Positions 1 to 64,000 of a DNA stretch of 64,000 nt are shown one piece after another. Position 1 is the first letter of the stretch. The number at the start of each line of letters is the position of its first letter. Where the stretch lies: contig CALVTO010000001.1 of NCBI GenBank assembly GCA_944362705.1, forward strand, positions 147,623 to 211,622, given 5' to 3'. The stretch comes from an uncultured Clostridia bacterium (lineage in GTDB: Bacteria; Bacillota; Clostridia; Christensenellales; UBA1242). The translations under genes were made by a program, and so were the position numbers. The notes beneath the pieces were generated by a model that saw nothing but the letters and a program-made list of their open reading frames with translations, was not told the DNA's origin and did no database searches.

Positions 1-1
1 A

Positions 2-1300
2 GTAGTAAATGAACATGGGCAAACGGTGGTGGTTTCTGTTTACGTGCCTTTAACGAACGGCTCTATGGGATTTAAAACATCGTATTTACAAACGGGTGAA
101 ATTATTTTAGCTAGGGGCGCTTTTACTTCAGAGGGCTACCCAACAGCCATTAAAGAATCGGGAAATTCTATCCACTTTTACAGAGAAGAATTTTTAGTTC
201 CTACTATTTTTGACTTTTTACCGAAAATTTCTTACGTGCCTTTAGATGGCATGGAAGAAATGTTTGATACGAGTTGGTTAAACGCTGTATCGCAGACGGT
301 TTTAGGCGTTGATATTCATCAGTTTATTCCTTATTTTTATTACAATTTTGAATTTTCTGCGATGTTCACTGTGGCGGAAGATGTGGTTGCCGTTGTAAAC
401 AACAGCGAACTTATTTTAAATTATAACTGGTCGGCGGGGCTCTCTTCGACGAACTTCTACTATAACTTAAATTTCAATTTTCTTATTTTATTTTTTGCTA
501 TTACCTTAATTTTGTATACATTGCTAACCATGATGTGGGGTTTAATTGGCAGGGTATTTGAAATGATGCTTTTAATGATTTCGTACCCGGTTGCTGCGGC
601 TACGGTTACGCTGGATGGTGGTTCTAGGCATCAAAATTGGACAAAAGCCTTTGTGGGCAAGTTGTTTATGTGCTATGGTATTGTGATTATGATGCAATTA
701 ACTTTAGTGCTTTCTAAAGTTATTTTCGGTTTGGAAATTTTTACGGTGCAAGACTTTGAAAATTCTTTCTTATTAACCATGCCTTTATTTAAAGGCTTTA
801 CTCCGCAAAATGCAGCTGTTTTAATGAATAGACTTACGCAAGTTTTATTGCTTTTAGTGTTGTTCTCTATGATGGCTGTTGGCAACTTAAATAAAAAAGA
901 TAAAAATACCGGTACGGTAAAAAGCGGTACGGGTGTTAAACTTATTAACGATTTAATTAACACTGGCGAAGATGTGCTTACGTCGGGTGCGAGTGTGCAG
1001 AAGGCAACTTCTTCGGTTATGCATAAAACAGCTGATATGATAAATGGTAAATTTCTTGTGGATCAATCTTCCAAAGCGATGGAAAACGTTTTTGGCAAGA
1101 AAAACAAAGAAACGGGTCAACGAGAAGGCGGTTTTGTTGAATTTATTCCTGGTGTGGCTTTGTCTAGAACGATGCGCGAGGGGAATAACTCTAGGAGAAA
1201 GGCTTCAAAAATTGATGGTGATATAACTGAATTGATGGCGGCTGCTTCCGGGGGCTCGCGTAAGGATATTGAAACCATTGTTGACAGAATGACGCCGTAG
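2..1300 (+). CDS. 5'-truncated (window edge) polytopic membrane protein, function unknown
   Basis: The frame is open from nt 2, with no stop before the listed GTG at 26. Several hydrophobic helices are present (e.g. FLILFFAITLILYTLLTMMWGLIG, LFMCYGIVIMMQLTLVLSKVIFGL). It ends at TAG 1298-1300. No family recognised. Confidence 0.6.
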   Translation, partial: VVNEHGQTVVVSVYVPLTNGSMGFKTSYLQTGEIILARGAFTSEGYPTAIKESGNSIHFYREEFLVPTIFDFLPKISYVPLDGMEEMFDTSWLNAVSQTVLGVDIHQFIPYFYYNFEFSAMFTVAEDVVAVVNNSELILNYNWSAGLSSTNFYYNLNFNFLILFFAITLILYTLLTMMWGLIGRVFEMMLLMISYPVAAATVTLDGGSRHQNWTKAFVGKLFMCYGIVIMMQLTLVLSKVIFGLEIFTVQDFENSFLLTMPLFKGFTPQNAAVLMNRLTQVLLLLVLFSMMAVGNLNKKDKNTGTVKSGTGVKLINDLINTGEDVLTSGASVQKATSSVMHKTADMINGKFLVDQSSKAMENVFGKKNKETGQREGGFVEFIPGVALSRTMREGNNSRRKASKIDGDITELMAAASGGSRKDIETIVDRMTP

Positions 1301-1564
1301 CATGCGTCGAGAGGTACTGCAGATACAGATACGGCAGAAAGGGGTTCTGCAACGAACAATCATGCAGGAAGTGGAAATACTTCCAACGATGCACAAAACC
1401 CTAATACGCAAAATGAAGAACATGGTAATTTAACGGGTGATAATGCTGAAAATAATGCTGAAGATAATGCAGAGACCACATCTGCTGAGCGTTCTTCATC
1501 TGCTGAGAGTTCTTCATCTGCTGAGCCTTCTTCATCTGCTGCGTCTTCTTCAAATGAAACGTAA
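1301..1564 (+). other. Start-less, stop-free 87-codon continuation of the preceding frame after TAG (acidic/Ser-rich tail), ending at TAA 1562-1564
   Basis: Hand translation in the same frame gives HASRGTADTDTAERGSATNNHAGSGNTSNDAQNPNTQNEEHGNLTGDNAENNAEDNAETTSAERSSSAESSSSAEPSSSAASSSNET*. There is no in-frame ATG/GTG/TTG. The repeats are codon-phased. Confidence 0.4.
1481..1552 (+). repeat. 4 x 18-nt tandem repeat (tctgctgag-nnt-tcttca) encoding SAExSS units
   Basis: Units start at 1481, 1499, 1517 and 1535. It is preceded by an imperfect 12-nt (g/a)ataatgc(t/a)ga(a/g) x3 repeat (DNAE/NNAE/DNAE). Confidence 0.9.
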
Positions 1565-1770
1565 ACGCTGGTTAAAGTGGAAAAAAGTGTGGATATAATG
1601 AAACGGCAGAATTTGTTTTTCGAAATTCACAATACATATAGGTTTGTTAGTTTTTTGCGTATCAAAATGAAAAAATGATAAAAAAAGAAACATAATGAAG
1701 TTACTACCAACAAAAGTTGTGTATATGACGGACATGGTATAAGGTGTTTATAAAAAATGATATATTATAA

Positions 1771-2802
<1,032 letters not shown>

Positions 2803-2896
2803 ATTATTTGATTTTTGACGGCTTTTATATGGGGCGTTACGCAATATGCTTGCTTTATTGCGAATAGGAAAAACAAAAGGTGAAGTGTGTAAGAAT

Positions 2897-3400
2897 ATGG
2901 AAGTTAGAGATTTATATGATGTAAACCGAAGAAAAACGGGTGAAGTTATTTGCAAAGGCGAACCTGTGCCAAAAGGTAGATATTATGTAACGGTGATGGT
3001 ATTCATTCAAAACACAAAGGGTGAATTTTTGCTCCAACAGCGTTCTTTGGAAAAAGGAGGGCAATGGGCCACAACAGGAGGTCACCCTAAAGCAGGAGAA
3101 ACAAGTTTGCAAGGCATTTGTACAGAAATAGAGGAAGAACTTGGTATTAAAATTCCCGCAAGGCAATTGCGTTTATTTGAAACGATAAAAACCGAAGATG
3201 ATTTTGTGGATTTGTATTATGTAAAAAAAGATATAGATATACATGCCGTAAAAATGCAGGAAGAAGAAGTGCAAAATGTAGGTTGGTTTACGCTATCTCA
3301 AATACAACAACTTATACAACAAGGCTTGTTTTTTAAAGCGCACATAGGCGTGCTAAATCAATGCATTGCGTTTATTCAAAGCGAACAAAAAAAGTTGTAA
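2897..3400 (+). CDS. NUDIX hydrolase
   Basis: Nudix box GGHPKAGETSLQGICTEIEEELGI. The start is uncertain (ORF opens at 2846; MEVRDLY at 2897). Confidence 0.75.
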   Translation: MEVRDLYDVNRRKTGEVICKGEPVPKGRYYVTVMVFIQNTKGEFLLQQRSLEKGGQWATTGGHPKAGETSLQGICTEIEEELGIKIPARQLRLFETIKTEDDFVDLYYVKKDIDIHAVKMQEEEVQNVGWFTLSQIQQLIQQGLFFKAHIGVLNQCIAFIQSEQKKL

Positions 3401-3448
3401 AAATATAAACATGCGTACATTTAAAAAAATGTATGAATACATATAAAA

Positions 3449-3482
3449 GAACTTTGCCAATAAAAGCAAAGTTCTTTTTTTT
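3449..3482 (+). terminator. Rho-independent terminator
   Basis: gaactttgc-N8-gcaaagttc followed by T8. Confidence 0.8.
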
Positions 3483-3709
3483 ATACGTATTTTGCCATGC
3501 AACATATACAACATTGTGTTTGTATACATTTGTTTATATGATGTGTAAAAAATAGTTTTTGTAAATAATGTACATAATTTGTGTAATACTTTAAACTTAA
3601 ACAGGTAAAACAGTAAGGGTGCACCGTGGGTAAGAAACGTAAAAAATGTTTTATAACTCTTTTACATTTTAAAAAAAATATGGTACTCTTTACATAATGA
3701 GGTAATAGT

Positions 3710-4609
3710 ATGGGAATACGTGTTTGTCCGCGATGTGCGAGCATTGTGTATGGGAAAAAGAAAAGTTGCCCCAATTGTGGGTATGTTTTTGATGAAGAGA
3801 AAAAGTTGACAACAGATATAGAAAAACAATCTTCACAATTCTTGACTAAAAATGAACGAAAAAATGTTGCAAACGCGCAAGAAAATAAAGAAGGTGCGCC
3901 TACGGACGCTTCTGCAAATGCCGTGCATGCAGAAAATGTGCAAGAAACTCAAAACGAACAGAAAACAACGAAACGACATAAACATAAACCAAAACGTAAG
4001 CATGTGGCTATGAATGTTGACGAGGTTGTAAAACAAGAGGGTATTGTTGCAAAAAAACAAGAAGATGGTACCTATACCATTGATACATCTGATGTAACTT
4101 ATTTACCGCAAGACGCAAGTTATTCGGTAAAAAAAGCCCGTGGGGAATATACTCCGCCTAAAATTCAATGGTGGGAAATATACAAATGGGCAGACCTTTA
4201 TTTAGCGAGAAGAAAAATAAAAAAACAAGTGAATAAAGCTGCGGTAAAAAAACCAGAAGAAATTTCTTATGTTAAAATGTTTTTCTTGGCGTTGTTTTTA
4301 GGTTGGTTTGGCGCGCATGTGTTTTATGCGAACGATAAAAAACGTGGTTGGGCTATGCTTATTATGACGGTTGTTTGCTTTTCTTGCGCAACAGTTATTA
4401 TGAAATACAGTTCTATGCAATACTGGTTAGGTACGGTTGTTGGTGTGCTTGGTTTAATTTTGTTTTGCATGTGGATTTCGGACCTTGTTCGTATACTATT
4501 TAAAAAGTTCCGATTCCGCGACTCAAAACTAGATTTTATACGTACGCTTGATATTAAAACGCGTGCAACGCTAAGCAAAAAATATATTGATTTGGAGAAA
4601 ATAAAATAA
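3710..4609 (+). CDS. Zinc-ribbon / TM2-domain membrane protein
   Basis: N-terminal CPRC...CPNC zinc ribbon, a Lys/Glu-rich linker and a C-terminal TM2-like FFLALFLGWFGAHVFYANDKKRGW. SD gaggt. Confidence 0.75.
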   Translation: MGIRVCPRCASIVYGKKKSCPNCGYVFDEEKKLTTDIEKQSSQFLTKNERKNVANAQENKEGAPTDASANAVHAENVQETQNEQKTTKRHKHKPKRKHVAMNVDEVVKQEGIVAKKQEDGTYTIDTSDVTYLPQDASYSVKKARGEYTPPKIQWWEIYKWADLYLARRKIKKQVNKAAVKKPEEISYVKMFFLALFLGWFGAHVFYANDKKRGWAMLIMTVVCFSCATVIMKYSSMQYWLGTVVGVLGLILFCMWISDLVRILFKKFRFRDSKLDFIRTLDIKTRATLSKKYIDLEKIK

Positions 4610-5734
4610 ATGGAAAAAAATCCAAAAGACATGACAGTTGTTGTGGGTATGAGCGGAGGTGTAGATTCTTCCGTGGTTGCTTTATTATTAAAACAACAAG
4701 GGTATAACGTTATTGGATTATTTATGAACAACTGGCAAGAAGAACATGGCGGAGTTTGTACAGCGGTGGACGATTACGCTGATGTAAAGCGTGTGGCAGG
4801 CAAATTGGGTATTCCGTATTATAGTATTGATTTTTCAAAAGAATATATGGATAGAGTATTTCAGTACTTTTTAAAAGAATATGCAGAAGGCCGTACGCCC
4901 AACCCAGATGTATTATGTAACCGTGAAATAAAATTTGGTCCGTTTTTAGAATTTGCCAAAAGCATTGGGGCAGACAAGGTGGCGACAGGACATTATGCAA
5001 ATGTAGAAGAAAAAGATGGTAAGTTTTATTTAAAAAAAGCCGTTGACCAAAACAAAGACCAAACGTATTTTTTGCATCAGCTTTCGCAAGAGCAACTTGG
5101 TATGGCAATGTTTCCCATTGGTAACTTAGAAAAACCAGAAATTCGAAACATAGCGCATGAAAACGATTTTGTAACCGCTGATAAAAAAGATAGCACAGGT
5201 ATATGTTTTATTGGCGAACGCAATTTTAAAAACTTTTTAAAGGAATTTTTGCCCGCAAAACAGGGGGATATTGTAGATAAACGTACGGGTAAAATTGTAG
5301 GCAAACACGAGGGTGTTATGTATTACACCTTAGGGCAACGTAGAGGCTTAGGTATTGGCGGTTATAAAGACGGCAACGGTGAAAGTTGGTTTGTGGTAGA
5401 TAAAGATGTAAAGAAAAACATTTTATATGTTACCCAAGGGGAAGGCAAAGAACTGTTTTCACATGGGTGTGTGGTAAAGAATATGAATTGGATACCTGAA
5501 AAACCAAGTGTTACTTCATTTGATTGTTATGCAAAACTTAGGTACAGGCAACCTGAGCAAAAGGTGCATGTGACGATTTGTGATGATGGTTCTATAAAGT
5601 TACAATTTTATGAACCACAACGTGCCGTAACGCCAGGGCAATTTGCTGTGTTGTATTCTACCGGTCCGTTAGAAGACGGGTATTGTTTGGGTGGCGGTGT
5701 GATTGATACTGTTATATTCGACCCAAACAAATAA
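4610..5734 (+). CDS. mnmA: tRNA 2-thiouridine(34) synthase MnmA
   Basis: PP-loop VVGMSGGVDSSV, RTPNPDVLCN and DQTYFL motifs. The ATG directly abuts the upstream TAA. Confidence 0.95.
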   Translation: MEKNPKDMTVVVGMSGGVDSSVVALLLKQQGYNVIGLFMNNWQEEHGGVCTAVDDYADVKRVAGKLGIPYYSIDFSKEYMDRVFQYFLKEYAEGRTPNPDVLCNREIKFGPFLEFAKSIGADKVATGHYANVEEKDGKFYLKKAVDQNKDQTYFLHQLSQEQLGMAMFPIGNLEKPEIRNIAHENDFVTADKKDSTGICFIGERNFKNFLKEFLPAKQGDIVDKRTGKIVGKHEGVMYYTLGQRRGLGIGGYKDGNGESWFVVDKDVKKNILYVTQGEGKELFSHGCVVKNMNWIPEKPSVTSFDCYAKLRYRQPEQKVHVTICDDGSIKLQFYEPQRAVTPGQFAVLYSTGPLEDGYCLGGGVIDTVIFDPNK

Positions 5735-5823
5735 CGTTTACATATACATGTATAAACGTGTGTTATGCTCACAAAATGTGTTTATAAACATGATAGGAAT
5801 AATAAAAAAAATAAGGAGAAATT

Positions 5824-6840
5824 ATGGAAAAAATTCGTTTGGTTTCGGGGTTAAGACCAACGGGTAAATTGCATGTGGGGCACTATGTTGGGGCGTTGCA
5901 AAACTTGGTGGCGTTTCAAGAAAGTGGAAAATATGATTCTTTTATTTTTATTGCTGACGTGCAAGCCTTTACCGATAATGCCGACAACCCTGAAAAAATT
6001 AAACATAGTGTGGATGATTTAATGCTTGATCTTTTGGCTTGCGGGTTAGATCCAGAAAAAACCACTTTGTTTGTGCAAAGTCAAATACCACAACTTCATG
6101 AATTATGTATGTATTACATGAACTTGGTAACGCTTTCACGCCTAGAACGTAACCCTACCGTAAAAACAGAACTGAAAGAACGCGGGTTTGGTAAAAGTGT
6201 ACCCGTTGGTTTTTTGGTGTATCCAATTAGTCAGGCGGCAGATATTACAGCGTTTAAAGCAAAAGTGGTTCCTTGCGGGGAAGACCAGTTACCATTATTA
6301 GAGCAAGCACGTGAAATTGTACGTGCATTTAACAAAACGTATGGTGAAACTTTAGTAGAAGCAGATGCTCTTTTAGCAAAAGAAAAAACAGCAAGAAGGC
6401 TTATGGGTACCGACGGTAACGCAAAAATGAGCAAAAGTTTAGGCAACTGTATTTATCTTTCCGATGACGATGAAACCATTCGCAAAGCGGTTATGGGCAT
6501 GTATACCGACCCTGACCATATTCATGTAAACGACCCTGGTAAAATAGAAGGGAATGTGGTGTTTGCTTATTTAGATGTATTTGCACCAAACAAACAAGAA
6601 GTGGAGGAGATGAAGGCACATTACCAACGCGGTGGGTTAGGCGATGTTGTGGTAAAAAAATATTTGGTAAAAGTATTACAAGATTTTATTCGTCCTATTC
6701 GCGAACGCAGAGAAGCTTTACAAAAAAACATGGCTTATGTGCGTGATGTGTTTAAAAAGGGTAGTTTGCGCGCGCAACAAGTGGCCGAACAAACATTAAA
6801 AAAAGTACGTAAAAGTATGCAAATAGAGTATTTTAACTAA
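5824..6840 (+). CDS. trpS: Tryptophan--tRNA ligase, paralogue 1 (HVGH / KMSKS type)
   Basis: 338 aa class I aaRS: SGLRPTGKLHVGHYVGAL, GEDQLPLLEQAREIV, KMSKSLGN. AAGGAG SD. Only about 90 nt of upstream leader, so no T-box is possible. Confidence 0.9.
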   Translation: MEKIRLVSGLRPTGKLHVGHYVGALQNLVAFQESGKYDSFIFIADVQAFTDNADNPEKIKHSVDDLMLDLLACGLDPEKTTLFVQSQIPQLHELCMYYMNLVTLSRLERNPTVKTELKERGFGKSVPVGFLVYPISQAADITAFKAKVVPCGEDQLPLLEQAREIVRAFNKTYGETLVEADALLAKEKTARRLMGTDGNAKMSKSLGNCIYLSDDDETIRKAVMGMYTDPDHIHVNDPGKIEGNVVFAYLDVFAPNKQEVEEMKAHYQRGGLGDVVVKKYLVKVLQDFIRPIRERREALQKNMAYVRDVFKKGSLRAQQVAEQTLKKVRKSMQIEYFN

Positions 6841-6870
6841 AAGCAAGGAATAGCCTTGCTTTTTCTTTTG
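6841..6870 (+). terminator. Rho-independent terminator after trpS-1
   Basis: aagcaagg-aatag-ccttgctt followed by a T-rich run. Confidence 0.75.
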
Positions 6871-6886
6871 TTTTTTCTACAAAGCC

Positions 6887-6915
6887 TTGCAATTTTTTAA
6901 AAACTTGTTTATACT
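6887..6915 (+). promoter_or_regulatory. Sigma-A-type promoter of proS
   Basis: TTGCAA (6887-6892), 17-nt spacer, TATACT (6910-6915). Confidence 0.6.
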
Positions 6916-6937
6916 ACAAAGTATTGGGAGAACACGT

Positions 6938-8635
6938 ATGTTATATTCAAAATTTTTATTACCAACTATGAAAAATGAACCTAGCGATATGGACTCTACC
7001 AGTCAAAAGCTAATGGCTCGCAGTGGTATGATTCGAAAAGTTTCTTCGGGGTTATTTTACTATTTGCCATATTTTAATATGTTGTTACGTAAAGTTTCTT
7101 ATGAAATTCGAAGAAGTATGGATGCCATGCATTGCAATGAAATGAAATTTCCTATTTTGGTTTCACAAGAAATTTTAGAAAAAACGGGTAGGTGGACAGC
7201 TTTTGGCAAAGAAATGTTTTCGCTAAAAGATAGAAATGGCAACGGGTATGCCATTTCGCCAACCAATGAAGAGTATGCAACGCTTGTGGCTAAAATGTTT
7301 ATAAAAAGTTATAACGATTTGCCATTTTCTGTGTATCAAATACAGCAAAAACACAGAGATGAAATTCGTCCTAGAAATGGTGTGATTCGTGCGCGTGAAT
7401 TTACGATGAAAGACGCGTATTCTTTCCACGCAACGGAAGATGAAGCGATTTCGTATTACCAGAAAATGAAGCAAGAGTATACCAACTTGTTTACACGCTT
7501 AGGATTAAAAACATTTGCTGTAAAAGCAGATAGTGGTGCTATGGGTGGCAACCTTTGTGAAGAATTTATGGCTGTTGCTGATGAAGGCGAAACGCCACTT
7601 GCTTTTTGTGACAATTGCGGATATGCGGCAAACTTAGAGGTTGTTCCTGTAACCAATACCTATGTAGAACAAAACGGATTTAAAGGCAGATATAAAAAAG
7701 TAATTACCGAGCGCGCGCACACGGTAAAAGAACTTATGGATATGTTGCAAATGCCTGCAACAAGCTTTGTAAAAAGTATGGTATACATGGCGGACGACAA
7801 ACCGGTAGTGGCACTTGTTCGTGGAGATAGACAGGTAAACGAAGTAAAATTGAAAAATGTATTAAAATGCAATGTGTTAGAACTTGCAACCGTAAAAGAT
7901 ATTGAAAAAATAGGTTCAGTTTGCGGTTTTGTTGGGCCTGTTGGCATGCGAGAAGATATACCTATTTTTGCTGATTACGAAATTATGCAAATGCAAAATT
8001 TTGTCGTTGGTGGCAATGAAAAAGATATTCATTTATTAGATGTAAACGTAAAGGATTTTTCTTGCAAGTGGGTAGATTTACGTTTTGCTGAACAGGGAGA
8101 TGTTTGCCCAATTTGTGGTAAGCCATTAAAAACCGCTATGGGAACAGAGCTTGGGCATATTTTCGTATTGGGTCAAAAGTATACAAAGAGTTTAGATGCT
8201 ACCTTTATTGATAACCAGGGTAAAACACAAACCTTATATGGTGGTTGCTATGGTATTGGCTTAGAACGTGTGGTTGCTTCTATTATTGACCAACATCATG
8301 ATGAAAAGGGCCTAGTATTACCTACGGTTGTAGCACCGTTTAAAGTAGATGTAATTGTTGTTGATACGAAAAATGAAGCGCAAATGGAAACGGCAACTAT
8401 GCTGTATGAAAAATTAGAAAATGCAGGTATACCTGTATTGTTTGACGACCGCAAAGAAAGAGTTGGTGTAAAATTTAACGATTTCGAACTTGTGGGTATT
8501 CCTATAAAAGTTGTTTGCGGACGAGATGTGACACAAGGCATGGTAGAAGTGGGTGTGCGTGAAACAGGAACTGTGGAAAAAGTAGATATACAACATGTTG
8601 TGCATACTATACAAAATTTAGTGAAGAAGGGTTAA
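6938..8635 (+). CDS. proS: Proline--tRNA ligase (bacterial type with insertion/editing domain)
   Basis: Class II motifs (REFTMKDAYSFH, GCYGIGLERV). MLYSKFLLPT start with GGGAG SD. The ORF-track start 6887 lies in the promoter. Confidence 0.93.
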   Translation: MLYSKFLLPTMKNEPSDMDSTSQKLMARSGMIRKVSSGLFYYLPYFNMLLRKVSYEIRRSMDAMHCNEMKFPILVSQEILEKTGRWTAFGKEMFSLKDRNGNGYAISPTNEEYATLVAKMFIKSYNDLPFSVYQIQQKHRDEIRPRNGVIRAREFTMKDAYSFHATEDEAISYYQKMKQEYTNLFTRLGLKTFAVKADSGAMGGNLCEEFMAVADEGETPLAFCDNCGYAANLEVVPVTNTYVEQNGFKGRYKKVITERAHTVKELMDMLQMPATSFVKSMVYMADDKPVVALVRGDRQVNEVKLKNVLKCNVLELATVKDIEKIGSVCGFVGPVGMREDIPIFADYEIMQMQNFVVGGNEKDIHLLDVNVKDFSCKWVDLRFAEQGDVCPICGKPLKTAMGTELGHIFVLGQKYTKSLDATFIDNQGKTQTLYGGCYGIGLERVVASIIDQHHDEKGLVLPTVVAPFKVDVIVVDTKNEAQMETATMLYEKLENAGIPVLFDDRKERVGVKFNDFELVGIPIKVVCGRDVTQGMVEVGVRETGTVEKVDIQHVVHTIQNLVKKG

Positions 8636-8639
8636 TACA

Positions 8640-8975
8640 ATGAGTGGAGAAGAAGTAAAAAAAATGGCCGAACATTGTCAAAATGAAAATGTTTCAGCAT
8701 TGGTGAAACGAATTAAGCAACTTGACCAAGAATTGCGTAAAATTTGTGAAGAAGATAATAAGTTGCATATGGAATATTTGCAAGCAAAAGACAATTTGTT
8801 TAGTGGTGAAAGAATAGATGAAATCATTATGGACAATATAAAGAATGCAATAGAAAATCAATGGCTTTTACGTATGCAAACAATGGAAGAAAGAGATGCT
8901 TGTGTTAGAGAATGTAAAAAATTATTGGATAAAGTTTTACCTAAAAATGATGAATTGAGTTCTAGAAATAGGTAG
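8640..8975 (+). CDS. Hypothetical coiled-coil protein (111 aa)
   Basis: ORF only, charged/helical composition, ends in TAG. Confidence 0.5.
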   Translation: MSGEEVKKMAEHCQNENVSALVKRIKQLDQELRKICEEDNKLHMEYLQAKDNLFSGERIDEIIMDNIKNAIENQWLLRMQTMEERDACVRECKKLLDKVLPKNDELSSRNR

Positions 8976-9020
8976 GTAATACGCATATAAACATACTGTT
9001 ATATATATAATGAATAAGAA

Positions 9021-9047
9021 AACTGGCAAATGTTTGTCAGTTTTTTT
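9021..9047 (+). terminator. Rho-independent terminator
   Basis: aactggcaaa/tttgtcagtt stem (one G-U pair) followed by T7. Confidence 0.6.
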
Positions 9048-9244
9048 ATATACATGATATATGGTTGTTGTGTAAAATTTTGTTTTATACTTTTTGTTAT
9101 AGCAAACTAGATGCGCGTGTTCCGTTTCTTGTTGCCCCATTTGCCTGTTCTTTATTTTTCTGCACGCGAAATATACGTTGTTATGTGGCAATAATTACAA
9201 ATGTATGTGAGTAAAATGAAGTTTTCAATTTTTTTAAAAAACGC

Positions 9245-9273
9245 TTGCATATTCTATAAAAAAGGCGTATATA
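9245..9273 (+). promoter_or_regulatory. Candidate upstream 16S promoter P1
   Basis: TTGCAT (9245-9250), 17 nt, TATATA (9268-9273). Confidence 0.45.
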
Positions 9274-9368
9274 CTATGGGTATGGCGTATAGAAAATACG
9301 CGGTTTTTGGCGCCTTTTTTAGAAATTTTAAAAACTTAAAAATTTTTTAAATTTTTTTGAAAAAAGTG

Positions 9369-9397
9369 TTGACACCCATATGTATATATGCTATTAT
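9369..9397 (+). promoter_or_regulatory. 16S promoter P2 (consensus -35, extended -10), preceded by an A/T-rich UP-like tract
   Basis: TTGACA (9369-9374), 17 nt ending in TGc, TATTAT (9392-9397). A stem-loop at 9404-9433 follows immediately. Confidence 0.7.
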
Positions 9398-9436
9398 ATG
9401 TTCGTTGCTCGCGCCAATAAGGGTGCTAGCAACAAC

Positions 9437-9452
9437 CGTTCCTTGAAAACTT
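9437..9452 (+). promoter_or_regulatory. boxA-like antitermination element in the 16S leader
   Basis: cgttccttgaaaactt resembles the Bacillus rrn leader boxA TGTTCTTTGAAAACT (from memory). It is preceded by a boxB-like hairpin. Confidence 0.45.
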
Positions 9453-9462
9453 AATATTTGAT
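9439..9462 (+). other. 5' strand of the 16S processing stem
   Basis: ttccttgaaaacttaatatttgat pairs with 11242-11262 (14 bp + 6 bp around a small internal loop). Confidence 0.75.
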
Positions 9463-9581
9463 TGATAGGTTTTTTTTTACAAGATTGTAAAATTAGTGTC
9501 CTTGAAATTTTTTTAAATTAACAAGTACTAAACAAACTTTACATACGCTAGTATAAAAGTTGGTTCTAGTTAGAATTTTTT

Positions 9582-11105
<1,524 letters not shown>

Positions 11106-11241
11106 AAAGGAGTAGCAGATTGCTACTTTTGTCGACGTACAATGTTTTTCATTGTATGAAATTGTTTACCTTTTGGGTAAATGTTCTCTTGTATATACAG
11201 TAAACATATACAAGTTATGATAAAAGGATATAACACACTAC

Positions 11242-11262
11242 ATCAAATATTAAGTTAAGGAA
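11242..11262 (+). other. 3' strand of the 16S processing stem
   Basis: atcaaatattaagttaaggaa is complementary to 9439-9462. Confidence 0.75.
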
Positions 11263-11270
11263 TGAAGAAA

Positions 11271-11300
11271 AACGAAGTGTACCGACACTTCGTTTTTTTT
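11271..11300 (+). terminator. Rho-independent terminator directly after the 16S processing stem
   Basis: aacgaagtgt-accg-acacttcgtt (10-bp perfect stem) followed by T8. Confidence 0.85.
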
Positions 11301-11395
11301 GTTGTGTTTATGTTTATATTTTTGTTTATGTTTTGTTTGGCAATGTGTGGTATATATTTTACTGTTTGCCTTGCTTTGTTAGAAACGTGTAAAAT

Positions 11396-11420
11396 AAAAG
11401 CGCCTAAAATAGGCGCTTTT
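11396..11420. terminator. Bidirectional hairpin at the 3' end of the GNAT gene
   Basis: aaaagcgcct-aaaat-aggcgctttt. Confidence 0.65.
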
Positions 11421-12150
11421 ATTTTACACGTTCGTTGTTCGTTTCCTCGGTTGTAAAAATGTTTGCCGTGTGTGCTTTGATTTGTTTGGTTGACGTACGT
11501 TTTTGTATGGATTGTATTTCAGGTGGCAAATTTACATGAAACGGATTGTATATTTTTATATTTTCACTAAGTGTGGTTGCAGATAATTCTTTTAATGTTT
11601 TATGATAAAGCTCTTTTATGGTAGGGGAGCGGAAATTTCCGTATAGCTCTTTTCCTACAAGGTCTTCTTCGCGGAATACGCGAATGTGTAGCCCGTGTTT
11701 GCCGTAAAAATTTTGTAAATAAGATACATTGCGAGGATTATTGGGCTGTAAAAAACCATGTGGCTGAAATATACTTTTTATAGAAACGCACCCAAAATCT
11801 ATTGCTCTTTTTTGCATTAGCGATATAAGTGCGTGCCCTAAACCATGGTTTTTATATGCTTCATTTACAGTTAAAATGGATAATGCCATGGCATGTAGGT
11901 TGCTCTCTGTTGGGTTTGTTGTAATTTGTGCGCTTATATTTCCAATGGGTTGAAATCTATGTTTATATGACGGATTATATGTATACGCAACAATATCGAT
12001 AGCATGTGTATCGGCATTATAATTTTGACAAATTTCTTTTAATACTAAAAACTCGTTATAGCGTGAAAAGAAAAGGTAGCAAGTATGGTTTTGGGCTTGC
12101 TCTTGTGCATATGTTAATAAATTCGTTCTACTTTGTTGGTTGTCTATCAT
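11419..12150 (-). CDS. GNAT-family acetyltransferase-like protein (243 aa)
   Basis: Acetyl-CoA motif-A-like LTVNEAYKNHGLGHALISLMQKRA (Q/R-x-x-G-x-G/A). The rest is unrecognised. Confidence 0.55.
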   Translation of the reverse strand: MIDNQQSRTNLLTYAQEQAQNHTCYLFFSRYNEFLVLKEICQNYNADTHAIDIVAYTYNPSYKHRFQPIGNISAQITTNPTESNLHAMALSILTVNEAYKNHGLGHALISLMQKRAIDFGCVSIKSIFQPHGFLQPNNPRNVSYLQNFYGKHGLHIRVFREEDLVGKELYGNFRSPTIKELYHKTLKELSATTLSENIKIYNPFHVNLPPEIQSIQKRTSTKQIKAHTANIFTTEETNNERVK

Positions 12151-12373
12151 ATTCTATTTTCCGAAAAAGCCTTGAAGGATGAGGCTTGTTTGCCTGTTGC
12201 GTCGCGCCACGTTATATCTATGTGTTTTTTAAATAACGTTTCGTACATTTGTTTCATATATATAGTATAAGTTGTGTGAGGCAGGGTGTCAATATGCTTT
12301 TTTGTTTTTTTTGTTATGTGCATTTGGGTAAATAAAAAAAAAGACGCATACGCGCCTTTTTTATTTGTTGAAA

Positions 12374-12577
12374 TTATTTAATGCCTACTGTGGCTTTAAA
12401 ACCATTCCATAATTCTACAAAGAATTCTTTAAAAGAACCCCAGAAACCGTTTGCTTCAATGCTTGCTTTAATTTGATCAATACCGCCAGCGGCAAACAAG
12501 TAATATAGCGCTAGGACAATGGCTGCAATGGAAATAATCCAACATAATAGTTTTAAAATTCCTTTGAAGACTGCCAT
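12374..12577 (-). CDS. Small single-pass membrane protein (67 aa)
   Basis: MAVFKGILKLLCWIISIAAIVLALYYLF... with a GGGAGG SD upstream of ATG 12577. The ORF-track start 12619 lacks an SD. Confidence 0.55.
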   Translation of the reverse strand: MAVFKGILKLLCWIISIAAIVLALYYLFAAGGIDQIKASIEANGFWGSFKEFFVELWNGFKATVGIK

Positions 12578-12673
12578 AGTTTTTTCCTCCCTGTTCCTTT
12601 CTTGATGATAGTATAGCATATTTATTTCTATTTGTGAATATTTTCTGCCAAAATTTTTTAAAAAAAGCCCTTT

Positions 12674-13540
12674 TTAAAAAGGGCGCACAGATAAAAGACT
12701 TTTCTTGCGGTGCATGCTTTTATGTTTTCTATAAAAACCTGTGCGAATAACCGCTTTTTGAAAACCCCAACGATTGACAAAGCTTAAGGTGTTTGCTGGT
12801 GGTTTTACGTGTGTGGCTTTGTAATGCGTATCGACTCTTGATGTTTTTATATCGGTAGGGTATGGGTTTGTGAGTATAATTTCTGGAATAACAAGCCTTG
12901 TGATACGCCCTTCTTTTTTCTTTTTTGGCGCTTTTTGCATCATACGGCGAACGGGCACTTGTTTCGTTAAGGTTGTTCCTTGCGTTGTTGTATCTATTTG
13001 TGGTTGCTGCTGTTGTAAATATACTTGCGTTGCGTCTTTTTCTGCTTGTGATAGTTTTGTTAAAAACAATGCATTACGTTTCATGGCGCGATATCTTTGC
13101 TCAAATGATATGATTTCTTTATCGGCGTTTAAATGTTGAATAATGTTGTGTAAACGTGTAATGGTTTTGTTGCGTTCTTCTGAACCAAAATTGTAAGAAA
13201 GCAATGGTAAAGAATGGGGAGTAATATAATCGATATAACTATTGCGCTTTCTTTTTTTATATTTTATACCTAAGGTTCTAGGTGCGCGCGCGTATATTTC
13301 CATATATAAATAAATATCGCTTGGTTTATAGCTTGCAAAAAAACATTCAAGATACGCATCAAATAGTGGGGTGTAAGATTGTAATTCGGTAAAATAATAT
13401 TGTAAATACTGGTCCGTTAGCTTGGATACAATATGCGACTTTGCGTGCATATGGCAAGCGCCGTCAATCATAATATTTGCTAGCGCCAATTTTTCTACAC
13501 TTTGTAGCTCTACTTTTTTGTTTGTTGTATTAGGTTGCAT
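12674..13540 (-). CDS. Hypothetical protein (288 aa) with a very basic C-terminal third
   Basis: AAGGAGG SD before ATG 13540 (MQPNTTNKK...). No family recognised. Confidence 0.55.
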   Translation of the reverse strand: MQPNTTNKKVELQSVEKLALANIMIDGACHMHAKSHIVSKLTDQYLQYYFTELQSYTPLFDAYLECFFASYKPSDIYLYMEIYARAPRTLGIKYKKRKRNSYIDYITPHSLPLLSYNFGSEERNKTITRLHNIIQHLNADKEIISFEQRYRAMKRNALFLTKLSQAEKDATQVYLQQQQPQIDTTTQGTTLTKQVPVRRMMQKAPKKKKEGRITRLVIPEIILTNPYPTDIKTSRVDTHYKATHVKPPANTLSFVNRWGFQKAVIRTGFYRKHKSMHRKKSLLSVRPF

Positions 13541-13612
13541 ATTGCCTCCTTGGCTGTATTTCTTATAATGTAGCATAATTAAAAAATTTTAGCAAATATT
13601 TTATAAAATGTA

Positions 13613-13641
13613 TTGACAACCTCTTTTTTTTCGTGTATTAT
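13613..13641 (+). promoter_or_regulatory. 23S promoter P1
   Basis: TTGACA (13613-13618), 17 nt, TATTAT (13636-13641). A stem-loop at 13648-13673 follows. Confidence 0.65.
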
Positions 13642-13724
13642 GTGTTTGTTCTTAGCCACCCGTGGTTAGGAACAGCCAAAAAAAATATAATTTTAAAAAT
13701 TTTTAAAAAACTTTTAAAAATCTG

Positions 13725-13753
13725 TTGACATTATATTTTGTATTTGGTATTAT
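13725..13753 (+). promoter_or_regulatory. 23S promoter P2 (extended -10) with an A/T-rich UP-like tract
   Basis: TTGACA (13725-13730), 17 nt ending in TGg, TATTAT (13748-13753). A stem-loop at 13760-13777 follows. Confidence 0.7.
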
Positions 13754-13922
13754 GAGAGAGTTCCGCTGATGTGGAACCACAACTTAATAGATTTGCTTTA
13801 TGCAATACCAAGTATTCATTTTAGTAAATACCTCTGGGTAAGTTCATGATACGTGTTCGTGTGGTTTTATACGTAAACGTATATGCACTTACCATTTTTA
13901 TTGCAAAAAATCTGTTAAGCAT

Positions 13923-13946
13923 CGCACATTGACAACTGCATATTAC
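13923..13946 (+). other. 5' strand of the 23S processing stem
   Basis: cgcacattgacaactgcatattac pairs over 24 bp (one G-U) with 17211-17234. Confidence 0.8.
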
Positions 13947-14179
13947 ATAATCATACAAAGCAATTTGTATGACGAGAATCAGAGTTAAAATCAAGTAATA
14001 TTTTACATGGTGTAATACGTATGAATAACAATTAAGCTAAAAACAACCGTTTTTAACTGTTATATATATAACAATTACGCTGAGCAAAATTAACAAGAAA
14101 ACAAAATGCATATAGGCACCGTTTACTTATAGAGTAAACAATTTAAGTACTTTTGTACTTGTAAGAATGCGACGTATAC

Positions 14180-17098
<2,919 letters not shown>

Positions 17099-17210
17099 AC
17101 ATTTATTGTGATTAAATTTATTTGAATTCAATATGGTTCGCATAACCTATATGAATACGTTTATATATTCTACAAAAAGGTATAAACGTTCATGTAAACT
17201 ATGATTTTTG

Positions 17211-17234
17211 GTAATATGCAGTTGTCAGTGTGCG
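17211..17234 (+). other. 3' strand of the 23S processing stem
   Basis: gtaatatgcagttgtcagtgtgcg is complementary to 13923-13946. Confidence 0.8.
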
Positions 17235-17267
17235 AGACAACTTGTTCTAGTGTTTAGAACAAATTCC

Positions 17268-17296
17268 TTGACAATTATATATGGCATGTATATAAT
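17268..17296 (+). promoter_or_regulatory. Perfect-consensus sigma-A promoter between 23S and 5S
   Basis: TTGACA (17268-17273), 17 nt, TATAAT (17291-17296). It lies downstream of the closed 23S stem and 48 nt upstream of 5S. Confidence 0.6.
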
Positions 17297-17343
17297 TGTT
17301 AGTGTTGTAGTTAGTAACCGCGGTAACGCGTTATTATACCATT

Positions 17344-17458
17344 AACGGTGTTTATGCCGAGGGGGTCCACCTGTTCTCATACCGAACACAGAAGTTAAGC
17401 TCCTCAGGGCCGATAGTACTTGCATGGCGACGTGCTGGGAGGGTAGGACGATGCCGTT
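17344..17458 (+). rRNA. rrf: 5S ribosomal RNA
   Basis: ccgaacacagaagttaagc core. Helix I pairs aacgg...ccgtt. About 115 nt. Confidence 0.95.
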
Positions 17459-17466
17459 TTCAAATG

Positions 17467-17491
17467 AAGTAGCCGAAAGGCTACTTTTTTT
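17467..17491 (+). terminator. Rho-independent terminator after 5S
   Basis: aagtagcc-gaaa-ggctactt followed by a T run. Confidence 0.8.
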
Positions 17492-17516
17492 ATGCGTTTT
17501 GTTTTACAAAGTATGT

Positions 17517-17861
17517 TTACAACGCATAGCATTTGAAGTAACAAAACTTATTCATGGTGAAGAAGAAACTATTAAAGCACAAGAAACTGCAAGAAACTTG
17601 TTTGAAAATAAGCATATATGTACGGAAAACATGCCTACGGAAACTGTAACCCTTGGCGAGCAAGTACATATTTTAGATTTGTTAGCAAGCCTTTCCATAA
17701 TAAAATCTAAGAGTGAAGCACGAAGACTTATAGAACAAGGTGGCATAGAAATTCAAAACGAAAAAAAAGTAGATATAAACGAGATTTTAGATTTGCGTAA
17801 TAAAAAAGAACTACTTGTAAAAAAGGGGAAGAAAACTTTTGTAAAAATACTGGTAAAATAA
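17517..17861 (+). pseudogene. tyrS: 3' remnant of tyrosine--tRNA ligase (last ~114 codons: end of the anticodon-binding helices plus the S4-like domain)
   Basis: LQRIAFEVTKLIHGEEE...SKSEARRLIEQGGIEIQNEKK...KKGKKTFVKILVK matches the C-terminus of bacterial TyrRS (compare B. subtilis ...REVVTLVHGEE...SKRQAREDIQNGAIYVNGER...RRGKKKYYLIRY, from memory). There is no catalytic domain. The only in-frame ATG lies inside 5S. Confidence 0.7.
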
Positions 17862-17866
17862 GAAAC

Positions 17867-17896
17867 AAAAAACACATGCAAGCACATGTGTTTTTT
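17867..17896. terminator. Bidirectional terminator between the tyrS remnant and trpS-2
   Basis: aaaaaacacatg-N6-catgtgtttttt (12-bp stem). Confidence 0.75.
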
Positions 17897-17913
17897 GTTT
17901 AGTAATTTTAAAA

Positions 17914-18909
17914 TTATGATTGCAGGCCTAAGGCTAGTTTGGCACGTTGCAGCGTTTCTTGTGCGGTGGGTTGTGCTCTTTTCGCGCCATCGGCCAATAT
18001 GCTATCTAACAAGGTTTTATTATTAAACTTGTGAAACCTTTGTTGAATGTTTGTTAGTAAAGTGCTAACAACTTCACAAACTTCTTTTTTAAACTCGCCA
18101 TAGCCTTTGCCTTTATATCGGTTTTCGATGCTTTCAAAACTTTCGTTGGTTATTTTTGAAAGTATGCTCATTAAATTGGAAATGCCCGGTTGGTTTTCTT
18201 CGTCAAAATGCACGCAAGATAGTGTATCGGTTTTGGCTTGCATAATTTTCTTTTTTACAGTTTCTATATCGTCCATTAAAAAAATGGTGCCTTTATTGTT
18301 GCTGTTATCGGACTTATTCATTTTTTCTAGTGGGTTTTGCAGATTTAAAATTTTGTTTCCCACAGGGGCTATATATACATCTGGCATAACAAAGGTGTTG
18401 CCGTAGCGTTTATTAAAGCGCTCTGCTAAATCTCGGGTGAGTTCTACGTGTTGTTGCTGGTCTTTACCCACAGGCACAATACTTGTATTATACAATAAAA
18501 TATCAGCAACCATAAGTGTAGGGTATACAAATAGGCCGGTATTTACGCCTTCTTTTGTTTGTTGCATGGACTTATACTTAAATTGTGTCATGCGACTTAG
18601 TTCGCCCATTTTTGTTTGAAAGGTCATAATAAACCCAAGTGTACCATGTTCTAGCACATCGCTTTGTTTAAAGACCATAGTTTTGGTTGGGTCTACGCCA
18701 CAAGCTAAATACATGGCAACGCAATTATATATGGCTTCTTGCAAGGCTTGAGGTTTTTTTGGGGAAGTAATGGCATGTAAATCTGCAATAAAAATATAAC
18801 TTATATAATCTTCTTGTTTATCTACAAAATTTTTAATGGCGCCTAAATAATTTCCTAGCGTTAAGTTCCCGCTGGGACGTACGCCTGTTAACATAACTTT
18901 TTTATTCAT
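17914..18909 (-). CDS. trpS: Tryptophan--tRNA ligase, paralogue 2 (E. coli/Bacillus-like; TLGN / KMNKS)
   Basis: MNKKVMLTGVRPSGNLTLGNYLGAI, GELSRMTQFK, VPVGKDQQQHVELTRD, KMNKS. AGGAGA SD before ATG 18909. The ORF-track extension to 19083 is the leader RNA read in another frame. Confidence 0.9.
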   Translation of the reverse strand: MNKKVMLTGVRPSGNLTLGNYLGAIKNFVDKQEDYISYIFIADLHAITSPKKPQALQEAIYNCVAMYLACGVDPTKTMVFKQSDVLEHGTLGFIMTFQTKMGELSRMTQFKYKSMQQTKEGVNTGLFVYPTLMVADILLYNTSIVPVGKDQQQHVELTRDLAERFNKRYGNTFVMPDVYIAPVGNKILNLQNPLEKMNKSDNSNNKGTIFLMDDIETVKKKIMQAKTDTLSCVHFDEENQPGISNLMSILSKITNESFESIENRYKGKGYGEFKKEVCEVVSTLLTNIQQRFHKFNNKTLLDSILADGAKRAQPTAQETLQRAKLALGLQS

Positions 18910-18925
18910 AATGATATTTTCTCCT

Positions 18926-18975
18926 AAAAAAAATAAAAATCCCGTTGTGTGTTTACGACAAAACATACCAACGGG
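18926..18975 (-). terminator. Attenuator terminator in the trpS-2 leader
   Basis: Minus strand: cccgttggtatgttt...aaacacacaacggg followed by atttttatttttttt, 16 nt before the trpS-2 SD. Confidence 0.75.
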
Positions 18976-19067
18976 AAACGGAAAAGTATATAAAGTTATA
19001 TTCCATGCATATGTTTTGTGACGCAAGAAAAAGCATTCACAAAACATAATATTTTGCGAACGCAATT

Positions 19068-19100
19068 TTACAAACGCCACCACATATTACGATGGAACAT
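19068..19100 (-). CDS. Leader peptide MFHRNMWWRL with tandem Trp codons
   Basis: Minus strand: AAGGAG, 8 nt, then ATG TTC CAT CGT AAT ATG TGG TGG CGT TTG TAA. It lies about 20 nt downstream of the predicted transcription start site (TSS). Confidence 0.6.
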   Translation of the reverse strand: MFHRNMWWRL

Positions 19101-19128
19101 ATAGTTATCTCCTTTTAAAATTTTTTAT

Positions 19129-19157
19129 AGTATAAACAACTCTTTTTGTGTTGTCAA
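19129..19157 (-). promoter_or_regulatory. Sigma-A promoter of the trpS-2 leader
   Basis: Minus strand: TTGACA (19157-19152), 17 nt, TATACT (19134-19129). Confidence 0.65.
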
Positions 19158-19219
19158 TAGTTTGTTTTAACAAGGTGTGTGCAACGTTATAAAAAATTGT
19201 ATATTTTTTTAGATACCTA

Positions 19220-19248
19220 TTGAAACTCATGTTTTACTGTGGTATACT
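19220..19248 (+). promoter_or_regulatory. Sigma-A promoter (extended -10)
   Basis: TTGAAA (19220-19225), 17 nt ending in TGg, TATACT (19243-19248). Confidence 0.6.
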
Positions 19249-19296
19249 TTACGTATGTTTATTTTAACGTTTTTATACGTTTTTTAGGAGGAAATT

Positions 19297-19731
19297 ATGG
19301 TACAATATTCAAGAAAATCAAATAGCGAAATGATGGCTGCATATCGCAATATAGACGTGTATGGAGAAGGGAATGCACTTGCAAAGAAAAATAAAGCAGA
19401 AGAATTTTTATATAAAAAAGAACATGTACAAAAACCAATAAAATATGCTGGTTTGAATTATGCAGAAAAAGCAGTTCAACAACAACAAGATGCTGCAAAA
19501 AGAAGAGAACAAGTTATTGAAAAATGGGTTACTAAAATTACACGTGTTTCTGAACGTGGTGGCAAAGTAGTTGCTCCAAATGAACCAGCAAAAAGTTTGG
19601 AAGAATTATATTTAGATGGTGAAGTTATGCATTTAGGCGATGCAATGGGTACCGTATGTGATGGTAAATATGTTACTGTAGATTTTAAAGATTTACCAAC
19701 TGAATGGCAAGAAGAAGGCCGTTCTAGATAA
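19297..19731 (+). CDS. Hypothetical protein (144 aa)
   Basis: Strong AGGAGG SD. No family recognised. Confidence 0.6.
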   Translation: MVQYSRKSNSEMMAAYRNIDVYGEGNALAKKNKAEEFLYKKEHVQKPIKYAGLNYAEKAVQQQQDAAKRREQVIEKWVTKITRVSERGGKVVAPNEPAKSLEELYLDGEVMHLGDAMGTVCDGKYVTVDFKDLPTEWQEEGRSR

Positions 19732-19764
19732 AATAATGGTTAAGCCAATAAAAAAATTATATAT

Positions 19765-19803
19765 GAAGAATTTTACAATTTGGTAGAATTCTTCTTTTTT
19801 TTT
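19765..19803 (+). terminator. Rho-independent terminator
   Basis: gaagaatt-N14-aattcttc followed by T9. Confidence 0.75.
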
Positions 19804-20139
19804 TGTGGAAAGTAATTCAACAATAAGCTTTTATAGACGAAACCTGAATGTTGTTTAAGCTTTCATACTGTTTTGAAGCGTGGCAAATCATTTAGTTAAG
19901 TATTATGTGTGGAAAGTAATTTGGCGTTTTAAACGAAATACCGTTATTTTGTTTTGTTTCATGTGCGTGTACTAAGGTTTCGTGAGGAAGAAACGAAATG
20001 TGTTGTTTTGCAAGGTAAAAAATGAAAAAAGTTGTTTTCGCAGTAGAATGACTTTGTTTGATGATATGAATTTTTTGTTTGTTGTACGTTTTTTTCTAAA
20101 AAAGTATACTTATACCACTTTTTGTGGTACACTAACTTT

Positions 20140-21165
20140 ATGAACAGAAAACTAAAATGTAAGTTGCGTGCTTTAAAATTTTCAACTTGGGTACTCACCG
20201 GTGCGGCGCAGTTGGTGTATTCTTTTCATAAACGTTTTCCAGATATTCAAACGATTTATAATGTTCGGTATGCACAAAGCAAAAATAAATATCATACCAT
20301 GAATGTATATTATCATCGTAAAAAAGCGCCTTGGATATCGCGCATGTCGCTAAAAGAGCAAAAGGCGTGCGTGCGTGATTTAAAGGCGGGGAATTGTGTA
20401 TTGCCTAACAAGGAAAATACACAAAAACAACACGCCTTACCAATGATTGTTTATTTTCATGGTGGTGGCTGGGCGTGTTATGATAAAAACCTTTATGATT
20501 CGCTTTGTGGTAGGCTTTGCCAAATGGGGTTTGTGGTATTTAACGCGAATTACACCTTAACCCCTAAAGCACAAGTAGAGGAAATGTTGTCAGATGCAGA
20601 AATGGCGATTGAAAAAGCGCGTTGTTTAGCCCCTATGTGGAATGCAGACCCTAACCGTGTGGTACTTATGGGAGATTCCGCAGGAGCGCATTTAGCAAGT
20701 TTAGTGGCGGGTAGGGCGTTGTATGACGGCAAAAAAAGCGCTTTAAAGCGTTCTATAAAAGCGCTTGGGTTGTTTTACGGGGTTTATGATTTACATACCG
20801 TAAAGTATTCAAATTTTCCTAATTTGGAAGTGTATTTAGAGGCTTTGTTGCCTTCTAGTATGCCAAACTATCATGAAAAGATGGAAGAATATTCGCCTAT
20901 AACGTATATTTCGGCGCAGTACCCACCTACGTTTATTGCAAGTGGCGAAATAGATAAGTTACATGAAACACAAAGCAAGGTGTTTGCTGAAGAATTGCAA
21001 GGTAAGGGCGCGATTGTGGAAACGAAGTTTTTTCCGCTAAAAGAATTGCGTGCAGTGCATGCGTATATGACGTTTGATGGGCTAGGAACAAATGAAGAAA
21101 CCATTGAAGCGTTAGCAAAATTTTTTGAAAAACTCGAACTTATAAACAAGAAGGGGAAAGCATGA
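20140..21165 (+). CDS. Alpha/beta hydrolase (HSL-family esterase/lipase)
   Basis: HGGGW oxyanion motif and GDSAGAHLA nucleophile elbow. The start is uncertain (TTG 20122 or ATG 20140; no clear SD). Confidence 0.8.
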   Translation: MNRKLKCKLRALKFSTWVLTGAAQLVYSFHKRFPDIQTIYNVRYAQSKNKYHTMNVYYHRKKAPWISRMSLKEQKACVRDLKAGNCVLPNKENTQKQHALPMIVYFHGGGWACYDKNLYDSLCGRLCQMGFVVFNANYTLTPKAQVEEMLSDAEMAIEKARCLAPMWNADPNRVVLMGDSAGAHLASLVAGRALYDGKKSALKRSIKALGLFYGVYDLHTVKYSNFPNLEVYLEALLPSSMPNYHEKMEEYSPITYISAQYPPTFIASGEIDKLHETQSKVFAEELQGKGAIVETKFFPLKELRAVHAYMTFDGLGTNEETIEALAKFFEKLELINKKGKA

Positions 21166-21632
21166 TTTTAGGCTTATGTATTGCCATGGGTGTGTTTACC
21201 ATAGACCAACTAACCAAAGCTTGGTTGTTTGGTAAAAGTGTGGCGTTAATTGGAGATTTTTTTGTGATTGAAAGTGTTTGGAATGATGGCGCTGCATTTA
21301 GCATGCTTTCTGGTAAGTTATGGTTGTTTATTGCGCTAACCATACCGTTTTTCGTTTTATTTCCCGTGCTACTTTCTTTAAAAAAATTTCAACACCCGTT
21401 ATGGCGTGTAGGGTTAGGCCTATGTTTTGGTGGCATGCTGGGTAACTTTATCGACCGCATTTGCTTTGGCGCCGTAAGAGATTTGTTTTATTTTAAAAGT
21501 ATCAATTTTGCTATATTTAACATTGCCGATGCGTGCTTATGTGCGGGGGTGGTTGTGTTATTGGTGTACATATTTTTTTATATGGAAAAGGAAACAAACA
21601 CGCATAAAGAACATAACCCAAAGCAACAATAA
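21162..21632 (+). CDS. lspA: Lipoprotein signal peptidase II
   Basis: WNDGAAFSML, GNFIDR and FNIADA motifs. ATGA overlap with the esterase stop. Confidence 0.9.
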   Translation: MILGLCIAMGVFTIDQLTKAWLFGKSVALIGDFFVIESVWNDGAAFSMLSGKLWLFIALTIPFFVLFPVLLSLKKFQHPLWRVGLGLCFGGMLGNFIDRICFGAVRDLFYFKSINFAIFNIADACLCAGVVVLLVYIFFYMEKETNTHKEHNPKQQ

Positions 21633-21717
21633 AACAAAAAGATGTGTAGTATTATGTATGATATAGTAAAGATAAAAAAATAACGGTATTTCGTTATGTG
21701 AAGGAGAGAAGAGAAAC

Positions 21718-22653
21718 ATGGTAGAACCACAGGTTTTGGTGGTAGAAGAACCTTTTCATGGAGCAAGGCTTGATAAGTTTTTGGCAGAACATGTAGAAGA
21801 TTATACGCGATCTAGTTTAAAAAACATGATAGAAAATGAACAAGTGTTATGTAATGAAAAACTTGTTACAAAAGCCGGAACAGTTGTAAAAAAGGGTGAT
21901 GTTATTTCGATTGTGCTTTCGCCCAGGGTAACAAACGAACAAGCTATACCCGAGGATATTCCGCTAAATGTTGTGTATGAAGATAATGATGTAGCGGTTA
22001 TTAACAAGCCACAAGGCATGACCGTTCACCCAGCGGTAGGTAATTGGACAGGAACACTAGTAAACGCGTTACTTTTTAAATACAAAACTATGAGTGATAC
22101 CAATGGGAACATTCGCCCTGGTATTGTGCATAGGTTGGATAAAGATACTTCGGGGCTTATGGTTGTTGCGAAAAACAACAAAGCGCATGTGGCGCTAGCG
22201 GAGCAAATTGCGAACAAAACGTGCCACAGGGAATACATTGCTTTAGTAGAGGGCAATGTAAAGCAAGAAACAGGGGATATTGTGCAACCCATTGCACGTG
22301 ATAAAAAAGACCGTTTACGTATGGCGGTAGACCCTAATGGGAAATATGCAAAAACGCATTTTGAAGTGTTAGAGCATTTTGATACGGCATATACATTGGT
22401 AAAATGGGTGCTTTCTACGGGGCGTACACACCAAATTCGTGTGCATGCAAAGTGGCTTGGGCACCCTATTGTAGGCGACCCTGTGTATGGGTTTCATAAA
22501 CAAAAATTTGCATTAAACGGTCAGCTATTACATGCGGTACGTTTAGAGTTTGTGCACCCAACAACGGGTAAAAAAATGCAATTTGAAGCGCCGTTGCCGC
22601 CATATTTTGTGAACGTTTTAGACAAACTTCGTAAACAATTTTCAAAAAGGTAG
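21718..22653 (+). CDS. rluD: RluD-type 23S rRNA pseudouridine synthase (S4 + PseudoU_synth_2)
   Basis: HRLDKDTSGLMVVAKN and GRTHQIRVHAKWLGHPIVGD. Confidence 0.88.
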   Translation: MVEPQVLVVEEPFHGARLDKFLAEHVEDYTRSSLKNMIENEQVLCNEKLVTKAGTVVKKGDVISIVLSPRVTNEQAIPEDIPLNVVYEDNDVAVINKPQGMTVHPAVGNWTGTLVNALLFKYKTMSDTNGNIRPGIVHRLDKDTSGLMVVAKNNKAHVALAEQIANKTCHREYIALVEGNVKQETGDIVQPIARDKKDRLRMAVDPNGKYAKTHFEVLEHFDTAYTLVKWVLSTGRTHQIRVHAKWLGHPIVGDPVYGFHKQKFALNGQLLHAVRLEFVHPTTGKKMQFEAPLPPYFVNVLDKLRKQFSKR

Positions 22654-22710
22654 CATACTTTATTTTACACGCTAAAAAATTTTTGGTACTATAACAAGTG
22701 AGGTGAAACA

Positions 22711-22980
22711 ATGGCAAAATCAGAAAATACAATTTTTCATTTTATCGCGTATATTGCAGTGCTTATTATGTCGGTTATTTTTATTCTAAGTAAATTCCAA
22801 TTTGGAGATAGCGCTGTTCGCGTATTAAGTAGCATTGCAAATATTATTTCGTGCATTGTTTTGCTAGGAGTTTCGTTTGTGTTTGCGCGTAACTCTGGCA
22901 AGAAAATTTACTGGATTTTATGGGTGATTGCATTTATACTATTGCTTTTAGGAAACATTATTCCTTTTGTAGGAGCATAA
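22711..22980 (+). CDS. Small membrane protein (89 aa, 3 predicted TM)
   Basis: ORF with GAGGTG SD and hydrophobic helices. Confidence 0.5.
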   Translation: MAKSENTIFHFIAYIAVLIMSVIFILSKFQFGDSAVRVLSSIANIISCIVLLGVSFVFARNSGKKIYWILWVIAFILLLLGNIIPFVGA

Positions 22981-22992
22981 GAGGAGCAACGT

Positions 22993-23340
22993 ATGACAAA
23001 ATTTGAAAAAACGTTAAAAGTATTTGATATTGCAAAACTTGTTTGTTTAGGTTTGGCAACGGTTTTGGTGTTTGTGTTTCAGTTTACGGGTTCGTTTGTT
23101 GTGGCAAAATTGGCGCTTAGTGGGTATGTAGCTGCCTTTATTTTGTTTGCTATTACCGAATTTATGAATGCGCAAGTTTTACAACGCAAAATAAAAGAAC
23201 CTAAAATTGTAGAAGACGATGCGCAAGTACAAGTGGTTACCGTTAGTAACCAAAAGAAAAGCCGTGTGTGGTCCATTATTTGGGGTGTTGTGGCTAGTGT
23301 TATGGCAGCGGTTACCTTGGTTGTTACCATACTTTTATAA
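22993..23340 (+). CDS. Small membrane protein (115 aa)
   Basis: ORF with GAGGAG SD and TM helices at both ends. Confidence 0.5.
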   Translation: MTKFEKTLKVFDIAKLVCLGLATVLVFVFQFTGSFVVAKLALSGYVAAFILFAITEFMNAQVLQRKIKEPKIVEDDAQVQVVTVSNQKKSRVWSIIWGVVASVMAAVTLVVTILL

Positions 23341-23352
23341 TATGTATATGAA

Positions 23353-23378
23353 AATAAGCCTTATTGGCTTATTTTTTT
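23353..23378 (+). terminator. Rho-independent terminator
   Basis: aataagcc-N5-ggcttatt followed by a T run. Confidence 0.7.
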
Positions 23379-23504
23379 ATGGGTAAAACTTGGCACAAAT
23401 AACAAAAACAAGCCATGCGTGGGTGTAGTATAAAACATAACGCAAATGTACAAAGTTTGTTTGCGTGCTTGGCGATATTTATTGGTTTTCAAATGTGTAT
23501 TTTG

Positions 23505-23533
23505 TTGACACTTCAACCTTGGTAGGTTACAAT
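23505..23533 (+). promoter_or_regulatory. Sigma-A promoter of tig
   Basis: TTGACA (23505-23510), 17 nt, TACAAT (23528-23533). Confidence 0.65.
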
Positions 23534-23567
23534 ATGTGGTAGATATAAAAAAGGAGATTAAAATTAC

Positions 23568-24854
23568 ATGAAATACGAAATTGGCGAGAAAAAAGACGGC
23601 GTTTTAACCGTACACTTTACACTGAATGAAAAAGAATGGGCGGATGCCGTTGAAAATGCATATCAAAAAAATAAAGGTAAATACAAACATGAAGGGTTCC
23701 GTCCGGGGCGCGTTCCTAGAAAGGTATTAGAAAGCGTATACGGCCCTTATATGTTTTACGAAGATGCATTTAACGATGTGTTTCCTACGCACTACACCGC
23801 TATGCTTAAAAAAGAAAAAGACATTAACCCTGTAGATTACCCAGAGGTATCGATTACAAAACTTGGGGAAGATGGCGTTGGTTTTGATGCAAAAATTACT
23901 TTAATGCCAGAAGTAAAACTTGGTAAATATAAGGGTATTAAAATTGCACGTGACAAAGTAGAAGTTACAGAAGCCGATGTGAAAAAAGAACTTAAAAACA
24001 TGCAAGAAAAATATGTTCGTTGGGTAGATGTAACACGTGAAGTTAAAAATAAAGATATGGTAACATTAAACTACTCGGGCTCTATTAACGGGGTTGTGTT
24101 TGCTGGTGGTACGGCTGAAAATCAAGAATTGGTGATTGGCTCTAAAACGTTTATTGCCGGTTTTGAAGAACAACTTATTGGCATGAAAGCTGGTGAAGAA
24201 AAAGATATTACGGTAACTTTCCCAGAAAATTATCATGCTATGGATTTAGCAGGCAAAGAAGCTGTTTTCCATGTTAAAATTAACGATATTCGCGAAAAAG
24301 AAACACCAAAGCTAGATGATACCTTTGCTTCTAACCATTCTGAATTTGAAACGTTAGATGCGTTAAAGAAAAGCATTGAAGAAAAATTAACCAAAGAAAA
24401 AAATGACGTTGCTGACCGCAAAGCGCAAAACGAGCTTATTGAGACCATTGTAAACAATGCAACCATTGCAGTTCCTGAAACCATGGTAAACCAACGCTTA
24501 GATGCTATGGTGGAAGATATGGATGCGCGTATGCAAGCGCAAGGTTTAAAATTAGAACAATATTTACAATATGTAGGTTCTAACTTAGAAGACTATAAAA
24601 AATCTCGCAGAAAAGAAGCTGAGTTTGGTGTTCGTTCAAGCTTAGTGTTTGAAGAAATTGTAAAACAAGAAAATATTACGGCTACCAAAGAAGAAGTTGA
24701 TGCGAAACTAAAAGAAATTGCTGAAGCACAAAACAAGAAATTTACCGAAGTAAAGAAGAATATGAACGCAAAACAAAAAGAATTGTTAGAAAATGAGATT
24801 CTTTCTGAAAAGGTTATAAATTTTGTAAAAGAGAATAATACTATTACAAAGTAG
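23568..24854 (+). CDS. tig: Trigger factor
   Basis: GFRPGRVPRKVLE ribosome-binding motif, a central FKBP-type domain and syntenic tig-clpP-clpX. Confidence 0.95.
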   Translation: MKYEIGEKKDGVLTVHFTLNEKEWADAVENAYQKNKGKYKHEGFRPGRVPRKVLESVYGPYMFYEDAFNDVFPTHYTAMLKKEKDINPVDYPEVSITKLGEDGVGFDAKITLMPEVKLGKYKGIKIARDKVEVTEADVKKELKNMQEKYVRWVDVTREVKNKDMVTLNYSGSINGVVFAGGTAENQELVIGSKTFIAGFEEQLIGMKAGEEKDITVTFPENYHAMDLAGKEAVFHVKINDIREKETPKLDDTFASNHSEFETLDALKKSIEEKLTKEKNDVADRKAQNELIETIVNNATIAVPETMVNQRLDAMVEDMDARMQAQGLKLEQYLQYVGSNLEDYKKSRRKEAEFGVRSSLVFEEIVKQENITATKEEVDAKLKEIAEAQNKKFTEVKKNMNAKQKELLENEILSEKVINFVKENNTITK

Positions 24855-24866
24855 GTGGTATAATTT

Positions 24867-25463
24867 ATGGACGAAAAAAACATGCTTATTCCTATGGTTG
24901 TTGAGCAATCGAATCGTGGGGAACGTTCGTACGATATTTATTCAAGGCTTTTAGAAGACAGAATTATCTTTCTTTCTGGGGAAATTGATGATAACACAGC
25001 CAACTTAATTGTGGCACAACTTATTTTCTTGGAAGGAAAAGACCCAGATAAAGATATTATGATGTATATTAACAGCCCTGGTGGCAGTGTTGTGGCAGGT
25101 ATGGCTATTTACGATACCATGAACTATATTAAGTGTGATGTAAATACCATTTGCGTAGGTATGGCTGCTAGCATGGCTGCTGTATTACTTTCGGCAGGTG
25201 CTAAAGGGAAACGTTATGCGCTTCCTAATAGTGAAATTATGATTCATCAGCCACTTGGTGGTGCGCAAGGGCAGGCAAGTGATATAGCGATTCATGCAGA
25301 ACATATTTTAAAAACAAAAAAGAGATTAAACCGCATTTTAGCCAATAACTCGGGGCAACCATTAGAAGTGATTGAACGAGATACCGATAGAGATAATTTC
25401 CTTTCTTCGGAACAAGCGTTAAAATATGGTTTAATTGATAAAATTTTTGATAAACGTAAATAA
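24867..25463 (+). CDS. clpP: ATP-dependent Clp protease proteolytic subunit
   Basis: [19 protein letters not shown] (Ser nucleophile), IMIHQPLGG. Confidence 0.95.
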
Positions 25464-25474
25464 TGAGGTAGAGT

Positions 25475-26737
25475 GTGGCAGATAATAAACAACCAACAGA
25501 AAACAATAGGGTTTGTTCGTTTTGTGGTAGACCAAGTACGCAGTTACATAGGTTGGTGGAAAACGCAACGGGCGATTGCTTTATTTGTGATGAATGCGTA
25601 GAAGTTTGCAAAATGATTTTAGACAAGCAAGAAGCCATGCTTCATAAAAACGATACGTTACGCTTACTAAAACCTGAAGAAATTAAACGCAAGTTAGACG
25701 AATATATTGTAGGGCAAGAAGACGCAAAAAAAGTGCTTTCGGTGGCGGTGTATAACCACTATAAACGTATCAATTATTTGCTCACAAACCCTAACGCAAA
25801 AGATGTGGAACTTGAAAAAAGTAACATTTTGTTATTGGGGCCTACGGGCTCAGGTAAAACGCTATTAGCGAAAACCTTGGCACGCATTTTAGATGTACCT
25901 TTTGCCACAGCAGATGCAACCACAATAACCGAAGCGGGCTACGTGGGTGACGATGTAGAAAACGTGCTACTTAAACTGATACAGGCTGCCAATTACGATA
26001 TTGAAAAAGCACAACGCGGTATTATTTACATTGACGAAATTGATAAAATTGCTCGCAAAAGTGAAAATATGTCCATCACACGTGATGTGTCGGGTGAGGG
26101 TGTACAACAAGCGCTTTTAAAAATATTAGAAAGCACCGTTGCCAACGTTCCGCCACAAGGCGGGCGAAAACACCCAAACCAAGAGTGCATTGCTATTGAT
26201 ACAACCAATATTTTGTTTATTTGTGGTGGTGCTTTTGTTGGGTTGGATAAAATGATTGAACAACGCATTAACAACACGAACCTTGGGTTTGGGGGTGTGG
26301 TATTTAGTAAAAAAGACATGAAAGAAGGCGAGCTTTTAAAGCATGCCGAGCCACATGATTTTATTAAATATGGCTTGATACCTGAATTTGTAGGGCGTAT
26401 TCCCATTAGCGTAAGTTTAGAAAGCTTAGATGAAAAAGCACTTATGCGTATTTTAACGGAACCTAAAAATTGTTTAGTAAAACAATATGTAAAAATGTTT
26501 GCGTTAGATAATGTTACGCTTGTGTTTGAACCTAGTGCTATAGAAGCGTTTGCAAAAAAAGCGATTGTGTTGCAAACGGGTGCGCGCGGATTAAGAAGTA
26601 TTATGGAAGAGGTAATGTTGCCTTTAATGTACGAAGTGCCAAGCGAACCAATTGCACGTGTGGTTATTTATGCAGAAAATGGAAACATTCTTTATAAAAA
26701 AGAAGCACGCGCCGATGCGGAAACGACCAGTGCGTAA
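25475..26737 (+). CDS. clpX: ATP-dependent Clp protease ATP-binding subunit ClpX
   Basis: N-terminal C4 zinc finger CSFCGR...CDEC, Walker A GPTGSGKT and [12 protein letters not shown] start with GAGGT SD. Confidence 0.95.
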
Positions 26738-26784
26738 CCCTTACCGTTATGTACATGGTTTACATGTATAAAAACAATAAAAAA

Positions 26785-26811
26785 AGAAGCAAGTGGTTGC
26801 TTCTTTTTTTT
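26785..26811. terminator. Bidirectional terminator (clpX / LRR fragment)
   Basis: agaagcaa-gtgg-ttgcttct flanked by A and T runs. Confidence 0.8.
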
Positions 26812-26813
26812 AT

Positions 26814-27344
26814 TTATCCGCGACTTCTTGCGCTAATAATTGTTGCGTTTGGCGCAAATGCGTAATCGCCCGATTCTATTTCTGCGTTTAAATACACCGT
26901 GGTTTTACTTGTTCCTGATTTTTCAAAAGGCATGTTTTTGTTGGTTATTTTTCTTGCGCTAATGTTAATGTCGGTTACTTTGTCACATGATTGAAAACAG
27001 CCTTCTAATTCAAAATCTTTACCATAAATAGAAATTTTTTTCAAATTTGGGTTAATGGAAAAAGCGTCTTGACATATTTTGGTAGGTTTTGTGGCTCTTT
27101 CGTTTTCAATAATAACTTCTTCTAGGTTGGGAAGTTTTACAAATGCTGTACCCCAAATTTCGTCTACATTTCGTATAATAATTTTGCGCACGGCTTCACA
27201 TATGCGATAATCTCTACCAATAGAGTTTGCAAAAACCGAACGCCCTATAAAACGCAAATCGTCAGACCCGTTAATGGTTAATACGCCGTTATGTATATCA
27301 TCTAAAGAAAAACTTGTTAAAATATTTTGTTCTATTGTAAACAT
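26814..27344 (-). CDS. Short BspA-type leucine-rich-repeat protein (176 aa, no signal peptide)
   Basis: MFTIEQN... with GAGGTG SD at ATG 27344. LRR_5-like units are present (FIGRSVFANS..., AFVKLPNLEEVII, DAFSINPNLKKISI). The ORF-track N-terminal extension overlaps the spoIVA promoter region. Confidence 0.6.
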   Translation of the reverse strand: MFTIEQNILTSFSLDDIHNGVLTINGSDDLRFIGRSVFANSIGRDYRICEAVRKIIIRNVDEIWGTAFVKLPNLEEVIIENERATKPTKICQDAFSINPNLKKISIYGKDFELEGCFQSCDKVTDINISARKITNKNMPFEKSGTSKTTVYLNAEIESGDYAFAPNATIISARSRG

Positions 27345-27411
27345 GGTTTCACCTCGTTTTTTATGTACTTTTATTATATAAAATGTTTTTGCAAAAGTCA
27401 ATATGCCTTTG

Positions 27412-27440
27412 GAATATTTTATGTTATGCAAGCATATAGT
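27412..27440 (+). promoter_or_regulatory. Candidate sigma-E-type promoter of spoIVA
   Basis: gAATATT (27412-27418), 14 nt, CATATAgT (27433-27440), compared with the remembered consensus kmATATT / CATACAhT. Weak. Confidence 0.3.
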
Positions 27441-27467
27441 TTGGTAATCAAACTTTCGGAGGGTATT

Positions 27468-28946
27468 ATGGAAAAATTTGATGTTTACAAAGATATTGCT
27501 CATCGCACCAATGGCGATATTTATATTGGCGTAGTTGGTCCTGTACGCACAGGTAAGTCTACGTTTATTACAAAATTTATGGAAAAAATGGTGCTTCCAA
27601 GTGTGCAAGAAAAAAATGAAAAGAAACGTATGGTAGATGAACTACCTCAATCGGCTGGTGGTAAAACCATTATGACCATGCAACCAAAGTTTGTTCCAAA
27701 TGTAGCACAATGCGTTGAACTTGCAGAAGGCGTAAAGGCTAATTTTAGATTAGTAGATTGTGTAGGGTATATGGTTGAAGGCGCAGAAGGCGTTTTAGAA
27801 AATGGTGCCCCTAGGTTAGTAAAAACTCCGTGGGCGGAAGAAAAAATGACGATGGAAGAAGCAGCAGAACTTGGTACACATAAAGTGATTACGGAACATG
27901 CCACCATTGCTATTGTTATGACCACCGACGGCACCATTACCGACTTAAATCGTTTAGCTTATGTACAAGCGGAAGAACGTGCCGTTGAAGAATTAAAACA
28001 ATTACATAAACCATTTGTTGTTGTGTTAAATTCTACGACGCCACAAGCTGAAGCGACACAAAAACTACAAGCAAGTTTGCAAGAAAAATATGGTGTTCCT
28101 GTGGTGGCTATGAGCGTGCAAACTATGGAAAAAGAAGATATTCAGTTTATTTTAGAAAAGGTTTTATACGAATTTCCTGTGCGCAAAATTTGTGTAAACT
28201 TACCAAGTTGGATGCAGGCTTTAACGTTTGAACACGATTTAGTACAAGAGGCCATTGCCGGTATTCGTCAAATGCTATTGGGCCAAATGAAAATGCGCGA
28301 TGTGCTTTCTATGTCGACTTTATTTACCGACAGCGCTCGTTTTGAAAGCATGCATATTTCCAACGTTGCGTTAGGTACGGGCATTGTAACGCTAGAAGTA
28401 CAAGTGGCAAAACATGTATTCTATGAAATGCTATCTGCGGAATGTGGCGTGAATATTGAAAACGATTTCTATTTGTTAAGTTACATGAAACTTTTGGCGC
28501 ATGCAAAAACAGAATATGATAAAATAAAACAAGCCCTAGACCAAGTAAAAGAAACAGGGTATGGGGTGGTTATGCCTACCATGGACGAAATGAAACTTGA
28601 AGAACCACAAATTATGAAACGTGGTGCAAATTCGGGTGTTAGATTAAAAGCAAGCGCACCAAGTTTACACATTATGCGTGTAGATGTTGAAACAGAAGTT
28701 TGCCCAGCTGTTGCAGGTGCAGGACAAAGTGAAGAATTGGTGAAATACTTATTGAGTGAGTTTGAAAACAACCCACAAGGTATTTGGCAAACCAATATGT
28801 TTGGTAAACCGCTTAGCGCTTTAGTACAAGAAGGAATTTGCAGTAAATTGGGGGCTTTCCCTGAAGAAGCGCAAGTAAAAACACGCAAAACACTTTCAAA
28901 AATTGTAAACGAAGGTAAAGGCGGCATGATTGTTATTTTATTATAA
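27468..28946 (+). CDS. spoIVA: Stage IV sporulation protein A (spore-coat morphogenetic ATPase)
   Basis: 492 aa, DIYIGVVGPVRTGKSTFI Walker A, end-to-end similarity to SpoIVA. GGAGGG SD. Confidence 0.93.
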   Translation: MEKFDVYKDIAHRTNGDIYIGVVGPVRTGKSTFITKFMEKMVLPSVQEKNEKKRMVDELPQSAGGKTIMTMQPKFVPNVAQCVELAEGVKANFRLVDCVGYMVEGAEGVLENGAPRLVKTPWAEEKMTMEEAAELGTHKVITEHATIAIVMTTDGTITDLNRLAYVQAEERAVEELKQLHKPFVVVLNSTTPQAEATQKLQASLQEKYGVPVVAMSVQTMEKEDIQFILEKVLYEFPVRKICVNLPSWMQALTFEHDLVQEAIAGIRQMLLGQMKMRDVLSMSTLFTDSARFESMHISNVALGTGIVTLEVQVAKHVFYEMLSAECGVNIENDFYLLSYMKLLAHAKTEYDKIKQALDQVKETGYGVVMPTMDEMKLEEPQIMKRGANSGVRLKASAPSLHIMRVDVETEVCPAVAGAGQSEELVKYLLSEFENNPQGIWQTNMFGKPLSALVQEGICSKLGAFPEEAQVKTRKTLSKIVNEGKGGMIVILL

Positions 28947-29001
28947 CAATATATGGCAACGTGTGTGCATTTGCATCATGCGTTTATAGCGAAAAAGGAA
29001 A

Positions 29002-29030
29002 AGAAGGAACCATAAATGGTTCCTTCTTTT
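29002..29030 (+). terminator. Rho-independent terminator after spoIVA
   Basis: agaaggaacca-taaa-tggttccttct followed by a T run. Confidence 0.75.
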
Positions 29031-29223
29031 GGGGAGGATATAGGAAATTCACACTTATGTGTGATGTATTGTGTGATAAAGATTGGGAAAAATCTTTATG
29101 TATGTTTAGTATATAAAAATAAAACAAGAACGTCAAACAAATGTAAAAAGTTTTTTATTTTTTATGTTGGTTTGCGTTTTTTTGTTTTTTAAGGTTTGTT
29201 TCTTTGCTTTTTTAAGAAAACAT

Positions 29224-29252
29224 TTGCAGGTTTGTGTGGTATTTGGTACAAT
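29224..29252 (+). promoter_or_regulatory. Sigma-A promoter of engB
   Basis: TTGCAG (29224-29229), 17 nt, TACAAT (29247-29252). Confidence 0.5.
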
Positions 29253-29278
29253 ACATAAAAACAAAAAGGGAAAAAATT

Positions 29279-29890
29279 GTGCAAATTATACATAGTGAAT
29301 TTTTAAAAAGTGCAAATGGTACGCAAGGGTTTTACCAAGATGCTGTACCAGAAATTGCTGTTGTGGGTAGAAGCAATGTAGGTAAAAGTAGTTTTATAAA
29401 TGCTTTAACTTCTAATGCAAAACTAGCAAAAACAAGTTCTTTACCGGGTAGAACGCGTCTTGTGAATTATTTTTCTATCAACCACAACTTGTTTCGGTTG
29501 GTAGATTTACCTGGGTATGGTTTTGCAAAAGCTAGTAAAGCCGAACAAGAAAAGTGGAATGGTTTAATGCAGGCGTATTTTACGCAAAGCAAGCAATTAA
29601 AAATGGTTGTGTTGTTGGTAGATATTCGGCACGAGCCTACGGAAAAAGATGTGCAAATGTTAGAGTATTTATATTATTACAATATTAGTACAACGATTGT
29701 TGCAACAAAGTGCGATAAGGTGCCTAAAAGCAAAATTTTGCATTATATAAAAGTCATTATGACAAAGTTAAAAGTGGGCAAAGAAAACATATTTCCGTTT
29801 TCTAGTGAAACAAAATATGGTAAAGAAGCGGTTTTAAAAAGGTTAGACCAATTTATTTTTCCTGATGCCTCGCGGGCAGAAGAGGAGTAG
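29279..29890 (+). CDS. engB: Ribosome-biogenesis GTPase EngB/YsxC
   Basis: PEIAVVGRSNVGKSSFINAL (G1), DLPGYGFA (G3), TKCDK (G4). Probable GTG start. Confidence 0.85.
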   Translation: MQIIHSEFLKSANGTQGFYQDAVPEIAVVGRSNVGKSSFINALTSNAKLAKTSSLPGRTRLVNYFSINHNLFRLVDLPGYGFAKASKAEQEKWNGLMQAYFTQSKQLKMVVLLVDIRHEPTEKDVQMLEYLYYYNISTTIVATKCDKVPKSKILHYIKVIMTKLKVGKENIFPFSSETKYGKEAVLKRLDQFIFPDASRAEEE

Positions 29891-29893
29891 TGT

Positions 29894-30592
29894 ATGAAAA
29901 TTTGGGCAATTAGTGACTTGCACATGTCTACGGCGTGTAACAAGCCTATGGATGTTTTTGGCGGGCATTGGGAAAATTACCTGCCGAAAATTTTTGAAGA
30001 ATGGCAACGTGTGGTTGCGCCAGAAGATATTGTGTTGTTAGCGGGCGACCATTCTTGGGGTATGCGTATGGAAGAGGCTGAACCCGATATTGCTATTTTG
30101 GCACAACAAAAAGGTTTAAAAGTACTTTTAAAAGGCAATCATGATTATTGGTGGAAGTCGATTAGTGCTGTACGTAACATGCTACCTGAAGGCATGTATG
30201 CGGTGCAAAACGACGCTATGCGCTTTGGTAATGTGCTTGTTTGCGGTACGCGTGGCTGGACTGTTCCTGAAAACAATAAAGTGCTAGACGAAGGCAACCA
30301 GCGTATTTATTTGCGTGAAATAGAACGGCTAAAATTGTCGCTAAAAGCTATGGAGACAATGCGCAAACCTGATGATTATGTGATTTGCATGATGCATTTT
30401 CCTCCTTTTAACAGCATGCGTGAAGATTCGCCATTTACGCTCTTATTAGAGCAATATAAGGTGCATGCGGTGGTATATGGGCACTTACACGGAAAACTTT
30501 CTAAGCGAGATTTGGTGTATACAAAAAACAATATTCCATATTATTTAACTTCGTGCGATCAAGTAGAAAACCATTTGGTGCGTATACTTTAA
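29894..30592 (+). CDS. Calcineurin-like metallophosphoesterase
   Basis: SDLH, GDHSW, GNHDYWW and GHLHG motifs. Confidence 0.8.
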   Translation: MKIWAISDLHMSTACNKPMDVFGGHWENYLPKIFEEWQRVVAPEDIVLLAGDHSWGMRMEEAEPDIAILAQQKGLKVLLKGNHDYWWKSISAVRNMLPEGMYAVQNDAMRFGNVLVCGTRGWTVPENNKVLDEGNQRIYLREIERLKLSLKAMETMRKPDDYVICMMHFPPFNSMREDSPFTLLLEQYKVHAVVYGHLHGKLSKRDLVYTKNNIPYYLTSCDQVENHLVRIL

Positions 30593-30616
30593 TATGTAGA
30601 AAAATGCATTTGGGTA

Positions 30617-30645
30617 TTGAAAATGGTGCGTGTATGTGGTATAAT
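30617..30645 (+). promoter_or_regulatory. Sigma-A promoter (extended -10)
   Basis: TTGAAA (30617-30622), 17 nt ending in TGg, TATAAT (30640-30645). Confidence 0.65.
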
Positions 30646-30666
30646 GCAAAAAGTGAGGTGGACCGT

Positions 30667-31545
30667 ATGGACGGAATTTTAACAATTAAAGATTTAGCTG
30701 TGTTAGATAAGCAATATGTAACCGCGTCGGGAAAACGCATCAATGTATATAATAACTATTTTTGTGATGCACCTTATACATCGCTTGAAGAAGTTGATGA
30801 GGCGCATCAGCCATATATTACTTACGATATGGGGCTTAATATGGTGTATTTTTCTTGTAAAGAAGGCGAAGTGATTGAATTAAAATATCCCATTGTTGCC
30901 AGTGGTATTATTACCAATGGTACAATTAAATGTCCTTCCATTAAAGCAAGCATTGTGTATGCAGAAAATGTTATTACAGACAATGTGCTAGATGTTCCTT
31001 GTGTTGTGGCAAAGAATAGCATTACCGCAAACAAAATCATTACCAATGAAGTGGCTTGTGGTAAAGGCGGTTTAAACACAATGTATATAGAACCTTCGGA
31101 TAAAAGTATGCCTATTCAGATTATATCCGAAGGAACAATTTCTTGCCCAAACCTTTCGTTCCCTAATAAAGAATCTTACATTTTATCCTATCAAGATGTT
31201 TTATCAAAAAATATCAAAGCAAAGAGAGTTGATGTGAGGGGAAGTTTGATTGCCGAAACTTGCAACATTTCTAAAATAAATATAGGCGGTATGATGAAAA
31301 CGAATGGAAAATCATTTACGATGAGTTTAGATACGCCTGTGCCTATGATGGCTACATTAAAAATGTTCAAAAATTGCGCAAGTGAGGTTACATTAGAAAA
31401 CAGCATTTTTAAAGGCGAATTCTTTAAAAATCAGTACAATAGGGTGTTTGAAACGTTAAAAGATGCCATTATTGACCCAGAAATATTATTTGAAAGAATG
31501 GCAAGAGATAACCAAACAACAGATGCTTACGGTAGAGCAAAATAA
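30667..31545 (+). CDS. Hypothetical Cys-containing repeat protein (292 aa)
   Basis: GAGGTGG SD before ATG 30667. The central region has short I/V-x-(T/A)-x-N-type repeats (IITNGTIKCPSIKASIVYAENVITDNVLDVPCVVAKNSITANKIITNEVAC). No family recognised. Confidence 0.55.
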   Translation: MDGILTIKDLAVLDKQYVTASGKRINVYNNYFCDAPYTSLEEVDEAHQPYITYDMGLNMVYFSCKEGEVIELKYPIVASGIITNGTIKCPSIKASIVYAENVITDNVLDVPCVVAKNSITANKIITNEVACGKGGLNTMYIEPSDKSMPIQIISEGTISCPNLSFPNKESYILSYQDVLSKNIKAKRVDVRGSLIAETCNISKINIGGMMKTNGKSFTMSLDTPVPMMATLKMFKNCASEVTLENSIFKGEFFKNQYNRVFETLKDAIIDPEILFERMARDNQTTDAYGRAK

Positions 31546-31547
31546 AA

Positions 31548-31577
31548 AAACACGCGTTTGCGTGTTTTTCTTTTTTT
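31548..31577. terminator. Terminator hairpin between convergent genes
   Basis: aaacacgc-gttt-gcgtgttt flanked by A7 and T-rich runs. Confidence 0.75.
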
Positions 31578-31602
31578 ACTTTTGTTGGTTGCGAGTATTT
31601 AC

Positions 31603-32379
31603 TTATTCTTTACAATAGCGTTTGCAACCTTCGAGTGCGTTTTTTTCTAAGCGCGAAACTTGTGCTTGTGAAATGCCAATTTCTTCACTAATTTCCATTT
31701 GCGTTTTCCCTAGGTAATACCTTAAAAACAATATTTGTTTTTCACGAGGGTCGAGCTGTTTAATGGCTTTTTTTAATGTAAAACGCTCTAACCACTTTTC
31801 TTCTGAGTGGTTACCATCGGAAAGCTGGTCCATAACAAGAAGGCTATCGGTGCCGTCGTGATACACGGTATCGAAAATAGAAATAGGCTCGCTGATGGCA
31901 TCTAGCGCTTCCGCAATTTGCGAAACGGGTTCGTGTATGCTTTCGCTTATTTGCTCTAAACTTGCGTCTTCTATTTGCGTATTTTCTATTTGTTCGCGCG
32001 CTTGCAGGGCTTTATATGCGGTATCGCGCATGCTTCGCGTAACTTTTATGCTGGTGCTATCTCGTAAAAATCTACGAATTTCACCAATAATCATAGGTAC
32101 GGCATAGGTAGAAAACCTTACGCCTAAGTGTATGTTAAAGTTATCTACCGCTTTTAATAAGCCTATAACGCCCACTTGAAAAATATCGTCGGAATTGCCG
32201 TACTTACAGGTAAATCTTTGCACAATAGATAGCACCAATCGCATGTTATACATAACAAATTCTTCTCGCGCTTGGGGTTTATTTTGTTTTACTTGCTGCA
32301 TAAGCTCCGCCATTTGTCGTGCCGTACATTTGGGTAAACTTGATGTATCTATGCCACATATGACAACTTTATGATGCAT
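31603..32379 (-). CDS. sigG: Forespore sporulation sigma factor SigG
   Basis: KVVICGIDTSSLP (compare B. subtilis KVEICGVDTSKLP), FSTYAVPMIIGEIRRFLRD, GKTQMEISEEIGISQAQVSRLEK. Confidence 0.88.
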   Translation of the reverse strand: MHHKVVICGIDTSSLPKCTARQMAELMQQVKQNKPQAREEFVMYNMRLVLSIVQRFTCKYGNSDDIFQVGVIGLLKAVDNFNIHLGVRFSTYAVPMIIGEIRRFLRDSTSIKVTRSMRDTAYKALQAREQIENTQIEDASLEQISESIHEPVSQIAEALDAISEPISIFDTVYHDGTDSLLVMDQLSDGNHSEEKWLERFTLKKAIKQLDPREKQILFLRYYLGKTQMEISEEIGISQAQVSRLEKNALEGCKRYCKE

Positions 32380-32509
32380 ATATTCTTCTCCTTTTATTAT
32401 TTTGTTGTAAGTGTGGGCTATTTACTTGTTTTTATGCATGCAGAAAACAAGTTCGTGCTTTTAAGCATAAAAACGACAAAATATACATATAGTGCATTAG
32501 GAGAACGTT

Positions 32510-32824
32510 ATGGAATATTCGTTTGTAGAGCTGAGAGAAAAAGAAGTGGTTTCTATTCTTTCAGGTAAAAGGCTGGGGCATATTTGTGATGTAGTGTTTG
32601 ATTTTTCTTCGGGGCGGGTGCTGGGCATTGTTGTGCCTGGTGAAAAAAAACTGTTTCGAAAAACGGACGACATGTTTATTGCGCTTTCTTACATTGAGCG
32701 TATTGGCGATGATTGCGTATTGGTGCGCGTGGAAACCGAAGAAAAACATGATAAAAAAACGATAGTAGAACAAAGCGGGCAAGAATCGTATGCACCTTAT
32801 GCTAGAAAATTGCCGAAAATATAG
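32510..32824 (+). CDS. YlmC/YmxH-family sporulation protein (PRC barrel)
   Basis: LREKEVVSILSGKRLGHICDVVFDFSSGRVLGIVVPG. Confidence 0.8.
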   Translation: MEYSFVELREKEVVSILSGKRLGHICDVVFDFSSGRVLGIVVPGEKKLFRKTDDMFIALSYIERIGDDCVLVRVETEEKHDKKTIVEQSGQESYAPYARKLPKI

Positions 32825-32851
32825 TGTGGTGAATGAAGTAAAAAATATGCT

Positions 32852-32884
32852 AAAGAACAACTTTTTATGGTTGTTCTTTTATTT
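32852..32884 (+). terminator. Rho-independent terminator
   Basis: aaagaacaac-N8-gttgttcttt followed by a T run. Confidence 0.75.
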
Positions 32885-32894
32885 ATGAATTTAT

Positions 32895-32923
32895 TTGCAA
32901 GGCGTGATGGCTTGTGTTATACT
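32895..32923 (+). promoter_or_regulatory. Sigma-A promoter of nrdR
   Basis: TTGCAA (32895-32900), 17 nt, TATACT (32918-32923). Confidence 0.6.
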
Positions 32924-32950
32924 TATGTGTGTAAGTGAAAGGAGAATACT

Positions 32951-33430
32951 ATGAAGTGTGCATATTGCGGTTGCGAAGACAGCCGTGTTATTGATAGTCG
33001 AAACTGTGATGAAAATAACTCTATTCGCAGGCGCAGAGAGTGTGCGGCGTGCGGCAGACGTTTTACCACATATGAAACGATTGAACAAACACCTATTTTG
33101 GTAGTGAAAAACAGTGGGGAACGTCAAGCGTTTAGTATTGAAAAAGTAAAAAATGGTATTATGAAAGCGTGCGAAAAACGTCCGGTTTCTATGCATGTGA
33201 TTGACAAAGCCGTGCAGGAAATTGAAAAGCAAATATATAACCGTTTAGATACCGAAATTACAAGTAAAGAAATAGGCGAAATGGTTATGGAACAATTGCG
33301 TAAAATTGATGACGTTGCCTATGTTAGGTTTGCGTCAGTTTACAAACAATTTAAAGATGCATCTACCTTTTTTGAATACTTAAATGAGTTTGATAAAATG
33401 TTAAAACATAAAGAAGATAAAAATTCTTAA
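32951..33430 (+). CDS. nrdR: Transcriptional repressor NrdR
   Basis: MKCAYCG...VIDSR...RRRRECAACGRRFTTYE zinc ribbon plus an ATP-cone. Confidence 0.93.
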   Translation: MKCAYCGCEDSRVIDSRNCDENNSIRRRRECAACGRRFTTYETIEQTPILVVKNSGERQAFSIEKVKNGIMKACEKRPVSMHVIDKAVQEIEKQIYNRLDTEITSKEIGEMVMEQLRKIDDVAYVRFASVYKQFKDASTFFEYLNEFDKMLKHKEDKNS

Positions 33431-33450
33431 AAAGCACAATGTTTAAAGGC

Positions 33451-33484
33451 GAAATTTGGCTTTTACGGCCAAGTTTCTTTTTTT
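33451..33484 (+). terminator. Rho-independent terminator after nrdR
   Basis: gaaatttggc-N7-gccaagtttc followed by T7. Confidence 0.8.
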
Positions 33485-33485
33485 A

Positions 33486-33500
33486 CAATAAATTTTATTG
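33486..33500. promoter_or_regulatory. 7-1-7 inverted repeat upstream of feoAB (candidate metalloregulator operator)
   Basis: CAATAAA-T-TTTATTG, a perfect 7-1-7 palindrome. Confidence 0.35.
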
Positions 33501-33627
33501 ATTAAAAGCGACGGGGCTGTTTAAAACATAAAATTCTTTTTGATTTATGGTTTTATATAAAAACAATAACACTTTTTTAGGGCATGATTTTTGTATATGG
33601 TTCATATAGTGAACTAAGGAGAAATAC

Positions 33628-33861
33628 ATGCGTTTAACGGAAACAAAAGAGCGAGAGTGGTATTGTTTAAAAAGTGTAACAATGCCCAACAAGGCGCTTG
33701 CTTGCAGGTTGATGGAAATGGGGTGGGTGGCTGGTACACCACTTAAAATTTTAAAATTAGGGAAAAAGAAAAGCTTTGTGTATGTTTCGTTGCGTGGGTA
33801 TGAACTTAGTTTGGGTGCAAAGGTTGCTAGCTATATTTGCGTAGAACCTTTGAAAGCATAA
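33628..33861 (+). CDS. feoA: FeoA-family protein
   Basis: 77 aa, SH3-like RLMEMGWVAGTPLKILK. Immediately upstream of feoB. Confidence 0.8.
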   Translation: MRLTETKEREWYCLKSVTMPNKALACRLMEMGWVAGTPLKILKLGKKKSFVYVSLRGYELSLGAKVASYICVEPLKA

Positions 33862-33882
33862 TATAAACACAAAAAGGTGCAT

Positions 33883-36009
33883 ATGAAATCTATATTATTT
33901 GTAGGAAACCCTAATGCTGGAAAAACCACACTTTTTAATGCGGTTACGCACTCTGCCGAGCATACAGGAAATTGGCACGGTGTTACTGTGGACCAAAAGC
34001 GAGCAACCATGCGTGTGCAGGGCGATGTATTTGAAGTTGTAGATACACCTGGGGTGTATTCTTTAACGCCGTATTCCGCAGAGGAAGGTGCTACGCTAAC
34101 TACATTACTTGAAACCAACGCACACCTTGTGGTGCAGGTGATAGAAGGTACGCATTGGCAAAAAAGTTTGTATGTAACGTTAGAACTTTTAGAAACGGGC
34201 TTGCCTTTAAAGTTAGTGTTTACGTTTGGTAAGTGCGTGCCGGCAGAGGTAGTGAAGTATATACAAAACGTATGGGGGATAGATTGCTTTTTGTTGCCAA
34301 GTTTACGAGCAAAACATATAAAAGCGTTAAAACGCTTTATAACCTTACCCATACAACATAAACGTAAGCCGTTGCCTTATATGCATACGACAAATAAACA
34401 TATACAAGCAAGCAACATAGCAAAGCCTACATGTGTTTGTTACGACTTTTTATATCAAAAGTGGCAGTGTGGCGTAAAAGAAGTGGCACCGTTTTTACAA
34501 AATATGCCAAGTGCTATGTGTGACAATGCTTCATATAAAGAAATGCAAATTTTAACGAAATATCGTTATTTAGATAGTGCTTTGCGTGATATAGTACTCG
34601 TATGTGAAAAACACAAAAAGCAAAAAATAAACCTTGAGCGTATTGTGCTACATAAGTACGTAGCGTTGCCCATTTTTTTATGCATTATGTTAGGCGTGTT
34701 CGCACTTACGTTTGGTAGGTTTGGCGTTTGGCTTTCACACCTTATGGGTAATTTTATTTCACAAACGTTGGGTTCTATTTGTATGCAAGGGGTGCACTAT
34801 ATTGTGAAAACGCCGTGGCTTTTAGCTTTTATAGAACAAGGCGTTATTGCTTCTTGCGCCAATGTGCTTTCTTTTTTACCACAAATTGTGTTGCTTTCGT
34901 TATGCATGCATGTGCTGGAAGAAGTGGGATATCTTTCTCGCGTGGCGTTATTGTTTGACAACACGTTACAAAAAATTGGGCTAACGGGTAGAAGTGTGTT
35001 TAGCATGTTGATGGGGTATGGTTGTACAACATCGGCGGTGGTCCTTACGCGAGGCATGCCCGAAGGGTATGCAAAGCTTCGTACACTTTCCGTGTTGCCG
35101 TTTACCCACTGCTCTGCGAAAATGCCTATTTTCTTTGTTATGATTTCTGTGTTTTTCCCTACGCATAGAGTTGTATGTACCTTTGGGTTGTATGCTCTTA
35201 GCGTTGGTTGCATGTTGTTATTTGCCTATCTTTCTTCACGCGGGGAAGTGCTAGCGCAGGATTTTATTTTAGAAATGCCATATTTTCGCCCCATACGCTT
35301 GCGTAGCGTTTGGCAAAATGTATATAGCACCATAAAAAATTTTGTAGGCAAAGTGGCAAGTGTGGTGATTTTAGTTTCTTGCATTTTGTTTGTGCTATTA
35401 AATTTTGATACGTCTTTTGTCTTTTTGCAGGGCTATGCTGGAACAAGTATACTGCAAACCGTTGGTGAAAAATTATGTGTAGTGCTTGCGCCTATGGGGC
35501 TTAACCATTGGGCAATTTTTACAGCACTTGTGTGTGGCGTGGTTGCTAAAGAATTGGTGCTTTCAAGTTTGGCGCTTGCCAATGGGGTGGTGCAAGGCGG
35601 TGTGTTAACGCTTTTGGCTACTTCGTTACAAAACCCAGAAATGCCTGTTTCTTTTACACCGCTTACAAGCATTGTGTTTTTGTTATTTGTTGCTTTTTAT
35701 ATGCCGTGTATTGCTACCATTACAGCTATGCGCAAAGAAGGCGGGCGCCGTGTCATGTGGAAGGGTATACTTACTCCGCTTTTGTTTTCTTATAGCATAT
35801 GTACGCTTGTGTATCAATTAGGAGGGCTTTACTTAAAAGGAGAGAAAACGCTTGCTGTTTTATGGGCTATTTTAATTGCGCTATTGACAATAGTTGTGGT
35901 ACGATATTATGCGAAAATAAAAAAACAGAAAGGCAAGCAACGTGCGCAAATGGCATGTGCGGGCTGTGGAGAAATGTGTGGAAAAGGTTGTTGTTCAAAA
36001 AGCCGGTAA
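33883..36009 (+). CDS. feoB: Ferrous iron transporter FeoB
   Basis: G1 GNPNAGKTT, G3 DTPG, polytopic permease domains and a Cys-rich tail. ATG 33883 is preferred over GTG 33877. Confidence 0.9.
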   Translation: MKSILFVGNPNAGKTTLFNAVTHSAEHTGNWHGVTVDQKRATMRVQGDVFEVVDTPGVYSLTPYSAEEGATLTTLLETNAHLVVQVIEGTHWQKSLYVTLELLETGLPLKLVFTFGKCVPAEVVKYIQNVWGIDCFLLPSLRAKHIKALKRFITLPIQHKRKPLPYMHTTNKHIQASNIAKPTCVCYDFLYQKWQCGVKEVAPFLQNMPSAMCDNASYKEMQILTKYRYLDSALRDIVLVCEKHKKQKINLERIVLHKYVALPIFLCIMLGVFALTFGRFGVWLSHLMGNFISQTLGSICMQGVHYIVKTPWLLAFIEQGVIASCANVLSFLPQIVLLSLCMHVLEEVGYLSRVALLFDNTLQKIGLTGRSVFSMLMGYGCTTSAVVLTRGMPEGYAKLRTLSVLPFTHCSAKMPIFFVMISVFFPTHRVVCTFGLYALSVGCMLLFAYLSSRGEVLAQDFILEMPYFRPIRLRSVWQNVYSTIKNFVGKVASVVILVSCILFVLLNFDTSFVFLQGYAGTSILQTVGEKLCVVLAPMGLNHWAIFTALVCGVVAKELVLSSLALANGVVQGGVLTLLATSLQNPEMPVSFTPLTSIVFLLFVAFYMPCIATITAMRKEGGRRVMWKGILTPLLFSYSICTLVYQLGGLYLKGEKTLAVLWAILIALLTIVVVRYYAKIKKQKGKQRAQMACAGCGEMCGKGCCSKSR

Positions 36010-36022
36010 GTTAGCAAAAGTG

Positions 36023-36808
36023 ATGCAGAGCGCGTTGCCAACACTTAAATATAACGATGCGTTAAAGTTGTTGCGTCAGAAAGATGTTAAAGTGAATGGT
36101 GTGCGTGTAAAAGAAAATGTGGATGTGGTAGCGGGCGATGTATTAGAAATTTATGCGCCACAAAGTATGCTCACAAAGCCTTTGCCTACGTTAGAAATTG
36201 TGTTTGAAAATAAGGATATATGCGTAGTAAACAAACCTAAAGGTGTAGAGGTAGAAGGTGTATATTCTTTAACCGATGCCGTGCAAAAAGTGCATGCGCA
36301 AGCGGTAGCGGTACACAGGTTAGATAGGAACACGAAAGGGTTAGTCATTTTTGCCAAGAACGCAACAGCTGAAAAAGAACTTATTCAAGCGTTTGTAAAC
36401 CATACCATTGAAAAACATTACGTAGCGTTATGCGAAAACCCGTTTAGCAAAAAACATGAGGTATGCAAAGCGTATTGGTTTAAAGATGAAAAAGCGGGTA
36501 GGGTGTTTATAGACAGTAAGCCTAAAAAAGGTTGGGTGCCTATTACGACAGAATATACCGTAATACAAAAATTTGGTACGCAAACCATGGTGGAAATTAT
36601 ATTGCATACAGGAAAAACGCATCAAATACGTGCACACATGGCGTACTTGGGGCATCCACTGGTAGGTGACGGAAAGTACGGAAAAGGTAAGAGAAACGAA
36701 ACGCAGGCTTTACTTGCTTACAAGCTTGTATTTACCTTTGCAAAAACTTCGCCTTTGGCGTATATGAACGGCACAACCGTAGAGTTAGAAGATATTTCGT
36801 TTGCATAA
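36023..36808 (+). CDS. RluA-family pseudouridine synthase with N-terminal S4 domain
   Basis: HRLDRNTKGLVIFAKN and GKTHQIRAHMAYLGHPLVGDGKYG. ATG 36023 lies after the feoB stop. Confidence 0.85.
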   Translation: MQSALPTLKYNDALKLLRQKDVKVNGVRVKENVDVVAGDVLEIYAPQSMLTKPLPTLEIVFENKDICVVNKPKGVEVEGVYSLTDAVQKVHAQAVAVHRLDRNTKGLVIFAKNATAEKELIQAFVNHTIEKHYVALCENPFSKKHEVCKAYWFKDEKAGRVFIDSKPKKGWVPITTEYTVIQKFGTQTMVEIILHTGKTHQIRAHMAYLGHPLVGDGKYGKGKRNETQALLAYKLVFTFAKTSPLAYMNGTTVELEDISFA

Positions 36809-37027
36809 TTCGTAACTTATATAAGTGATTCTGTTTTATTTTGTGTTTCATACACGTGCTTTGCGTGCATAGGTGTATGTGTTCATCATTGGGTGTACTA
36901 CGTGTGTGCGCAAAAAACGAATGTTGGCACGTTTTGCACGTACAGTGAGAGACAATTTGTTGAAGGGTACGAAAGTTTTGAAATGTGCGAAGGTGCGTGA
37001 AAGTTTTACAAAACATATTTTTAAACA

Positions 37028-37059
37028 AAGATAGCAAACAAAAAAGCTATCTTTTTTTT
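37028..37059 (+). terminator. Rho-independent terminator
   Basis: aagatagc-N10-gctatctt followed by T8. It lies about 220 nt after the preceding stop codon. Confidence 0.75.
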
Positions 37060-37115
37060 ATTTTATACATAAAAGCGACAAAATGGGACAAATTAACGAG
37101 TAAGGAGGAATATAT

Positions 37116-39059
37116 ATGAACGTTAGTTTAACCATTTTAACCATTTTCATATTGCTGGTTATGTTTGGCGCGGGCCAGCGTGTGCTAGATAATTTACGTT
37201 TAACCGACAGACAAGCTTTATGGATTATGCTTGCCATTGTGGTAGGTATACTTATTCCACCCATTTATATAGGAGAATACTTTGCGTTTAGCATTGGTGG
37301 GTTTTTAATCCCTTTTGCTTTATGTGTGTATTTGCTTGTAAAAGTGGGTTGGAGCAGAGATTTATTACGTGCCATGATTGGTATAGTTTTGGTGGCGGGA
37401 GCCGTAATTGGTATTGAGTGGCTCATTCCGGCAGAGCCAGAAACAATGACCATAGACCCTAATTTTGTATTTGGGTTGGTAGCGGGTCTGCTTGCTTATA
37501 TTATGGGTAGAAGCAGAAGAAATGCTTTTATTTCTGCTGTTCTTGGGCTCACTATTGCCGAGGTAATTCAATTTTTTATTAACCAAGCCAAAGGTACGCC
37601 AACCGTGTTAGGGTTGGGTGTAGGTGGTGCGTTTGACGCAATTATTATTTCCGCTCTTTTAGCCGTAGCATTAGCTGAATTTATTGGCAGAGCATATGAA
37701 AAAGTAAAACCGGGCAAAGAGCACAAAGCGTATAATTTTGAAACAGGAACATACGATTCTGAAAAGAATGAAAAACTAAAAAAAGAAGAATTTGTAGAAG
37801 GCTATGTTGCAGGCAAAGAGCACAAAATTGCACAAGAAAAACACAATGCGCGTGTAACAAAGCATAAAACAGGGCAAAGAAAAGAAACACAAACAAAAAC
37901 AACCAAAGTAATGAAAACAACGGCCGTACTATTATGTGCTACGCTGGCTTGTGGCGTGCTTAGTGTTATGCAACCGCAACATGTGTTTGCTAAAGAAAAA
38001 GTTTCTGTTGCACCAAAATATTACACTGTATATGAACAGGGAAAAGAAGATACCGTATTATTTACCAAAGGTGAAGGCGTATGTGTGGGCGATGAGTACA
38101 TTAGTGGCGACAACCGGTTGTTTGAAATTGTAAAGGTAGATGAAACAAGCAAAACGGGTGAAGCAAAATTCAAAGAAAATGTAAAACTGCCAGTGTATCA
38201 TGTAACACGTAATACCTCAAAATCTTCGGTAAATGCGGGTATTCAAAAAATAGTGGGGGTGTATCATACCCACAACGACGAAAGTTATACCCCCAGCGAT
38301 GGATACGATAGCATATATGGCAAAGGTGGTATTCATGATGTAGGTAAAACGTTTAATAAAAATTTAAACAAGCTAGGTATTGAAGTAAAATATAGTGAAA
38401 ATTTACATTTACCACACAACAGTGGTGCGTATGACAGAAGTGAAGTAACCGCTAAAAAACTTTTAAACTCTGCAAAATTAGATGCTATATTTGACTTACA
38501 CAGAGATGCAACGCCAAAGTCGACGTATACAACAACCGTGAATGGCGAAAAAATGAGTAAAGTTCGTATGGTAGTAGGTAGTGCAAATGCAAACAAGGCA
38601 AGTAATAAAGAATTTGCGCTTAGTATAAAATCGTATGCCGACAGTGTATACCCAGGTTTAATTTTAGACATTTATATGGGTAAGGGAAACTACAACCAAG
38701 AACTTTCATCTAGGGCTATGCTTTTTGAAATGGGTTGCGACAAAATGGAAAAAGAACTTGTAGAAAAATCGACCGTTCCACTTGCAAAAACCATTGATAT
38801 GGTACTATATGGTTCTGCTAATGCCAGCAGTGCAACGCAAGCCGATGTTATGAGCGAAACAGGTGGTAAAGCTGAAGTGGTGGGGTTAACGCAAATGAAC
38901 TCCACTTCCACCAACGAAACACTTTGGGTAGTGTTGGGTACCATTGGTGTGGCTGCGGCTATTTTTGGTTTACTGTGCTTAAATAAAAACTTTCGTTATC
39001 AAGTGCAAAGATTTTTTAAACAGCTATTTCCGTTTAAAAAGAAACATGTTCATGAATAA
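37116..39059 (+). CDS. spoIIP: Stage II sporulation protein P fused to an N-terminal polytopic membrane domain
   Basis: Residues ~380-560 (GVYHTHNDESYTP...IFDLHRDA...RMVVGS...YNQELSSRAMLFEMG) match the SpoIIP amidase/peptidase domain. Residues 1-200 contain 5-6 predicted TM helices, followed by a Lys-rich linker, a TM helix and a C-terminal TM helix. Confidence 0.85.
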   Translation: MNVSLTILTIFILLVMFGAGQRVLDNLRLTDRQALWIMLAIVVGILIPPIYIGEYFAFSIGGFLIPFALCVYLLVKVGWSRDLLRAMIGIVLVAGAVIGIEWLIPAEPETMTIDPNFVFGLVAGLLAYIMGRSRRNAFISAVLGLTIAEVIQFFINQAKGTPTVLGLGVGGAFDAIIISALLAVALAEFIGRAYEKVKPGKEHKAYNFETGTYDSEKNEKLKKEEFVEGYVAGKEHKIAQEKHNARVTKHKTGQRKETQTKTTKVMKTTAVLLCATLACGVLSVMQPQHVFAKEKVSVAPKYYTVYEQGKEDTVLFTKGEGVCVGDEYISGDNRLFEIVKVDETSKTGEAKFKENVKLPVYHVTRNTSKSSVNAGIQKIVGVYHTHNDESYTPSDGYDSIYGKGGIHDVGKTFNKNLNKLGIEVKYSENLHLPHNSGAYDRSEVTAKKLLNSAKLDAIFDLHRDATPKSTYTTTVNGEKMSKVRMVVGSANANKASNKEFALSIKSYADSVYPGLILDIYMGKGNYNQELSSRAMLFEMGCDKMEKELVEKSTVPLAKTIDMVLYGSANASSATQADVMSETGGKAEVVGLTQMNSTSTNETLWVVLGTIGVAAAIFGLLCLNKNFRYQVQRFFKQLFPFKKKHVHE

Positions 39060-39128
39060 ACCTTTGTGGCAAATATATAGTAAAAAAACAAGGCAGTACA
39101 GTGCTTTTTATGCATATAAAATATATAA

Positions 39129-39170
39129 ACATACAACAAAAATAATGCATTTTAGTTGTATGTTTTGTTT
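39129..39170 (+). terminator. Possible terminator after spoIIP
   Basis: acatacaac-N17-gttgtatgt followed by a T-rich tail. Confidence 0.45.
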
Positions 39171-39334
39171 TATGTTTACACAAAGTAAAAGTAGAATACT
39201 AAAAATTTGGTTATATAAATATAAGTATATGGAAAAATATTTGCTTACATTTACATATACAATATGTAAATTGATTGGTGAAAAGAAAAAAATGTGGTAT
39301 ATTTTATATGCAAAAACTTGGGAGGAGCAATGCT

Positions 39335-42300
39335 ATGCGGTGTATGAAAAAATATGCAACCTTATGTTTTACCTTTTTAGCTGTTATGTTAGGTTGTTGT
39401 GTGTGGGGATTTTCTAGTGTGTGTGGGCGTGCAAGTAAACAGCAACTGGTAGGCACATATGTTTCGCCAACGCAAAGTATTGCTTTGGAAGCAGAAGTTA
39501 ACGGTAATGCATTACATATTGATGTAAAACCGCAAGACAAGTTGCAAGCATTAACCGACGCTTCGGGTAAACCATATGCGCAAGCGGGCTCTTTAACTTT
39601 GCCGGCCGATGCAACCGAGGTAAGTGTAGATTTTATGCGTCAGTTTTCTGCGGTGGCTTCACAAATTACCACCATTACGTTGGGGGAAGGTGTGCAAGCG
39701 TTAGGTGACGCATATTACAGCGAAGCTGATGGGCGTTACATTGGTGTGTTTGATGGGTTTACCTCGTTACAAACGGTAGATATGCCTGCGGTAAACAAAA
39801 TAGGTAGTTATGCTTTTTATAGTTGTACCAATGTAACAACCATTACAACAAATGCAGAAGTTTTAACTTTAAACAATTATTCTATTTCTGAAACGAATGC
39901 TTCTTTACACATTTTAGACGCTAACCTTGTAGAAGTAACGTTTAACGGCACTTGGGGTACAAGCGGTAGTGGCGAAAATTATACTGGTGGTATAACGCAA
40001 CATATGGTTCGTATATTGCCTTATGAACAACTAGAATATATTACATGCTCTGATGCGGTGTATTTAGGGGCACAAGCGGTTATTGGTTGCTCTTCTTTAA
40101 AAGTTGTTGATGTGCGTTCGGCGATTGCTTTTTCGGGTGATAATATAGACATATTACAAACAAATCCTATTTTTTTATTAAGTTCATATGATCTTTCTGT
40201 TGTAGGTGATCCGTTAAATGCAGACGCTCTTGACCAGGTAGAAACGGTTGAAGAAATGATTATGCTTTATAAAAATATGCATACATGTTTATATGTTCAA
40301 ATAGATGCGCCGGAATCTGATTTGCAATATTTTCATTTAGAAGAAAAAAATACATATATCTCAGAAGATAGTACTGCGCCTTACATGCACGTTCTTAATA
40401 AAAATAACACACAAACCATCTTTTTTGACACTTATTATACTTTTAACAATTATTCTATTACAAATTCTTCTGGTGAAGGTTATTTACGTTATTTTACGCC
40501 TACTAGAAATGTTGACGGTTATTTTGAGAGTGATGTAACTACTTTGTATATTCCATCTTCGTTTGGTAATGAAACAATTCATTCTATCTCTGGAAATTTT
40601 TATGATCAAACAGCTTATTTATATAATAAAACCGAGGTTGATGCCTACCAAAATATAAATAAACTGATTATTTCTGGCGGGTATGAAAAGATGGGTATAC
40701 TGTGGCAATGCGGGGACGCTTTTGGTTCTGAAAACTTAACTACGCCAATGCCTAATTTAAAAACGCTAATCTTTGCCGATGGTATTCAAAATTTGGTAAT
40801 GGATGGCAATCCGTCGCTTATTGATGAAAGTTCATTAATAGAAGAAATTTGGTTGCCTAATACATTACAACTTTATAACCTGGCTGCTGGTCCAAACACA
40901 GTGGTGGATAATTACGTTGTAGGCATAGCGGCTAGTGCAAGTGTTGTGCAATATAAAATGCATGAAGGTGGTAACGCAAATGTTAAAATTAGCAGTGATG
41001 GGTCTTCGGTACTTAGCTTAGATGGAACTATTTTATACTTAGGTGATTCTAAGGGTACAATCCCTGAAGGCGTTACTTATATTGAGCCTTTTGCATTTAT
41101 GGGTGCAAAAAACATTACGGGAACTTATACGATACCTGATTCTGTTTTAGAAATTGGTTCTTATTCTTACATTGCGAATAGAAATGTAGAAGAAATGATT
41201 GTTGGAAATGGTACTCAGTATGTTGGGTCTGGTATTTTTTCATTTAGTGATGCGTTGAAAATTGTGCGATTTGGAAGCTCGGTGCAATCTATAGGTATGC
41301 AAGTTGCAACAAATTGTTTTAACATTGAGGAATTTTATATAGATAAAAATGCACCAATTACAAGTTTGCCGCATGGATTTTTAGAAAATGCTGAACATTT
41401 AACCGTTTTGCAACTTTCAGACAATATTGAAACGATTGGCAATAATAGCTTTACCCACCATAATTTATCTAGAATTATTTTACCAGCAAACTTAGTTTCG
41501 TTAGGTTATAATTGCTTTGATACCGGTTATGTTGCAGGCGACAATTCTACAGTGCATAAAATGAAATATATTGACCTTATGAATATGCCAGTAAACACAA
41601 CAAGTATTGGAACAAATGCGTTTAATGGGTGTTTCTTTGATGGCTATATTTTATTGATGGATAGCAAAGAAAATTACCCAAGCAATAACGCGTTTAAAAC
41701 GTTTTTGAAAGAAGCACAAGCAGGCCCTGCTTCTGGAAATATTAAAAGTTCACAAATATTGTATCAAACCACGCCAACCGATATTGAGTTAAATTATATT
41801 TGGTATGAAGGTTTTGATGGCATATGGGAAAATACCACCAATCCAGCGCTTATTCGCATAGAGAATACATATTACCACAGAAGTTTGGAATTTAGCGAAT
41901 ATACGTTAACCGAAGCCGATGTAACTTACCAAACTACAGAAGATGGCACAGGTATTATTATTACACATTTTAATACTTCTGCGCAAAATAAAGATTACGT
42001 AATTATTCCAGATAGGTTTACAGAATTGCCTATTGTGGAAATTAGAGTTTCAAGTGCATTAACGGTAAACAAGGGGGTAAAATTACCAGACACGCTAAAA
42101 ATTATCGGAGCAAATAGTTTTATTATTGCTTACGGTTCGGTGTTTGAAATTCCTGCGGGAGTAGAGCAAATTCATAGCAATTTTGTTGGACAACAAAGTA
42201 GAGGTATATCAAGTTTTGTGGTTTCGCCAGATAACCAGCACTTTCAAGCAATTGATGGTGTTTTGGCCACCAAGGGCGGTGAATATGTTGACTTAGTTGC

Positions 42301-43117
42301 TTTAACAGCTGATTTGTTTGTTCCGGAAGGGGTTCAAAGAATTTTGTCTACAATGGCCGCAACCGTTTTAACAGGGTCTGTATATATTTCAAGTACAGTA
42401 CAATATATAGTAAATGATACCGATTCTGCTTTGTTTACCACAATACTTAACTTATGTGAAACCATAGAAGTAGATCCAGAAAATAAATGGTATTCTAGCG
42501 GAAACGGCAATAATTATATAAAAGAAAATGCAACGAATACGGTGATATTCGCCTGCCCTAATACGATTTTAGATGACAGCGTGGAAGCTGTGAATTTAAT
42601 TGCGTATGTAAGTGTTGTTATGGATTATTTGTATATTCCAGATTCTGTTACGAGAATTTATGGTACATTAAGCGGCTTGGTTAATACATTTAAACACATT
42701 CGTTTGTCTGCCAATCTCACATCTTTGGACGAGATGAGCGTTGCTGGATTAACGAATATTGGTATTTTGGAATTTCCTGAAAATAGTAAAATTACGGCTA
42801 TTCCTAGTACGTTGTATCCTTCTTCTTTGCTAACATCGATTAAATGTATGGTTTTACCATCAACTATTGCTTCCATTTCATTTGAAAGAAAACCTAGCAT
42901 GGATTACGTTTTGGCGGCAAATACAACGGTTTTAAATTTAGCGAAGGCAAATATATCTATCAACGGTGTGTATGGGGGTTATGTTTTAACGACAACGCAA
43001 ACCGGTAATTTTACCACAGTGGATAGTGATACATATGGTTCTCGATTAACCACAAATGGTACGTATTTACGACTAGAATTATATGATGGAACGTATGTAT
43101 ATTACGCAAAGTCTTAA
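39335..43117 (+). CDS. Large secreted/surface BspA-type leucine-rich-repeat protein (1260 aa), paralogue A
   Basis: GGGAGGAG SD before ATG 39335. Signal-peptide-like MRCMKKYATLCFTFLAVMLGCC. Many LRR_5-like units (IGSYAFYSCTNVTTI, EPFAFMGAKNITGTYTIPDSV...). The N-terminal ~250 aa are homologous to 45120..52373. Confidence 0.8.
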   Translation: MRCMKKYATLCFTFLAVMLGCCVWGFSSVCGRASKQQLVGTYVSPTQSIALEAEVNGNALHIDVKPQDKLQALTDASGKPYAQAGSLTLPADATEVSVDFMRQFSAVASQITTITLGEGVQALGDAYYSEADGRYIGVFDGFTSLQTVDMPAVNKIGSYAFYSCTNVTTITTNAEVLTLNNYSISETNASLHILDANLVEVTFNGTWGTSGSGENYTGGITQHMVRILPYEQLEYITCSDAVYLGAQAVIGCSSLKVVDVRSAIAFSGDNIDILQTNPIFLLSSYDLSVVGDPLNADALDQVETVEEMIMLYKNMHTCLYVQIDAPESDLQYFHLEEKNTYISEDSTAPYMHVLNKNNTQTIFFDTYYTFNNYSITNSSGEGYLRYFTPTRNVDGYFESDVTTLYIPSSFGNETIHSISGNFYDQTAYLYNKTEVDAYQNINKLIISGGYEKMGILWQCGDAFGSENLTTPMPNLKTLIFADGIQNLVMDGNPSLIDESSLIEEIWLPNTLQLYNLAAGPNTVVDNYVVGIAASASVVQYKMHEGGNANVKISSDGSSVLSLDGTILYLGDSKGTIPEGVTYIEPFAFMGAKNITGTYTIPDSVLEIGSYSYIANRNVEEMIVGNGTQYVGSGIFSFSDALKIVRFGSSVQSIGMQVATNCFNIEEFYIDKNAPITSLPHGFLENAEHLTVLQLSDNIETIGNNSFTHHNLSRIILPANLVSLGYNCFDTGYVAGDNSTVHKMKYIDLMNMPVNTTSIGTNAFNGCFFDGYILLMDSKENYPSNNAFKTFLKEAQAGPASGNIKSSQILYQTTPTDIELNYIWYEGFDGIWENTTNPALIRIENTYYHRSLEFSEYTLTEADVTYQTTEDGTGIIITHFNTSAQNKDYVIIPDRFTELPIVEIRVSSALTVNKGVKLPDTLKIIGANSFIIAYGSVFEIPAGVEQIHSNFVGQQSRGISSFVVSPDNQHFQAIDGVLATKGGEYVDLVALTADLFVPEGVQRILSTMAATVLTGSVYISSTVQYIVNDTDSALFTTILNLCETIEVDPENKWYSSGNGNNYIKENATNTVIFACPNTILDDSVEAVNLIAYVSVVMDYLYIPDSVTRIYGTLSGLVNTFKHIRLSANLTSLDEMSVAGLTNIGILEFPENSKITAIPSTLYPSSLLTSIKCMVLPSTIASISFERKPSMDYVLAANTTVLNLAKANISINGVYGGYVLTTTQTGNFTTVDSDTYGSRLTTNGTYLRLELYDGTYVYYAKS
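39625..39657 (+). repeat. 33-nt exact direct repeat, copy 1 (shared with 45404-45436)
   Basis: tgtagattttatgcgtcagttttctgcggtggc (encodes VDFMRQFSAVA). Confidence 0.9.
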
Positions 43118-43125
43118 CAATAAAA

Positions 43126-43153
43126 AACAGGTGTGAAAACATCTGTTTTTTTT
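43126..43153 (+). terminator. Rho-independent terminator after LRR-A
   Basis: aacaggtg-N6-catctgtt followed by T8. Confidence 0.8.
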
Positions 43154-43331
43154 ATGTATAGCGTGTTGGTTTGCTGTGCGCGTATTTGTTCGTTTTTGCA
43201 GCTAGTGTGTAGATGCGAAATGAAAAAAGAAAATGCGCTAGTTACACAAACTTTTTTATTTTGACAAAATAAGCATGATTTTTATGGAATAAGCATGGGC
43301 AATATGGGCATATATATGTTTTACTAAGTGT

Positions 43332-44174
43332 ATGTCGGTGTACATAGAATATGTGGTTATAGATAACTTGGTTATCGACTTTATTGTGTTGTATTTGGTG
43401 GCTTTATGTATGCAGTATAAAACTGCATGGTATAAGCTATTCTTTTCTGCTTGCTTAGGTACATTTATGGCGGTTGTATTTCCTATGCTTACCATGCCTA
43501 TGTTATTATCTTTGTTTTGCAAATTTATGCTTTCGGTGTTTATGGTGCTTATCATAAAGCGCCCTAAAAGTCTTAAAGCGTTTGGCATAAGCTTGGGTTT
43601 GTTTTATGTGTTTACATGGCTTTTAGGGGGCATTATTTATGCGCTTATTTGGGCGTTAGGCGGTGATTTTATTTCTAGTTCTGCGCTTACATATTCTGCG
43701 CCTATTCCGGTAGGTGTGTTGCTTGCAATAGCTGTTGTGTATGGTATGATTTTGGCAAAAATTGCACGCAAAATGTACAAAGTAAAACACATGCAACCGT
43801 TTATAAAAAAAGTGGAATTGTACGCCTTAGGCGTACGAATGCAGTTTGTTGCATATGTAGATAGTGGAAATAGACTTTTTGATGCATCTTCGCATTTGCC
43901 TGTGGTTGTGGTGCAAGATACTGTTTTAGAAAAGTGTTTAGGTAAAATGGTGGTAGATGCTTTATTTGAAGGCAAACTGAAAAACGCGCCCGACTTGCAC
44001 TTTTTGCCCATACACTCAGTAGGTGGGGAAAGTACGCAAATACCTATTTTTTACGTGGAAAAATGCTTGATTGATGGAGTGCCTGTAATGATGGATTTTT
44101 ATGTGGGTGTTACAAGAACAAAGTTTGAAGATGCCGTAAAATACGAGGCGCTATTGCACCCATCACTGGTTTAG
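43332..44174 (+). CDS. spoIIGA: Sigma-E processing peptidase SpoIIGA
   Basis: Five N-terminal TM helices, the aspartic-protease motif AYVDSGNRLFD, and position directly upstream of sigE. Confidence 0.9.
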   Translation: MSVYIEYVVIDNLVIDFIVLYLVALCMQYKTAWYKLFFSACLGTFMAVVFPMLTMPMLLSLFCKFMLSVFMVLIIKRPKSLKAFGISLGLFYVFTWLLGGIIYALIWALGGDFISSSALTYSAPIPVGVLLAIAVVYGMILAKIARKMYKVKHMQPFIKKVELYALGVRMQFVAYVDSGNRLFDASSHLPVVVVQDTVLEKCLGKMVVDALFEGKLKNAPDLHFLPIHSVGGESTQIPIFYVEKCLIDGVPVMMDFYVGVTRTKFEDAVKYEALLHPSLV

Positions 44175-44188
44175 TAGGAGAAAAGAGT

Positions 44189-44899
44189 ATGAAGTGGTTA
44201 AAACGATTGTTACAACTTTTAGGGTTGTGTAAAAAACAAAACGCGCAACTGCATTATATGTATACAAAGGGCAATTCTTTGCCCGAAAAATTAAATAGCG
44301 ATGAAGAAGCGGTTCTTATAGAAAAAATGATGCAAGGCGATGAGGAAGCAAAGCAAACGCTTATTGAACGTAATTTGCGTTTGGTGGTGTACACGGCGGG
44401 TAAGTTTGAAAACACCGGTATTGGAACAGAAGACTTGGTTAGTATTGGCACCATTGGGTTAATTAAAGCCATAAATTCATATAATACAGAAAAAGAAATA
44501 AAACTTGCTACCTATGCTTCGCGTTGTATAGAGAATGAAATTTTGATGCAAATTCGTAAAACGCAAAAAATGAAGCGAGAAGTCTCTTTAGATGACCCAT
44601 TAAATACAGATACCGATGGCAACGAACTATTATTATGTGATGTACTTGGCACAGATAGCGAAACCGTAAGTGAACGCGTAATGAATGAGGTAGAAAACAA
44701 GCTTTTAAAAAAAGCATTGTTTGTATTAACAGATAAAGAGCGCTATATTATATCAAAAAGGTTTGGGCTGGGCGGTGGTGAGGAAATGACGCAAAAAGAG
44801 GTGGCCGACCAAATGGAAATTTCACAAAGTTATATTTCGCGCTTAGAAAAGAAAATTATGGATAAATTAAATAGAGAAATTATGAAATATTCTTCATAA
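44189..44899 (+). CDS. sigE: Mother-cell sporulation sigma factor SigE (pro-sigma-E)
   Basis: Pro-sequence MKWLKRLLQLLGL..., ERNLRLVVYTAGKFENTGIGTEDLVSIGTIGLIKA, KLATYASRCIENEILM, ISQSYISRLEKKI. Confidence 0.93.
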   Translation: MKWLKRLLQLLGLCKKQNAQLHYMYTKGNSLPEKLNSDEEAVLIEKMMQGDEEAKQTLIERNLRLVVYTAGKFENTGIGTEDLVSIGTIGLIKAINSYNTEKEIKLATYASRCIENEILMQIRKTQKMKREVSLDDPLNTDTDGNELLLCDVLGTDSETVSERVMNEVENKLLKKALFVLTDKERYIISKRFGLGGGEEMTQKEVADQMEISQSYISRLEKKIMDKLNREIMKYSS

Positions 44900-44923
44900 A
44901 ATTATGTATAGTGCAAAACAACA

Positions 44924-44948
44924 AACAACGGAATACCGTTGTTTTTTT
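44924..44948 (+). terminator. Rho-independent terminator after sigE
   Basis: aacaacgg-aata-ccgttgtt followed by T7. Confidence 0.85.
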
Positions 44949-45119
44949 ATAGTATGTGAAACATAATACCTACGGTTACGCTAAATTTATAAAAGTGTTT
45001 AAAAAAATTTGTAATATTATTTGTTTTTATATATACTATATATATAACTTTATATATACTACGTATGTAATTTTGTAAGCGAATGGTTACGAAAAAACTT
45101 GTACAGGAGGATAAACACA

Positions 45120-48100
45120 TTGTATAAAACAAACAAAATCGTTTATGTATATTATGTGTTAGGTGCATTGTTTATGATGCTATGCCTTTTAAGTGTTTCG
45201 GGTTTATTTCGCAAACATTTTGAAAGAGCTTTAACGGAATCTGCAACGGCAAGTATTGCCTTGGAGGCAACTGTAGATGGAAGTTCTTTATATATTCACA
45301 CAAAAAGCGATGAAGAAATAGTAAAAGATTTACATTATGCCACGGGCGAAGATTATGCAAAAGCGGGAGAAATGCTTTTGCCTGCTGACGCAACTGTTTT
45401 AACTGTAGATTTTATGCGTCAGTTTTCTGCGGTGGCAGAGAATATTACCAATATTACAATTGCTGAAAATATTTCCGTCATTGGAGATGCTTATTTTAGC
45501 GAGCAAGAACAACGCTACGTAGGGGTATTTGATGAATTTTCGTCTTTACAAACAGTTTCTATGACGAACGTTGATACCGTAGGTAGTTATGCGTTTTTTG
45601 GCTGTGACACTTTGCAAACCGTAACAACAGATGTTAGTGCACTTACTTTACATAATTTGTCTGTCAGAAATGCGGGCTCCATGCAAATACATGGTGCAAA
45701 TTTACAACACGTTATGTTTGAAGGGGCGTGGGGTACGGCTCGTAGTGGCGAAACCTATGTAGGTGGCATTACACAGGCGGATATGCAAGTATTGCCTAAG
45801 GAACAAGTAACACAGATTTCGTTTGTAGGAGATGTGGCTATTGGTGAGCAAGCTTTGCTTGGGTTTACAGCATTAGAATATGTGCAGGCTCCTCATGCGG
45901 TATGTTTTGACATTTCTTCGTTTGATTTTCATGCAACGAAACATTTTACCATTTCCTTACATGAAACAACCGAAATTACGGGCGCACCTTATGGAAGTGC
46001 GTATTCTAACGATGAAAGTATTCCGGCAGAAGATGGCGCTAAGTTTGATGCTATCTATATGCATATATTGTTTCCTATTTCAAGTACGGCAAGCGATTTG
46101 CAGTATTTTTCCTTTACAGACTATACGTATTTTTCAAAAGAAAATACAAACGGATATTTGTATAAAATTGAAACATTAGGTATAAAGCAGCTTTTTGCTG
46201 ATTATTTATATGTAAAAAATATTCATTACACAACCCAAGATAATGAGACGAATTTAACTTATATTGCGCCTATTAAAACAGACGGGACCGCTCGAGAAGA
46301 TGTGTCAGTTTTGTATTTGCCAAAGCAGAGCAGGGGTATAACCTTTACAAAAATTGAGGAAAACTTTGCCGAGGGTGCTAAAAACCCTGTAACCGGTAGT
46401 ACCGATGGCGCAGGCTCTTATGCTTATGTTACAAAATTGATGGTTTCTGGTGCGTATACAACTGTTGGAACCGTGTACAAGTCGTATGCGTTGCCTGCAT
46501 TAGAAACGATTATTTTTGCCGATGGAATTACAAGTGTATACAATAGCATTTTCACATTAGATGTTGGCGCTACATTTACCCAAGTTTGGTTGCCAAATAC
46601 ATTGCAAGTTTACACTTCGAATGAAAATATATATAAAGTGAATGCGTCTACTGTGGGTATTGTCATTGGTGGTAATGTGCAATATGCCATGCATGAAGGC
46701 GGAACTTCGTCGGTTTTGGTATCGCCAGACGGCTCTTATGTAACAAGTTTAGATGGATTAACTTTGTATTTAGGCAATAATACGGGTTATGTGCCTGAAG
46801 GTGTTGAAATTATTGCTTTAGATGCTTTTGCAGGTAAAAATGCTTTGCCGGCAGAGTATGAATTGCCAAATTCTGTAACGACTATATTTTCTGCTTTTAA
46901 GCAAGTTTCTACAAACGATGCTTCTGGGCTAAGTGTGTATATACCGAGCTCGGTAAGGTATATATATGGCGCTTTTGAAAATTGTTCTGTTTTAAAAAGT
47001 GTTACGTTTGCAGATAATAGTGCTTTGCAGACAATTTTTGCAAATACGTTTGCTTATTGCGTAAATTTACAAAACGTAGAGTTTGAAGGCGTTGCGCAAG
47101 TACAAACGGTGCAAGCAAATGCTTTTGCCTATTGTGAAAATTTATTGGAAATAACCGTGCCTAACAGTGTTACGCGTATAGCAGATACTGCGTTTACTGG
47201 GTGCGCGGGCTTAAAAACGGTTTACAATTATTCGGATTTATCGATTGTGGCTGGGCAAACCACATTTGGAGAAATTGCTGTGCATGCAGACGCCGTGTTT
47301 ACGTTGCAAAACAACACATTGGTTTTGTTTAATGGTTCAAGAGCGCATGTGGTTTTGCCAGAGTTTATTTATTTCATTGGTGCCAATGCGTTTTCCAATA
47401 TTTCCACTTTGCAACAAATTACATTTTCTAACTATGTGCAAAGCGTAAACGCAACAGCATTTTTAAACTGCTTGCAATTACAAGAATTTATTGTGGATAC
47501 AAATAGCACCTATTTTGAAAGTGTAAATGGTGTATTGTATACAAAAGGTTTACAAACTTTGGTTCGTTACCCGCAAGGTAAAGAAATTACAGAGTATACG
47601 CTACAACAAGCGGTACAAACGATTGGTGCATATGCTTTTTATGGTTGTGAAGGGCTCGTGTTATTACATGTTGCATCAAATGTACTTACCATTGAAAATA
47701 ATGCCTTTGAAAACTGCACACAGTTACAAACCATTTACAATTATTCAAATTTAACCATAGAATCAGGTTCGGTAAACCATGGTATGGTTGCGTTATATGC
47801 TTCTGCGGTTTATTCTATTACAGACACAACGTTGCGCGCGTTTAGTGGTACGATAAAAGATGTTGTCATTCCTGATTTTATTACAGCCATAGGGAGTAGA
47901 GCGTTTTACGGAAATACGGTTATGCAAACCATAACGATTCATAGTTTGGTATCTGGTATATATGAAGATGCTTTTTTACAGGCTTCGGCACTTGCAGGTG
48001 TTTACATAAAGGATGTATCCGCTTGGTGCAATACAACCTTTGCTAACAACTATGCAAACCCTTTATTTACAGCTGGAAATTTATACGTAAACAACGTGTT

Positions 48101-51100
48101 GGTTACCGCTTTACAAATACCAGAAGCGGTTTCCGTTATTTCGGCGTATGCGTTTGCGGGGCTAAAAAATGTTACGTCGCTTGCTTTACCAAATTCCGTA
48201 ACAACGATTGGGGCTAACACGTTTGAAAATGCGTCTATGACAGAAGTGCATTTTGCTGATGGTTTAACGCAAGTACAAGACAATGCTTTTAAAAACTGCA
48301 CGCAACTTGCCAGTGTGTATGTTGATTCTTTGGAACATTGGCTAAAAATTCGCTTTCAGCCAAATGCCTCGAATCCACTTTCCTTAGGTGCACATTTTTA
48401 TGTAAACAAGCAACAGGTTACAGAACTTGTTTTGCCAGCAACCACCACAACTGTTTTATCTGCTGCTTTTTACGGTTTTACAGACGTAACCAAGGTTACT
48501 ATGTATGGCGCGTTGCAAACCATTGAAGATAACGCATTTGTTGGTTGTGATAATTTACAAACGGTTGTTAATATTTCTAATTTAAATATTGTTGCGGGCA
48601 ATGCAGACTTTGGTGAAATAGCTCTGCACGCTATTGAAGTGTTTACGTTAGATGTTTCTACATATTACATAAAAGCGTTTAGTGGCACACAAACCAATAT
48701 TGTGTTACCAGATTTGGTGAAGGGTATTCAAAATACGGCATTTAGCGGAAATACATCTATTCAACAAATTTTCATACCTATTGGCGTTACGGAAATTATG
48801 TGGAACGCTTTTCAAGATTGTTCTGCATTACAAACAGTTACTTTTGCAGAAAATTCTGCGTTAGCAACAATTGGAAACAGTGCGTTTAATTCATGCACAT
48901 CGCTTACCACTATAACCATTCCGCAAGGTGTTACCTACATTGGTTATCATGTATTTAACCAGTGCACGAATTTAATAAATGTTACTTTGCTTGGTAATGT
49001 AACCACCATAGACGGTTTTGCTTTTGCTTCTTGCTCTGCTTTACAAACATTACAGTTGCAATCGTCGCCTTCGGTGATTGGAGAAAGTGCTTTTGCAAAT
49101 TGTACGTCTCTTTCGCAAATGTTCCGTGTAGATGCGGTTACATCTATTGGTGCAAGTGCTTTTAACGGGTGTGCTTCGTTACAAAGTGTAACGTTACCAA
49201 ACACGCTTACAACTTTGGGTGCAAGTGCTTTTGCCAATTGTTCTAAATTGCAAAACGCATCTTTATCTAATGCTTTAACAAGTATTGCTAATGAAACATT
49301 TGCAAACTGTGTTCAGTTACAAACCGTTTCAAATATGGGTGCGGTTGCTTCTATTGGAGAAAATGCTTTTACGGGCTGTGTGGCGTTAGCACAAATTTCT
49401 TTATCGGGCTCGTTGCAATCGATTGCAAATAACGCTTTTTATAATTGCTCGTCGTTACAAAATGTGTATTTTGCATCGAATGTAAATGCTTGGGCAAATA
49501 TAAGTTTTTCAAACGCCAATGCAAACCCATTGTATTACGGGGCAAAATTGTTTGATGCGAACAACAACTTAGTTACCAACGTTTTCTTTGAAAATGGGGT
49601 AGATACCATTAAACCTTATATTTTCTATAATTACGTTTACTTACAAAGTGTAGCACTTTTAGATAATTGGCCAGACGTTGGCACAGATGCCTTTTATGGC
49701 TGTGTAAATTTAAAAGTTGTATTGCACGATACTTTGCGCATAAATATTAAGCCAGGAAATGATAATCATGGGTATGTCGCTTATTACGCAGATATTGTCT
49801 TTGATTTTGATAGAGATTCACGCTATATTACTGATTATACCGGTAACATTTCTAACTTAATTATTCCAGAAGGCGTGTATGGCTTAGATACAGATGTATT
49901 CAAAGGGGATACTTCTCTACAAACGTTAACCATACCATCTTCTATGAAAGTGGTTGCGTACAACTCGTTTCAAGATTGTACAAACTTAACCGCTATTTAC
50001 TTTACAGAATCGGCTACGCAAACGGGAACTTTACAAATTCAAAATAGTGCGTTTGAAGGTTGTACGTCGTTGCAAACCGTAGAGTTTTCGAACATTGTTG
50101 GGTCTATTGGTTGGAATGCGTTTAAAAACTGTTCTTCTATTTGCTGGTTAACTTTGCCTAGTTCGTTAACTGTAATTGAAGGTAATGCGTTTGAAGGTTG
50201 CACGCGCTTAGCGGCTATTATTAACCATTCTTCGTTATCTTTGCAAGATGGTTCAACGGATAATGGCTATGTTGCATATTATGCGGGATACATTGAAGAT
50301 AGTGGTAATTTTGAAATAGTAGATGGCGTTTATTTAGTAGAAACCAACCTAAATGCACTGATTCGCTATTATGGTAGCGAAACGGAAATTGTTTTGCCTA
50401 GCAGTATTCCTGATATTTATTATAAAGGGTTTTATTTAAATACGAATATTCAAAAAGTTACCGTTACATCGGCAACTTCAAGCATAGGGGACAAGGCGTT
50501 TGAAGGTTGTGTAAATTTGCAAACGGTTATAAACACAACTTCATTTGACATTATGGCAGGGCTAGAAACATACGGTTACATTGCGTATTATGCCGAATAT
50601 GTGTATACATTAAATGCCTCAGGCACAACTTTATTAAAATTTAGTGGTTCGGGCTTGCATGTGGTAGTTCCGCAAGGCGTTCAAACCATTGTATCTAATG
50701 TATTTGAAAATAATACCACCATGTTATCTATTGTTTTGCCAAGTTCCTTAACTTCCATTGAAACAGATGCGTTTGTGGAATGTATCAATTTGGCGGCTAT
50801 TGAAAATAATTCTACTATATCGATAACTCTTGGGGCTTCTACAAATGGCTCGATTGCCTACTATGCTGGTTATATTGGAAATATTGATACGCTTACCTTG
50901 GTAGATAATACATATTGGCTAATAAATAATACTCTTTTACTTAAAGTATTAAATGATGTTGCGGTTATTAACAATATACCGCAATCGGTTACGGCGATTG
51001 CTAGATACGCATTTTACAAGAATACAAGTGTTCAAACTTTATACGTGCCTTCTACGATTACTAAAATAAACGATTATGCATTTTATGGTTGTACAAATTT

Positions 51101-52373
51101 AACAACTATTTACAATTACTCCTCTATGAGTATGACTCGTGGGGCTTCTACAAATGGCCATGTTGCGTACTATGCTACGGCTTACTTAAAAATTGACCCT
51201 ACAACCAATACAGTAACAAGTTATGATGGTACAGTTCGTGTTTTAGAAATTCCGGAAGGGGTTGTGGCCATTGGCGCTAATGCTTTTAAAGCAAATAAGT
51301 ATCTTTCCGTATTAACGTTGCCGTCTACATTAACAACCATAGGCGAAACGGCATTTCAAGATTGCTTTAATTTGGGTGTTATTATTAACAACTCAGCATT
51401 AGAAATAAGTCTTGAAACAACGGCGTTAGGGTATATTGGGTATTATGCTTCGTATGTTGGTGATGGCTCTGAGTTAACAAACACGGATGGTTTAATTGTA
51501 AACCGTGAAACCGATATGTTGTTAAAATATATTGGGGAAGATAAGGTTGTTGTTATTCCTAACGGTGTAACGAGTATTGCTAGATATGCCTTTTATTATA
51601 CGTTAGACAGAACGTCTGTAACCATACCTGATAGTGTAACAGATATTTATGCTTCTGCGTTTAACAATTCTTACTTTGCCGATGTTTATTATTCTAGTTT
51701 GGAAAATTGGTTGAACTTGAAATTTCATTCTACGATGGCCAACCCGTTGTATTATGCGCAAAATTTATATTTTAACAAAGTTAAGTTGGAAGGAACTTTA
51801 ACCATTCCGGTAGGTACAACTAAAGTGTTGTTTAGTGCATTTATTAACTATAAACACATTACAGCAATTTCTATTCCTTATAGTGTAACAAGTATTGGTA
51901 ATTATGCTTTTCGTGGTTGCTCGAACGTAAAAACAGTTACGTTTGGAACAGGCAGTAAATTAACGTATCTTGGTTCATATTCGTTCTACAATTGTTCTGC
52001 TTTAACTTCTATTACGATTCCTAGCGGAGTGACCGTTATAGAAGAATATGCGTTTGCAAAATGTTCTAGTTTACAACGGGTAAATCATGCGTCTAACTCT
52101 TCGAGTTTACATACCATTGCTCGCCATGCGTTTGAAGATTGCACATCTTTGGTTTCGTTTACGATTACGTATAATGTAACCGATATTGACGAGTATGCTT
52201 TTTCGGGATGTTCTTCCTTAGAGAGAGTTGTGTTCCTTGATACAAAAGGGTGGTATTGGGCGACATTGGTTACAACAGCAACCGGTACTGCAAAAGATGT
52301 AACAGACCCTGCGCAGAATGCAGAAGATTTTACTAGTTTATTGTATCAATTCTATTATTGGAATAAACGATAA
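45120..52373 (+). CDS. Giant BspA-type leucine-rich-repeat surface protein (~2417 aa), paralogue B
   Basis: AGGAGG (45105-45110), then 9 nt to TTG 45120 (the ORF opens at 45099). N-terminal signal anchor YYVLGALFMMLCLLSVSGLF. Dozens of LRR_5 units (IPNSVTTIGANTFENAS..., AFxxCxxLxxV). No LPXTG or other anchor recognised. Confidence 0.8.
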   Translation: MYKTNKIVYVYYVLGALFMMLCLLSVSGLFRKHFERALTESATASIALEATVDGSSLYIHTKSDEEIVKDLHYATGEDYAKAGEMLLPADATVLTVDFMRQFSAVAENITNITIAENISVIGDAYFSEQEQRYVGVFDEFSSLQTVSMTNVDTVGSYAFFGCDTLQTVTTDVSALTLHNLSVRNAGSMQIHGANLQHVMFEGAWGTARSGETYVGGITQADMQVLPKEQVTQISFVGDVAIGEQALLGFTALEYVQAPHAVCFDISSFDFHATKHFTISLHETTEITGAPYGSAYSNDESIPAEDGAKFDAIYMHILFPISSTASDLQYFSFTDYTYFSKENTNGYLYKIETLGIKQLFADYLYVKNIHYTTQDNETNLTYIAPIKTDGTAREDVSVLYLPKQSRGITFTKIEENFAEGAKNPVTGSTDGAGSYAYVTKLMVSGAYTTVGTVYKSYALPALETIIFADGITSVYNSIFTLDVGATFTQVWLPNTLQVYTSNENIYKVNASTVGIVIGGNVQYAMHEGGTSSVLVSPDGSYVTSLDGLTLYLGNNTGYVPEGVEIIALDAFAGKNALPAEYELPNSVTTIFSAFKQVSTNDASGLSVYIPSSVRYIYGAFENCSVLKSVTFADNSALQTIFANTFAYCVNLQNVEFEGVAQVQTVQANAFAYCENLLEITVPNSVTRIADTAFTGCAGLKTVYNYSDLSIVAGQTTFGEIAVHADAVFTLQNNTLVLFNGSRAHVVLPEFIYFIGANAFSNISTLQQITFSNYVQSVNATAFLNCLQLQEFIVDTNSTYFESVNGVLYTKGLQTLVRYPQGKEITEYTLQQAVQTIGAYAFYGCEGLVLLHVASNVLTIENNAFENCTQLQTIYNYSNLTIESGSVNHGMVALYASAVYSITDTTLRAFSGTIKDVVIPDFITAIGSRAFYGNTVMQTITIHSLVSGIYEDAFLQASALAGVYIKDVSAWCNTTFANNYANPLFTAGNLYVNNVLVTALQIPEAVSVISAYAFAGLKNVTSLALPNSVTTIGANTFENASMTEVHFADGLTQVQDNAFKNCTQLASVYVDSLEHWLKIRFQPNASNPLSLGAHFYVNKQQVTELVLPATTTTVLSAAFYGFTDVTKVTMYGALQTIEDNAFVGCDNLQTVVNISNLNIVAGNADFGEIALHAIEVFTLDVSTYYIKAFSGTQTNIVLPDLVKGIQNTAFSGNTSIQQIFIPIGVTEIMWNAFQDCSALQTVTFAENSALATIGNSAFNSCTSLTTITIPQGVTYIGYHVFNQCTNLINVTLLGNVTTIDGFAFASCSALQTLQLQSSPSVIGESAFANCTSLSQMFRVDAVTSIGASAFNGCASLQSVTLPNTLTTLGASAFANCSKLQNASLSNALTSIANETFANCVQLQTVSNMGAVASIGENAFTGCVALAQISLSGSLQSIANNAFYNCSSLQNVYFASNVNAWANISFSNANANPLYYGAKLFDANNNLVTNVFFENGVDTIKPYIFYNYVYLQSVALLDNWPDVGTDAFYGCVNLKVVLHDTLRINIKPGNDNHGYVAYYADIVFDFDRDSRYITDYTGNISNLIIPEGVYGLDTDVFKGDTSLQTLTIPSSMKVVAYNSFQDCTNLTAIYFTESATQTGTLQIQNSAFEGCTSLQTVEFSNIVGSIGWNAFKNCSSICWLTLPSSLTVIEGNAFEGCTRLAAIINHSSLSLQDGSTDNGYVAYYAGYIEDSGNFEIVDGVYLVETNLNALIRYYGSETEIVLPSSIPDIYYKGFYLNTNIQKVTVTSATSSIGDKAFEGCVNLQTVINTTSFDIMAGLETYGYIAYYAEYVYTLNASGTTLLKFSGSGLHVVVPQGVQTIVSNVFENNTTMLSIVLPSSLTSIETDAFVECINLAAIENNSTISITLGASTNGSIAYYAGYIGNIDTLTLVDNTYWLINNTLLLKVLNDVAVINNIPQSVTAIARYAFYKNTSVQTLYVPSTITKINDYAFYGCTNLTTIYNYSSMSMTRGASTNGHVAYYATAYLKIDPTTNTVTSYDGTVRVLEIPEGVVAIGANAFKANKYLSVLTLPSTLTTIGETAFQDCFNLGVIINNSALEISLETTALGYIGYYASYVGDGSELTNTDGLIVNRETDMLLKYIGEDKVVVIPNGVTSIARYAFYYTLDRTSVTIPDSVTDIYASAFNNSYFADVYYSSLENWLNLKFHSTMANPLYYAQNLYFNKVKLEGTLTIPVGTTKVLFSAFINYKHITAISIPYSVTSIGNYAFRGCSNVKTVTFGTGSKLTYLGSYSFYNCSALTSITIPSGVTVIEEYAFAKCSSLQRVNHASNSSSLHTIARHAFEDCTSLVSFTITYNVTDIDEYAFSGCSSLERVVFLDTKGWYWATLVTTATGTAKDVTDPAQNAEDFTSLLYQFYYWNKR
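45404..45436 (+). repeat. 33-nt exact direct repeat, copy 2
   Basis: Identical to 39625-39657. Confidence 0.9.
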
Positions 52374-52375
52374 AA

Positions 52376-52401
52376 AACAAGGCGCAATGCCTTGTTTTTT
52401 T
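52376..52401 (+). terminator. Rho-independent terminator after LRR-B
   Basis: aacaagg-N7-ccttgtt followed by T7. Confidence 0.85.
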
Positions 52402-52548
52402 ATGTGTACATAAAGATGCAATAAGCCTAAATGGAATACGCACGTATATAAAAGAAAGGGTGTGGGTATTGTATATGGTTTTTCAAGAAGCATATGTGTA
52501 CATGCTTCTTTTTTATAATATTTTATAAAAAATACCAAAATTTTATAA

Positions 52549-52575
52549 AAAATGGTTAAAAGTGGTCAAAAGTGG
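52549..52575 (+). promoter_or_regulatory. Three 10-bp-phased direct repeats (candidate MraZ operator)
   Basis: AAAATGG-tta-AAAGTGG-tca-AAAGTGG, abutting the -35 of the mraZ promoter. Confidence 0.5.
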
Positions 52576-52604
52576 TTGCTAAATTGGACAGCATTAGGTA
52601 TAAT
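52576..52604 (+). promoter_or_regulatory. Sigma-A promoter of the dcw cluster
   Basis: TTGCTA (52576-52581), 17 nt, TATAAT (52599-52604). Confidence 0.55.
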
Positions 52605-52639
52605 ATACTCAAATACGAAAAGGAAAGGAGGCGAAAGTT

Positions 52640-53068
52640 ATGTTTTTTGGAACGTACCGTCATTTAATTGATGAAAAAAACAGATTTCGTGTTCCTACCA
52701 AACTTAAAGAAGGTTTAGGCACAAATTGGGTTATTACCAAAGGAGCGAATGGTTGCTTGTTTGGGTTTTCTAAACAAACTATGGAGCAAGACATTTACCC
52801 GAAACTTAACGGCATTAGCATGTTTGATACCGAAGCGCAAAAACCTTTACGTATTTTGTTTTCTTCGGCTTTTGAAACAGAAGAAGATAAACAAGGCAGA
52901 ATTTTATTGCCACAAGAATTAAAAGCTTACGCTGGTATTACAAAAAATATTGTTACCATTGGTGTGGGTTCGCGTATTGAAATTTGGGCGGAAGAAGCGT
53001 TTAACGCATACACGAAAGATACAAATTTTGCTACCGAATCGGCAAAGTTGAGTGAATATGGAATATAA
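52640..53068 (+). CDS. mraZ: Transcriptional regulator MraZ
   Basis: MFFGTYRHLIDEKNRFRVPTKLKE and a second SpoVT/AbrB-like repeat DKQGRILLPQELK. Confidence 0.93.
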   Translation: MFFGTYRHLIDEKNRFRVPTKLKEGLGTNWVITKGANGCLFGFSKQTMEQDIYPKLNGISMFDTEAQKPLRILFSSAFETEEDKQGRILLPQELKAYAGITKNIVTIGVGSRIEIWAEEAFNAYTKDTNFATESAKLSEYGI

Positions 53069-53990
53069 ACACATTTCGGTTATGGCGCGTGAATGTTTAG
53101 ATGCGCTACAAGTGCATGATGGAGGTTTATACATAGACGCCACATTGGGTGGTGCGGGGCATACGTTACGCATGTTACAAAGTGCCAACAACGTACATGT
53201 GCTTGCTACCGACCTAGACCAAGACGCCTTACAAAACGCGCGCACCGTATTAAAAGACTACAAAAACCAAGTAACGCTTGTGCATGCAAACTTTAAACAG
53301 TTACCTGAAATTTTACAACAAAATGGCATAACGCAAGTAGATGGGGTGCTATTTGATTTAGGCGTTTCGAGTTATCAGTTAGATAACGCCGAACGCGGGT
53401 TTTCCTTCCGTGCCAATGCCGAGTTAGATATGCGTATGAACCTACAACAAACGCGCACAGCAAAAGATATTGTGAATCGTTATTCCTTAGAAGACCTCAC
53501 GCGTATTTTTAAGGAGTATGGAGAAGAACGTTTTGCAAAACTCATTGCAAACAAAATTCTAAAAACGCGTGAAAAAACACCTATTACAAGCACGTTGCAA
53601 TTAAAACAACTTATTATGGAAGCAACACCACAATATAAGCAAAGTGAAAAAATTGCAACCGTTACACGTATTTTTCAAGCCATTCGTATTGAAGTAAACG
53701 ACGAGCTTAGCGGGTTATATGAAGTGCTTGTAAGCTTAGCGCCCTTCATAAAATCGGGCGGTAGAATGGTGGTGCTAACGTTTCATTCTTTAGAAGATAG
53801 AATTGTGAAACATGCATTCAAAGAACTTACCACAGGGTGCATTTGTCCGCCAGATTTTCCGATTTGTGTATGCGGGCATAAAGCTTTATGCAAACCTATT
53901 ACACACAAACCAGTGGTTTCCACTGCGGAAGAATTGGCAGAAAACGCAAGGGCTAGCAGTGCCAAACTGCGTGTGGTAGAAAAATTGTAA
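53052..53990 (+). CDS. rsmH: 16S rRNA (cytosine1402-N4)-methyltransferase RsmH
   Basis: HISVM..., DATLGGAGH, DLGVSSYQLD, FHSLEDRIVK. The start is GTG 53052 or ATG 53058. Confidence 0.93.
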   Translation: MNMEYKHISVMARECLDALQVHDGGLYIDATLGGAGHTLRMLQSANNVHVLATDLDQDALQNARTVLKDYKNQVTLVHANFKQLPEILQQNGITQVDGVLFDLGVSSYQLDNAERGFSFRANAELDMRMNLQQTRTAKDIVNRYSLEDLTRIFKEYGEERFAKLIANKILKTREKTPITSTLQLKQLIMEATPQYKQSEKIATVTRIFQAIRIEVNDELSGLYEVLVSLAPFIKSGGRMVVLTFHSLEDRIVKHAFKELTTGCICPPDFPICVCGHKALCKPITHKPVVSTAEELAENARASSAKLRVVEKL

Positions 53991-54010
53991 CAAAGGGGGG
54001 ACGAGCAGGT

Positions 54011-54637
54011 ATGGTTTTACAAGAAAAAGAAGTAAAAACAGAACAACAAAAAGTTACAACACCTTATTCTTACTATGGGTATTCTGCACCTGTTGTGGAA
54101 GAACCTACACTAGAAGAGGTACCTTTTGATGATGGCTCTTTTGATTTTGAAACAGAGTATAGCAAGGTAGATGCGCCTACATATGAAAAGCAAGAACATG
54201 TTTTGCCTTCTTACACGTTTAAACGTGATAAAACGGTAGAACAAAAACAAGAACAAACCATTGTGGCAACCAGCGAAGTGCAACCACAAGCACACCTTTC
54301 TGCTCGCGCTAAAATTATTTTATCGGTTATGAGTATTGTGGCTTGTATGTTGGTAGCTTTTTCCATTTATAATGCGGTTAGTATTTCGGCTTTAGGGTAT
54401 TCAGTGGCTGAAAAAAGCGCTGTTTACGCTAGCATGCAAGAAGAAGTTGGTGCATTAGAAGAAACCTACAACGGTTTGGCAAGCGATGAAGCCATTAACA
54501 ATCAACTTGGGGACTTGTATGTAAATGGTGGCAGTGAAATTGTGTTACCAACCATGCCAGAACGTGATGCCATTGTATACGAAACACCAACCAACTGGTT
54601 TGATAGGCTTTGCGAATGGTTTAGTAATTTATTTTAA
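54011..54637 (+). CDS. Single-pass membrane protein in the FtsL position of the dcw cluster
   Basis: Acidic N-terminus, one TM helix (IILSVMSIVACMLVAFSIYNAV) and a short extracytoplasmic coiled region. The assignment rests on position only. Confidence 0.5.
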   Translation: MVLQEKEVKTEQQKVTTPYSYYGYSAPVVEEPTLEEVPFDDGSFDFETEYSKVDAPTYEKQEHVLPSYTFKRDKTVEQKQEQTIVATSEVQPQAHLSARAKIILSVMSIVACMLVAFSIYNAVSISALGYSVAEKSAVYASMQEEVGALEETYNGLASDEAINNQLGDLYVNGGSEIVLPTMPERDAIVYETPTNWFDRLCEWFSNLF

Positions 54638-54646
54638 TTTAGTTTA

Positions 54647-54675
54647 AAAACGCTTGTTTACAAGCGTTTTTTCTT
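54647..54675 (+). terminator. Rho-independent terminator inside the dcw cluster
   Basis: aaaacgcttg-ttta-caagcgtttt followed by a T run. Confidence 0.75.
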
Positions 54676-54821
54676 TTGCTTGTTATTGCGTTGTAGCGTA
54701 TTGTTTTTATACATTATGATTTGTACTTACGTTATTGTGCAGTTGCATGTTTTTTGCGGTATAGGTAAAAAGTGCGCATACACATATTTTGTAAAGAATA
54801 TACTTTACTAGAGGTGTGTGT

Positions 54822-56747
54822 ATGGTAGGAAATTATTCTTCTATTTCGGTAGGGAAAAGGCTTTTGGCAAGTGTGCTTGCCATTGGCTTTTTTTTCGTGC
54901 TTTTATTAGGAAGATTGTTGTTTTTGCAAGTTATAGATAGTTCTACGTTGCAAGCGCGGGCACTTTCACAATGGATGCGTGATATTCCCATAGAAGCATT
55001 ACGCGGTAAAATATACGACCGCAATGGCGTGTTGCTTGCCGACAGTTACACAACGTACGATGTGTATGTGCGTCCTGCTGCGGTAGAAAACGCAGAAAAT
55101 GTAGCAAGTGTGCTTGCCCATGCGCTAGAACTTAATTACGATGAAGTACTTGCAAAGTTCTCTGGTTCGACATATTCTGAGGTTTTGATTGCAAAAGGGA
55201 TACAATCTGACCAAATGCAGTCCATTTTAAACAATTATGAAAATGGTATACTATTTAGCGAAAACACCGAGCGCAATTACGTTTTCAACGATTTATTAAC
55301 GCAAGTGCTTGGGTTTACCAATGTAGATGGTGATGGTCAAACAGGCTTAGAGGCTTTTTACAACGCTTATTTAAAAGGTGTAGAAGGTGCAAGCTTAACC
55401 GAAGGGGATATTCGGGGTGATACCATTAAAGGTTCTACAACGTATTATTTGCCAGCCATAGATGGGCTTGATTTACATTTAACTATTGATGCGGGTATGC
55501 AACAAATTGTAGAAAGTGTTTTAAACAGTGCCATGGCTCTACATAACCCGAAAAGTGCTTCGTGCATTGTTATGCAACCACAAACGGGTGAAATTTTAGC
55601 CATGAGTACCAAGCCTTCGTTTAACCTAAACGAAGTTCCGCGTGATGATGTACAAGAGCTTATGCAACTTTCACAAAATTTTAATGTATCTTCAGCGTAT
55701 GAACCCGGTTCTACCTTTAAAGTGATTATTGCTGCTATTGCGCTAGATGCAGGCGTAACCAGTGTGCACGATTACTTTTATTGTAGTGGGTTTAAAGTGG
55801 TGCAAGGTGTAAAAATTAACTGTGCAAGACGTTCGGGGCATGGTTCGCAAAGCTTAGAAAAAATTCTTTGCAACAGTTGCAATTGTGGGTTTATGGAACT
55901 TGCTATGCGTATTGGACTAGATACACTGTACGACTATTTCAAAAAGTTAAAAGTTGGTGAAATTTTAGGGGTAGATGTTCCGGGCGAGTCTTCGGGCGTT
56001 TTAATGAGCAAAGCAAGTGTACACCTTTATGACTTAGCGCGCATGGGGTTTGGTCAGGCCATTGCCATTACGCCACTTCAATTAGTTTCGGCTAGTAGCG
56101 CGTGCATTAACGGCGGAATACTTGTGCAACCATATTTGGTGAAAGAAATTTCTACCAACCATAGCCAAACCGTTGCGTACATAAAAGAAACAGGCGCTAT
56201 GCAACGTGTGTTGCAAAGCAGTGTAAGCGAAATACTTAACCCGCTGTTAGAAAAAGTGGTTTCTAGTGGTGGTGGTAAACAGGCACAGGTGGTTGGGTAT
56301 AACATTGGTGGTAAAACAGGTACGGCACAAAAGTATGAAAATGGTGCGATTGCACAAGGCAAGTATGTAGCTTCGTTTTTAGGGTTTTATCCCATTTTAA
56401 ACCCTGAATACATTGTGCTTGTGGTGGTAGATGAACCACAAGGCGCATACTATGGTGGTGTGGTGGCTGCACCGCTTGCATCACAAATTTTTAGTAAAAT
56501 TTTTGAACTGCGAGAAACCGAAAAAGATGATGCTAACGCACACCGCGTGACCAATATTTGTGTACCAGATGTAACAGGCTTAACGTTAACAGAAGCTTGC
56601 AGTAAACTTGCGGAATTAGGCTTATATTACCTTGTAGATGGCACAGGCGGCGTGGTGGTTGACCAATATGTAAAACCAAACACCATGGTAAGCAAAGGCG
56701 ACGTAGTGCTGATTATTATGAGCGAAAATGATGGCGAAGCGTGGTAA
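54822..56747 (+). CDS. Class B penicillin-binding protein (FtsI/SpoVD type) with one C-terminal PASTA domain
   Basis: Signal anchor, PBP dimerisation domain, transpeptidase motifs (STFK in EPGSTFKVI; KTGTA), and PASTA VPDVTGLTLTEACSKLAELGL. Confidence 0.9.
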   Translation: MVGNYSSISVGKRLLASVLAIGFFFVLLLGRLLFLQVIDSSTLQARALSQWMRDIPIEALRGKIYDRNGVLLADSYTTYDVYVRPAAVENAENVASVLAHALELNYDEVLAKFSGSTYSEVLIAKGIQSDQMQSILNNYENGILFSENTERNYVFNDLLTQVLGFTNVDGDGQTGLEAFYNAYLKGVEGASLTEGDIRGDTIKGSTTYYLPAIDGLDLHLTIDAGMQQIVESVLNSAMALHNPKSASCIVMQPQTGEILAMSTKPSFNLNEVPRDDVQELMQLSQNFNVSSAYEPGSTFKVIIAAIALDAGVTSVHDYFYCSGFKVVQGVKINCARRSGHGSQSLEKILCNSCNCGFMELAMRIGLDTLYDYFKKLKVGEILGVDVPGESSGVLMSKASVHLYDLARMGFGQAIAITPLQLVSASSACINGGILVQPYLVKEISTNHSQTVAYIKETGAMQRVLQSSVSEILNPLLEKVVSSGGGKQAQVVGYNIGGKTGTAQKYENGAIAQGKYVASFLGFYPILNPEYIVLVVVDEPQGAYYGGVVAAPLASQIFSKIFELRETEKDDANAHRVTNICVPDVTGLTLTEACSKLAELGLYYLVDGTGGVVVDQYVKPNTMVSKGDVVLIIMSENDGEAW

Positions 56748-56838
56748 CGCTAAAACAAAAAAACAAGGCTTGCAACATAATGCTTACATAAGATAAAAAA
56801 ATTTTGAAACAAGCTGAAAAATATGATAGGAGAACATA

Positions 56839-58320
56839 ATGAGATTTGATGAGTTAATTCGGTATACCGATTTTTTACAAGTTATAGGGCAAACCAAACA
56901 TAAACACGATATTCGTGATATGACCATTCGTGCGGAAAACGCACATAACGACAGTTTATATTTTGCGATTACTGGTACCAAACACAATGGGCACGATTTT
57001 ATACCCGATGCCATACAAAGGGGTTGCAAGTGCTTTGTGGTAAGCAAACCACAAATTTTGCCAGCCGATTGTGTGCAAGTGGTGGTAGAAGATGTGCGAA
57101 AATATATGCCCATGCTTGCTAGCAAGTTTTATATGCACCCAGAAAAGCAACTAAAACTTATTGGCGTAACGGGGACAAATGGAAAAACCACAACTACCTA
57201 TATGTTACAAGGTATTTTAGAGCAAGCAGGGCATAAGGTAGGGGTTATTGGTACAAACGGAGCAAAAATTGGCAAGAAAGTGCTTTGGAATGGTTTAACC
57301 ACGCCCGATCCAATTGACTTATTTGGCATATTGCGCACCATGGCAGACGCTAAAGTAGATGTAGTGGCTATGGAAGTAAGTGCCCATGCGTTAGATTTAC
57401 ATAAAATTTACGGTTTGCAATTTGATGTAGCTATTTTTACCAACCTAACGCAAGACCATTTAGATTATTTTCATACCATGGAAGCCTACGGGCAAGCAAA
57501 GGCGCAACTATTTACGCCAGAGTATGCTAAGGTTGGCGTAGTGAATATAGATGACGATTTTGGGAAACATTTAGATGCTATAAGTGAAATTCCTATTCTT
57601 ACTACCAGCATGCGTGGACCTGCGCATATACAAGGAGCAGTAGGGCAGGTGCAAGAAGCAAAGCAAACATTTACAGCTAGTGTTGCAGGGTTGCCATTAT
57701 CTTTCACTTTGCCTATGCTAGGCGATTATAACGAAATGAATGCGTTAGGTGCTATTGCAGCAACAAGTATTTTAGGTGTACCTCTAGAATGTGCGCAAAA
57801 AGGGTTAGAACACATGCCGAATGTAGAAGGCAGGTTTGATGCCATTCCGCTTGGCAACCACGGGCTTGCTATTATTGATTATGCCCACACGCCCGATGGG
57901 TTGCAACACATATTAGAAAGTGTGCGCTTATTTTGCAAAGGCAGTGTGATTTCTGTGTTTGGCTGTGGTGGTAACCGTGATGCGGGCAAGCGCCCCATTA
58001 TGGGGGAAATTTCCAGTAAACTTGCAGACTTTACCATTATTACAAGTGATAACCCACGCTATGAAAACCCTGCGGACATTATTTTACAAATAGAAGAAGG
58101 TATGGCGCAAACAAACGCCCATAATTATACAAAACTTGTCAACCGTGAAGACGCCATCGCTCTTGCCGTACGTATGGCAAAAAAAGAAGACGTAGTCGTT
58201 ATTAGTGGCAAAGGTGCGGAAAATTATATGGACGCTATGGGTAAAAAAACGCCGTATAGCGACTACCAAAGTGTAGAGCGTGCACTAGGTGCGCTTTATG
58301 AAAAGAATGTAAGAAAATAA
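56839..58320 (+). CDS. murE: UDP-N-acetylmuramoyl-L-alanyl-D-glutamate--2,6-diaminopimelate (or lysine) ligase
   Basis: GVTGTNGKTTTTYM, DYAHTPDGL, and GCGGNRD...R, which looks DAP-type. Confidence 0.92.
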   Translation: MRFDELIRYTDFLQVIGQTKHKHDIRDMTIRAENAHNDSLYFAITGTKHNGHDFIPDAIQRGCKCFVVSKPQILPADCVQVVVEDVRKYMPMLASKFYMHPEKQLKLIGVTGTNGKTTTTYMLQGILEQAGHKVGVIGTNGAKIGKKVLWNGLTTPDPIDLFGILRTMADAKVDVVAMEVSAHALDLHKIYGLQFDVAIFTNLTQDHLDYFHTMEAYGQAKAQLFTPEYAKVGVVNIDDDFGKHLDAISEIPILTTSMRGPAHIQGAVGQVQEAKQTFTASVAGLPLSFTLPMLGDYNEMNALGAIAATSILGVPLECAQKGLEHMPNVEGRFDAIPLGNHGLAIIDYAHTPDGLQHILESVRLFCKGSVISVFGCGGNRDAGKRPIMGEISSKLADFTIITSDNPRYENPADIILQIEEGMAQTNAHNYTKLVNREDAIALAVRMAKKEDVVVISGKGAENYMDAMGKKTPYSDYQSVERALGALYEKNVRK

Positions 58321-58374
58321 CGATATATGGTTGTTTTACGTTGTTACGTGAGACATAATACAAAGGGGAAAACT

Positions 58375-59394
58375 ATGCAAGACGTGTTGTGGTATGTGTT
58401 AACAGGGGTGGTTGCTTTTTTAGTAACAACCGCGTTTGCGCCCATTGTGATTGGCGTGCTTAAAAAAGAAAAAATGCGTCAAAATATTTTGTCGTATGTA
58501 AATAATCATGCGGGCAAGGCAGGCACGCCTACCATGGGTGGTATAATCTTTTTATTTTCTATTTGCTTTGTTACCTTGGTTTGCACGCGTGAAGAAGCAA
58601 GTTTGGCGCGTGTAGCGTTGTTGGTGTTTGTGGCAAATGCTTTGGTTGGGTTTTTAGACGATTATGTAAAATTTAAGCATCACCAAAACTTAGGGCTAAG
58701 GCCTTACCAAAAATTGTTAGCACAAGTGCTTATTGCCATGGGTGTGGGTGTGTTTGTATACCTAAGCCCTTATATTGGCACGGATATTATTTTGCCATTT
58801 TCTAAACAAACGGTGTCGCTTGGGTGGGGTGTTATTCCGTTTACTGTATTTTTGTTTTTAGCTTGTACCAACAGCGTGAATTTAACCGATGGGCTTGATG
58901 GCTTGGCTTCTAGCACCACCATGTGCTATATGCTTGGGTTTATGGCACTGTTGTGGTGTATGTTAGCACAAGGCGCGTTATATTTAGATTACGTTTACAT
59001 TGCTGAATATAAAAACATGCTTGTGCTAGCTTCTTGTGTGGTAGGGGCTATGCTTTCATTTTTAACATTCAACAGTTTTCCTGCCAAAGTATTTATGGGC
59101 GATACGGGCTCGCTAGGGCTAGGCGCTTTGGTGGCCTGCGTGGCTGTATTTACTAAAACAACGTTGTTTATTCCGCTATTTGGCATTATGTTTGTATGCT
59201 CGGCTGTGTCGGTAATTATGCAAGTTGCATATTATAAAAAAACGAAGAAACGCGTATTTTTAATGGCTCCTTTGCACCATCACTTCGAGCGTAAAGGCTA
59301 TCATGAAGTTAAAATTGTGGTCGCGTATGCTATCATTACGCTTATGGTAAGTTTATGCACGGTGCTATTACATGTATGGGCGCTTTCTTCGTAA
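58375..59394 (+). CDS. mraY: Phospho-N-acetylmuramoyl-pentapeptide transferase
   Basis: GTPTMGGI, NSVNLTDGLDGLA, GDTGSLGLG, APLHHHFE. AGGGGAA SD before ATG 58375. Confidence 0.93.
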   Translation: MQDVLWYVLTGVVAFLVTTAFAPIVIGVLKKEKMRQNILSYVNNHAGKAGTPTMGGIIFLFSICFVTLVCTREEASLARVALLVFVANALVGFLDDYVKFKHHQNLGLRPYQKLLAQVLIAMGVGVFVYLSPYIGTDIILPFSKQTVSLGWGVIPFTVFLFLACTNSVNLTDGLDGLASSTTMCYMLGFMALLWCMLAQGALYLDYVYIAEYKNMLVLASCVVGAMLSFLTFNSFPAKVFMGDTGSLGLGALVACVAVFTKTTLFIPLFGIMFVCSAVSVIMQVAYYKKTKKRVFLMAPLHHHFERKGYHEVKIVVAYAIITLMVSLCTVLLHVWALSS

Positions 59395-59412
59395 AAGAAA
59401 GGGGGAATAAGC

Positions 59413-60744
59413 GTGCAGGCTTTGGTGGTTGGCAAAGGTACTTCAGCAAAAAGTGCTTGTAAACTATGCAAACAAAATAATATAAGTGTGCGCCATGTAG
59501 CAAGTGATTCGGCTTTTGTGGCGCTTACAAAAGAAAAACAAGATAGGCTACTTTGTGGTCTATCTTTTGTTGTGTTTAGTTCAGGTATTCCAAAACGTGG
59601 GGAAATGTATAAAATGATAAGACAAAAAAGGTTACGCGTAGTGGATGAAATAGAGTTGGCATTTGGTTATGAAAACGCGCCCGTTGTGGCTGTTTCGGGA
59701 ACGAATGGTAAAACTACCACAACCACACTTATTTATAAGTGTTTATGTACCAAATTCCAAACACTACTAGGGGGAAATATTGGCGTGCCGTATGCCGAGC
59801 ATGTGCAACAACCCCATGAAATTTCGGTGCTAGAAGTTTCAAGCTATCAGTTAGAAAAATGTACGAAATTTCGGCCTCATATTGGTGTTATGTGTAACAT
59901 TACACCTGACCATATAGCGCACCATGGCAGTATGGAAGCGTATGTAGAAGCCAAAGCAAAGTTGTTTGCGCGCCAAACAAAAAAAGACTTTGCTGTTTTA
60001 AATGCCGACGATGCAGAAGTGATGCGTTTACAAACCAAAGCCAAGCGGTATTATTTTTCGTTAAAAAAAGAAGTGGTTGGTTGTTTTTTGCAAGATGGGT
60101 GCATATATTTTAAAGACAAACATACGACAGAGCCGCAAAAACTTATTGCAACAAGTGAAATTGGTTTGTTAGGTGCGCACAACATACAAAACGTTATGGC
60201 GTGTATGGTGGCTTCTTACTTGGCGGGCGTTCCGTGGCAAAATATTTTAAGTATTGTTCGTTCGTTTCGTGGGGTGGCGCACCGCTTACAACATGTGCTT
60301 TGTGTGCAAGGCGTAACGTTTTATAACGATAGCAAAGCAACCAATGTGGCTTCAAGCATTGTGGCCATGCAAGCAATTTGTGCGCCTAAAGTTGTGATAC
60401 TTGGCGGAAGTGACAAAGGCTTTTCGTTTGACGACTTATTTATGTTTGCGCCCGCCTCTGTAAAAGCATTTGTGCTTACGGGCGAAGTGGCAGGGCGGTT
60501 AGAGCGTTCGGCCAGTGCGTTTAGTAAGGCACCTTTTGTGCGGGTGCTTACGTTAAAACAAGCCGTTATGCAGGCATGGCTTTTAGCTGAAAAAGGTGAT
60601 TGTGTTTTATTTTCACCAGCTTGCGCCAGCTTTGATGCGTTTAAAAACTATGCACAGCGTGGTCGTATGTTTTGTACGTATGTACGGGAGTTAAAGCGTG
60701 ATGCGAGCAAAACAATTAAAGAGGCAGGCAATTACACAAAATAA
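59413..60744 (+). CDS. murD: UDP-N-acetylmuramoylalanine--D-glutamate ligase
   Basis: VSGTNGKTTTTTL and NDSKATN. GTG start with GGGGGA SD. Confidence 0.9.
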   Translation: MQALVVGKGTSAKSACKLCKQNNISVRHVASDSAFVALTKEKQDRLLCGLSFVVFSSGIPKRGEMYKMIRQKRLRVVDEIELAFGYENAPVVAVSGTNGKTTTTTLIYKCLCTKFQTLLGGNIGVPYAEHVQQPHEISVLEVSSYQLEKCTKFRPHIGVMCNITPDHIAHHGSMEAYVEAKAKLFARQTKKDFAVLNADDAEVMRLQTKAKRYYFSLKKEVVGCFLQDGCIYFKDKHTTEPQKLIATSEIGLLGAHNIQNVMACMVASYLAGVPWQNILSIVRSFRGVAHRLQHVLCVQGVTFYNDSKATNVASSIVAMQAICAPKVVILGGSDKGFSFDDLFMFAPASVKAFVLTGEVAGRLERSASAFSKAPFVRVLTLKQAVMQAWLLAEKGDCVLFSPACASFDAFKNYAQRGRMFCTYVRELKRDASKTIKEAGNYTK

Positions 60745-61945
60745 GCAGAAAAACCGTGGCAACCAAGTACGCAATACCTATGTAAAGCAAACGGATTGGT
60801 ATTTGGTGGCGCTTGTTTTGGTGCTTGTTATTTTTGGGTGTGTTATGGTATATAGTGCCAGCATGTACAGCGCAGAACACAACTATGGCGATGCTTACTT
60901 TTTTTTAAAAAAACAGGTTATAGGTGCTGTGCTAGGGCTTATGTGCATGTGCGCGCTTCGGTTTGTGCCTTATACATTTTTATATAAAGTGCGCTACATT
61001 GCGCTTATAGTAAGTGTGCTTGTGTTGGTTGTGGTGCTTATTCCTGGTGTCGGTAAAGAAAGTTATGGCGCTAGAAGATGGATAAACCTTGGCTTTTTTA
61101 CCATTCAGGCAAGTGAAATTGCTAAGTTTGGATTTATTATTTTTACAGCAGGGTATTTAGCACAAATGCGTAAGCGTGTAAAAACCTTTGTGGGTATTTT
61201 ACCAGTATTATGTGTGGCAATCGTGTTATGTGGGCTTATTATGTTAGAGCCGAACATGAGTATTACCATGTGCATGGTTATGCTTACATTTGTTATGCTA
61301 TTTGTAGGCGGTATTCGTGCAAAGCACGTGGCACTTTTAAGTGTGCCTACGCTGTTAGGTGCGGTTGGTTTAATTTTAGCCAAACCTTATCGTATGGCTA
61401 GGCTTATGGCGTTTTTAAACCCTTGGGCTTCGGTGCAAGGCGAGGGGTTTCAGTTGGTGCAATCGTTATACGCTTTAGGTAGTGGCGGTTGGTTTGGTGT
61501 GGGGTTATTTAACTCACGTCAAAAGTACTTATTTTTACCGTTTAGCGAAAGTGATTTTATTTTCTCTATTATTGGCGAAGAATTAGGCTGGGTGGGCTGT
61601 TTATGCGTTTTAGCTGTATTTATGCTTTTAATTTTGCGTGGCATTAAAATTGCGCTAAAAAGCAAAGATAGGTTTGGCACGTATTTAGCCACAGGCATTA
61701 CCGCCATTATTGCCATTCAAGTGGTGGTAAATGTAGCCGTAGTAACGGGTAGTATTCCGCCTACAGGCTTACCGCTACCGTTTATTTCTTCGGGCAGTTC
61801 GGCGCTTATTGTATTTATGTCGGCTATGGGTGTATTGTTAAATATTTCGGCAAATAGCCAAACGCCGTTATTTACTGTGGTAGAAACGAAAACATTGCGT
61901 AAAAGAATACAACGAAAAAAACTTGTTGAACCTTTGCAAATATAG
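60698..61945 (+). CDS. SEDS-family peptidoglycan polymerase FtsW/SpoVE
   Basis: DWYLVALVLVLVIFGCVMVYSAS, SEIAKF, and PLPFISSGSSAL, a variant of the P(F/L)xSYGGSS motif. Overlaps the murD 3' end. Confidence 0.9.
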   Translation: MMRAKQLKRQAITQNKQKNRGNQVRNTYVKQTDWYLVALVLVLVIFGCVMVYSASMYSAEHNYGDAYFFLKKQVIGAVLGLMCMCALRFVPYTFLYKVRYIALIVSVLVLVVVLIPGVGKESYGARRWINLGFFTIQASEIAKFGFIIFTAGYLAQMRKRVKTFVGILPVLCVAIVLCGLIMLEPNMSITMCMVMLTFVMLFVGGIRAKHVALLSVPTLLGAVGLILAKPYRMARLMAFLNPWASVQGEGFQLVQSLYALGSGGWFGVGLFNSRQKYLFLPFSESDFIFSIIGEELGWVGCLCVLAVFMLLILRGIKIALKSKDRFGTYLATGITAIIAIQVVVNVAVVTGSIPPTGLPLPFISSGSSALIVFMSAMGVLLNISANSQTPLFTVVETKTLRKRIQRKKLVEPLQI

Positions 61946-61996
61946 AACTATTTTTTTTAACGTAGCATACACTACATTGTAACGCAAAGGAGTAAT

Positions 61997-63256
61997 GTGT
62001 GTATGCAACAAATAACCATTTTTGGCGGAAATCGCTTGCAAGGTAGTTTGGAAATTGAAACGGCTAAAAACGCGATTCTTCCCATGATTGCAGGGTGTTT
62101 ACTTACAAGTGCGCCCGTGGTGCTTTGTAAAGTTCCTTGTATAACCGATGTACAAAATATGTTTGAAATACTTAGGCGCATGGGGTGTGTGGTACAACCG
62201 GACGGCGACAAAGTGTGTATAGATACGTCTAACATTTGTCAGCATGAAATTCCTAGAGAATTGGCGCAAGCCATTCGCTCATCTATTTTTATGCTAGGTC
62301 CGCTTTTGGCTCGGCAAAAAAAAGCTACGGTGGTTTTTCCGGGTGGGTGTGATATTGGGGCAAGACCCATTGACTTACACCTTTCGGGCTTGCGTGATTT
62401 GCAGGTGGAAATTTGTGAGCAACACGGGTATATTTATTGCAATGGCGAACGCATGAAAGCGGGCGTGGTGCATTTAGATTACCCAAGTGTAGGCGCTACG
62501 GAAAACATTATGATGGCTGCCGTATTATTAAAGGGTAGAACCACCATTATTCACTGTGCTAAAGAGCCAGAAATTGTCGATTTGGCAAAGTTTATTAACA
62601 GCATGGGTGGCAAAATAAAAGGGGCAGGAACCGACACCATTACCATAGATGGTGTTTCTAAACTTCATGGAACAACCTATACACCTATGCCGGACCGTAT
62701 TGTTTGTGGAACGTACGCCATAGCTTCCGCCGTAACGCAAGGCGATGTTACGCTTACCAATGCGCGCCCGCAAGATATTTCTGCACTTCTTACGAAATTG
62801 CGTTATTCTGGTTGCCAAGTAAAGTGCAAACGTGATACTATAAGTGTACAAGCACCTAAACGCTTGCGCAGTGTTTTAAATGTAGAAACACAGCCATACC
62901 CTGGGTTTCCAACCGATTTACAGGCACCGTTTTTGGCTATGCAAACCATATCAAACGGTATTAGCGTAATTACCGAAAATGTGTTTGAAACGCGGTTTAA
63001 GCATGTTTCAGAATTGGTGCGGATGGGTGCAAAAATTACGGTAAAAAACCGTACGGCTATTGTGCAAGGGGTTCCTAGTTTATATGGAGCAGAAGTTATG
63101 GCGCAAGATTTGCGTGGCGGGGCGGCGTTAGTGCTAGCAGGTTTAACGGCGCATGGAACAACCACCATAAAAAACGCTCAGTATATAGACAGGGGCTACG
63201 AGCGTATGGAGCAAAAGCTTGCCTTACTAGGTGCCAATATTTCAAGGCAAAGTTAA
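61997..63256 (+). CDS. murA: UDP-N-acetylglucosamine 1-carboxyvinyltransferase
   Basis: ETAKNAILPMIAG, the catalytic-Cys loop PGGCDIGARPIDLH, FPTDLQAPF and ENVFETRFKHVSELVRMGA. Confidence 0.93.
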   Translation: MCMQQITIFGGNRLQGSLEIETAKNAILPMIAGCLLTSAPVVLCKVPCITDVQNMFEILRRMGCVVQPDGDKVCIDTSNICQHEIPRELAQAIRSSIFMLGPLLARQKKATVVFPGGCDIGARPIDLHLSGLRDLQVEICEQHGYIYCNGERMKAGVVHLDYPSVGATENIMMAAVLLKGRTTIIHCAKEPEIVDLAKFINSMGGKIKGAGTDTITIDGVSKLHGTTYTPMPDRIVCGTYAIASAVTQGDVTLTNARPQDISALLTKLRYSGCQVKCKRDTISVQAPKRLRSVLNVETQPYPGFPTDLQAPFLAMQTISNGISVITENVFETRFKHVSELVRMGAKITVKNRTAIVQGVPSLYGAEVMAQDLRGGAALVLAGLTAHGTTTIKNAQYIDRGYERMEQKLALLGANISRQS

Positions 63257-63357
63257 AGCAAAAAACCTTAAAGAAAAGTACACGTGAATTAGGCTATGTG
63301 TTTCTATGCACAAGTTGTTTATAATGCCTAAGCGCGTTGTGGTTACAAGAGGGAACT

Positions 63358-64000
63358 ATGAGCAAAGGAAGAATTATATTTTTAAGTGTATTTTTTATTG
63401 TTGTTGTAGCACTTATTGTTGTGTTTTCTACCGTGTTTAACTTAAAAAGTGTGCGGGTAGAATACATTTCCAATGCGCCTATACTTCAAGAAAACTACAC
63501 CGAACAAGATATTATAAACGCGGGTGAATTTCCGTACGGAAAAAACGTATTGTTTTTAGATGTTGATGAAATTTCTACGCGTATAGAACAAACAATTCCT
63601 TATGCCAAGGTGCAAAAAATTATGCGTCAGTTTCCTAACAAAATGGTGGTGTATGTGGTAGAGCGTACCCCAGCGTTTAAGGTAAATGTGCCAGGTAGCG
63701 TGAATGAATGGGTAATTTTAGACGATTCTTTCAAGGTACTACGCGTGGCATTAGACTCCGAACTTTTAGAAACCGAACGCAATGTGCCTACGCTTTCGTT
63801 TGGCGAAGGTCTAACCGACGAGCAAAAACTTGTTGTGCCAGCAGATATTGTAGCGGGGCAAACCATAGCACAAAGTTTTGTACACTCCTTTATACAAACC
63901 ATAACAAAAAGTGTGTATGCAACCACATTTACGTATAACTTCATTACCAACATTGAAATAAAACGTGAAAACACCGACCATATAGCAGAACTTGTGTTTA
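63358..64000 (+). CDS. FtsQ/DivIB-type cell-division protein, 3'-truncated by the window edge
   Basis: Not in the ORF track because there is no stop before the window ends. ATG 63358 follows AGAGGGA. Contains a TM helix (IIFLSVFFIVVVALIVVF) and a POTRA-like LKSVRVEYISNAP...IEQTIPYAKVQKIMRQFPNKMVVYVVER. Confidence 0.65.
   Translation, partial: MSKGRIIFLSVFFIVVVALIVVFSTVFNLKSVRVEYISNAPILQENYTEQDIINAGEFPYGKNVLFLDVDEISTRIEQTIPYAKVQKIMRQFPNKMVVYVVERTPAFKVNVPGSVNEWVILDDSFKVLRVALDSELLETERNVPTLSFGEGLTDEQKLVVPADIVAGQTIAQSFVHSFIQTITKSVYATTFTYNFITNIEIKRENTDHIAELVF

Follow-up and report, generated by a model that had tools for sequence, protein, structure and literature searches.

In Firmicutes, the textbook case, genes for aminoacyl-tRNA synthetases (aaRS) and amino acid genes are under T-boxes, riboswitches or RNA-binding proteins, and the T-box (RF00230) is the usual control of aaRS genes. 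The T-box takes tRNA charging as its input, has as its output a terminator or an antiterminator within a leader some 200 nt long, and is modular by its specifier codon. In the E. coli trp attenuator (trpL; RF00513) a short leader has two adjacent Trp codons near its end and a hairpin after the ORF; antiterminator and terminator are exclusive, the untranslated default is termination, and readthrough occurs only by stalling at the Trp codons. In Streptomyces, one of two TrpRS paralogs is under a Trp-codon leader attenuator induced by low charging; in 2010 Vecchione and Sello reportedly studied how the auxiliary TrpRS gene of S. coelicolor is regulated. A comparative study from 2005 found no Firmicutes aaRS gene under classical attenuation (PMC1262725). 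The only later addition is a predicted His leader peptide 5' of hisS paralogs and hisZ in bacilli (Naville & Gautheret 2010, PMC2965389); the case made for it in the passages concerned is one of His-codon runs in short ORFs and of resemblance among the 5' UTRs, not of a multi-state structure model.

In the window (the whole 64-kb stretch of DNA that was analysed), a trpS gene is preceded by a leader that an earlier note had read as a Trp-codon leader peptide choosing between an antiterminator and a terminator in front of an extra trpS. Conservation, covariation, spacing and masked folding all bear out this core reading. We consider it probable (about 0.78, from the folding models and comparisons below) that the leader is a transcription attenuator of the ribosome-mediated, leader-peptide kind, with charged tRNA-Trp as its signal and a canonical-type trpS under its control. 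The features of the locus and of the second trpS gene are as follows, with the basis in brackets:

19129-19157, minus strand: sigma-70-type promoter, TTGACA (19157-19152), 17 nt, TATACT (19134-19129) (11/12 match)
19109-19114, minus strand: Shine-Dalgarno (SD) AAGGAG of the leader ORF, 8 nt 5' of the ATG (sequence)
19068-19100, minus strand: leader ORF MFHRNMWWRL plus stop (ATG 19100, TAA 19068; 10 codons)
19082-19077, minus strand: tandem Trp codons TGG TGG in the leader ORF (sequence)
19074-19101, minus strand: segment 0, the leader-ORF RNA including UGG UGG CGU (MFE of the window; RNAalifold consensus)
19033-19063, minus strand: hairpin 1:A, containing decoy segment A, 14 bp, -14.7 kcal/mol (terminator-like scan, folding)
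19037-19048, minus strand: segment A, UAUGUUUUGUGA (direct repeat D3, inverted repeat I3)
19010-19021, minus strand: segment B, UCACAAAACAUA (inverted repeats I3 and I6)
19003-19006, minus strand: AUGG, extension of the antiterminator (MFE fold, Trp codons masked by a ribosome)
18958-18967, minus strand: segment C, UAUGUUUUGU, within the terminator hairpin (inverted repeat I6)
18922-18976, minus strand: intrinsic terminator, 8-bp stem (18976-18969 with 18947-18940), -15.6 kcal/mol, U-run 18939-18922
17914-18909, minus strand: trpS, attenuated copy, 331 aa (TIGR00233 349.5 bits, cut-off 176.75; SD AGGAG 18925-21)
17863-17900, minus strand: terminator-like hairpin 3' of trpS, end of the transcription unit (hairpin scan)
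5824-6840, plus strand: second trpS paralog, 338 aa, 34% identical (TIGR00233 257.7 bits; mnmA-trpS-proS cluster)

The promoter, the AAGGAG, the 8-nt spacing, the ATG and the peptide MFHRNMWWRL had been read by the earlier note at these minus-strand positions and were all present. The A:B and B:C repeats that it described exist and are perfect; their lengths, given as 11 and 9 bp, are 12 and 10 bp. A:B is an inverted repeat of 19048-19037 with 19021-19010 (hairpin -16.7 kcal/mol), and B:C one of 19019-19010 with 18967-18958, which would give the antiterminator. The first 10 nt of segment A have the same letters as segment C, and A has segment 1 or B as alternative partners. Segment B, which includes ACAAAACAUA, can pair with A or with C and, when its flanks take part, with the leader ORF. 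The competition between B:C and the terminator was correctly seen as antitermination, but B:C alone would occupy only the terminator loop; the antiterminator also takes in a pairing of AUGG (19006-19003) with CCGU (18974-18971) in the 5' arm of the terminator, and in the off state AUGG pairs with the leader ORF instead. The terminator hairpin with its U-run between leader and trpS was found as described, the stem being followed by TTTTTATTTTTTTT.

Two elements were absent from that first reading. One is hairpin 1:A (19063-19033), directly followed by a conserved U-run (UUUUU, 19032-19028) that is a possible pause site. The other is a duplex of -26.5 kcal/mol that the leader ORF (segment 0, 19101-19074), if no ribosome covers it, forms with 19024-18997, which comprises B and its 3' flank. 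Together they probably answer the caveat that segment A begins 30 nt past the second Trp codon, which had left the transmission of ribosome position without an obvious route. An 8-bp pairing of CGUAAUAU with AUAUUAUG (19091-19084 with 19052-19045), put forward as one such route, was rejected: at -3.9 kcal/mol it had a probability of 0.000 in three transcript lengths, was not conserved and was missing from the consensus.

According to the model, transcription would start from the 19157-19129 promoter and the 10-codon leader would be translated behind the advancing RNA polymerase. Segment B (19021-19010 and flanks) would have three competing partners, and the position of the ribosome would select between them. 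At low Trp-tRNA the ribosome would stall at UGG UGG, cover segment 0 and halt about 4 nt before 1:A; 1:A would form and lock decoy A, and B would pair with C and the 5' arm of the terminator once these were transcribed, so that the terminator would be blocked and trpS transcribed. When Trp is replete, a ribosome at the stop codon would melt the base of 1:A and A would capture B (in a hairpin of 12-15 bp); C would be free, the terminator would form and transcription would end at about 18935. With the ribosome absent or released, the ORF RNA would pair with B and its flank, and again the terminator would form.

By this model the leader would share all of the features given above for E. coli trpL. 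It has, however, no sequence or model similarity to trpL (no Rfam match) and is composed of six segments (0, 1, A, B, C and the terminator arms) instead of four. The ribosome at the stop codon would free the decoy A, which repeats 10 nt of segment C from the terminator loop, and the ORF RNA would serve as anti-antiterminator. The target is an aaRS, trpB or tRNA-Trp and not a full trp operon, and the host belongs to a Clostridia lineage. With the T-box the leader would have in common the input, the output, the approximate length and the kind of target, but it has no Stem I, specifier loop or T-box sequence; it would be modular by its leader codons, and the sensor would be the translating ribosome, so that the tRNA is not read directly. 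The predicted His leader of bacilli is likewise an amino-acid leader attenuator in place of a T-box before a gene of an aaRS family in Firmicutes; it differs in amino acid, lineage (Bacilli) and sequence.

Related loci were found in 38 metagenome-assembled genomes (MAGs) of uncultured gut Clostridia, with TrpS 72-84% identical, and retain the promoter, the SD, an ORF of 10-12 codons, the hairpins and the terminator. SD and leader ORF (start, stop, in frame) were present in 39 of the 39 aligned leaders, and in 37 of them a promoter of at least 10/12 lay at the same distance, its -10 ending about 28 nt 5' of the leader ATG. The consensus of the leader peptide is MFNSFIWWR[WK], with WW throughout except for W.W in two loci (L029 and L030), and a third W is frequent in the trpS/trpB leaders. 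The conservation of WW peptide and hairpins upstream of trpS in relatives, which the earlier note had left to be checked, was seen in the 38 related loci. A leader before a TrpS of only 66% identity (L035) has WW in a different sequence and the same three-state behaviour.

These comparisons bear on one alternative, a chance mini-ORF 5' of an ordinary hairpin in an unregulated 5' UTR. Short ORFs and inverted repeats are common in AT-rich genomes, and the promoter and terminator scans also give chance matches in shuffled sequence. Against this, the MFE of the leader is -66.1 kcal/mol (z = -6.3; equally good shuffles 0/200), and the element is present in at least 38 genomes with diverged TrpS, where the R1 covariance model scores 100-180 bits. 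In the 64-kb window R1 found the element once, its palindromic mirror on the opposite strand apart; a second copy was found neither by R1 with filters off nor by a search for the B motif. Judged from these alignments, the recurrence of ORF, SD, promoter and hairpins in 38 loci is more than chance, as had been claimed for the tandem-Trp ORF; the probability left for a chance ORF is negligible, and the comparative data effectively refute it.

Five helices were paired at 95-99% in the alignment, with compensatory changes in each. For 1:A plus the terminator, pairing across the leaders was 99.4%, and 9 pairs had changed on both sides; the terminator stem itself was 100% paired in 39 leaders, with compensatory changes in 5 of 7 pairs. 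The ORF:B helix was 95.8% paired and had 5 pairs with double changes (equally good shuffles 0/500); A:B was 95.2% paired, with double changes in 4 pairs. B:C was paired at 98.5%, its covariation consisting of one pair (C-G to U-A in 3 leaders), and the extended antiterminator (B:C plus AUGG:CCGU) at 97.4% across the 39 leaders. Segments A, B and C vary little because of the three-way pairing constraint, and substitutions in the terminator arm that pairs in the antiterminator are confined to those that suit both pairing partners.

The degree of conservation could also point to a factor acting in trans that binds the RNA, the mini-ORF being incidental; this might be a small ligand, a protein like TRAP or, in the manner of a T-box, an uncharged tRNA. 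The core (CACAAAACAUAUAAAUGGAUU, CCCGUUGGUAUGUUUUG) is indeed conserved more highly than one would expect if it were simply a hairpin switch. High conservation is, however, to be expected of any segment that has to fit three alternative partners. At the gathering score, Rfam matched neither a T-box nor any other relevant family in the window and 20 relatives, in agreement with the earlier note, which had seen no T-box before trpS. At E up to 10, neither a T-box nor Trp_leader (RF00513) was found in region 18700-19400, where the best sub-threshold matches were unrelated sRNA models, e.g. RsaOG (26.9 bits; gathering score 50). The leader lacks a T-box core (GGGTGGNACC-like). A TRAP array, for which the criterion is 9-11 (G/U)AG triplets 2-3 nt apart (as in the Bacillus trp, trpG and trpP leaders), was not found either: runs of at least 5 such triplets are absent, and 219 nt contain only 3 GAG/UAG triplets. 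A trans factor would also not account for an ORF with SD, start and stop in frame in 39/39 leaders, for a fixed distance from codons to hairpin, or for a scaffold that stays constant before other genes while the codons vary. We regard this explanation as highly improbable.

In 34 of the 39 leaders hairpin 1:A begins 16-17 nt after the second Trp codon, counted from the first base of that codon. This spacing stays constant even with an 11-codon ORF, since the stop codon is then closer to the hairpin; no more than 1-6 nt separate the two. This proximity would also suit an attenuator of the pyrBI type, in which 1:A with its U-run (19063-19028) is itself a regulated terminator or pause that a close ribosome suppresses by coupling or occlusion, A, B and C being secondary. 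The scan did flag 1:A plus UUUUU as terminator-like, and the U-run is nearly invariant. Such an arrangement leaves the second terminator, the A=C duplication and the covarying B:C and ORF:B pairings unexplained, however. Moreover, a stall at WW would leave 1:A intact, so that starvation would terminate transcription, the wrong sign for trpS, trpB and tRNA-Trp. We think it improbable, if somewhat less so than a trans factor. Efficient termination at 1:A, if real, would oppose induction.

Selection of the partner of B by the ribosome, as the attenuator model proposes, was followed by masked folding, in which the transcript ended before the 3' arm of the terminator. The alternative structures switched in the expected direction. 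The probability of B:C exceeded 0.5 in 38/39 leaders when the A site held the first Trp codon and in 37/39 when it held the second. With the ribosome at the stop codon A:B formed and the terminator was free (B:C >0.5 in 3/39), and with no ribosome the ORF sequestered B (2/39). With the 3' end of the ribosome footprint set at A+9 to A+15, the Trp codons fell at the 3' limit of the permissive range. When the full leader including the complete terminator was folded, the equilibrium probability of the terminator was about 0.99 at every ribosome position; the model therefore requires kinetic, co-transcriptional trapping of the antiterminator, as does the classical trp attenuator. Bacillota have been classed at phylum level as 'runaway', with transcription outpacing ribosomes (PMC13323073), and the model therefore has to assume that ribosome and polymerase keep in step, with pausing as one conceivable means. 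The analysis shows the anatomy and its conservation, the covariation of the helices, the fixed spacing and the thermodynamic preferences; from these we infer that the ribosome actually stalls, that the antiterminator is trapped kinetically and that 1:A with its U-run acts in pausing.

The leader peptide itself might be the sensor, MFNSFIWWR arresting the ribosome from within the exit tunnel on free tryptophan or another ligand, in the manner of TnaC, with hungry Trp codons not being read. Its conservation is unusually high, and the MFNSF N-terminus is retained even in variants before other genes. This conservation is, however, at the nucleotide level and is accounted for by the ORF:B pairing with its compensatory changes: the window's own peptide, MFHRNMWWRL, departs from the consensus in 4 of its first 6 residues and keeps the RNA pairing in a shifted register. 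If abundant Trp caused the arrest, trpS and trpB would be switched on just when Trp is not short, which is physiologically senseless, and the variants alter only the codons at the WW position. A peptide sensor is about as improbable as a trans factor.

The label 'trpS-2' used in the earlier note was justified, since there is a second paralog at 5824-6840 (+). Its closest solved structure is 'Tryptophanyl-tRNA synthetase II' (2a4m/1yi8, 359 bits), by which it is classed as TrpRS II-like; it lies outside the switch and is context only. Upstream of it there is no leader, no Rfam element and no R1 match. For the attenuated copy the closest solved structures are ordinary bacterial TrpRS (6dfu, 3prh, 1i6k and others, 316-337 bits), and it is predicted to encode a canonical bacterial-type TrpRS. 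The arrangement recalls that of Streptomyces, but there the phylum, the GC content and the leader sequence are different; here the attenuated copy is the canonical-type one and the unregulated copy TrpRS II-like, and the same scaffold is reused for other genes.

Among the relatives, the same leader also stands 5' of trpB-trpS (L032 and L027) and of trpB (L098 and L114), and a tRNA-Trp gene directly 3' of trpS in four loci (L001, L002, L033 and L036). TrpRS, the indole-salvaging TrpB and tRNA-Trp make a biologically coherent regulon. In the 64-kb window, tblastn found neither trpB nor the M20 gene described below.

A pattern scan of metagenomes gave 55 loci, about 15 of which are true members of the family; the remainder are chance matches without leader or terminator. 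The targets comprise at least five gene types: trpS, trpB-trpS, and genes for an M20 deacylase of the ArgE/DapE family, a GNAT protein and a SLOG protein. An ORF start of the MFNSF type, 1:A, B, C and the terminator are conserved across the family (55-180 bits with one covariance model). The codons at the ribosome-sensitive position, where the trpS leaders have WW, include W-H-x-H, RRHHH, HHH and CxCxC. There is an even chance, in our view, that the trpS leader belongs to a portable attenuator cassette of uncultured gut Clostridia with a T-box-like usage. One candidate, the leader MFNSFTCWRRRR of L085 as an arginine sensor of an ArgE-like gene, was rejected: its four Arg codons fall beyond the permissive range, the masking model giving P(B:C) values of 0.38, 0.08, 0 and 0.

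A Trp leader attenuator in gut Clostridia would bring ribosome-mediated attenuation, a type of control that is rare in the phylum, to a new lineage. Its design would be a decoy-based three-state switch with a strict spacer of 16-17 nt from the sensing codons to the first hairpin. It bears on possible coupling of transcription and translation in Bacillota, classed as 'runaway' (PMC13323073): if the cassette reading is true, ribosome and RNA polymerase would be effectively synchronised in such a phylum, perhaps via a pause at the hairpin and U-run, and specificity would evolve through codon swaps on a fixed RNA switch. Reuse of the scaffold with different sensing codons, if confirmed, would provide natural attenuators that are modular and reprogrammable, and would aid the annotation of regulons in uncultured gut bacteria.

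The earlier note had described a promoter, a leader ORF, a terminator and trpS, all on the minus strand. Reading of 19500-17600 confirmed each of them:

19157-19129, minus strand: promoter TTGACA-17-TATACT, an 11/12 match and the best of the region
19114-19109, minus strand: Shine-Dalgarno (SD) sequence AAGGAG of the leader ORF, 8 nt ahead of the ATG
19100-19068, minus strand: leader ORF (MFHRNMWWRL), ATG TTC CAT CGT AAT ATG TGG TGG CGT TTG TAA
18976-18969 with 18947-18940, minus strand: terminator stem, 8 bp and GC-rich, followed by a long U-run and then AGGAG and the trpS ATG
18909-17914, minus strand: attenuated trpS, 331 aa, a full-length tryptophan--tRNA ligase (TIGR00233, 349.5 bits, cut-off 176.75)

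A mechanical ORF list also contained a 389-aa ORF (17914-19083, minus strand), which starts at a GTG (19083) inside the leader and runs in frame and stop-free into trpS. It looks like an artefact of the open frame; the true trpS start is the ATG at 18909, with its own SD.

The alternative pairings proposed earlier were recovered by a repeat finder as perfect inverted repeats, of 12 bp for segments A (19048-19037) and B (19021-19010) and of 10 bp for B and C (18967-18958); in addition, A and C are a direct repeat of 10 nt. The leader of 221 nt folds at -66.1 kcal/mol, versus -39.3 ± 4.2 for shuffles (z = -6.3). Two structures were absent from the earlier note. Hairpin 1:A (19063-19033, 14 bp) begins 4 nt past the leader stop and is followed by UUUUU, and the MFE structure contains a 25-bp pairing, designated ORF:B, between the leader ORF (19101-19074) and B plus its 3' flank (19024-18997). 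In the window, the energies (kcal/mol) were -14.7 for 1:A, -16.7 for A:B, -15.6 for the terminator, -14.9 (hairpin) and -16.9 (duplex) for the antiterminator B:C, and -26.5 for the ORF:B duplex. A covariance model of the leader (R1) found a single copy of this scaffold in the window.

Genomes searched with the TrpS protein yielded ~44 loci with 66-84% identity, every one from an uncultured gut MAG, labelled Clostridia, Eubacteriales, Candidatus Caccovivens and similar. The tandem-Trp peptide, whose conservation the earlier note had proposed to check, was kept ~190 nt 5' of trpS in 38 of them (consensus MFNSFIWWR[WK], 10-12 codons). In an alignment of 39 leaders (A1), a promoter matching at least 10/12 positions was present at a fixed distance in 37 and an SD ahead of the leader ORF in all 39; common to the leaders were hairpin 1:A with its U-run, B with its flank (CACAAAACAUAUAAAUGGAUU) and the terminator (CCCGUUGGUAUGUUUUG...CAACGGG). 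Counted between their first bases, the second Trp codon and hairpin 1:A were 16-17 nt apart in 34/39 leaders, and 11-codon ORFs keep this spacing by a shortened gap between stop codon and hairpin. It is the spacing to be expected of a switch in which a ribosome halted on the Trp codons has to stop with its leading edge just short of 1:A.

Three loci (L042:1729-3618, L073 and L101:1397-1732) have an intact leader and a trpS broken after ~residue 64 by an insertion of ~0.9 kb. The inserted DNA encodes a 244-aa ORF whose N-terminus resembles a signal peptide or lipoprotein, and from ~residue 126 the remaining 3' part of trpS follows. Pseudogene formation, insertion or chimeric assembly could each account for this.

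The RNAalifold consensus of A1 consists of ORF:B, 1:A and the terminator.

Pairing in the alignment of 39 leaders (cells paired; pairs changed on both sides; shuffles as good)
1:A plus terminator: 99.4%; 9; 0/500
ORF:B: 95.8%; 5; 0/500
A:B: 95.2%; 4
B:C: 98.5%; 1 (C-G to U-A, three leaders)
B:C plus AAUGG:CCGUU extension: 97.4%; 1

When partner columns were shifted by 1-3, pairing fell to 24-64% for every helix. Changes in the terminator 5' arm were restricted to G to A opposite U and C to U opposite G, by which both partners stay paired. Segments with two or three alternative partners are expected to vary little, as A, B and C do, and this limits the statistical weight for B:C.

Ensembles were computed by ViennaRNA with a ribosome footprint masked around the A-site codon, reaching 15 nt upstream and 12 nt downstream of its first base. 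When transcripts included the complete terminator, that hairpin dominated in all ribosome states; antitermination could then arise only kinetically, as it does in the classical trp attenuator. Transcripts ending inside the terminator loop, the decision point, behaved as follows.

Decision-point folds of 39 leaders (dominant structure; leaders with B:C probability >0.5)
No ribosome: ORF:B plus 1:A; 2/39
First Trp codon in A site: 1:A plus B:C; 38/39
Second Trp codon in A site: 1:A plus B:C; 37/39
Stop codon in A site: A:B (mean probability 0.84); 3/39

In these folds the alternative structures, which the earlier note had suggested folding, switch with the position of the masked ribosome, B:C being on at the Trp codons and off at the stop in nearly all leaders. 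In the stalled state AUGG:CCGU lengthens the antiterminator into the terminator 5' arm. Codon by codon, the antiterminator was permitted with the ribosome at codon 2 through the second Trp codon, and not two to three codons beyond it or at the stop codon, so that the Trp codons mark where the permissive window closes on its 3' side, whether the 3' footprint edge is set at A+9, A+12 or A+15. A more distant tandem-Trp leader (MIFKNLWWQEVIK, L035:2830-3003; TrpS 66% identical, record labelled Alphaproteobacteria MAG) differs in sequence and is built on repeated palindromic UUGCAA segments. When it was folded under the ribosome masks, the same three states appeared.

In the model, the leader ORF RNA would act as an anti-antiterminator. 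With the ribosome stalled on the Trp codons, 1:A would form and B would pair with C, an antiterminator that may be trapped kinetically, and a terminating ribosome would free A, a decoy that repeats segment C of the terminator loop. How ribosome position reaches segment A, a caveat of the earlier note, is resolved by this masked-folding picture; the 8-bp relay offered there, CGUAAUAU:AUAUUAUG, was rejected (-3.9 kcal/mol, probability 0.000). The U-run after 1:A (window 19028-19032; A1 columns 93-99) is nearly invariant in the family, yet it is only the loop of the A:B hairpin, and its conservation is unaccounted for by the pairing model alone. Together with 1:A it may cause hairpin-dependent pausing, by which ribosome and RNA polymerase would be kept in synchrony. 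Bacillota are classed as 'runaway transcription' species (PMC13323073).

The absence of a T-box before trpS, as claimed earlier, was borne out: Rfam 15 gave rRNA matches only over the whole window, sub-threshold noise only in a permissive search of 18700-19400, and tRNAs only in 20 related loci, and neither a T-box core nor a TRAP-type triplet array was found in the leader. The 16S-23S spacer in the window (11105-14180) is unusually long (~3 kb), lacks tRNA genes and has two ORFs on the minus strand (11419-12150, 243 aa; 12674-13576, 300 aa), for which a family search gave nothing significant, the sole match being a weak sub-threshold GNAT; the rRNA operon may be split, or invaded by an insertion.

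The logic of the leader is that of classical leader-peptide attenuation, like E. coli trpL. Attenuators have been predicted upstream of trpS in Streptomyces, and no Firmicute aaRS gene is under classical attenuation according to the same study (PMC1262725). The attenuator of the auxiliary S. coelicolor trpS has been studied, judging by a title cited in PMC4787780. In bacilli, a His leader was later predicted ahead of hisZ and hisS paralogs, in a study that deems leader peptides in place of T-boxes in Firmicutes notable (PMC2965389). Rfam does not contain the present element, whose lineage is a new one for such control. Its modelled architecture is distinct: the ORF would serve as anti-antiterminator, and the terminating ribosome would release segment A, a decoy that duplicates C of the terminator loop.

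The window contains two trpS genes and no tRNA genes. The second trpS is leaderless, with mnmA on one side and proS on the other; among solved structures it comes closest to PDB 2a4m/1yi8, named 'Tryptophanyl-tRNA synthetase II' (359 bits), and the attenuated TrpS is most like ordinary bacterial TrpRS structures. By context the second copy looks like the housekeeping gene, the roles of both paralogs being putative; the housekeeping-looking copy is thus TrpRS II-like and the attenuated one of the canonical type. Elsewhere, the tandem-Trp leader lies upstream of trpB (TIGR00263, 562 bits) in L032 and L027, and likewise of trpB in the metagenome loci L098 and L114.

5824-6840, plus strand: second trpS paralog, 338 aa (TIGR00233, 257.7 bits), 34% identical to the attenuated copy
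L032:1597-3981, L027:32-2417, L021:39-1912: trpS overlapping the 3' end of a stand-alone trpB
L001:4015-4088, L002:4011-4084, L036:4048-4121, L033:838-911: tRNA-Trp(CCA) 3' of trpS, same strand

In L032 no trpA is adjacent to trpB; the L021 contig stops within trpB, with the leader region beyond its end. The tRNA-Trp(CCA) genes, within a few dozen nt of trpS, are probably co-transcribed with it and so under the same attenuator. These positions define a regulated set of TrpRS, TrpB and tRNA-Trp, a coherent one if the leader senses scarcity of Trp-tRNA; the stand-alone TrpB would serve indole salvage.

A metagenome pattern scan for A..B..C, look-ups of M20 homologs and R1 revealed the scaffold (55-180 bits) ahead of other genes, with differing leaders:

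L110:10100-10264, L119:214-380, L131, L134:2814-2982, L136/L137:2814-2981, L138:2797-2969, L142:2800-2976, L085:1465-1642: M20 ArgE/DapE-family deacylase; leaders MFNSFNMWHHK, MFNSFN/VL/MWHW/LHK, MIKLMHHRW, MMYTNMWHHNK, MFNSFVRRHHHI, MFNSFTCWRRRR
L124:1031-1192, minus strand: GNAT acetyltransferase; leader MFNLCICLCIK, three Cys codons
L026:2236-2394, minus strand: SLOG cluster4 (PF18306); leader MVYSFVLLHHHR, three His codons

At the sensing position the M20 leaders carry Trp, His and Arg codons (MWHHK, WHWHK, WHLHK, HHRW, RRHHHI, CWRRRR). The SLOG scaffold is a second copy, divergent from the adjoining trpS leader of L026. In masked folding the distinctive codons of the variant leaders lay mostly inside the permissive window, the four Arg codons of L085 being the exception, and the stop codon always outside it. 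The differing codons on a shared scaffold suggest a modular cassette with swappable regulatory codons.
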